A stretch of DNA of 33,240 nucleotides, from assembly GCA_027249445.1 (NCBI GenBank), contig JAPNTN010000129.1, positions 1-33,240 on the forward strand, written 5' to 3'. This DNA comes from Dehalococcoidia bacterium (GTDB taxonomy: Bacteria; Chloroflexota; Dehalococcoidia; Lucifugimonadales; UBA3495). A program made the position numbers and the translations under genes. A model generated the notes under the pieces. That model did no database searches. It saw only the letters and a program-made list of their open reading frames with translations, and was not told the DNA's origin. This document shows, one piece after another, positions 1 through 33,240 of the stretch (the stretch's first letter is position 1; each line of letters opens with the position of its first letter).

Positions 1-25
1 TGAAGTATGCACAATTGTTGTTGTG

Positions 26-53
26 TTGACAAGATATTGGGATGCTGTAAGCT
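26..53 (+). promoter_or_regulatory. Putative sigma70-type promoter
   Basis: TTGACA (26-31), 16-nt spacer, TAAGCT (48-53); SD GGAGG at 107-111 before ATG 117. Confidence 0.45.
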
Positions 54-116
54 ACTGCTTGCTTTATCATAATGAACGAATGTTTACATGAGAATTTTTA
101 AATACTGGAGGCTAGG

Positions 117-1061
117 ATGGCAAAAGTAGGGTTTGTCGGGCTTGGAACTATGGGGGCAAACATGGCTTTTAACTGCTTACAGGGCGGTAATGACATGATT
201 GTCCACGATATACGTAGAGAATCAGCGACTCCTCATCTGGAAGCAGGGGCCGTCTGGGCTGACACGCCCAGAGAAGTTGCGGAGTCCAGTGATGTTGTAT
301 TTACATCCCTTCCGGGTCCAGTCGAGATTGAAGCAGTGGCTTTGGGTGAATCAGGGTTGCTAGAGGGACTGACAGAAGGAAAAACTTATTTCGATCTAAG
401 TACGAATTCTCCAACTGTAATAAGGCATATACATGAGGTAATGGCTGCTAGGGGTGTTAGTGTATTAGATGCCCCTGTTAGCGGAGGACCCCGAGGTGCT
501 AAGTCCAGGAATTTAGCGATATGGGTTGGCGGAGATAAAGATTTATTTGATAAATATAAATCTGTATTGGACTCAATCGGGGATAAAGCGTACTACGTAG
601 GGCCAATTGGGTGCGGAGCAGTAGCCAAGCTCGTTCACAATTGCTCGGGATATATTATTCAAACTGCTCTGGCGGAAGTATTTACTATGGGAGTTAAGGC
701 AGGTGTCGAACCGTTGGCTTTGTGGCAGGCTGTACGTAGAGGTGCTCAAGGTCGTAGAGGAACCTTTGAAGGCTTAGCAGAACACTTGTTGCCTGGAAAT
801 TTCGATCCACCGGATTTTGCGCTTAGGTTGGCACGTAAAGATGTGGATTTAGCAGTTGGAGTTGGCAGGGAATTTGATGTTCCTATGAAATTGGCAAATA
901 TTACACTTGCTGAAATGACCGAAGCTATGAACAGAGGTTGGGACGGGAGAGACTCCAGAGTTTCCATGCTTCTCCAAGAGGAAAGAGCCGGAGTTGAAGT
1001 GAGGGTAGATCCAGAAATATTAAAACAAGCGCTTGAGTCTGAACGCCAAGCAAATGGTTAA
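117..1061 (+). CDS. NAD(P)-dependent beta-hydroxyacid dehydrogenase (3-hydroxyisobutyrate dehydrogenase / tartronate semialdehyde reductase family)
   Basis: N-terminal GFVGLGTMG Rossmann motif, DAPVSGG, catalytic Lys in AKLVHN, F-x-L-x-L-x-x-KD motif; strong SD. Confidence 0.9.
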   Translation: MAKVGFVGLGTMGANMAFNCLQGGNDMIVHDIRRESATPHLEAGAVWADTPREVAESSDVVFTSLPGPVEIEAVALGESGLLEGLTEGKTYFDLSTNSPTVIRHIHEVMAARGVSVLDAPVSGGPRGAKSRNLAIWVGGDKDLFDKYKSVLDSIGDKAYYVGPIGCGAVAKLVHNCSGYIIQTALAEVFTMGVKAGVEPLALWQAVRRGAQGRRGTFEGLAEHLLPGNFDPPDFALRLARKDVDLAVGVGREFDVPMKLANITLAEMTEAMNRGWDGRDSRVSMLLQEERAGVEVRVDPEILKQALESERQANG

Positions 1062-1076
1062 AATGAGTGTGTATGG

Positions 1077-1850
1077 TTACTGGTTTTGAATGACTAGTGG
1101 CCATACCACTACTGCTGCCGCAGTAAAAAGCAGAAGGCACCCCAAGGGGTTTTTTATACTTAGTCCCCAATAAGAGTTTTTCTCCACGGCCATTATGCCC
1201 CCGATTATCATCATCAATACCAGATTGGTTGATCCGGTCAAGAACATCAGCATCATGAGCGTCCAACAACAACCTATGCAATAAATTCCATGTTTATATC
1301 CTAAGGAAAGAGCCTGCTTGATTGATGAGTTGCCATGCCACCGGGCAAGTATAAAGCTGAAGGGTGATCTGCATTTTATAAGGCATTGGTATTTTAGGTT
1401 AGTAAATTGATATAGACCACACAATGCAAGTGCAATAGCAACTATTATCCGCGTAGTTCCCGATGTTATGACATATTGGCTCGCTATCAAGTGTATAGCC
1501 ATGTGTATGATATGCACTGCTAGGCCTAACGCTGACCATATTCCAACATATCCAATTATTAGACTAATTATTAGTGTTTTATGATTTGGTTCGTCATTTA
1601 TTAGATTGTGGAAGGACAATATTAGGGGGATAGTCGTAGGCAACATCATGGCGAACACCATAAGTGTCCAACCTAGTATGAATATTAATCCGGAAATAAG
1701 GCCTATTGAATTAGAAAAAGAGCTACTATTGTGGCCCAGAAACACTTTTGCGGGGGATTCATTCCATACCCATAAGGAGATCCACGATAGTAGTACCAGA
1801 CTCAATAGTAACAATATTAATATGCGCTTGCTTTCTATTTGAGGGGTCAC
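1077..1850 (-). CDS. DUF2182-family predicted metal-binding integral membrane protein
   Basis: Multiple TM segments; family motifs W-x-LM-x-x-AMMLP, YQFT-x-LK-x-x-CL-x-x-CRSP, G-x-YCIGCCW-x-LM, x-EK; GTG start. Confidence 0.85.
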   Translation of the reverse strand: MTPQIESKRILILLLLSLVLLSWISLWVWNESPAKVFLGHNSSSFSNSIGLISGLIFILGWTLMVFAMMLPTTIPLILSFHNLINDEPNHKTLIISLIIGYVGIWSALGLAVHIIHMAIHLIASQYVITSGTTRIIVAIALALCGLYQFTNLKYQCLIKCRSPFSFILARWHGNSSIKQALSLGYKHGIYCIGCCWTLMMLMFLTGSTNLVLMMIIGGIMAVEKNSYWGLSIKNPLGCLLLFTAAAVVVWPLVIQNQ

Positions 1851-1911
1851 AGGAGGCTTGCATCCTTAATCAATCAATACGCAGTACGCTAGTTGATACT
1901 GTCTAAGTCTG

Positions 1912-3369
1912 TTATTGTCGTTGCCACTTTAAGTCAGGTCTTCTAGCGGCTTGTGCTTCGTCTAAACGCGACACCGGTGTTGTGTGAGGCGCATTTTGCA
2001 CTGTTTCAGGCTGGTCGTGTGATTCTTGGTCTATTTGGACAAGAGCGTCAATGAATGCGTCTAACGTCTCTTTTGTTTCAGACTCAGTTGGTTCTATCAT
2101 TAATGCTTCGTGGACTATTAGCGGGAAATACATTGTTGGAGCATGATATCCATAGTCAAGAAGTCTTTTCGCAACTTCCAGTCCGCTGACACCTCGTTCC
2201 TTTTGCCAATCAGCTGAAAATACAACCTCATGCATGCATCGTCTATCGTAAGGTAAGAAATATTTATCCTTTAAAGATTCCATAATGTAATTTGCATTTA
2301 GAACAGCATTTCCGCTGATCGATCTTAACCCTTCAGCACCAAGTGTTCTTATGTAAGTATATGCTCTAACAAGAACCCCGAAATTGCCGTGAAAGCCGCT
2401 AATTTTCCCAATGCTTCCTTCTGGTGTGAAAAGCTCGAAGGAATCTCCGGATTTAGTGATTAACGGTGATGCAAGAAATGGAGTCAATGACTCTACGCAG
2501 CACACTGGACCTGCTCCGGGCCCGCCTCCACCGTGAGGAGTACTAAATGTTTTATGGAGGTTGAGGTGTGCAACATCGAAACCGAGTTCTCCGAGTTTAG
2601 CTCTGCCGAGAAGGGCATTCATGTTGGCTCCATCCCCGTATACCATTCCTCCTGCCTCATGAACGATCCTGCATACTTCTACAATGTTTTCATCGAATAT
2701 ACCAAGGGTGCTCGGCAGTGTGATCATTGCCCCTGCAAGATCAGGCCCGGCAAGGCCTCTCAATTGCTCTATATCAACATTACCATTCGCGTCGGATGGC
2801 AATGTCACTACATCGAATCCCGCCATTGCTGCAGAAGCTGGATTAGTTCCGTGGGCGCTATCAGGTATGGCCATTTTGGTACGCCCGAGATCATTTCTAG
2901 AATGATGATATGCCCGGATCATTAACACACCAGCCAGTTCCCCGTGTGCTCCTGCTAATGTTGCAAGACTGACACCATTCATTCCTGTAATTTCGGCTAA
3001 GAATTCTTGTAGTCTATGTAGAAGTTCCAATGCTCCTTGAGATGACTCAGCAGGTTGTAATGGGTGTATATTGGCAAATCCTGGCAAAAATGCCATTTCA
3101 TCGTTTACTTTTGGGTTGTATTTCATTGTGCAGCTACCTAGTGGGTAAAACTGCGTGTCTATAGAAAAATTCAGTTGGCTGAGATTGGTAAAGTATTGAA
3201 CGACTTCAGGTTCCGATATTTCTGGTAATTCTAGATTGGATCGCAGTAAATTAGGATTGAGTTGAGTTTGCTCTGGAACATCAAGGGCAGGCGTTACTAC
3301 TCCTGACCTCCCTCGTACGCTACGGTCCATCAATAATTTTTCTGTAGTGCGATTTCCACCTTTGATCAT
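1912..3369 (-). CDS. gcvPB: Glycine dehydrogenase (decarboxylating) subunit 2, GCS P-protein beta
   Basis: FYPLGSCTMKYNPK, SAHGTNPASA, PLP-lysine motif HLNLHKTFSTPHGGGGPG, MIEPTESE. Confidence 0.96.
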   Translation of the reverse strand: MIKGGNRTTEKLLMDRSVRGRSGVVTPALDVPEQTQLNPNLLRSNLELPEISEPEVVQYFTNLSQLNFSIDTQFYPLGSCTMKYNPKVNDEMAFLPGFANIHPLQPAESSQGALELLHRLQEFLAEITGMNGVSLATLAGAHGELAGVLMIRAYHHSRNDLGRTKMAIPDSAHGTNPASAAMAGFDVVTLPSDANGNVDIEQLRGLAGPDLAGAMITLPSTLGIFDENIVEVCRIVHEAGGMVYGDGANMNALLGRAKLGELGFDVAHLNLHKTFSTPHGGGGPGAGPVCCVESLTPFLASPLITKSGDSFELFTPEGSIGKISGFHGNFGVLVRAYTYIRTLGAEGLRSISGNAVLNANYIMESLKDKYFLPYDRRCMHEVVFSADWQKERGVSGLEVAKRLLDYGYHAPTMYFPLIVHEALMIEPTESETKETLDAFIDALVQIDQESHDQPETVQNAPHTTPVSRLDEAQAARRPDLKWQRQ

Positions 3370-3370
3370 G

Positions 3371-4723
3371 CTATTTTATCTCACTTAACGTAGATATTAG
3401 AGAATCAATGTCTTGACGGCTGTTAAGTTCGGTCACGCACATCAACATGCCATTGACGACATTTTCAGGTGAAGACTTGGAGAATGGTGGATTTGATAAG
3501 TCTAAGCCACCAAGGATGTTCTGACTTATTAGTATTCGATTGACATCTGCCGCCGGGATAGGGCAGTCGATTATGAATTCGTGGAAAAAAGGATTTGGAG
3601 CTACTATTTTATATCCAGCGATTTTTGATATCTCATTCGCGGCGTAGTGTGCCTTGTGGTAGCACAATTCTGATATCTGGCGCAGCCCGTTCTTACCCAT
3701 AGCGGATAAATATATGGTGGAGGCCAGTGCGTATAGCGCCTCGTTAGTACATATGTTACTAGTGGCACGCTCTCTACGGATGTGCTGTTCTCTCGTTTGA
3801 AGGGTTAGAACGTATCCGTTTTTTCCGTTAGTGTCTACGGTTCTTCCTACTATACGGCTTGGCATTTGTCTAATGTATTCTTGTTTGGTGGCAAATAGTC
3901 CTAGATAGGGACCGCCGTAACTTGTTGGGATGCCAAGCGGTTGCCCTTCACCTGTAACTATATCAGCTCCGTACTCCCCTGGGCTTTTAAGCATGCCCAT
4001 CGCTAGTGGATTGGTTGATACTACTAGGAGTGCACCGCAGTTGTGCGCTTTAGCGGAATATCCTGATATGTCTTCAATTCCACCGATAAAATTTGGGTAT
4101 TGGGATACTACACAAGCAGTTTTTTCTGACGGTGAAAGGGTGCTGGCGGAATCGGTGGTTATGTCGATACCCTGTGCCTGGCAATATGTGTGTATTACCT
4201 GCTGGTATAAGGGGGAAACACTATCGAGTATTATCACCTCATCACGTTTTGTTACCCTACAAGCCATGAGGACTCCCTCGGCTAAGCTGGTTGCTCCGTC
4301 GTACATACCTGCGTTCGCTACTTCCATGTCATAGAGGTTTGCGATAAGGCTTTGGAATTCGTAGATTACTTGTAATGTGCCTTGGCTTACCTCTGGCTGG
4401 TAAGGGGTATAGGCAGTCAGGAACTCTCCCCTGGTCATTAGCGATTTGACAATAGCGGGGATGAAATGGTTGTAGGAGCCTGCTCCCAGAAATGATGGCC
4501 CGCTGCTGAGAACGCGATTGTTGCTCGCGAATGTGGAGAGTTCTTTTTGTATTTCTATCTCTGAGATAGGGGAGGGAAGGTTCAAAACTGGGTTTCGGAA
4601 TGTGTCTGGTATATCTTGAAATAATTCGTCGACGGAATGCAGATTTAAGGTAGCGAGCATCGCTTCCTGTTCTTCCGGGGTGTTGGGTATGTAATGGGAT
4701 TGAAAATGACCCTGATTGGTCAC
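3371..4723 (-). CDS. gcvPA: Glycine dehydrogenase (decarboxylating) subunit 1, GCS P-protein alpha
   Basis: FLGAG-x-Y-x-H, EFLTAYTPYQPEVSQGTLQ, REQHIRRERATSNICTN; GTG start. Confidence 0.96.
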   Translation of the reverse strand: MTNQGHFQSHYIPNTPEEQEAMLATLNLHSVDELFQDIPDTFRNPVLNLPSPISEIEIQKELSTFASNNRVLSSGPSFLGAGSYNHFIPAIVKSLMTRGEFLTAYTPYQPEVSQGTLQVIYEFQSLIANLYDMEVANAGMYDGATSLAEGVLMACRVTKRDEVIILDSVSPLYQQVIHTYCQAQGIDITTDSASTLSPSEKTACVVSQYPNFIGGIEDISGYSAKAHNCGALLVVSTNPLAMGMLKSPGEYGADIVTGEGQPLGIPTSYGGPYLGLFATKQEYIRQMPSRIVGRTVDTNGKNGYVLTLQTREQHIRRERATSNICTNEALYALASTIYLSAMGKNGLRQISELCYHKAHYAANEISKIAGYKIVAPNPFFHEFIIDCPIPAADVNRILISQNILGGLDLSNPPFSKSSPENVVNGMLMCVTELNSRQDIDSLISTLSEIK

Positions 4724-4782
4724 GAGTTTTTGGCTCCTTGGATAGTACCTAGCTACTACTCATAATAGCATGGCTTGCTTGG

Positions 4783-5178
4783 TTATGCTTGTTCCGTAAA
4801 CGATTGATATTCATCTGCCGATATTAGAGAGCTGAGTTCTCCGGTATCGCTCAAAATGACCTGCAATATCCACCCTTCATTGTACGGGTCTTCGTTGATT
4901 AATTCTGGTCGGTCCAGAAGTTCACTGTTTGTTTTTATGACCTCTCCGCTTACTGGAGAGAATAAGTCTGATACTGCCTTAACTGATTCAATCTCTCCCA
5001 TTTTCTCCATATGCACCAAATTTGAGCCTATCTCTGGCATATCTATGAATACCACGTCACCGAGTTGTTCTTGAGCGTAGTCTGTTATACCTACTATTGC
5101 TAAGTTACTCTCAGCGTCTTGTATTTTGAGCCATTCGTGTTCTTTAGTATATTGGCGATCCGATGGATTCAATGTCAT
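4783..5178 (-). CDS. gcvH: Glycine cleavage system H protein (lipoyl carrier)
   Basis: EHEW, GITDYAQEQLGDVVF, lipoyl-Lys motif ESVKA, INEDPY-x-x-GW; 4-nt overlap with gcvT stop. Confidence 0.96.
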   Translation of the reverse strand: MTLNPSDRQYTKEHEWLKIQDAESNLAIVGITDYAQEQLGDVVFIDMPEIGSNLVHMEKMGEIESVKAVSDLFSPVSGEVIKTNSELLDRPELINEDPYNEGWILQVILSDTGELSSLISADEYQSFTEQA

Positions 5179-6278
5179 GGCCTCCTAGGGCGTGAGTAAA
5201 ATGGGAGTTGAGCTAATTCTGCTTTTATTAATTTGCCTCTGATGTCTATTTCCAAGGCGTCAGATTGCTGAGCGTGCTGATCCAAAACGTAGCCCATCGC
5301 AATGCTTGTGTCAAGAGTGGGGGAATAGCTTCCGCTAGTAATATATCCGATCTGTTCCCCGTTTCGGAGAATAGGGTATTCTGCTCTAGGTGCGCTTCTA
5401 CCTGGCACCTTTAGACCGACTAGGGACATCTCAGTTCCTTTGTCTAATTGATGGTAGATTACTTCAGACCCAATAAAGTTGCCGGACTTTCTAACAAATC
5501 TTGAAAGGCCAGCTTCGATCGGGGTCTTGTTAATGTTGATTTCATGTCCGTGCAGGGGTAGGGCAGCTTCTAATCTGAGGACGTCTCTCGCTCCCAATCC
5601 ACAAGGGGTTGCGCCTGCTTCCGTCAAGCTACTCCAAACATTTACCGCATGTTCTGAATCGACCACTATTTCAAAACCGTCCTCGCCCGTATATCCTGTT
5701 CTGCCCATCATAACCTTATGGTCTTGTAATATACCGTTAGCCCAGCTGAATCCTCTTATGGATGAGGGGAGTGCCCCGTTGTCAACAATACATATTTGAT
5801 CCAATATAGTACTGCTCTGTGGTCCTTGTATGGCTATCAGGCTAGTTTTGAATGTTTGGTCGTCTAAACTACATTTCCCTGTAAAGTTATTGTCTATCCA
5901 GGATTGCAGCCAATTTATTATTTGGACACGGTTCCCTGCATTAGGGATTAACAAATAACGGGTCTCTGCGAGGCGGTAAAAGATTGTGTCATCGATTATT
6001 CCTCCAGATTCGTCGCAGATCATGCAATATCTGGCTCTTCCTATTTTGAGAGTGCTAGCTGGGGATGTGAGGACTAAATCCAGTAGATCAGTTGCAGAGT
6101 CCCCCTCGATATATAATCTGCCCATGTGAGATACATCAAACAATCCAGATTTTGTTCTAACTGCGGCCACTTCAGATATTATTCCAGCGTATTGTACTGG
6201 CATATCCCATCCGCCAAAGGGCACCATTCGTGCTCCAGACTCGGTATGTATTTGGTGGAGTACCGTTTTTAGATCCAT
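5175..6278 (-). CDS. gcvT: Glycine cleavage system aminomethyltransferase T
   Basis: [41 protein letters not shown]; start placed at ATG 6278 (ORF track extends to 6299). Confidence 0.95.
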
Positions 6279-6455
6279 ATGTTTATGTTTCTCATTCAAA
6301 ATAAAAGGGGTATTCAGTTAGTATCCTACCATCGTGTGGTAGCTATATCCACTAGGTAGTAGATACTCCCAGTATTCATGATCTACATCCTATTTGACCA
6401 GATGTGGTATATTTGCCACATTGACGGTAATTCGCTGGAACATAGGTTATTAATT

Positions 6456-7775
6456 ATGCGAATACTTCTGATAGCAACGAATCGCCACAACAGATGGATG
6501 ACAAAGGACGAAGTTCGTCCCTTGCCGATTGGCCTCGCGTATGTGGCAGCTTACATAAATCCCGATAGGCATTCCGTGCGTATCTTGGATCTGATGTTCT
6601 CTGAGGACCATATATCTGATACAGAACAGGCTGTAAAAGAATACAGGCCAGACATAGTAGGGATCTCATTACGTAACTTGGATAATGGTAGCTTTACTAA
6701 TCCTCAATCAGCTCTATCTACGACAAGGGATGTTATACAGGCAATTCGAAAGAACAGTAGTGCTCTAGTAACTTGCGGTGGGCCTGCCTTCAGTATTTTG
6801 CCAGAAGATTGTTTTAATTATTTGGAGACGGATGTCGGGTTAGTAGGGGACTCAGCTGAATGTTTTGCGGATTTGGCTGATCTAATGGACGATGGAAAGT
6901 CCTGGAGAGACCTGCCGGGGATAATGTTCAAAGATGGAGGAGTACTTAAGATAGCTGAAGAAAAGGCTTCTTCAGCGTTGTCTAAGCCTCCCAGATTTGA
7001 CGATTTAGATCTCTCTCAATATAGATCAGCTGGGTTTGGTGTTGGAATAATTACTAAATTAGGCTGGTACTCTTCTACCGTAGCTAGTCCGAGTTCTGAT
7101 GACGAATGGAGAATCGTGCGTCCTGTTGAGGACGTAATTGGAGAGATAGGCCGCCTTAAAGATGAATATGATTTAAATGAATTTTTCTTTATTGACCAAG
7201 AATTCAACAGGCCTATAGATTATGCTAAGCAGTTGTGTAGTGCCATATGCGATATGCGATTGGATATAAAGTGGAATACTAATATTACTCCATCATCCTA
7301 TGATGATGAGCTTATGTCATTGTTAACTGCGGCCGGATGCCAAATGGTACTTATAGGCGGTGGTTCTATCAAAGGAAATGTAATGCCAGGTGACACAGGC
7401 GAAGAACATATGCGACTTGGCACTGACCTTTCAGACCTTCAGAAGTTATGCGAAATGTGTCAAAAACATGCACTGCCGTATTCGATTACCCAAGGCTTTG
7501 GAGAGATAGGAGAAACGGATCAAACAGTGCGTGATAAATTGGCGTTCTTATCTACGGCTACGAGCAATGGCAGGTCTAGTGTTGTCACTTTACGAGTGGG
7601 TACTAGATTATATCCTGGAACTGAATTAGCGGCTCGAGCTGCTAACGAGGGTATCATAAATTGTGAATCCGAATTGTTAATGCCAGTCTTTTATGTATCT
7701 CAGCCTGTGAGAAACACTTTAATAGGCACATTAGAGGAAGCAATTGCCGGTCATCCGACCTGGACCATACTTTAG
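6456..7775 (+). CDS. Cobalamin-binding domain / radical-SAM-fold protein lacking the CxxxCxxC motif
   Basis: B12-binding Rossmann motifs PIGLAYVAA, PDIVGISLRNLD, GGPAFS; radical SAM barrel motifs RPVEDVIGEI, FFFIDQEFN, GET, RLYPGTEL; TKLG-WYSSTVAS where TKRG-CxxxCxxC is expected. Start taken at MRILL (6456) rather than 6378. Confidence 0.8.
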   Translation: MRILLIATNRHNRWMTKDEVRPLPIGLAYVAAYINPDRHSVRILDLMFSEDHISDTEQAVKEYRPDIVGISLRNLDNGSFTNPQSALSTTRDVIQAIRKNSSALVTCGGPAFSILPEDCFNYLETDVGLVGDSAECFADLADLMDDGKSWRDLPGIMFKDGGVLKIAEEKASSALSKPPRFDDLDLSQYRSAGFGVGIITKLGWYSSTVASPSSDDEWRIVRPVEDVIGEIGRLKDEYDLNEFFFIDQEFNRPIDYAKQLCSAICDMRLDIKWNTNITPSSYDDELMSLLTAAGCQMVLIGGGSIKGNVMPGDTGEEHMRLGTDLSDLQKLCEMCQKHALPYSITQGFGEIGETDQTVRDKLAFLSTATSNGRSSVVTLRVGTRLYPGTELAARAANEGIINCESELLMPVFYVSQPVRNTLIGTLEEAIAGHPTWTIL

Positions 7776-7913
7776 TGAGCGATATTTTTCATACTCTGAG
7801 TCATTCTATTCTTCGGATTAGATACTAAGTATTACGAATAGGACTATGCTAACCTTCTAATAAAGCTTTAATTCGTAAAAATATCATATATTTTCCGCAA
7901 TTTTTTTTACATC

Positions 7914-7942
7914 TTGGGTATCACGCAACTATGTTGTATAAT
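7914..7942 (+). promoter_or_regulatory. Putative sigma70-type promoter of the zinc-ribbon gene
   Basis: TTGGGT (7914-7919), 17-nt spacer, perfect TATAAT (7937-7942). Confidence 0.55.
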
Positions 7943-8056
7943 GCCATGTGTAAACAGGCTTGGTACAGGGTACTTTCCAGTTGTTAGTATGTGAATCGGC
8001 AGACTTAGCGCAGGATGACCTCAACTGAGCTAGACAATATCATCGGAGGTCTTGAC

Positions 8057-8344
8057 TTGGCACTTTCAGACAAAACTTTAACCTGTGCGGATTGTGGGGC
8101 GTCGTTTATTTTCACGGTAGGTGAGCAGGAATTCTTCAACTCAAGAGGTTTCACTAACGAGCCTCGACGTTGCCCTGAGTGCCGCCAGCAGCGGCGAGGA
8201 CAGCGAGGCGGGGGATTTGGTCAGCCTAGGGAAATGCACCCAGCGGTTTGTGCGCAGTGCGGAGTGGATACTATGGTTCCATTCCTTCCTAGAGGTGATC
8301 GTCCAGTATATTGCAGTGACTGCTTCAGCTCTATGCGTAACTAG
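8057..8344 (+). CDS. Zinc-ribbon protein (zf-trcl-like N domain plus CxxC-x17-CxxC C domain), probably nucleic-acid binding
   Basis: DKTLTCADCG..FTVGEQEFF..RGF.NEPRRCPECR; REMHPAVCAQCG...VPF.PRGDRPVYCSDCF; TTG start at 8057 with GGAGG at 8045-8049. Confidence 0.88.
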   Translation: MALSDKTLTCADCGASFIFTVGEQEFFNSRGFTNEPRRCPECRQQRRGQRGGGFGQPREMHPAVCAQCGVDTMVPFLPRGDRPVYCSDCFSSMRN

Positions 8345-8401
8345 GGAAGCCTTGAATTAAAGTGCTTTAAGCAGCTTAATTCAGGTTAACTGAGTCACAG
8401 A

Positions 8402-8446
8402 AAATGATAAGGCCCCCGACAAACATTGTCGGGGGCCTTATCATTT
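8402..8446. terminator. Perfect 21-bp inverted repeat, probable intrinsic terminator
   Basis: AAATGATAAGGCCCCCGACAA-ACA-TTGTCGGGGGCCTTATCATTT downstream of the zinc-ribbon gene. Confidence 0.7.
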
Positions 8447-8476
8447 GTTCATCTCGACAAGAGTAGGATTAAGCAT

Positions 8477-9640
8477 ATGAAGAAGACAGCAGATGCGGTA
8501 GTAATTGGGGGAGGGGTCATTGGATGCAGTATTCTATATCACCTTTGTGTACAGAATATGAATAATGTGATTCTCTTGGAAAAAGACGTATTGGGTTCAG
8601 GATCTACTGGAAGGTCTCAAACTATCTGTAGAACCCATTATTCCAACGAAATTACGTCTATCATGGCGAGGGACAGCCTTAATATATTCAATAATTTTTC
8701 AGAGATAGTGGGGGGGCAATCTGGTTTTGTAAATACAGGATACATAGTGGTTGTCAACCAATCTGACACGGATGGACTGAGAAACAATCTTAGAATGCAA
8801 CAGAATCTGGGCATCAATACCTCTGAAATAGATTCAGCCCAGCTGCGTGATATCGCGCCAATGATTCGTACGACTGGAGATGAACTGTTGGCATGGGAAC
8901 CGGATTCAGGATACGCGGACTCGTATCAGGTCACGACTTCATTTGCAAATAGAGCCCGTGATATGGGTGCAGATATTCACCTGCGCAACCCGGTGACTGG
9001 AATAGAGATAGAAAACGGAGCGGTTAAGTCAGTTACTACACCTGACGGTACGATAGCAACGCGCAAAGTCATTATTTGTTCTGGGCCTTGGTCTAAAGAG
9101 ATCATGAATTCTGTTAGAGTTGAAGTACCTTTATCCACAGTTAGGCATCAAATAGCTACGATCGTACGGCCGGCCGATAAGATACCGGATCATCCAATAA
9201 TTGGAGATATAGCCCAGTCTTTCTCTCTGAGACCAGAAGGTACATCGATGACGTTGGTTGGATTCGGTGAGGATGAAGCCAAAGTTGATTCCTATAACGA
9301 AGGAGTAGACCTAGATGATATTCCTTTGGTTTTGAGTAGGTTGATTAATAGAATGCCTGATATGGACCAGGCATATTTTAGAGGTGGGTGGTCAGGATTA
9401 TTTACGATTACTCCCGACTGGCATCCTATTCTTGATGAAATTCCAGGGGTTGAAGGTTTATATTGTGCCGTGGGATTTAGTGGTCACGGATTTAAGCTAG
9501 CTCCATCGATTGGTGAAGTAATATCAAAGTTGGTGGTGGGTGACGAGATATCTAATGTGGATATTAGTCAGCTTAGATTTACGAGATTCGAACAAAATGA
9601 TGTATTAACATCCAGTTATCATTACAACGTTTTGGCGTAG
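8477..9640 (+). CDS. FAD-dependent oxidoreductase, DAO / sarcosine oxidase beta-like family
   Basis: VVIGGGVIG FAD motif, GSGSTGRS, TPDWHPIL, GFSGHGFKLAP; start at ATG 8477 (the 8426 start lies inside the hairpin). Confidence 0.88.
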   Translation: MKKTADAVVIGGGVIGCSILYHLCVQNMNNVILLEKDVLGSGSTGRSQTICRTHYSNEITSIMARDSLNIFNNFSEIVGGQSGFVNTGYIVVVNQSDTDGLRNNLRMQQNLGINTSEIDSAQLRDIAPMIRTTGDELLAWEPDSGYADSYQVTTSFANRARDMGADIHLRNPVTGIEIENGAVKSVTTPDGTIATRKVIICSGPWSKEIMNSVRVEVPLSTVRHQIATIVRPADKIPDHPIIGDIAQSFSLRPEGTSMTLVGFGEDEAKVDSYNEGVDLDDIPLVLSRLINRMPDMDQAYFRGGWSGLFTITPDWHPILDEIPGVEGLYCAVGFSGHGFKLAPSIGEVISKLVVGDEISNVDISQLRFTRFEQNDVLTSSYHYNVLA

Positions 9641-9709
9641 CAATAACCTTCAGTGAAGAAGCTGATTGATTATGAGGTATACCCAGCAGAAAATTAACAT
9701 ATTGGGAGA

Positions 9710-10657
9710 ATGAAGATGAAATTCGGATTTTACCTTCCTAACCAAGGCCCAAACGCTCGCCCGCAGCCACTTGCCGAGATAGCTAGAAGGGGGGACGAGC
9801 TCGGGTTTCATTGTATGGTTGCAGGAGACCATATTTTAGTCCCCAGTAAAATAGAATCTCCGTATCCGTATACGGTTGACGGGCAATTCCCAGGTGGAGG
9901 TACAGGGGAATATTTTGAGCAACTGACTCTTTTAACTTATCTTGCTGGGATCACTACGAACATCCGGTTAGTGCCTAGCGTAATGATCGTTCCACATCGA
10001 CCTGCTCTACTTACAGCCAAGATTTTGGCTACTCTAGATGTTTTATCAGAAGGTAGGTTGACGGTCGGTGTTGGGGTAGGCTGGATGGAGGAAGAATTTA
10101 AGGCTCTGGGAGCTCCCCCATTTCGGGAAAGAGGTGCAGTAACTAATGAATATCTACAAGCTTTTATAGAACTTTGGTCTGAGGAAAACCCCAATTTTGA
10201 AGGTAAATATTGTGACGTCTCAGGAGTAAAATTTTTGCCTAAGCCTATACAAAAGCCTCACCCTCCTATTTGGGTAGGCGGTCATAGCAGGGCAGCTTTG
10301 AAGCGCGCAGCGGTTTACGGTAATGGATGGCATCCGGTGGGGGCTATTCCTGCTAATCCTTTGGAGCCCATTGACGTAGTTAATAAACTATCATTGCTAT
10401 ATGACTACGCAAAGCAAGCGAATAGAGATTCAGAAACTTTGGAAATCGCCATGAAGGCTCCTCTGTATGACGCTGAATCTGGTCCCTCGACTCTCAGGAG
10501 AAGATTTGGTGGTGATGCTCAGGAGATTCTGGAAGACGTAAGAGCTTATTCAGAATCTGGAGTAACTCATTTGATATTTGATATCAGGGGTAACGATTTG
10601 AATCAAGCTCTGGAGAAACTCCAGTGGTTTGCCGAAGATGTGATGGCAGTTGCTTAG
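9710..10657 (+). CDS. LLM-class, probably F420-dependent, oxidoreductase
   Basis: GDH-x-L-x-P, LAKILATLDVLSEGRL-type motif, GVGVGWMEEEF, PKPIQKPHPPIWVGG, GNGWHP. Confidence 0.88.
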   Translation: MKMKFGFYLPNQGPNARPQPLAEIARRGDELGFHCMVAGDHILVPSKIESPYPYTVDGQFPGGGTGEYFEQLTLLTYLAGITTNIRLVPSVMIVPHRPALLTAKILATLDVLSEGRLTVGVGVGWMEEEFKALGAPPFRERGAVTNEYLQAFIELWSEENPNFEGKYCDVSGVKFLPKPIQKPHPPIWVGGHSRAALKRAAVYGNGWHPVGAIPANPLEPIDVVNKLSLLYDYAKQANRDSETLEIAMKAPLYDAESGPSTLRRRFGGDAQEILEDVRAYSESGVTHLIFDIRGNDLNQALEKLQWFAEDVMAVA

Positions 10658-10675
10658 ACTAATAAGAGAGGGAGC

Positions 10676-11470
10676 ATGCGAATAGAATTAGACGATGGTA
10701 TCGAACTTTACTACACTGTAGACGATTACACGGACCCTTGGAAAAATTCTGAAACGGTGATTCTGCATCATGGTATGGCAAAGAGTCACAAATTGTGGTA
10801 CGCATGGGTTCCAATTATAGCGCGACACTATAGAGTGATAAGATTTGACATGCGAGGTATGGGTTATTCTGCTGTTCCGGAACCTGGATATGCCTGGACA
10901 TTGGATAATTTTGCCAAAGATTTGTCTGCATTTGTAGACAAGCTAGCGATAGATAAGTTTCATCTTATTGGTGAGACTGTTGGTGGTACGATCGCGATGC
11001 GGTACGCTACACTTCACCAGGAAAGACTTTTATCTTTAACCGCTTGTACTTCTCCTACGAATTTTAACGATCCTCATCATGCGGAAAGCGCGGATTTGAT
11101 AGAGTCGAAAGGTATTGCTGCATGGGTAGAGAGTACTATCGGCAGACGCCTTGATCCGCAAATTGTAGACCCTCAATACATACGCTGGTATGCGGAGCAA
11201 ATGTGCGCGACTCCAGCTCATGTGGTAAGTGGATTTCAGAGACACGCTGCCGGGGATTTAAGGCCACTATTAAGCGATATTTTAACTCCTACGCTCATCA
11301 TTGCGGCAGCGGCACTAAGGGATGAGGTCTTGGGAGATTTTCGGGACGCTTCCGATTTCTTTCCTAACGGGCAAAAAATGGTATTTCCTGGGGTGGCTGG
11401 ATTTGTACAGCATATACTCCCTGTGCCATGTGCGCGGGTGTGGTTGGAATTTGCGAATAATTTAAAATAG
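10676..11470 (+). CDS. Alpha/beta-hydrolase fold protein with atypical nucleophile elbow (GETVGG)
   Basis: DDYTDPW, ILHHG, FDMRGMG-x-S, HLIGETVGG; SD GGGAG upstream. Confidence 0.82.
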   Translation: MRIELDDGIELYYTVDDYTDPWKNSETVILHHGMAKSHKLWYAWVPIIARHYRVIRFDMRGMGYSAVPEPGYAWTLDNFAKDLSAFVDKLAIDKFHLIGETVGGTIAMRYATLHQERLLSLTACTSPTNFNDPHHAESADLIESKGIAAWVESTIGRRLDPQIVDPQYIRWYAEQMCATPAHVVSGFQRHAAGDLRPLLSDILTPTLIIAAAALRDEVLGDFRDASDFFPNGQKMVFPGVAGFVQHILPVPCARVWLEFANNLK

Positions 11471-11501
11471 AAACTGTTAATCGCGGACACATATTTGTGG
11501 A

Positions 11502-11530
11502 TTGACCGTGTTTTCTGAAGAATCTACAAT
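11502..11530 (+). promoter_or_regulatory. Putative sigma70-type promoter of the MmgE/PrpD and SDR genes
   Basis: TTGACC (11502-11507), 17-nt spacer, TACAAT (11525-11530). Confidence 0.6.
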
Positions 11531-11569
11531 CTTACGCTGAGCTAAGCAATACATTAAGAGGTATAAACG

Positions 11570-12970
11570 ATGACAGAGTCCTTATCGCGAATCATTTCCA
11601 GATTTATTATATCGACTGATTACGATAATCTGCCGCCCGAAGTCATAGATAAGATGAAAACCTCTCTTTTTCACTCTTTAGTAGTGTCGATCCTTGGGGC
11701 TGAAACCAGTCATGGGAAGGCGGCTGTGGAGCTGGCAAAAGTTGAGGAAGGCAAAGAAAATGGCGCCACTATACTTGTTGATGGTACTAAAGCTACGAGA
11801 AGCGGGGCTGCATTTGCGAACAGTAAATTGATGCATGCTACGAACCAGTCTGATTCATATAGGATGTTGATTCATCCAGGCCCTTGCATTATACCTGCAG
11901 TCTTAGCTGCTGCGGAACTTGGGAGTTCTAGCGGAAAAGACGTCTTATCAGCTATGGCGGTTGCTTATGAAGTTGAATCACGTTTAGCTGGCGACTTTAT
12001 ACCGTCAGTACAAGCACGAGGATTCAGGTCTAGCCCGATATTCGGAACCTTGGGATCTGCCATTGCGACAGGTAAGCTGCTTGGGTTGGATGAAGATCAA
12101 ATGGTTACCGCCGTGGCATTAGCCTCTACCTTTACGTGTGGAACAAATGAGGGCCCAAGATCCGGTGGTCGTGAGATGATGTTCCATGAACCCCAGGCTA
12201 CTCGCAATGGGTTAATGGCGGCATTATTGGCTAAAGAAAATGTTAAAGGCTCAGAGACTTCTCTGGAAGGCGACGCCGGTTTTTATAACGCTTTTGTTGG
12301 TAATAATAAGGGGGATCTATCATACGTTTTTAATGGTCCCAATACCGTGTCTTTAGATAGCATAATAGAAGGTATAGGTGAAAGATGGGAATTAATGCAT
12401 GTCGTTCCCAAGTTATATCCTACAGCGGGGTATAACTGTCCGGTAATTGAGCTTATGACAGATATCAGGGCGGCGCATGATTTGAGTATCCAAGATGTAG
12501 AAAAGATTACTGTTGATATGAATTGGCTCGAAACTAGTTATCCATCGCCGGCATTTCCTAATCCTAGTAGGACTGCACCGGGTGTCGCTAGTACCCACTA
12601 TTTTGCTGCTTACACTTGTATAAATGGAAACTATCCTCCACTGCGCAAGCGTATCGAAGCAGGTGAACAGTCTCTGGATGGAGAGGACGCGGTGTTGGAC
12701 CTTTTGAAAAAAGTTGACGTGATCGGCCACAAAGATCGGAAGGCTTTTGCACCCCGTATTACTATAGAGATGACCGGAGGCAATTTATATCAAGGAGAAT
12801 ATAAGGGCGAAGAATTAGAGTGGGATTTTGCCACTGAAACTAGTAGGCTTGGCAGTTTTTTCGGAGAGATCGATTGGCCTATTGATAAACTGAACGGCTT
12901 AACAGTTATAACAGGAGACTTGCAAGGCGAAGAAAATTTATCCAATCTGATAGGTCATTGCGTTAGATGA
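11570..12970 (+). CDS. MmgE/PrpD family protein (2-methylcitrate dehydratase-like fold)
   Basis: LPPEVI, AAFANS, HPG-x-x-IIPA-x-LA-x-AE, AYEV, RNGLMAALLA, LEG-x-x-GF, K-x-YP. Confidence 0.82.
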   Translation: MTESLSRIISRFIISTDYDNLPPEVIDKMKTSLFHSLVVSILGAETSHGKAAVELAKVEEGKENGATILVDGTKATRSGAAFANSKLMHATNQSDSYRMLIHPGPCIIPAVLAAAELGSSSGKDVLSAMAVAYEVESRLAGDFIPSVQARGFRSSPIFGTLGSAIATGKLLGLDEDQMVTAVALASTFTCGTNEGPRSGGREMMFHEPQATRNGLMAALLAKENVKGSETSLEGDAGFYNAFVGNNKGDLSYVFNGPNTVSLDSIIEGIGERWELMHVVPKLYPTAGYNCPVIELMTDIRAAHDLSIQDVEKITVDMNWLETSYPSPAFPNPSRTAPGVASTHYFAAYTCINGNYPPLRKRIEAGEQSLDGEDAVLDLLKKVDVIGHKDRKAFAPRITIEMTGGNLYQGEYKGEELEWDFATETSRLGSFFGEIDWPIDKLNGLTVITGDLQGEENLSNLIGHCVR

Positions 12971-13001
12971 TTACTGATTGGTCTGAAAAGGAGTAAAGGA
13001 T

Positions 13002-13796
13002 ATGGAAAATGGGATAAACGGGAAAGTTGCATTAATTACCGGTGGAAGTATGGGCATAGGAAAATCCACTGCACTGGCTTTAGCAAGAGAGGGAGCAAAG
13101 ATAGCTATTTGTGCGCGCGGAATGGATGCGCTTAAGGAAACTGCTCGAGAAATTCAAGAGGAGACAGGGGCTACTGTAGTGCCTATTCGTGCTGATATGA
13201 CCAGTACTGAAGATATAACAATGCTGGTATGGTCCACTATTTCTGAGCTAGGTCATATTGATATCTTAGTAAACAATGCTGTTAATTCGACTACCGCGCG
13301 AGCTAGTGAATTACCGGATGAAGTTATATTGAATCATATCAATACGAAAGTGATGGGTTACATTAGGTGTTCACGAGAAGTAATAACGTCAATGCGGAAG
13401 AAGGGTGGTGGGCGCATTGTGAATATAGCTGGTATGGGAGCTAGAAATTCCAGCGCCACAAATCCAGGCTCGGGTATAACAAACTCCGGCGTTTCTGCCT
13501 ATACGAAATGCTTATCGGATGACGTATCATCCGAAGGAATATTGGTTAATTGTATTCATCCTGGGAGTACTCGAACACAGCGTCAAATGCAATTGATAGA
13601 TGAGAGAGCTCAGCGTGACGGCGTAAGTTCTGAAGAGGTAATGTCCCGGACAGTTGCCAATGTTCCGATAGGTAGAATGGTAGAACCCGATGATATAGCA
13701 AACTTGGTATTATTCCTGGTCTCTAATCAGGCGAGTGCAATAACAGGTCAAACCATTGCTGTTGATGGTGGAGCCGGAAGAGGGATAATTTATTAG
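13002..13796 (+). CDS. Short-chain dehydrogenase/reductase, atypical (no YxxxK)
   Basis: TGGSMGIG, ICAR, DILVNNA, GRIVNI, VNCIHPG, ITGQTIAVDGG; S-x3-N in place of YxxxK; SD AGGAG. Confidence 0.88.
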   Translation: MENGINGKVALITGGSMGIGKSTALALAREGAKIAICARGMDALKETAREIQEETGATVVPIRADMTSTEDITMLVWSTISELGHIDILVNNAVNSTTARASELPDEVILNHINTKVMGYIRCSREVITSMRKKGGGRIVNIAGMGARNSSATNPGSGITNSGVSAYTKCLSDDVSSEGILVNCIHPGSTRTQRQMQLIDERAQRDGVSSEEVMSRTVANVPIGRMVEPDDIANLVLFLVSNQASAITGQTIAVDGGAGRGIIY

Positions 13797-13818
13797 GACC
13801 CTATTAGGCTTGAGTAGG

Positions 13819-14727
13819 ATGAAAATAGCGTTAATAGCCTTATTCCTAGTAGGTTATAGCTTGTTTGCAGTGGCTTGTATCTCGGCTACGCCAACTGGTA
13901 TGACCATCGCAGCGGATAAATATAGCGCGGTAATGGTTACAAGTGATCTCTCGGTCGGAACGAATAGGGTCAGCTTCGGACTAGTGGACATGGAAGGTCA
14001 GCCCATTCAGTCTGATTCAGTGGATGTTACATCTGTATACTTTCCTCCTGAGGAAGAAAAAGGGATTTTAAAAGAGGAAGTTACGGCACGGTTTGTTCAT
14101 TGGCCACCATACGACGGTAGTAAGGGAGTATTTGTTACCGAACTTTATTTCGATGTAAAGGGTCCGGCTACAATTACGGACCCGGGACTTTGGGGAATTG
14201 AGATTAGCGCTATAACTAAAGATGGAACGCAGGTAGAAGCGCGAACAGTTCTAACGGTCAACGAGTTTTCGAAAACACCTGCTATTGGGGACATAGCTCC
14301 TGCTAGTAGTACGCCAACTTTAATGGATGTTAGTGATCTAGGACATATTACTAGTGATGTGGACCCTGATCCTGATCTTTATCAAGTGTCTATTGATGAC
14401 GCGATTGTTGACGATAAGGCTCTGGTTCTTATTTTCTCTACCCCTGCATTTTGTGTTAGCGCTACATGTGGCCCGCAACTAGAAATTATTAAAAACATAA
14501 AAACGCGTTACATGGGCGTCAATTTTATCCACGTGGAGGCATTCCAAGATCCACACCTGATTAAAGAGGGAATAATTAGCTTGGAACCGGTGCGCACAAT
14601 GGATGAATGGGGCCTTACAACGGAGCCCTGGACATTTGTTGTTGATTCTGATGGACGAGTGCGCGCCAAGTTTGAACAATTTGTTACCGAGGACGAAATA
14701 GTAATTGCCCTAGAAGAAGCTCTATAG
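13819..14727 (+). CDS. Putative lipoprotein with C-terminal thioredoxin-like domain (Cx4C)
   Basis: Signal peptide with lipobox-like AVAC; FSTPAFCVSATCGP, NFIHVE, WGLTTEPWTFVVD-x-x-G-x-V-x-AKFE resembling a Trx fold; ATG 13819. Confidence 0.65.
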   Translation: MKIALIALFLVGYSLFAVACISATPTGMTIAADKYSAVMVTSDLSVGTNRVSFGLVDMEGQPIQSDSVDVTSVYFPPEEEKGILKEEVTARFVHWPPYDGSKGVFVTELYFDVKGPATITDPGLWGIEISAITKDGTQVEARTVLTVNEFSKTPAIGDIAPASSTPTLMDVSDLGHITSDVDPDPDLYQVSIDDAIVDDKALVLIFSTPAFCVSATCGPQLEIIKNIKTRYMGVNFIHVEAFQDPHLIKEGIISLEPVRTMDEWGLTTEPWTFVVDSDGRVRAKFEQFVTEDEIVIALEEAL

Positions 14728-14744
14728 TGGGGCAATCTGGAAGA

Positions 14745-15074
14745 TCAATCTTCCAATGTGATAGCTACTAATATCCCATCCCTAGAAATGAATCTTACAA
14801 GCAGAGTTTGTCCGAATAATTGATGTTCTTTTATGTGACCAGGAGTGAAGCCGGTGAATGTATCACTGGTAAATTGATAAAGTTGCCCGTCCTCTGCTCG
14901 AACTTTTAATGTTTCAAATTCTGACACGTTTTTGGGAACGATTTCTAGAACATGTCCTCTGATTTCCATGATGCTTTGGTCATGATTATCGAGGTCAGTG
15001 GGGTTACATGACGCTGTCATAATTAACATTAGTATAGCGATCATCAATGCGCTGAACGACAATGACTTGTTCAT
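14745..15074 (-). CDS. Small putative lipoprotein, beta-rich, with H-x3-H motif
   Basis: Signal peptide with lipobox TASC; alternating beta-strand pattern; FTPGHIKEH; 10 nt downstream of the ABC permease on the same strand. Confidence 0.65.
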   Translation of the reverse strand: MNKSLSFSALMIAILMLIMTASCNPTDLDNHDQSIMEIRGHVLEIVPKNVSEFETLKVRAEDGQLYQFTSDTFTGFTPGHIKEHQLFGQTLLVRFISRDGILVAITLED

Positions 15075-15084
15075 TAATATTATT

Positions 15085-16140
15085 CTAGTTAAATCGGAAT
15101 ACTTTTATTGCTATCACTGATGTTACTACTATCCAGGCCGCTAGTGCTGCGATATCTTGCCATACCGACCATATGGGATAACCATTAATACCTATGTCTC
15201 TCAGAGCAGATAGCATTGGGGTTAATGGCAGTAGTTCAGAGATAGTCGGCATTATCCAAGGTAAATTGGTCACAGAGAAAAATGTTCCGGAGAAAAATAT
15301 CATTGGTAATGCGATGGCATTTCCCATTCCGGATGCAGCTGACGGGCTGTTAGTCCATGCAGACATTATGAAGCCTATGTTCAGAAATACCACACTGCCC
15401 ATTAGAATGATAAATAATAGACCTGCGGGGTTTCCGCGAATGGAAGCTCCAAACAGAAATATTCCAACCCCCAATATAATAATGGCTTGAATGATGGCCA
15501 ATATCAAATGGGCAGTAATTTCAGAGGCAAAGAACTTCCATATTGGTAGTGGTGTTACCAACATGCGTTTTAAAATGGATTGGTTTCTGTAATTACTTAT
15601 TTTTACTGCTATAGATATTATAGAATTTGTCATTATACCGAGGCCAACTAAACCTAATAGAACAGTATCAAAATAGGTAGCTTCAGGTTTTTTTATTTCT
15701 ATCGTGTTTATCATGTTGATACTCGGTAAGGAAGTATCGTGCTGGGTTAGCAAATTAGATAGCATCAGTAACGTAATTTCATTTTGCTGAGGATCTTGGT
15801 CAGTATATTGTAGGGATAATGCTTCATCTGTACTGTAATTGAAGCCAGATGGTATTGTCAGTACGTATTCTGTCTCTCCGTTGTTGAGTCGTTTTAATGC
15901 AGTTTCAACAGACTCAATTTGTGTTACTTCGAAAAAATTATTTGACGATATCTGGTTAATTAAGCCTTTGGAATCGTCATTTGTTGAATTGTTTATTACA
16001 TTGATAGTTGCCCCGCCAAAGTTTCCAACCTGAAATAACCCAAAGACCACGACTAATAGCAACGGGAAAAACAATGCCCAGAAGGTACTATGGCGATTGC
16101 GAGCCATGATTTTAAGATTGTGTAAAGTTAATTGGATCAT
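15085..16140 (-). CDS. ABC-2 type exporter permease
   Basis: FW-x-LFFP N-terminal helix, extracytoplasmic domain, ILKR-x-x-VTP, FFSGTFF, LPLT. Confidence 0.9.
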   Translation of the reverse strand: MIQLTLHNLKIMARNRHSTFWALFFPLLLVVVFGLFQVGNFGGATINVINNSTNDDSKGLINQISSNNFFEVTQIESVETALKRLNNGETEYVLTIPSGFNYSTDEALSLQYTDQDPQQNEITLLMLSNLLTQHDTSLPSINMINTIEIKKPEATYFDTVLLGLVGLGIMTNSIISIAVKISNYRNQSILKRMLVTPLPIWKFFASEITAHLILAIIQAIIILGVGIFLFGASIRGNPAGLLFIILMGSVVFLNIGFIMSAWTNSPSAASGMGNAIALPMIFFSGTFFSVTNLPWIMPTISELLPLTPMLSALRDIGINGYPIWSVWQDIAALAAWIVVTSVIAIKVFRFN

Positions 16141-17072
16141 AGGTCTTCCTGAAGTTCATTTCCGGTTAACTCTAGGAAGACGTCTTCTAGGGTAACTGGG
16201 GTAATGTCAAGATTCTGGAATCTCACGTTGTCCGTGACGATGCTCTTAAGTAATATGTCTAGAGCATTTGTTCCGTCTTTTAATTTGATTATGTAAGTGT
16301 TTTCGGATTTCGTTTCAATCTTGGCGTTGAGGCTGTTCAGGCTAATGATTTGCTCTTCATTTAGGGGGGCTTCTAAAGTTAGTTTAACCGCATATTGATA
16401 TTCTAATGAGGCCCTCAAGTTGGATGGGGTGTCCACTGCTATAAGGTGACCATTGTCCATTATCGCCAATCGTTGGCATAAGGCCTCAGCTTCATCCATG
16501 TAGTGGGTTGTTAAGACCACAGTAATGCCACTCTGGTTTATTTCCTCGATTAGCTGCCAAATATTTCGACGTGACCGCGGGTCTAGACCAGTAGTTGGCT
16601 CATCAAGAATCAACAGTTCAGGCTTGTTAATTAAACTTGCAGCAATGGTAAATCTCTGTTTCTCTCCGCCTGATAGTGTATTAACTCTTTGGCGACCTTT
16701 ACTCTCTAGGTTTACTCTTCTCAAAATATCTGCAGGATCTTCTCGTACATCTGGTGGGTAAAAACTAGCAAGGAGAGTCAATATCTCTAGAAGATTCAGA
16801 TAATCATAATAGGCAGATGACTGTAACTGGACTCCAATACGAGTCTTTATTTCCTTGGGATTTTTGAGAATATCTAAGTTCAGGATGGTGATGGTTCCCG
16901 AATTAGGGGAGTGCAGTCCTTCCAAGATTTCTAGAGTGGTAGTTTTGCCTGCACCATTGGGCCCGAGGATTCCAAAAATTTCGCCGCTTCGGACATCAAA
17001 AGAAATGTCGTCGACGGCTACGAATTTACCATAATATTTCTTTAGGGATTCTACCCGGATAGCTTCATCCAT
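16137..17072 (-). CDS. ABC transporter ATP-binding protein (DrrA/NodI-like)
   Basis: Walker A GPNGAGKTT, signature LSGGE, Walker B LILDEPTTGLD, TTHYMDEAE, C-terminal LEDVFLELTG. Confidence 0.93.
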   Translation of the reverse strand: MDEAIRVESLKKYYGKFVAVDDISFDVRSGEIFGILGPNGAGKTTTLEILEGLHSPNSGTITILNLDILKNPKEIKTRIGVQLQSSAYYDYLNLLEILTLLASFYPPDVREDPADILRRVNLESKGRQRVNTLSGGEKQRFTIAASLINKPELLILDEPTTGLDPRSRRNIWQLIEEINQSGITVVLTTHYMDEAEALCQRLAIMDNGHLIAVDTPSNLRASLEYQYAVKLTLEAPLNEEQIISLNSLNAKIETKSENTYIIKLKDGTNALDILLKSIVTDNVRFQNLDITPVTLEDVFLELTGNELQEDL

Positions 17073-17079
17073 GATAACA

Positions 17080-17097
17080 TTGAGAATTATATCACAA
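17080..17097. promoter_or_regulatory. Rex-like operator palindrome overlapping an extended -10 element of the ABC operon
   Basis: TTGAGAA-TTAT-ATCACAA matches the Rex consensus TTGTGAA-N4-TTCACAA at 12/14; the minus strand reads TG-A-TATAAT (17094-17086). Confidence 0.45.
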
Positions 17098-17126
17098 TCT
17101 TTTTTAGGAACTCATTAAATAGCATA

Positions 17127-18086
17127 ATGACCGGAAATTCTTCACCAGTAAACCCTGAATACCCTGACAGGCCCATTAAAATTCTCAAGGTAGTTTCTTT
17201 AGTAACGGTAATATGTGTATTCTTGCTCATAATACTAGGTAGCGTGGTAAGAGTGACTGATTCGGGGTTGGGGTGTCCGGATTGGCCGTTATGTTATGGC
17301 AAGATATTTCCGCCGCTAGAAATGACCGCGATTATTGAATACGCGCATAGGTTTGTGGCTTCAGTTATCGTAGGGCCCCTGATTATTTTGACTGCAGTAT
17401 TGACGTGGATTTCCTTCAGGAAGCAGTTATGGCTGGTCGTTCCTGCCACTATCTCAATATTCCTACTAGTTATTCAGGCTTTGTTAGGGGCGGTTACTGT
17501 GATACGCGAATTACCCGGAGAAATAGTTGCGTCTCATCTGGCAGTGTCTCAGTTGTTATTAGCTACTCTCATATTGGTGACTGTTGTGGCTTATGTCGGG
17601 CCACTTAGTCGCTCACGAGTAAATGGAGCTAACTCTCCTGCTGACCGTTTGCCATTACTTCTATTGTGCGCCGCAATAGCCGTCTATGCTGTTATAGTTT
17701 CTGGGTCTATAGTGACGGCTACTGGTTCTACAGCCGCTTGTATGACTTGGCCATTTTGCCAAGGTCAGCTTTTCCCGAAAGAGTTTGCTGAGGCTATTCA
17801 TATGGGTCATCGGCTAGTCGTAGCACTTGCGGGACTGTTCATTATTTATGTGTTGCACTTGGGGATCAGGGCTAAAGATAGGCCTAAAATAATCAAAATA
17901 ATGTCTATGGTCGCTACTACAGTGTTTATGGTCCAGGTGGTGGTCGGAGCAGGTATTATCTGGTCGGGCTTCCCGGTGTCTCTACTTGCCAGCCATGTTG
18001 CATTTGCGACTCTAACGTGGGCTGCAGCCATTAGTTTGGCTTTCTTAGCATACGCTCACAAGGCTAAGCCACCGATTGGAGCTTAA
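17127..18086 (+). CDS. ctaA: Heme A synthase (COX15/CtaA, type 1)
   Basis: VRVTDSGLGCPDWPLC, EYAHR, SHLA, second Cys pair CMTWPFC, HMGHR, SHVA; 8 TM segments. Confidence 0.9.
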   Translation: MTGNSSPVNPEYPDRPIKILKVVSLVTVICVFLLIILGSVVRVTDSGLGCPDWPLCYGKIFPPLEMTAIIEYAHRFVASVIVGPLIILTAVLTWISFRKQLWLVVPATISIFLLVIQALLGAVTVIRELPGEIVASHLAVSQLLLATLILVTVVAYVGPLSRSRVNGANSPADRLPLLLLCAAIAVYAVIVSGSIVTATGSTAACMTWPFCQGQLFPKEFAEAIHMGHRLVVALAGLFIIYVLHLGIRAKDRPKIIKIMSMVATTVFMVQVVVGAGIIWSGFPVSLLASHVAFATLTWAAAISLAFLAYAHKAKPPIGA

Positions 18087-18094
18087 TTAGATTC

Positions 18095-19024
18095 ATGACT
18101 AATGCAGAACTCATTCCTAATACAACAGACGGGGCCGGTGGTGGTAATCGCCCAGAGAAGTTTGGGTTTGTCAGGGATTTTGTTTCTTTAACTAAGCCTA
18201 AAATCATATTGATGTTACTGGTCACAGCTGCAGGCGGAATGTTTTTGGCAGCTGAAGGAGTTCCGCCTTTTGCCCTTATGGGTTATGTGCTTGTTGCAGG
18301 AGCGTTGGCTGCCGGTGGGGCTAATGCGATAAATCATCAAATGGATCGGGATATTGATGAGGTAATGGGTCGTACGAGACATAGACCTGTGGCTGGTCAC
18401 CGGATATCCCCAGCCAAAGCTCTGGCATTTGGTATATTCCTTAATGTTCTAGCGTTTGCTATTTTCCTTATTTGGGTAAATCTTTTGGCTGGAGTGCTAA
18501 CTCTGACGGCGACACTCTTTTATGTTTTCGTTTACACTAAGTGGCTAAAACGCTCAACTCCACAGAATATTATTATTGGTGGTGCAGCTGGAGCGATCCC
18601 ACCGATGGCAGGGTGGGCTGCAGTGACTGGTGGGATCGATCTACCAGCAGTTTATTTGTTCGCAATTATATTTTTCTGGACTCCTCCGCATTTTTGGGCT
18701 TTGGCATTATTAATCAAGAAAGATTATGCAGATGCCGGAGTGCCTATGTTACCGGTTGTAACCACGGTCAGCCATACTATCCAGCAGATTTTTTATTACA
18801 CTTTGGTATTGGTGGGTCTGACTGTTATGTTTGCTCTTACCCCGGCAGTCGGCATTATTTATCTAGTTTCGGCGATAGTGTTAGGGTTGGTGTTCATTAA
18901 AATGGCATGGAGCTTAACTAGGAATCAGACTAACGGCCAGGCGAAGAAAGTATATTTGTATTCCCTCCTGTATTTAGCTCTGCTCTTCGCCGCGATAATG
19001 GTTGATAGTGGGGTACAATTGTAA
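18095..19024 (+). CDS. ctaB: Protoheme IX farnesyltransferase (heme O synthase)
   Basis: LTKPKI, DRDIDEVMGRT-x-x-RP, LKRSTPQNIIIGGAAGA, FFWTPPHFWALAL, DYADAGVPMLPV. Confidence 0.95.
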   Translation: MTNAELIPNTTDGAGGGNRPEKFGFVRDFVSLTKPKIILMLLVTAAGGMFLAAEGVPPFALMGYVLVAGALAAGGANAINHQMDRDIDEVMGRTRHRPVAGHRISPAKALAFGIFLNVLAFAIFLIWVNLLAGVLTLTATLFYVFVYTKWLKRSTPQNIIIGGAAGAIPPMAGWAAVTGGIDLPAVYLFAIIFFWTPPHFWALALLIKKDYADAGVPMLPVVTTVSHTIQQIFYYTLVLVGLTVMFALTPAVGIIYLVSAIVLGLVFIKMAWSLTRNQTNGQAKKVYLYSLLYLALLFAAIMVDSGVQL

Positions 19025-19089
19025 AGATTGCGTTGCTTAGTCTATGCAAACCGTAATAAAATATAGGCATAACCACGAATTCAATTCCG

Positions 19090-19119
19090 TTGACATATTT
19101 ATTAACACTGTGCTATCGT
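19090..19119 (+). promoter_or_regulatory. Putative promoter of the oxidase structural genes
   Basis: TTGACA (19090-19095), 18-nt spacer, extended -10 TG-C-TATCGT (19111-19119). Confidence 0.5.
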
Positions 19120-19240
19120 CTGTCACTGGTAAAATCGGTGTTATAGACGGTGGATTGTAGGGAGAAACCTCAAAATGCGCTTAGCGCCCCCCAGAACTCG
19201 AATTAACTCGAATAAGACAACGGCTGAAGGAAAATCTGGT

Positions 19241-20350
19241 ATGAGAAAGATTAGAGTCAGCCAAATCTCTGTATTAGTGCTCTTGATCGTTGGATTGTTG
19301 TCTGTAGGATGCGATTACAACTCACATATGACGACGTGGGGTACGGCTGGTCCGGTTGCAGAGAAACAAGCTCTACTATTTAACGTGCTACTTTGGGTGA
19401 TGGTCGTAGTGTTCGTGCTTGTTGAAGGCGCGCTACTGTACGCAGCGATCAAATTCCGGAGGAAGCCAGGTGATGGTCTTCCAAAACAAGTTCATGGGAA
19501 TACGCCACTCGAAATAACATGGACTGTTATTCCTACAATATTGATATTGGCTCTTGGTGTATGGTCAGTGCAAACACTATTTGAATTAGATAAGCCTCCT
19601 GCAGGGTCGGATATCTTAGAGGTGACGGCTACTGGGCACCAGTGGTGGTTTGAGTTTGAATATCCGGATGCAGACGGTAATGGTACATTTGTTACAACCG
19701 CTAACGAGCTTAAAGTTCCAGTAGGTCGGCCTGTACACGTAAATTTGTTAAGTGACGATGTTCTGCACAGCTTCTGGATACCAAGGTTGGCTGGAAAAGT
19801 TGATATGGTTCCTACAAGAAGCAACCATTTGTGGTTCCAGGCTGATGAGACAGGTGTATTCCACGGACAATGCGCTGAACTGTGTGGACGAGCCCACGCT
19901 CTCATGAAGTTTAGAGTTGAGGCTCTACCGGAAGATGAATATTTGGCCTGGGTCTCAGGATTTGGAAAAGAACCGGTATTGTCAGCACAGGCGTCACAAG
20001 GTCAACTGGTATTTAACGGAGAAGGTGGTTGTGTCGTGTGCCATACTGCCAATGGACCGGATTCTCCTTCGACAGTGGACGCGAGGGTGCAAGGATTTCT
20101 GGCTGGTCTAGAATCGCCTGTGGCGCCCGGCCCAAACCTCACCGATTTGGCTACCAGGGGTACATTTGCTGCGGGTATACTGGATTTGAACCGCGAGAAT
20201 CTGCGTAAATGGATTACTGACCCTGAAAGTGTCAAATCAGGTAATTATATGTCGGGCAGAGCCACTGTATATCAAACCTCGGACGGAACAACTAAACTAA
20301 ATCAAAAACAGGTGTCCAACGTTATTGAATACCTGTTAAGCTTGAAGTAG
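19241..20350 (+). CDS. ctaC: Cytochrome c oxidase subunit II with fused C-terminal cytochrome c (caa3-type)
   Basis: Lipobox LSVGC; HGNTPLEITWTVIP; QWWFEFEY; CuA ligands DVLHSFW and CAELCGRAHALM; heme c motif CVVCH, GPNLT, distal Met in GNYM. Alternative start 19175. Confidence 0.93.
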   Translation: MRKIRVSQISVLVLLIVGLLSVGCDYNSHMTTWGTAGPVAEKQALLFNVLLWVMVVVFVLVEGALLYAAIKFRRKPGDGLPKQVHGNTPLEITWTVIPTILILALGVWSVQTLFELDKPPAGSDILEVTATGHQWWFEFEYPDADGNGTFVTTANELKVPVGRPVHVNLLSDDVLHSFWIPRLAGKVDMVPTRSNHLWFQADETGVFHGQCAELCGRAHALMKFRVEALPEDEYLAWVSGFGKEPVLSAQASQGQLVFNGEGGCVVCHTANGPDSPSTVDARVQGFLAGLESPVAPGPNLTDLATRGTFAAGILDLNRENLRKWITDPESVKSGNYMSGRATVYQTSDGTTKLNQKQVSNVIEYLLSLK

Positions 20351-20391
20351 AACTTTGCATTTAGGCAAAGCAAAAGGGATTAGAGGCGGTA

Positions 20392-22281
20392 ATGGCAACG
20401 ATAACTGAAGTGCTGGAAAGACCTGCTAACGCCACGGGTTTATGGAGCTGGATCACTACTGTTGATCACAAGCGAATCGGAATCTTGTATGGTGTTACCG
20501 CGTTTATATTCTTTCTAGTAGCAGGTGTAGAAGCCGGTATCATTCGTATGCAGTTGGCTGTCCCTGAGAATGGGCTTGTCAGTCCGGATGTATACAACCA
20601 AATGTTTACTATGCATGCGACGGCCATGATATTCATGGCTATCATGCCCTTAAGCGCTGCTTTTTTCAATTTCATTATTCCCCTGGCTATTGGCGCTCGG
20701 GATGTTGCGTTTCCAAGGTTAAATGCATTCAGTTACTGGTCATTTTTGTTTGGGGCATTACTTATTCACTCAAGCTTTCTGTTCCAGCAAGCTCCAGACG
20801 CTGGCTGGTTTTCATACGCTCCGTTAACGGAAGAGCCTTATAGCTTAGGCAAAGGTATTGATTTTTGGGCATTAGGCTTGCAGGTGCTTGGTGTAGCCTC
20901 TTTAGCCGCGGCATTTAACTTCGTAGTTACTATAATTAACTTGCGGGCACCAGGCATGACATTGATGCGAATGCCATTGTTTGTTTGGATGACCTTCGTA
21001 ACGTCGATTCTATTGGTATTGGCTTTTCCAGTTATAACAGTCGGTCTGATAGAACTCACTATGGACCGCTCATTTGGGGCTCATTTCTTCAATACTGCGG
21101 GTGGCGGAGACCCGTTAATGTGGCAGCACCTCTTCTGGATATTCGGACACCCCGAAGTTTATATCTTGATTTTACCTGCTATGGGTATTGTGTCCGAAGT
21201 TATACCTACCTTTTCTAGGAAACCATTATTTGGATATCCTGTGGTTGTGTTCTCAGGAATAGTAATTGGAATAATGGGATGGGCTGTTTGGAGTCATCAC
21301 ATGTTCACTGTGGGACTTGGGCCTGTCGCCAATTCTGTATTTACTATAACGACAATGTTAATCGCTGTCCCTACTGGAGTGAAGATTTTTAACTGGATAG
21401 GAACCATGTGGGGTGGGTCTATCAAATTAAACACCTGCATGCTCTACGCCATTGGTTTCGTAGCCCTGTTTATAGTCGGTGGTCTTAGCGGTGTATCTCA
21501 TGCTGTGTCTCCGTCAGACGCTCAGCAACAAGACACTTACTATATCGTTGCTCACATTCATTACGTACTGTTTGGCGGGGCAATATTTGGTATCTTCACA
21601 GGAATATACTACTGGTTCCCTAAAATCACAGGAAAGCTGCTTGACGAAACGCTGGGCAAAATCAATTTCTGGTTATTGTTTATTGGAATGAATATCACTT
21701 TCTTCCCGATGCACTATCTTGGGATGAATGGTATGCCGCGAAGAATATACACGTACTCAACCGAATATGGTTGGGACTTCTTGAACCTTCTGGCAAGCGC
21801 AGGCTATTTTGTCATGTTTGTGGGTATACTGGTTTTCATTGCAAACGTGCTTATAAGTTATAAGAACGGTAAAGAGGCAGGTCATGATCCCTGGGATGCT
21901 CCGGGGCTAGAGTGGACGATATCGTCACCACCGCCTTCTTACAATTTCGCGCAGGTTCCGCAAGTGCTGGGCCAAGACCATTATTGGATCGTAAAGCGCC
22001 AAGCTGAGGCAGCTGGCAACCCTATTACCAAACCAGAACCATTCGTAGACCCAGAAACAATTCATATGCCCAACCCATCTTACTGGCCGATATTCACTGC
22101 GTTTGGACTTCTATTGCTAGCAGTTGGTTTTCTGATTGAATTCCCATGGCAATATTTAAAGTTTCCAATAGCAATACCAGCTGGAATAATAATATTTATT
22201 GGTGTCATGGGTTGGAGTTTCGAACCTGCTGCTCCTGAAGCTCATCACGGCGATGACCATTCTGATGGCGGGCATCACTAG
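20392..22281 (+). CDS. ctaD: Cytochrome c oxidase subunit I (A1 type) with two extra C-terminal TM helices
   Basis: DHKRIGILY, TMHA, DVAFPRLN, WIFGHPEVY, WSHHMF, PTGVK, VAHIHY, GMPRR; extension HMPNPSYWP as in Bacillus/Thermus-type enzymes. Confidence 0.97.
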   Translation: MATITEVLERPANATGLWSWITTVDHKRIGILYGVTAFIFFLVAGVEAGIIRMQLAVPENGLVSPDVYNQMFTMHATAMIFMAIMPLSAAFFNFIIPLAIGARDVAFPRLNAFSYWSFLFGALLIHSSFLFQQAPDAGWFSYAPLTEEPYSLGKGIDFWALGLQVLGVASLAAAFNFVVTIINLRAPGMTLMRMPLFVWMTFVTSILLVLAFPVITVGLIELTMDRSFGAHFFNTAGGGDPLMWQHLFWIFGHPEVYILILPAMGIVSEVIPTFSRKPLFGYPVVVFSGIVIGIMGWAVWSHHMFTVGLGPVANSVFTITTMLIAVPTGVKIFNWIGTMWGGSIKLNTCMLYAIGFVALFIVGGLSGVSHAVSPSDAQQQDTYYIVAHIHYVLFGGAIFGIFTGIYYWFPKITGKLLDETLGKINFWLLFIGMNITFFPMHYLGMNGMPRRIYTYSTEYGWDFLNLLASAGYFVMFVGILVFIANVLISYKNGKEAGHDPWDAPGLEWTISSPPPSYNFAQVPQVLGQDHYWIVKRQAEAAGNPITKPEPFVDPETIHMPNPSYWPIFTAFGLLLLAVGFLIEFPWQYLKFPIAIPAGIIIFIGVMGWSFEPAAPEAHHGDDHSDGGHH

Positions 22282-22293
22282 GAGGAAAAGATT

Positions 22294-22965
22294 TTGGCTC
22301 ACGTAGGTGGACAATTACCTACTTCTGATGTAGATCATACGTACACTACTACCGGTATAAATCACCGGAAGCTATTGATGTGGGTTTTTCTGGGATCTGA
22401 CTGTTTGTTTTTTGGATCCTTGATAGCGACTTATATGGTGTACAGGGGTCAGAGCCTTGTAGGACCTTATCCCATTGATATTCTCGATATCCCACTTACT
22501 ACTATAAGTACCTTCGTTTTGCTCTGTAGTAGTTTTGCCATGGTTCAAGCACTGGCAGCCACTAATAAGAATGACCAGAAAGGAATACAGATCTGGCTAC
22601 TTCTCACAGCCTTCATGGGAGCTATATTTATCGGGTTCCAAGTCTATGAATTTAACGCTTTCAGACTTGAAGGGTTACTTGTATCGACCAATTTATTTGG
22701 GTCGACTTTCTTCACTCTAACCGGGTTCCACGGAGCTCACGTCAGCCTAGGTATTGTATGGCTCATGGTGCTGTTCTTTGTAGCACGTAAAGGTAAAGTC
22801 GGACCTCATAACGCGCTGGATGTGGAATTATGTGGTCTTTATTGGCATTTCGTGGATATAGTGTGGATCGTCATTTTCACATTGCTGTATCTAGTAGGCG
22901 GGTTCGATGCAGGGCCGGTCGCCGGTGTTTTAACTGAACCTTCATTATTGTCGTTGTTGGCGTAA
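22294..22965 (+). CDS. ctaE: Cytochrome c oxidase subunit III (short form)
   Basis: WVFLGSD, FGSTFFTLTGFHGAHV, YWHFVDIVW; TTG start after AGGAGG. Confidence 0.93.
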   Translation: MAHVGGQLPTSDVDHTYTTTGINHRKLLMWVFLGSDCLFFGSLIATYMVYRGQSLVGPYPIDILDIPLTTISTFVLLCSSFAMVQALAATNKNDQKGIQIWLLLTAFMGAIFIGFQVYEFNAFRLEGLLVSTNLFGSTFFTLTGFHGAHVSLGIVWLMVLFFVARKGKVGPHNALDVELCGLYWHFVDIVWIVIFTLLYLVGGFDAGPVAGVLTEPSLLSLLA

Positions 22966-22977
22966 GGAGAGCGGGAC

Positions 22978-23754
22978 ATGAGTAGCGTGCCAGAAACCCA
23001 ACATCACGAAGGTAAACACCCAACGTTCAAACAATATGTATTTATAGCCTTAATATTATTCGTTATAACGGCTATTGAATTTGTGATCATAGTTCCTGAG
23101 AGTATGCAGGGTGCGCCAGTATCGTTGGCTCCTCTAATCATTCTGTCAGCTATTAAATTCGGCATCGTAATTATGTATTACATGCATCTACGATTCGACC
23201 ATAGGTTATTGAGTATAGTTTTCTTGAGTGGATTGGTCTTGGCTTTCGCAGCTTTTTCTTGGCTAATGATATTATTCTCGGCATTCACACCTGAGCCGAG
23301 AGAATATGCTAGGGCTCACGCAGTACCTTTCACTCATGGAGACTCTGGCCACATGGCTAAGGCAGATGACGGTTCTCATGGAGCAGATTCTGGTCATGTC
23401 GAGTCGCACTCTGAAGAGGAAACTGAACCAGTATCGGAAAGTAGCGCACCTGCTTCAGATGCCATGGTTGGTCAAACGGTATTCACTGGGGTTGCTGGCT
23501 GTGCTGGTTGTCATATGATAGAAGGGGTCCCAGGTGCTGTCGGGCAGCTAGGTCCTGATTTAACAAATATAGGAACAGTTGGGGATACAAGAGTTTCAGG
23601 TATGTCCGCACGGGACTATATTGTGGATTCGATTAAGAATCCTGCTGCTTATGTGGTGGATGGATATGCTCCTATAATGCCCGCCGGGCTGGCAGACCAG
23701 ATGACTGACGACGAGTTTAATTCTCTGGTTGATTTCCTGATGTCAAAACAATAA
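22978..23754 (+). CDS. ctaF: Cytochrome c oxidase subunit IV fused to a C-terminal cytochrome c domain
   Basis: HP-x-x-x-x-Y, IT-x-x-E, K-x-x-x-x-x-x-YYMHLRFD subunit IV motifs with 3 TM segments; His/acidic linker; CAGCH, GPDLT, YI-x-x-SI-x-NP, IMP. Confidence 0.85.
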   Translation: MSSVPETQHHEGKHPTFKQYVFIALILFVITAIEFVIIVPESMQGAPVSLAPLIILSAIKFGIVIMYYMHLRFDHRLLSIVFLSGLVLAFAAFSWLMILFSAFTPEPREYARAHAVPFTHGDSGHMAKADDGSHGADSGHVESHSEEETEPVSESSAPASDAMVGQTVFTGVAGCAGCHMIEGVPGAVGQLGPDLTNIGTVGDTRVSGMSARDYIVDSIKNPAAYVVDGYAPIMPAGLADQMTDDEFNSLVDFLMSKQ

Positions 23755-23771
23755 ATCTAATCAGCATTAAT

Positions 23772-23803
23772 TAAAAAAGGACTGCTTCTGCAGTCCTTTT
23801 TTA
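23772..23803. terminator. Bidirectional intrinsic terminator between convergent genes
   Basis: TAAAAAAGGACTGC-TTCT-GCAGTCCTTTTTTA, a perfect 14-bp stem with A/T tracts on both sides. Confidence 0.88.
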
Positions 23804-24748
23804 TCTTTTGTACGTGGAGTGAAATCCTTGCATGAAGGCGGTTTTATCTGCTTCTGTAAGTATATCGCTCATGAGTTGAAGTCCTTCGGTAAGGAACCGT
23901 AAATCTCGATCATAGATTGTATCTGGGGATATCTCTTTGAATTTTCCTTGGTAGCTTTTAAGGAAACTATGAATATCTCCCTGAGTTGGGTTCATTGTTT
24001 CAAATATTCGATAGATCGGCATGGTTCTGACATAGTTGAATGTTTCTTCAAGTGAAAAGTTAGGATATTCCTCCAAAGATAACGATATCCCAAAATCTAT
24101 TAGCTTGATATCACTGGCTTGATCGAGGATCAAATGGGACCGTTTGTCGGGGTCTGAAACAGTGCTGTCGTTGTAGCAAATCTTATTCTCATGAAGTTTG
24201 CCGAATGCTGCTCCCAATTTTATACCAATATCCTCTATACAAGGTCTTATATCGCTGTTTGAATGGTTGTCAGTGATGAAGGTGCCGGAGATGTATTCTT
24301 CTGACAGAAATCCCTGCAATGAGTCAAATTGCTTAGGTCCGACGCCAAGTTCACCTGCTAGAGTCGCTACCTTGGCTTCATTTGAGTTTTGTAGAGGTTT
24401 TATTACCATGTTATTTGAGCGGGACGTTAATATAGCCACTCTTCCCCGAGTTCTTCCGCTAAAGGTAATATTTGGAGATTTATCACTGAGGTATATCAAA
24501 TCGTATGCTCTAGGGAAAAAGCCATATACGCCGTATTTAACAACAAATGGGTCTATTACCAATTTGCGGTATAGGTCCGGATGTGAATCGTTTAACCTGA
24601 GGAAAGGCGCTAGATGGCTAGGACATGCTCCTGTACTTACCTCTAAATTCATAGCACGAGCATCGGATTCACTCATAAAGGGTAACCGCGATATGGTACT
24701 TCTAATAGTACTAAGATCATCAGACGTATAGCTGTTATTTAATTGCAT
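23801..24748 (-). CDS. Atypical protein-kinase-like (Bud32/RIO/APH-like fold) hypothetical protein
   Basis: VIKP followed by E, GVGP, EEYISG hinge, LHENKICYND catalytic-loop-like segment, IKLIDFG. Confidence 0.6.
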   Translation of the reverse strand: MQLNNSYTSDDLSTIRSTISRLPFMSESDARAMNLEVSTGACPSHLAPFLRLNDSHPDLYRKLVIDPFVVKYGVYGFFPRAYDLIYLSDKSPNITFSGRTRGRVAILTSRSNNMVIKPLQNSNEAKVATLAGELGVGPKQFDSLQGFLSEEYISGTFITDNHSNSDIRPCIEDIGIKLGAAFGKLHENKICYNDSTVSDPDKRSHLILDQASDIKLIDFGISLSLEEYPNFSLEETFNYVRTMPIYRIFETMNPTQGDIHSFLKSYQGKFKEISPDTIYDRDLRFLTEGLQLMSDILTEADKTAFMQGFHSTYKR

Positions 24749-24751
24749 GAA

Positions 24752-25099
24752 TTAAGTGCTTGGCGATGGTTTTACCGCTACAAATATCTCCGACTCTATT
24801 ATAAACTCCAGTGTTTCGGTGACTGCCTCCAAATTAAGTGGCCCGTAAATATGGGGGTAAATCTCGCCAGATCGACTGGGTTCTTCTTTTAGTTGAGATG
24901 TTAATTGGTTCGTGTTTATAACCAAAGCTAACATGTCAGGCCGATCAGAGTATAGTCGGTTTGCCACACGTAAGAGTTGTTCCACAGTAGCTGAGCAATG
25001 AATAAATCCTTCTGTGGCTAGAGTATCAGCTTCATGAGTATTTTGATGTTTGGATGCTTCCCATTGGTTATGTGTTATTAAGTGATAGATTGAACTCAT
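24752..25099 (-). CDS. DUF952 family protein
   Basis: IYHL, EGFIHCS, VANRLY, YPHIYGPLN-x-x-AV; AAGGA upstream. Confidence 0.9.
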   Translation of the reverse strand: MSSIYHLITHNQWEASKHQNTHEADTLATEGFIHCSATVEQLLRVANRLYSDRPDMLALVINTNQLTSQLKEEPSRSGEIYPHIYGPLNLEAVTETLEFIIESEIFVAVKPSPST

Positions 25100-25240
25100 A
25101 TCATTCCTTGGTTCCTTATTGTTGGTTGTTTAGCCCAGATTATGTGATTATCAGTTTATTAGATGTTGTTGCAGGAAGCGAATATATATTGGCTGTAATA
25201 TGAACCGATGTTAGTATTGATTGATTAATTTTATTGGAGA

Positions 25241-25960
25241 ATGGCTATGCAAGGCGAGCAATTTGACGGTAAATCCCTGTCTTACTTAAATATATACCCT
25301 GACGATTACAATCCTGCTGCAAGTTATCCTCTTGTGATTTTGTTGCATGGATTCGGAGCGAACATGCAGGATCTTGCTGGATTGACTCCCAATATTTCTA
25401 GCACGGGCTATGTATATTCCTGTCCTAATGCTCCTATCCCATTCCAGTTGGGACCTGGTGTTATTGGATACGGCTGGCACCCGCCTAGAGCTGAGGCTAC
25501 ATTGGAAGATTACAAACAGGCAGAAGATAAATTAGGTGTTTATTTTGACGAGGTATTTGCCCAGTTTAACGCTGTTCCCGGTAAAATTGTATTGCTGGGC
25601 TTTTCTCAGGGTGGCGGAATGACTTACAGGTGCGGCTTGGGGCAACCGGAAGTATTCTCGGGCTTAGTTGGGCTTAGTGCTTCTCTGCCGGACCCAGAGG
25701 ACCTGAGGGCAAAACTACCCGAGAAACGTGATCAGAAAATCTTTATTGCTCATGGTAATGCTGATCCAATGGTGTCTATGGAATCAGCGCAGAACACTAT
25801 GAAGTTCTTGACTGCGGAAGGATACCAACCCGAATACCACGAATACAACATGTCTCACGAAATACCGCCCATGGTTATTAATGATGTGGTCGCATGGCTG
25901 GAAAATGTATTGCCTCCATTAAAAGAAACCTCGGTTAGTCATGGGCCGGAGGTTAAGTGA
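25241..25960 (+). CDS. Phospholipase/carboxylesterase family serine hydrolase
   Basis: LLHGFGAN, PNAP, GFSQGG nucleophile, HG-x-x-DP, MSHEI. Confidence 0.9.
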   Translation: MAMQGEQFDGKSLSYLNIYPDDYNPAASYPLVILLHGFGANMQDLAGLTPNISSTGYVYSCPNAPIPFQLGPGVIGYGWHPPRAEATLEDYKQAEDKLGVYFDEVFAQFNAVPGKIVLLGFSQGGGMTYRCGLGQPEVFSGLVGLSASLPDPEDLRAKLPEKRDQKIFIAHGNADPMVSMESAQNTMKFLTAEGYQPEYHEYNMSHEIPPMVINDVVAWLENVLPPLKETSVSHGPEVK

Positions 25961-25965
25961 TTTAC

Positions 25966-25995
25966 TTGACAGTATCTGATCAGGGAATATACCAT
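25966..25995 (+). promoter_or_regulatory. Putative promoter of the tRNA cluster
   Basis: TTGACA (25966-25971), 18-nt spacer, TACCAT (25990-25995). Confidence 0.5.
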
Positions 25996-26059
25996 CTTTA
26001 GTTGAGGGGTTGTCCCTCCAATTTCGTGCTCGCTAGCTTTATGGTGAGTAATTTCCTTT

Positions 26060-26135
26060 GGGGATATAGCTCAATTGGGAGAGCGCGGCGTTCGCAATGC
26101 CGAGGTTGGGGGTTCGAGCCCCCCTATCTCCACCA
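26060..26135 (+). tRNA. tRNA-Ala(CGC)
   Basis: Acceptor GGGGATA/TATCTCC with G3:U70, discriminator A, encoded CCA; anticodon arm CGGCG-TTCGCAA-TGCCG; GTTCGAG T-loop. Confidence 0.96.
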
Positions 26136-26138
26136 TGT

Positions 26139-26214
26139 GCCCCTGTAGCTCAGGGGATAGAGCGGCGGCGTCCTAAGTCGCGCGTCGGGGGTTCGAGTCC
26201 CTCCAGGGGTACCA
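26139..26214 (+). tRNA. tRNA-Arg(CCT)
   Basis: Acceptor GCCCCTG/CAGGGGT, encoded CCA; D-loop AGGGGATA; anticodon arm GCGGC-GTCCTAA-GTCGC; GTTCGAG T-loop. Confidence 0.93.
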
Positions 26215-26224
26215 TTAAAAATGT

Positions 26225-26302
26225 AGGAGCGTAGCTCAGTTTGGCCAGAGCGCTGGTCTCCAAAACCAGTGGTCGGGGGTTCGAATCCTCCCGCTCCTGC
26301 CA
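26225..26302 (+). tRNA. tRNA-Trp(CCA)
   Basis: Acceptor AGGAGCG/CGCTCCT, discriminator G, encoded CCA; anticodon arm CTGGT-CTCCAAA-ACCAG; GTTCGAAT. Confidence 0.96.
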
Positions 26303-26319
26303 CGTTTTTAAGCACAAAA
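26299..26319 (+). repeat. Direct repeat copy 1 (tRNA-Trp 3' end plus trailer)
   Basis: GCCACGTTTTTAAGCACAAAA; 18/21 identical to 28049-28069. Confidence 0.6.
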
Positions 26320-26348
26320 TACCCCCGTTTTAGTGACGGGGGATTTTT
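26316..26348 (+). terminator. Intrinsic terminator of the tRNA cluster
   Basis: CCCCCGT-TTTAGTG-ACGGGGG hairpin followed by ATTTTT. Confidence 0.75.
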
Positions 26349-26361
26349 GAATTTAGGGGTT

Positions 26362-26390
26362 TTGACATACTAACGTCTACTGCTTATAGT
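26362..26390 (+). promoter_or_regulatory. Near-consensus sigma70 promoter of the amidase gene
   Basis: TTGACA (26362-26367), 17-nt spacer, TATAGT (26385-26390); SD AGGAG at 26471-26475. Confidence 0.65.
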
Positions 26391-26484
26391 TTGGCCATTC
26401 TCAAGCGAACTTGTTCGGCAGAAATGGAATCTCGGCTCAAATCCCGCCAATCTTGATAGTCTGAAATTATAGGAGAGTAACCTC

Positions 26485-28044
26485 ATGTACGCTTTACCTG
26501 ACGTTGATGAAGTGGTGGCAGTAGCCAAGGAACTGGGGATCCACATAAATCCTGATGAGGCAGTCAAGTACCAGAAGTACCTTATAGAGCAGATAAAACA
26601 GTTGGACGACTTCGTGCAGTCTCGGTTGGAGGAGCCCAAGCCGCCGATGCTCTCAGCCGCCCGGAAACCCGGGTATCGGCCGACTCCAGAGGAAGACCCG
26701 CTCAACGCCTGGATGTGGAAGTGCCGGATCGAAGGCCATGGGGAAGGCCTGCTCGCTGGCAAGACTGTCAGTTACAAGGACCACATTGCTGTGGCGGGCA
26801 TACCCATGAGCTTTGGCTCTTTCGCCCTCGAAGGCTTCATCCCCGAGTTCGACGCCACTGTGGTCACTCGGGTGCTCAAGGAGGGGGGCACCATTATCGG
26901 CAAGAATGTTATGAACGGACTGAGTGGCGGCTTCGGTACTGGTGGTGGCATCGGTGATTACGGCCGGCCCCTCAATCCCCACAACCACGATCACGTAACC
27001 GGAGGCTCGTCCTCAGGCTCCGCCGCTGCTGTGGCCGCCGGTGAGGTGGATATCTCCTTTGGCGGCGACCAGGCCGGCTCCATTCGTATCCCGGCGGCTT
27101 ACTCCGGTACTGTCGGACACAAGCCTACATTCGGCTTGGTGTCTCACTTCGGGATCAGCTTCGGCTCAGACCAGAGTATCGACTACACTGGTCCGTTGAC
27201 TCGCACTGTGGAGGATGCGGCGGCTACACTCCAGGCTACTGCGGGTTACGACCCTTACGATCCGCGTCAAACGCGAGACATTCCCATCGGCATTGATACG
27301 CTTAGCCATTTGGCTGACGGTGTGTCCGGCCTTCGTATCGGTGTGCTAGAAGAAGGATTCGACGATGCCGAGGTCGAGGTCCGTGACCTGGTGATGGCGG
27401 CAGTGGATGTACTCGCTGAGGCAGGGGCTGACGTTTCCCGAGTGTCCGTTCCAGAGCACCACACGGTCAGAGCGGCCTACGCCGCGCTGACGGGAGAAGG
27501 GGCGCTTGCCGTTCTGAAAACTGGGTTCTTCGGGGCTTTCACTAGGACATACTACCCAGATTCTGTTATCAGCGCAGTTAACAAACTGTGGGATAATCAG
27601 GCCGATGTCCTAGCGCCTCGTAGCAAGCTGTCGCTCATAGCCGGCGAATTGGCCCGTCGTAATTACCATGGCCGTGCGTACGCCAAGGCTCAAAATGTGC
27701 GCCCCACATTTATCAAAGCCTACGACGCAGTATTATCTGACGTTGACGTGCTGGTTATGCCTACTTGTATTACGACGGCGCCTAAGAACCATACTCCAGG
27801 TACCTATCTCGAGGCTCTGGAGGCGAATCTTGCGGCAATCCACTCCACCGGCTCTCGAAACACAATGCCATTCAATTACACTGGCCACCCAGCGCTCGCT
27901 CTTCCTGTGGGCAAGTCGTCCGATGGTCTCCCAGTAAGCATGCAACTCGTTGGGCGTTTCCTAGACGACCCGCTCCTTATGAGGACCGCTTACACATACC
28001 AACAAGCGATCGACTGGGACAAGATCATTGGTGTAGCTTCTTGA
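26485..28044 (+). CDS. Amidase signature family amidase
   Basis: Catalytic Lys in SYKDH, GGSSSGS, GGDQAGSIRIPA, GHKPTFG, NTMPFNYTGHPAL; N-terminal DPLNAW as in Rhodococcus-type amidases; GC clearly higher than its neighbours. Confidence 0.93.
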   Translation: MYALPDVDEVVAVAKELGIHINPDEAVKYQKYLIEQIKQLDDFVQSRLEEPKPPMLSAARKPGYRPTPEEDPLNAWMWKCRIEGHGEGLLAGKTVSYKDHIAVAGIPMSFGSFALEGFIPEFDATVVTRVLKEGGTIIGKNVMNGLSGGFGTGGGIGDYGRPLNPHNHDHVTGGSSSGSAAAVAAGEVDISFGGDQAGSIRIPAAYSGTVGHKPTFGLVSHFGISFGSDQSIDYTGPLTRTVEDAAATLQATAGYDPYDPRQTRDIPIGIDTLSHLADGVSGLRIGVLEEGFDDAEVEVRDLVMAAVDVLAEAGADVSRVSVPEHHTVRAAYAALTGEGALAVLKTGFFGAFTRTYYPDSVISAVNKLWDNQADVLAPRSKLSLIAGELARRNYHGRAYAKAQNVRPTFIKAYDAVLSDVDVLVMPTCITTAPKNHTPGTYLEALEANLAAIHSTGSRNTMPFNYTGHPALALPVGKSSDGLPVSMQLVGRFLDDPLLMRTAYTYQQAIDWDKIIGVAS

Positions 28045-28048
28045 TCTG

Positions 28049-28069
28049 GCTACATTTTTAAGCATAAAA
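28049..28069 (+). repeat. Direct repeat copy 2
   Basis: GCTACATTTTTAAGCATAAAA; differs from 26299-26319 by three transitions. Confidence 0.6.
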
Positions 28070-28093
28070 CCGGTCCTAGATGGACCGGTTTTT
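28066..28093. terminator. Intrinsic terminator, possibly bidirectional
   Basis: AAAACCGGTCC-TAGAT-GGACCGGTTTTT between the convergent amidase and MFS genes. Confidence 0.82.
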
Positions 28094-28209
28094 GTTTTGA
28101 GTTAGTTTTATCTGCTACAAAACTCTTTTCATATTTTTTCACGCTCAAAAAAGAAAAGACTCGACACTTATTTGAGACGGAGGGATTTTTGCATATGAAA
28201 CTTATAACA

Positions 28210-29523
28210 CTATTTCTGAGGTTTTGGTTCAACTATGCGTACGGCCCATATAGTTCCAATTGACAGTAGTAACAGTATAGCTGCTATCCAGTAGGCTAGT
28301 TCATAGTTTCCGTTTATGTCGAATAGCAATCCTGTTAACACTCCTCCCACTGCTGTTCCGAGGTTGCGTCCTGCTTGTACAGCACCCATAACAGACCCCA
28401 AGATATTGGACGGATAAACGTCTGCAGCTTTGGCGCCAATAAGTAATCCGCTTACACCATCACTTAAACCGGTCAGAGCTACGAATATTATTAACGCCCA
28501 CATGTTAGCTCCTCCAGTAAACAGCAAGACTACCACTATCGCGGCAAACGTCATGCCTATCCCTATAGAGAAAACAACCTCTCTCCCGATCTTATCTGAC
28601 AGTATCCCAAATGCTGGTCTTGCCCCTATTCCAAATAAGCCTGCAGCGCCAATGGCGGCAGCAGACTGCATTTCTCCATAGCCAGCCAGAACGAAGAACG
28701 CGATTATATGCAAGTTTGTCATTTGATTGGAAACAGCTGCCGTTCCTCGTGCTAATAACAACATCCAAACTGCTGGTTCCTTTAACGCGTTAAACTTGTA
28801 GGCATCGTTCGCTATGTCTTTTGATTGAACGGTTGTATCTACAGGCGATTGAGAGGTTTCAGCCTGGATAGGGATTGGGGACACGTTTTCAGGGTCAGGT
28901 AATTTCGCAACTGCATCGGGAGGTCGCTTTTGGAGTAGAAAGTTCAACGGTGCGGCCATTAGGAAAAATAAAATACCAAAAACTCTAAATCCCGCTCTCC
29001 AACCATAGTTATTTATGATGAATTGCAGCAACGGGGGTGTTATAGCTTGGCCTGCGGAAGTCCCAGAATCAGCAATTCCGAGAATAACTCCTTTCGATTT
29101 GGGGAACCATGGAGCTAATATGGCGATCGTTGAGAATGAGCCGATAGAAGTGTGACCCACTGCAGATATCAGGCTATAAAATATAAATAGCTGCCACAGA
29201 TGGTTGACCATACTGCTGGCCCACCATCCGAACAGAATAACTATACCGGCTAAGAGAAACATGTATTTGGGACCGATAATATCGAGGATTTTCCCAAGTA
29301 TAGGAGCAGCCAATCCACCGAAAACTCCGGCAGCGGAGAATATAGCAGCTGTTATGGCCGCGCTTCCGCCGAAGCCTTGCCTCAGAGCTGGGAGGAATAC
29401 AGGTTGGCTTCTTGTGACGCCACCCTCTACAATTAAATTCCCGAAAGACAGCCCTAAAATTACCCAACCATAATTTCTATTAGGCTTTGTGATTTCCGGT
29501 TTTGTGCTTTCCGGTTGATCCAT
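28210..29523 (-). CDS. MFS transporter (MCT/OFA-like)
   Basis: YGWVI, about 12 TM segments, G-x-x-x-D-x-x-G motifs (GKILDIIGPK, GILSDKIGRE), WFPKSKG. Confidence 0.9.
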   Translation of the reverse strand: MDQPESTKPEITKPNRNYGWVILGLSFGNLIVEGGVTRSQPVFLPALRQGFGGSAAITAAIFSAAGVFGGLAAPILGKILDIIGPKYMFLLAGIVILFGWWASSMVNHLWQLFIFYSLISAVGHTSIGSFSTIAILAPWFPKSKGVILGIADSGTSAGQAITPPLLQFIINNYGWRAGFRVFGILFFLMAAPLNFLLQKRPPDAVAKLPDPENVSPIPIQAETSQSPVDTTVQSKDIANDAYKFNALKEPAVWMLLLARGTAAVSNQMTNLHIIAFFVLAGYGEMQSAAAIGAAGLFGIGARPAFGILSDKIGREVVFSIGIGMTFAAIVVVLLFTGGANMWALIIFVALTGLSDGVSGLLIGAKAADVYPSNILGSVMGAVQAGRNLGTAVGGVLTGLLFDINGNYELAYWIAAILLLLSIGTIWAVRIVEPKPQK

Positions 29524-29712
29524 AGATTATTTGAAAGACCTTTCTTGATACTTTAGTTTAACCGTCACAGGCATGTATCTTCAAATCATAAGTCGTAAGA
29601 CGACCAACGACATACTCGGATCTATGCTTGTCGGATGAATCAGTTGTCGTGAGTTTTACCTGGCAGTAATATATCGCTATCAATAAAAGTTTGTTGTGGA
29701 GGAAGGAGTAAA

Positions 29713-30150
29713 ATGAGTGAATACGTGCCGAGTTCGAGAGATTGGGTAAGACAACAGGTAGAATTATATGAATCGACCGGTGGTAAAGAAGGTACTACAC
29801 TCAGGGATACTGGTCTACCAGTAATTATAGTGACTAATACTGGTAATAAAACAGGGTTTGTAAGAAAAACTCCTCTTATGAGAGCAGTAGACGGCTCTAA
29901 TTATATTTTAGTAGCATCTCAAGGTGGAGCGCCTAAACATCCTGTTTGGTATTTTAACTTAAAGGCAAACAGGTCAGTAAAAATTCAGGACGGCTCGAAT
30001 ATTTATGATATGGAAGTGAAAGAGATAACTGATCCTGATGAGAAAATGCGGCTTTGGGACATAGCCGTAGAGGCATATCCTCCTTATAGTGAATATCAAT
30101 CAAGAACCACTAGAGTAATACCAGTTTTCTTGGCAGAGCCGGTTGGCTGA
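29713..30150 (+). CDS. Deazaflavin (F420H2)-dependent nitroreductase / quinone reductase (DDN family)
   Basis: G-x-KTG-x-x-RKTPLM, VASQGGAPKHP-x-WY-x-NL-x-AN, Y-x-x-YQ-x-RT-x-R-x-IPVF; SD GGAGG/AGGAG. Confidence 0.92.
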   Translation: MSEYVPSSRDWVRQQVELYESTGGKEGTTLRDTGLPVIIVTNTGNKTGFVRKTPLMRAVDGSNYILVASQGGAPKHPVWYFNLKANRSVKIQDGSNIYDMEVKEITDPDEKMRLWDIAVEAYPPYSEYQSRTTRVIPVFLAEPVG

Positions 30151-30175
30151 TTTTTTGTATTTTAGGAAACTATCA

Positions 30176-31357
30176 CTAAGATGTATCGGAACTCTTGGCC
30201 GGATTGAACGCTGGCATGACATCTGATGCAAACCATTCAAGCTGGTCAAGTATGAGTTTGTGAGGAGTTCCGATGGGATGTGATACTGATATTCTTTCCA
30301 ATCCGGGGTATCTGTTTTCGAGTTCTTTTAGAGTATCAATTATCATTTCTGGTGTTCCACATAGGAATCCGCCTGCGGCAACAGATTGTTCTATTGTTGG
30401 GAGACCAGCAGTGGGCGCAAGAGACGGATTAGACATAGCAGCAATCTTTTCATCTGATAAACTTCTTACAAGTCGCAATGGTGCAAACATCTTGAGGTTT
30501 TCCTCGAAATATTTTGAAGCCTGAGAGATCGCTTTTTCCTTGCTTGAAGCCATGAACATTTGGTAACTGATGCTCAAATTTTCACCAAGAATAGTATCGT
30601 TTCCACATTTGGACTGTGCTTGCTTAAAGGATTCAACGGCCGTGTCCATGGCACTACCGTAGCCTAGCCCGCCTGACATGAGCCCCTTGATGCCATTCCT
30701 AGCCATGAAATCCAAACCTCTTGTATTTCCACTTGAAATAGGTTGCCAACATTCCACTGGTAAATGTTTAGGTCTAGGAACAAGGGTGATCTCTTTAAGA
30801 TTGTATCCCCTATATGGGATATTTGGAGGAATAGTATAGTTTGGGCCTATGTGAGAAAAGGATCTCTTATTAAAAGCTTTTAAAATTATCTCTACTTGCT
30901 CTTCAAACAGATCCCGATTGGCTGGTTGGTCTAATAATGGTGCCCCAAAAGTTTCCACTTCTCTCGTATGATACCCCCGTCCCACACCGAATATAATTCT
31001 ACCTTTAGTGAGTATATCTGCAGTAGCGTAATCCTCGGCTAATCTAAGCGGATGCCACATCGGCGTTATATTGAAACCGCAGCCAAACTTAAGATTCTTG
31101 GTCAAATGGGCAAGATGAAGACTCAACATCAACACGTTTGGTATACATTCATATCCTTCTGTTTGAAAATGATGCTCGGCCATCCAAAATGTATCATAGC
31201 CAGATTTATCTAAAATTCGGGCTATAGCGAGAGCGTTGTCAAAAACACTTGAAAGGTGATCATCTGAAAAACTTCGGTCATTGACAGCAGTACCTGAGTA
31301 ACCGACATTGTCCATGTCGACATGTCCTGCATATGAACTATCAAACTTAGTGATCAT
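30176..31357 (-). CDS. LLM-class flavin-dependent oxidoreductase/monooxygenase
   Basis: WMAEHHFQ, WHPLRLAEDYATADIL-x-x-GR-x-x-FGVGRGY, LVPRP, GTPE. Confidence 0.9.
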   Translation of the reverse strand: MITKFDSSYAGHVDMDNVGYSGTAVNDRSFSDDHLSSVFDNALAIARILDKSGYDTFWMAEHHFQTEGYECIPNVLMLSLHLAHLTKNLKFGCGFNITPMWHPLRLAEDYATADILTKGRIIFGVGRGYHTREVETFGAPLLDQPANRDLFEEQVEIILKAFNKRSFSHIGPNYTIPPNIPYRGYNLKEITLVPRPKHLPVECWQPISSGNTRGLDFMARNGIKGLMSGGLGYGSAMDTAVESFKQAQSKCGNDTILGENLSISYQMFMASSKEKAISQASKYFEENLKMFAPLRLVRSLSDEKIAAMSNPSLAPTAGLPTIEQSVAAGGFLCGTPEMIIDTLKELENRYPGLERISVSHPIGTPHKLILDQLEWFASDVMPAFNPAKSSDTS

Positions 31358-31608
31358 GATTAGCCTTGATTAGTGTATTCATCTGGCATTGTATATAGCT
31401 TTTAAGACACTGTAAAACCATGATCTAAATTATTTTGAGTGTGGCTACATCCGATTGTATTAGCTCTATAACCGCTATTTCACTACTTATTTACACTAAT
31501 TATCAGTTTTGAGGCTATATGCTGGGGTGGGACTTGAACGCTATACTAGTCTTAATACAAACTACTGTGGTAAATGCTATCAATCCAATTCGGATCCGGA
31601 GGAATAAA

Positions 31609-32685
31609 TTGACTTCACCGTTCAACACTAATGAAGAAATAGTACAGGCAGCTCGTCGAAATCTGGCACAAGGGCCTTGGGATTATCTGTCCGGAGGTAC
31701 TGAATCTGAGACTACTATGCGAAGAAACAGGCTAGCTTTTGATCGAATCGCTTTTCGACCGAGAGTTCTGGTCGATGTCTCTACAATAGACAGGTCTTCT
31801 ACGCTTCTTGGTCATAATCTAAGGATCCCAGTATTGCTGGCTCCGATCGGAGGACTGCAAAACTTCGATTCTAGAGCTGGTGTAGCTGTCTCCCAAGCTG
31901 CTGACGAGTTTGGAACACTGCATGTAGTGAGTTCCGCTACTCTGCCTACCTTGGAGGAAACAGCTGCGTCGACTGATCGGTCGAAGATATACCAACTGTA
32001 TATCCGAGGTGATTGGGACTGGGTCAAAGCTATGATTGATAGAGTTAAACAATCGGGATACGAAGGACTGTGTATCACCGTAGATTCGGCCGTATATAGC
32101 CGGCGTGAGAGACCTTTGATCAGTCGATGGAATGTCGACGCCACTCGAGAGCCTCAAGATCGCAAATGGAGTGCTAATGTCACGTGGGAAACGATTGACC
32201 GGATCAAGGAATACTTCGGTGGGCCCTTTATGCTGAAAGGTATTACGACTGCTGAAGACGCTGCTATCGCTGTGGAACATGATGTTGATGTTATTTGGGT
32301 GTCGAATCACGGCGGTCGTCAACTAGATCATGGTTTAGGAACCATGGATATACTCCCAGAGGTAATGGCTGCGGTAGGTGATAAAGCCGAAGTAGTAATC
32401 GATGGTGGTGTTCTTCGAGGGACTGATGTTATCAAGGCTATAGCCCTTGGGGCCAAAGCCGTTGCCATTGGTAAGTTGCAAGGTTGGGGTTTGGCAGCTG
32501 GCGGAAAGGATGGGGTTGTTCGAGTATTGGAAATTCTAGAGGAAGAGATTAGGGTGAGCATGGGCTTGCTCGGAGTTAGTTCACTGGACCAGCTTAACAA
32601 GGCCTTAATATGTGCTGGCGAGTTGACCACTATGCCTCATGAGATGAGTGCATGGGTAAACATGCCTGGAGAGCGCTTACTCTAA
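31609..32685 (+). CDS. FMN-dependent alpha-hydroxy acid oxidase/dehydrogenase
   Basis: WDYLSGG, RPRVL-x-DV, LAPIG, YQLY, TVD, LKGI, VSNHGGRQLD, DGG-x-x-RGTD-x-x-KA-x-ALGA; TTG start at 31609 after GGAGG (ORF track starts at 31519). Confidence 0.92.
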   Translation: MTSPFNTNEEIVQAARRNLAQGPWDYLSGGTESETTMRRNRLAFDRIAFRPRVLVDVSTIDRSSTLLGHNLRIPVLLAPIGGLQNFDSRAGVAVSQAADEFGTLHVVSSATLPTLEETAASTDRSKIYQLYIRGDWDWVKAMIDRVKQSGYEGLCITVDSAVYSRRERPLISRWNVDATREPQDRKWSANVTWETIDRIKEYFGGPFMLKGITTAEDAAIAVEHDVDVIWVSNHGGRQLDHGLGTMDILPEVMAAVGDKAEVVIDGGVLRGTDVIKAIALGAKAVAIGKLQGWGLAAGGKDGVVRVLEILEEEIRVSMGLLGVSSLDQLNKALICAGELTTMPHEMSAWVNMPGERLL

Positions 32686-32735
32686 GTCAAATCAAGATGG
32701 AATATCTAAAATATTAGTGTACGGGTGGTGGAATA

Positions 32736-33146
32736 ATGTTTAAGTTATTAATCGGCACGGAAATCAGTTCATTACGATCAGCTCTTATATTGTCTCACGT
32801 AGGTGGGTTGCTGCTGATATTCATGGGTGGGATAGTGTGGAATCTCAAAGTGAATGATGCTGTATTCGCTTCGTCCACTCCGGATTTTATTCCTTATATG
32901 CTCATAGCTGTGGGAGTACTTAGGATATTATTTACCATTGCCGCGGGAAGAGGATACAAGCTAGCTTTTTACGTAGTAATACTATTAAGTGTACTAAAAT
33001 TAATTGAGTTGATACCTGCCAGTATGGGTAGTGATTTTAGTCATATATCTGACTACTTGTATATACCGATTACGGGTGTGGTGGAAATAGCGCTATTATG
33101 GTTTGTTTCTAGAAAGAGCACCTGGAATGAGTTAAAAGAATCTTAG
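32736..33146 (+). CDS. Hypothetical membrane protein (about 4 TM segments)
   Basis: ORF with four hydrophobic segments, GGTGG upstream; no family recognised. Confidence 0.6.
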   Translation: MFKLLIGTEISSLRSALILSHVGGLLLIFMGGIVWNLKVNDAVFASSTPDFIPYMLIAVGVLRILFTIAAGRGYKLAFYVVILLSVLKLIELIPASMGSDFSHISDYLYIPITGVVEIALLWFVSRKSTWNELKES

Positions 33147-33240
33147 TAATGAACTAAAACTCATATCTATTATTTAGATTCCTGTTTTGTTAGGCTGTTC
33201 GGGCTTTTATCTCCCTCCATGCACGGATATAATAGCTTGG

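Follow-up and report, generated by a model that had tools for sequence, protein, structure and literature searches.

What can a cobalamin-binding protein built like a radical SAM enzyme do when the cysteines for its iron-sulfur cluster are missing? Two cofactors acting jointly are what defines the cobalamin-dependent (class B) radical SAM enzymes, which require a CxxxCxxC motif to bind the [4Fe-4S] cluster that cleaves SAM. The question is raised by P0001, a gene in a stretch of 33,240 nucleotides from a Dehalococcoidia bacterium (the window; Table 1). An initial annotation had proposed that it encodes a repurposed protein: a non-radical cobalamin/SAM methyl carrier, a B12 or SAM sensor or chaperone, or an inactive partner subunit. 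Repurposing is supported by the evidence described here. As the best explanation we propose, with a probability of only about 0.4, an Fe-S-free cobalamin enzyme whose chemistry is heterolytic and of the methyl-transfer type, with no canonical binding of SAM.

Table 1. Features of the P0001 gene and its surroundings (positions in the window, residues in the protein)
Feature	Position	Strand	Basis or remark
Cys-less, likely cobalamin-binding protein of class B radical SAM ancestry (P0001)	6456..7775	+	439 codons + stop
B12-binding Rossmann domain, residues 24-140	6525..6875	+	Pfam PF02310
Downstream Cbl-binding motif G69-I-S71-L-R73-N74	6660..6677	+	alignment and invariance
GG motif G108-G109, predicted pocket for the cobalamin tail	6777..6782	+	motif definition from part of PMC9204698
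Partial (beta/alpha)6 radical SAM-type barrel, residues ~190-400	7023..7655	+	AF2, Foldseek, TsrM alignment
Former cluster loop W204-S211 (WYSSTVAS), CxxxCxxC position	7065..7088	+	translation, alignments
G303, position of the SAM ribose-motif acid (TsrM Asp335)	7362..7364	+	column counts
Q346-G-F-G-E350-I-G-E353, remodelled GxIxGxxE region	7491..7514	+	alignments
zf_Tbcl / CxxC-x17-CxxC small protein gene, downstream	8015..8344	+	in 6/15 subfamily-A loci
FAD amine-oxidase-like gene (DAO family), downstream	8426..9640	+	steadiest subfamily-A neighbour, 14/15 loci
Divergent glycine cleavage genes	1912..6299	-	gcvT 5175-6299, gcvH 4783-5178, gcvPA 3371-4723, gcvPB 1912-3369

The reading frame is intact, as annotated, and its translation runs through 439 residues with no internal stop. 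A longer alternative frame starts at 6378; the start at 6456 was chosen with regard to the homologues, which begin with MRILLIATNR, and to an RNA-library contig that begins at 6447. This contig, in X15, extends to 7866, and pieces are found in X16 and X18, which come from two other studies. Being present on RNA-library contigs of three studies, the gene is apparently transcribed. An Rfam scan of the whole window yielded three tRNAs only, and no cobalamin, glycine or SAM riboswitch. Between 6200 and 8100 there are 9 promoter-like sites, as against 5.7 +/- 2.4 in shuffled sequences, and a scan of the same interval found no terminator.

The N-terminal domain has kept its B12-binding Rossmann motifs, as had been claimed. 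It scores 54.6 bits on PF02310 (cut-off 32.1; E 1e-14), and among 123 Cys-less homologues G69, R73, G108, G109 and G131 occur in all 123 and S71 in 122. Since all of these motifs are invariant, P0001 is likely to bind cobalamin, as far as can be judged from sequence. The genome contains five B12-binding domains, so that the organism itself uses B12. In the profile alignment R73 falls opposite Arg69 of TsrM, which excerpts of PMC8992657 and PMC9204698 describe as the non-coordinating lower-axial residue beneath the cobalt. This role of an arginine is also described in part of PMC13331322, and the latter and PMC8992657 tie the arrangement to Co(I)/methyl chemistry. The motif around R73 is equally invariant in 126 Cys-bearing relatives, and by itself it is therefore no pointer to polar chemistry.

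For the second domain, structure prediction agrees with the radical SAM barrel that had been assigned from motifs. The AF2 model has a pLDDT of 82.6 and a pTM of 0.81, and its top Foldseek matches are TsrM (E 1e-24, TM 0.76), AprD4, MgmA, OxsB, TokK and CysS. The Pfam model Radical_SAM (PF04055) gives 16.9 bits, under its cut-off of 29.5, and a search of the genome with PF04055 at E<=0.001 does not pick up the P0001 barrel. At the position of the cluster motif, WYSSTVAS comes after ITKLG, and the profile alignment to TsrM (PDB 6wte) places it opposite LTKNG-C-AYR-C-SH-C. The three cluster cysteines are thus missing in exact register, as first noted; in a MAFFT alignment the loop is shifted by two residues, and it is Cys-free in either register. 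No cysteine whatever is found in the aligned stretch 196-222 in 122 of the 123 Cys-less homologues. The loop has a conserved sequence of its own, GWYSST in the subfamily of the window and GDF(Y/S)YP in the other subfamily.

The flanking barrel motifs, said to be kept as well, are present (TKxG, FFID..FN and GFGE.GET), while two SAM-contact positions have changed. The roles of the corresponding residues were mapped from the part of PMC9204698 that deals with TsrM. An aspartate or glutamate at the ribose position is found in 1/123 Cys-less and 122/126 Cys-bearing homologues, and hydrophobic residues at the two adenine-contacting positions of GxIxGxxE in 4 and 6 of the 123 as against 119 and 123 of the 126; as the Cys-less set is made up largely of near relatives, these counts are not independent events. 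Likewise, an arginine or lysine at position 202 is present once in the 123 and in 108 of the 126. E249, the equivalent of TsrM Glu273, is variable, with glycine or alanine commonest. D247, E353 and the beta6 arginine R384 (106/123) are retained in the Cys-less set, so that SAM might still be held in a non-canonical pose. What is new beyond the loss of the cysteines is this clade-wide loss, read from the alignments, of the predicted acidic SAM-ribose contact and of the predicted hydrophobic adenine contacts. A clade without the cluster cysteines, the ribose acid and the adenine hydrophobics seems to have given up radical SAM chemistry altogether. Of the features of a class B radical SAM enzyme, P0001 has the B12 domain and the barrel, and it lacks CxxxCxxC, the predicted ribose and adenine contacts to SAM and a PF04055 score above cut-off.

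Conservation of the barrel matches that of the B12 domain, and many of its residues are invariant. Among those that are conserved and new in the clade are L202, N274, G302, Q346 and E350, which are predicted to lie at the C-terminal ends of barrel strands or just after them, the barrel top being located solely by the DSSP strand ends of the AF2 model. The distal cysteines (LCEMC and LCSAIC), which had been suggested as alternative metal ligands, make poor candidates. C261, C295 and C335 are also common in relatives that carry the cysteine motif (98, 88 and 53 of 126) and would mostly have been inherited, and in the model's DSSP assignment their positions are helical or at the beginning of a strand, remote from the barrel top. 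Only C332 is a clade-specific distal cysteine.

A search at E<=0.001 returned 647 homologues, of which the best 120 are 44-98% identical to P0001, and a larger homologue set numbers 8,727; relatives are encoded at 237 loci in public genomes. CxxxCxxC is found in none of 26 aligned homologues. Of the 18 Cys-less sequences placed in the tree, 17 fall into a single clade (SH-aLRT 99), whose sister is a Cys-bearing group of six (SH-aLRT 91). The whole-gene dN/dS against the closest relatives is 0.088, 0.078 and 0.072, from three pairs, the identical pair L007/L015 from one and the same MAG being left out. The Cys-less homologues are therefore a conserved clade under purifying selection, and this clade, the aligned homologues that likewise have no CxxxCxxC and the low dN/dS rule out a decaying gene. 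Distribution is patchy: among 201 genomes of the order 24 have the Cys-less protein, and among 301 of the class four. Neither an NCBIfam scan of the 14 nearest relatives, in which no curated cut-off was reached, nor cluster names and the ESM Atlas, which give only "B12-binding domain" labels, indicate a function. Literature searches on Cys-less class B homologues or on a P0001-type protein in SAR202 found no paper, and excerpts of the recent reviews PMC12931638 and PMC13331322 make no mention of any. Taken together, this is a conserved, predicted B12-binding protein family of radical SAM descent, which probably carries out a different B12-dependent reaction in marine Chloroflexi.

Of the solved proteins, the tryptophan 2-C-methyltransferase TsrM (PDB 6wte/6wtf) is the best match not only by fold but also by sequence (E 9e-32). 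Both proteins have the two-domain layout, a G-x-S/T-x-R motif with the arginine placed under the cobalt, and the GG motif. According to an excerpt of PMC8992657, methyl transfer on this scaffold can be non-radical and polar, as in TsrM. However, as described in part of PMC9204698, TsrM keeps CxxxCxxC with a [4Fe-4S] cluster capped by Glu273, the ribose Asp335, Leu379 of GxIxGxxE, and Lys346, whereas P0001 has none of the three cysteines and has lost the equivalents of Asp335 and Leu379, and the residue corresponding to Glu273 varies in its family. On the TsrM model TIGR04428 it reaches 104.7 bits against a cut-off of 500, with only the Arg69 equivalent (R73) matched, and the C-terminus of TsrM is about 130 residues longer. 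The best NCBIfam model is TIGR04072 (lipid biosynthesis B12-binding/radical SAM protein), with 188.6 bits against a cut-off of 360; BzaD (TIGR04385) follows with 111.9 against 450. Proteins in the vicinity of these two models are of similar length (about 420-450 residues), and the nearest Cys-bearing representatives are 30-36% identical over their full length; unlike P0001, they have CxxxCxxC, R202, the ribose D/E and the hydrophobic GxIxGxxE residues. None of the nine nearest Cys-bearing proteins reaches a curated NCBIfam cut-off, so that the wider neighbourhood is likewise uncharacterised.

Among solved proteins AprD4 (PDB 6fd2) ranks second after TsrM, by sequence (E 5e-13) and by fold (E 8e-17). 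It is a radical SAM diol dehydratase whose N-terminal domain is B12-like, a class-B-like enzyme that has dispensed with one of its two cofactors: cluster and SAM are kept, and it is not known to use cobalamin. The P0001 family is the reverse, with the cobalamin motifs kept and the cluster and SAM contacts dropped. In corrinoid methyltransferases, a barrel presents the methyl donor or acceptor and the transfer step proceeds without an Fe-S cluster. Their combination of a B12 Rossmann domain and a TIM-type barrel (MetH modules, MtaBC/MtgBC type) resembles that of P0001 by analogy only; no sequence or fold match to them was found in Pfam, NCBIfam, the PDB or among the Foldseek matches listed. Furthermore, MetH binds cobalamin His-on through DxHxxG (motifs as given in part of PMC9204698), whereas the P0001 family has the class B motif G-x-S-x-R.

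Gene neighbourhoods were analysed at 75 loci, 15 from the subfamily of the window (A) and 60 from the other, larger one; 80 of the 237 loci were taken for this, and six of them (L005, L026, L028, L032, L054, L060), in which the motif filter missed the target ORF, were left out. The head-to-head arrangement with gcvT, gcvH and gcvPA/PB is as annotated. This neighbourhood, which had hinted at one-carbon metabolism, recurs in subfamily A alone: gcvT is nearby at 8 of the 15 subfamily-A loci and at 0 of the 60 others, which makes it a hint and not a rule. The nearest models of the downstream DAO-family gene are N-methyl-Trp oxidase and sarcosine oxidase, with both scores under cut-off. Because this gene is conserved downstream and gcv genes are frequent in the neighbourhood, the context weakly suggests an N-methylated amine or amino acid as substrate in the window's subfamily. 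Dependence on the DAO neighbour is ruled out by co-distribution, its orthologues being present in 100/201 genomes of the order as against 24/201 for the Cys-less protein. The two subfamilies differ in their neighbourhoods, which in the larger one are mixed; in this larger subfamily the gene often lies between two family III CoA-transferases and a thiolase-like/DUF35 pair (CoA-transferase in 25/75 loci, thiolase-like in 19/75). No common theme emerges from the other genes there (amidohydrolase, P450, gamma-glutamyltranspeptidase, GMC oxidoreductase, MFS, hydrolases, DUF1385/L21/L27), and none of the analysed neighbourhoods holds a dedicated partner in the form of a corrinoid reductive activase or a second methyltransferase.

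In the methyl-transfer reading proposed at the outset, cobalamin would be bound base-off/His-off, as its motifs suggest, and the cobalt would perform heterolytic Co(I)/methyl-Co(III) chemistry with no iron-sulfur cluster. A small-molecule substrate would be placed at the top of the remodelled barrel, near L202, N274, G302, Q346 and E350, and the methyl donor or acceptor would be either a compound other than SAM or one bound unlike canonical SAM. By analogy, the layout of TIM-type barrel and B12 Rossmann domain might parallel that of corrinoid methyltransferases. Alternatively, the protein could be a cluster-free counterpart of TsrM, in which a non-canonically posed SAM methylates cob(I)alamin and the methyl-cobalamin then methylates a nucleophile by polar chemistry. 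Besides the nearness of TsrM in sequence and fold and the retention of D247, E353 and R384, such a methylase is favoured by the fact that the TsrM cluster is not used for radical generation (excerpt of PMC8992657) and by the second SAM pose for cobalamin methylation known from OxsB (part of PMC9204698) and CysS (part of PMC12846815, where the residues holding SAM in that pose are not given). However, the ribose acid and both adenine-contact hydrophobics are lost, E249 is not conserved, and the residues that link SAM and cobalamin in TsrM, namely E236 and K240 (both in the Cys-loop) and K346 (roles from part of PMC9204698), fall in stretches that are variable in the family. We regard this alternative as unlikely, and the earlier idea of a cobalamin/SAM methyl carrier is weakened by the same losses.

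It could also be imagined that adenosylcobalamin has replaced the oxygen-sensitive SAM/[4Fe-4S] pair in a mutase- or eliminase-like radical enzyme, bound to the existing B12 domain with its adenosyl group in the former SAM pocket; the lost SAM contacts would suit such an altered adenosyl pocket. The barrel and Rossmann layout is also that of AdoCbl isomerases, the organism is aerobic, the window containing genes for cytochrome oxidase and haem A, and the larger subfamily lies beside acyl-CoA genes, the territory of AdoCbl mutases. However, family III CoA-transferase paralogues are very numerous in these genomes, so that this adjacency may be a matter of chance, and the genome retains at least six Fe-S radical SAM domains, so that oxygen did not force the loss of the cluster. 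There is no AdoCbl isomerase, mutase or eliminase, among the two PDB sequence matches or the Foldseek matches listed, no DxHxxG in P0001 and no adenosyltransferase or MeaB-type chaperone in the neighbourhoods; the non-coordinating arginine under the cobalt is moreover described for Co(I)/methyl chemistry (excerpts of PMC8992657 and PMC13331322). This makes an AdoCbl-dependent radical enzyme quite improbable. A non-catalytic cobalamin protein, for storage, trafficking, chaperoning or sensing, in which the barrel is a scaffold only, would fit the loss of the ancestor's catalytic machinery, the want of a conserved operon partner, the bare NCBI name "cobalamin-dependent protein" and the patchy, accessory-like distribution. 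It is nevertheless not likely, in view of a barrel as conserved as the B12 domain, of new clade-specific polar residues at strand ends that suggest a ligand or active site, and of selection across the whole gene; P0001 also has no DNA-binding or signalling domain, unlike the B12-plus-HTH protein of the same genome (contig C49). The genome does encode a canonical B12-radical SAM protein with RGCTENCSYC (contig C44), of which P0001 might be an inactive partner, and both proteins occur in 8/8 sampled genomes of the window's family. But the two genes do not share a contig in this genome and are adjacent in 0/75 loci, and in the order the C44-type enzyme, present in 36/201 genomes, overlaps the Cys-less protein in 10 of its 24 carriers and is found without it in 26 of 36. 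Co-distribution with this enzyme is hence rejected, and the pseudoenzyme subunit proposed earlier, which has no conserved partner gene, is very improbable.

In the boldest reading, the family would be a new cobalamin enzyme class: an Fe-S-free, SAM-independent class B offshoot of single origin, spread in aerobic marine Chloroflexota, that has converged on the barrel and B12 design of corrinoid methyltransferases or AdoCbl isomerases. We hold this reading to be somewhat doubtful. One form of it would be a single-chain N-methyl amine demethylase that supplies the adjacent amine oxidase and glycine cleavage, and the other a radical enzyme with adenosylcobalamin swapped in for SAM/[4Fe-4S].

The Cys-less clade would show that the scaffold can support cluster-free B12 chemistry, one step past the precedent of TsrM. 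With about 430 residues in one polypeptide and presumably no oxygen-labile cluster, the protein is a concrete target. The bacteria that carry it, marine Dehalococcoidia and SAR202-type lineages not yet in culture, are discussed as degraders of refractory organic matter; if they carry out a new B12-dependent reaction, this would be relevant to the demand for B12 in the sea and to the catabolism of one-carbon or acyl-CoA compounds. NCBI names members "cobalamin-dependent protein"; the labels "B12-binding domain-containing radical SAM protein" and "radical SAM superfamily enzyme YgiQ", which some of them bear, are wrong according to this analysis. As to taxonomy, some members bear the labels Methylomirabilota, Tectomicrobia and Planctomycetes.

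Judged from its sequence, P0001, the product of the Cys-less cobalamin protein gene, is best regarded as a cluster-less offshoot from the class B radical SAM group, from which it differs by failing the cluster motif, the SAM motifs and the Pfam and NCBIfam thresholds. The B12-binding domain is recognized at residues 24-140 with 54.6 bits (cut-off 32.1), and Radical_SAM only below threshold, with 16.9 bits (cut-off 29.5). The top NCBIfam model, TIGR04072 (lipid-biosynthesis B12/radical SAM protein), reaches 188.6 bits, well under its cut-off of 360; the BzaD (111.9 bits) and TsrM-family (104.7 bits) models score far under theirs. A family profile aligned with the tryptophan 2-C-methyltransferase TsrM (PDB 6wte) places W204-S211 opposite LTKNG-C-AYR-C-SH-C, which is the register read in the initial annotation. 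A MAFFT alignment moves the loop by two residues relative to this register, and in neither register does the cluster loop hold a cysteine. By these alignments, P0001 cannot bind a radical SAM cluster via the canonical ligands. The former cysteine loop is conserved per subfamily, as GWYSST in the window's own (15 loci) and as GDF(Y/S)YP in the larger one (60 loci). A longer alternative frame opens at 6378; the start at 6456 is likelier because homologues begin with MRILLIATNR and an RNA-library contig begins at 6447.

Features of the window and of two other contigs (C44, C49) of its genome, G000
Feature	Position	Strand	Remark
N-terminal extension	6378-6455		26 codons, in-frame; also open in close relatives L002, L003 and L013, missing from most homologues; outside the RNA-library contig
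Cys-less cobalamin protein (P0001)	6456-7775	+	uninterrupted frame, 439 codons
H11-R21	6486-6518		clade-specific, conserved His11, Arg13, Met15, Arg21; loop corresponds to MetH 'His loop'; AlphaFold2 confidence <50
Former cluster loop	7065-7088		W204-YSS-T208-VA-S211, immediately 3' of ITKLG
zf_Tbcl / CxxC-x17-CxxC small protein	8015-8344		adjoining in 6/15 window-subfamily loci; deepest contigs among RNA libraries compared (X15 depth 57)
DAO-family FAD oxidase	8426-9640
ORF, 305 aa	13810-14727		no Pfam match at E<=1e-5, no NCBIfam match
ORF, 109 aa	14745-15074		no Pfam match at E<=1e-5
Three tandem tRNA genes	26060-26299		sole Rfam matches in window
Canonical class B radical SAM protein, 596 aa	G000:C44:1575-3365 (locus L082)		RGCTENCSYC
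Beta-ketoacyl-synthase-like gene	G000:C44:3393-4640 (L082)		directly after radical SAM gene
ORF, 292 aa	G000:C49 (L084:1095-1973)		B12-binding domain by genome search; C-terminus HTH-like by eye

With a threshold of E<=0.001, a word-indexed search returned 647 homologues. Identities among the best 120 run from 44 to 98%, nearly all of these proteins are 425-470 aa long, and the named ones among them are called 'cobalamin-dependent protein' and come from MAGs of Chloroflexota, Dehalococcoidia, Tectomicrobia or Planctomyces. CxxxCxxC occurs in none of 26 aligned homologues (44-87% identity), and the 26-sequence alignment has 77 invariant columns. An exhaustive search of representatives gave 8,727 matches at E<=0.001; among the best 150, the full-length Cys-less sequences are P0059, P0122, P0125, P0126, P0127 and P0138, and the closest Cys-bearing one is P0124 (36% identity). 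A maximum-likelihood tree was built from 81 sequences, namely 12 hand-picked family members and those 69 representatives from P0122-P0199 and P0059 whose length is 400 aa or more. In this tree, a single clade holds 17 of the 18 Cys-less sequences (SH-aLRT 99), with six Cys-bearing sequences as its sister (SH-aLRT 91). The conserved Cys-less clade for which the initial annotation proposed to look does therefore exist. Nei-Gojobori dN/dS values are likewise well below 1, namely 0.088 (window versus L002), 0.078 (window versus L003) and 0.072 (L002 versus L003), two of the three pairs being near saturation because dS is 0.78-1.15. P0001 is under strong constraint throughout. A decaying gene is excluded, as the Cys-less clade is conserved and dN/dS in the three pairs is 0.072-0.088.

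The metagenome representative P0138 is placed outside the main clade; it keeps C-x3-C and has lost the third cysteine (GCPFECLWDD) as well as the ribose-motif acid. From its position and its remaining C-x3-C, it may have undergone the same loss independently and in part, and a sequence error is possible because it is a singleton cluster.

Relatives are encoded at 237 loci in public genomes; by title, the 80 kept comprise 79 Dehalococcoidia/Chloroflexota/SAR202 MAGs and one 'uncultured bacterium', and several genomes have two paralogues (for example L013 and L069, L014 and L070). Matches at E<=1e-60 were present in 4 of 301 genomes of the class sample, in 24 of 201 of the order sample and in each of seven further genomes from the family to which the window's genome belongs; therefore, certain lineages have the gene fixed, and in most of the rest it was not detected. 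Orthologues of DAO reach much further (100 of the 201 order genomes).

Residues were compared in one MAFFT alignment of 123 Cys-less and 126 CxxxCxxC homologues (all fetched proteins of 400-560 aa), in which the counts are not independent events because close kin dominate the Cys-less set. TsrM positions were mapped by profile alignment to 6wte, with residue roles from PMC9204698. The cobalamin motifs are retained: G69, R73, G108, G109 and G131 in 123/123 Cys-less sequences and S71 in 122/123. R73 lies opposite TsrM Arg69, which, according to PMC8992657, PMC13331322 and PMC9204698, sits 3.4 Å beneath the cobalt without coordinating it; its presence prevents a lower ligand, makes cob(I) more stable and leaves the methyl-cobalt bond weaker. 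Since every Cys-bearing relative has its equivalent too (126/126), R73 testifies to a retained cobalamin site and not to a specific chemistry. The ribose-motif D/E at position 303 (TsrM Asp335) is found in 1/123 Cys-less versus 122/126 Cys-bearing sequences, the GxIxGxxE hydrophobic residues at 346 in 4/123 versus 119/126 and at 347 (TsrM Leu379) in 6/123 versus 123/126, and R/K before the first cysteine (202) in 1/123 versus 108/126. E249, equivalent to TsrM Glu273, is mainly G or A in the Cys-less set, and variable stretches hold the equivalents of TsrM K346 and of the Cys-loop residues E236 and K240. Also retained are D247, E353 and the beta6 arginine R384 (106/123). As aligned, P0001 has thus lost two of the four canonical SAM contacts and kept the cobalamin site. 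Furthermore, the clade has conserved residues of its own that are rare or absent in Cys-bearing proteins (L202, N274, G302, Q346, E350, K361), a GFG insertion at 193-195, C107, C119 and C332, and H11, R13 and R21 on the Rossmann 'His loop'.

With the 26-sequence alignment as input, AlphaFold2 gave a model of mean pLDDT 82.6 and pTM 0.81; its low-confidence parts, residues 14-17 and 75-81 (pLDDT <50) and about 200-220 (block means 60-62), are those that would contact cofactors. Foldseek against the PDB puts four TsrM chains on top (E 1e-24, TM 0.73-0.77), followed by AprD4, MgmA, OxsB, TokK and CysS. According to the model's DSSP string, barrel strands 1, 3, 4 and 5 have L202, N274, G302, Q346 and E350 at or just past their C-terminal ends, which would place these residues where radical SAM enzymes hold cluster and SAM.

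For the neighbourhoods, ORFs were called in 75 loci (the window and 74 of the 80, six being left out) and neighbours were clustered; the window's subfamily, with identities of 54% or more, comprises 15 loci, two from one MAG. The genes gcvT, gcvH, gcvPA and gcvPB are indeed divergent from the P0001 gene, as initially annotated (GcvT 404 bits, cut-off 300). The recurrence of this synteny, proposed as a check in the initial annotation, holds within the subfamily, where gcvT lies at most four genes away in 8/15 loci (divergent upstream in seven; in L008 it is downstream and has the same orientation), and fails outside it, with gcvT near the target in 0/60 loci. The DAO gene is downstream on the same strand in 14/15 subfamily loci, and its cluster occurs in 1/60 others; its nearest models, N-methyl-L-tryptophan oxidase and sarcosine oxidases, all score below cut-off. 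Of the 75 loci taken together, 25 have a family III CoA-transferase cluster, mostly as a tandem pair, 19 have a thiolase-like gene, 11 have a ChsH2-type OB gene and 29 have DUF1385; neighbours in the remaining arrangements are unrelated. A recurrent layout in the larger subfamily (L019, L025, L029, L031, L035, L057, L068 and others) has two family III CoA-transferases divergent upstream and thiolase-like and DUF35/ChsH2 OB genes downstream, resembling Bbs-type CoA-transferase/thiolase sets (NCBIfam BbsB-like 121 bits, below cut-off).

Both the losses and the conservation stand on firm ground; any function given to P0001 is a prediction. TsrM is the known protein whose way of working it would most resemble. 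We tentatively propose, with a probability of about 0.4, an iron-sulfur-free cobalamin enzyme of the methyl-transfer type. Cobalamin would be bound base-off/His-off with Arg73 under the cobalt, which would cycle between nucleophilic Co(I) and methyl-Co(III), and substrate and methyl partner would sit at the rebuilt barrel top. Such cycling is favoured because the polypeptide has no radical initiator and the cobalt site alone supports this chemistry. In the window's subfamily, having DAO and gcv as neighbours points weakly to N-methylated amines or amino acids as substrate.

A cluster-free methylase that still uses SAM, as TsrM does, would agree with the Foldseek ranking and would have to manage with the reduced set of SAM contacts; it seems unlikely. 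Equally doubtful is a non-catalytic cobalamin binder. An AdoCbl radical enzyme is quite improbable. To an inactive partner subunit we give very little credence; no constant companion gene was found across the 75 loci. No account of Cys-less class B proteins was found in the literature searched (main texts, and part of the subscription papers) or in passages of two recent reviews.

Assemblies of marine metagenomes from several studies contain the stretch, as do six runs registered as RNA, and it was compared with contigs of four RNA runs from three studies. In run X15, one contig spans 6447-7866 with one mismatch, while gcvT (5519-6293) and the zinc-finger gene (7970-8295) have contigs of their own; X16 contigs lie over 6491-6963 and 7509-7721, and X18 covers 6496-6907. 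The X15 contigs break where genes meet, which hints only weakly at a monocistronic transcript, because RNA libraries can contain DNA and contigs give no strand.

The window's genome (1.82 Mb, 74% complete) belongs to an aerobe, given its cytochrome oxidase and haem A genes. B12-binding domains number five in it and Radical_SAM matches six, and among the latter is the canonical B12-radical SAM protein on C44, possibly forming a lipid-modifying pair with the adjoining ketoacyl synthase gene; its type occurs in 36 of the 201 order genomes and in only 10 of the 24 carrying the Cys-less family. The C49 protein may be a B12-responsive regulator, since its C-terminus looks like a helix-turn-helix.
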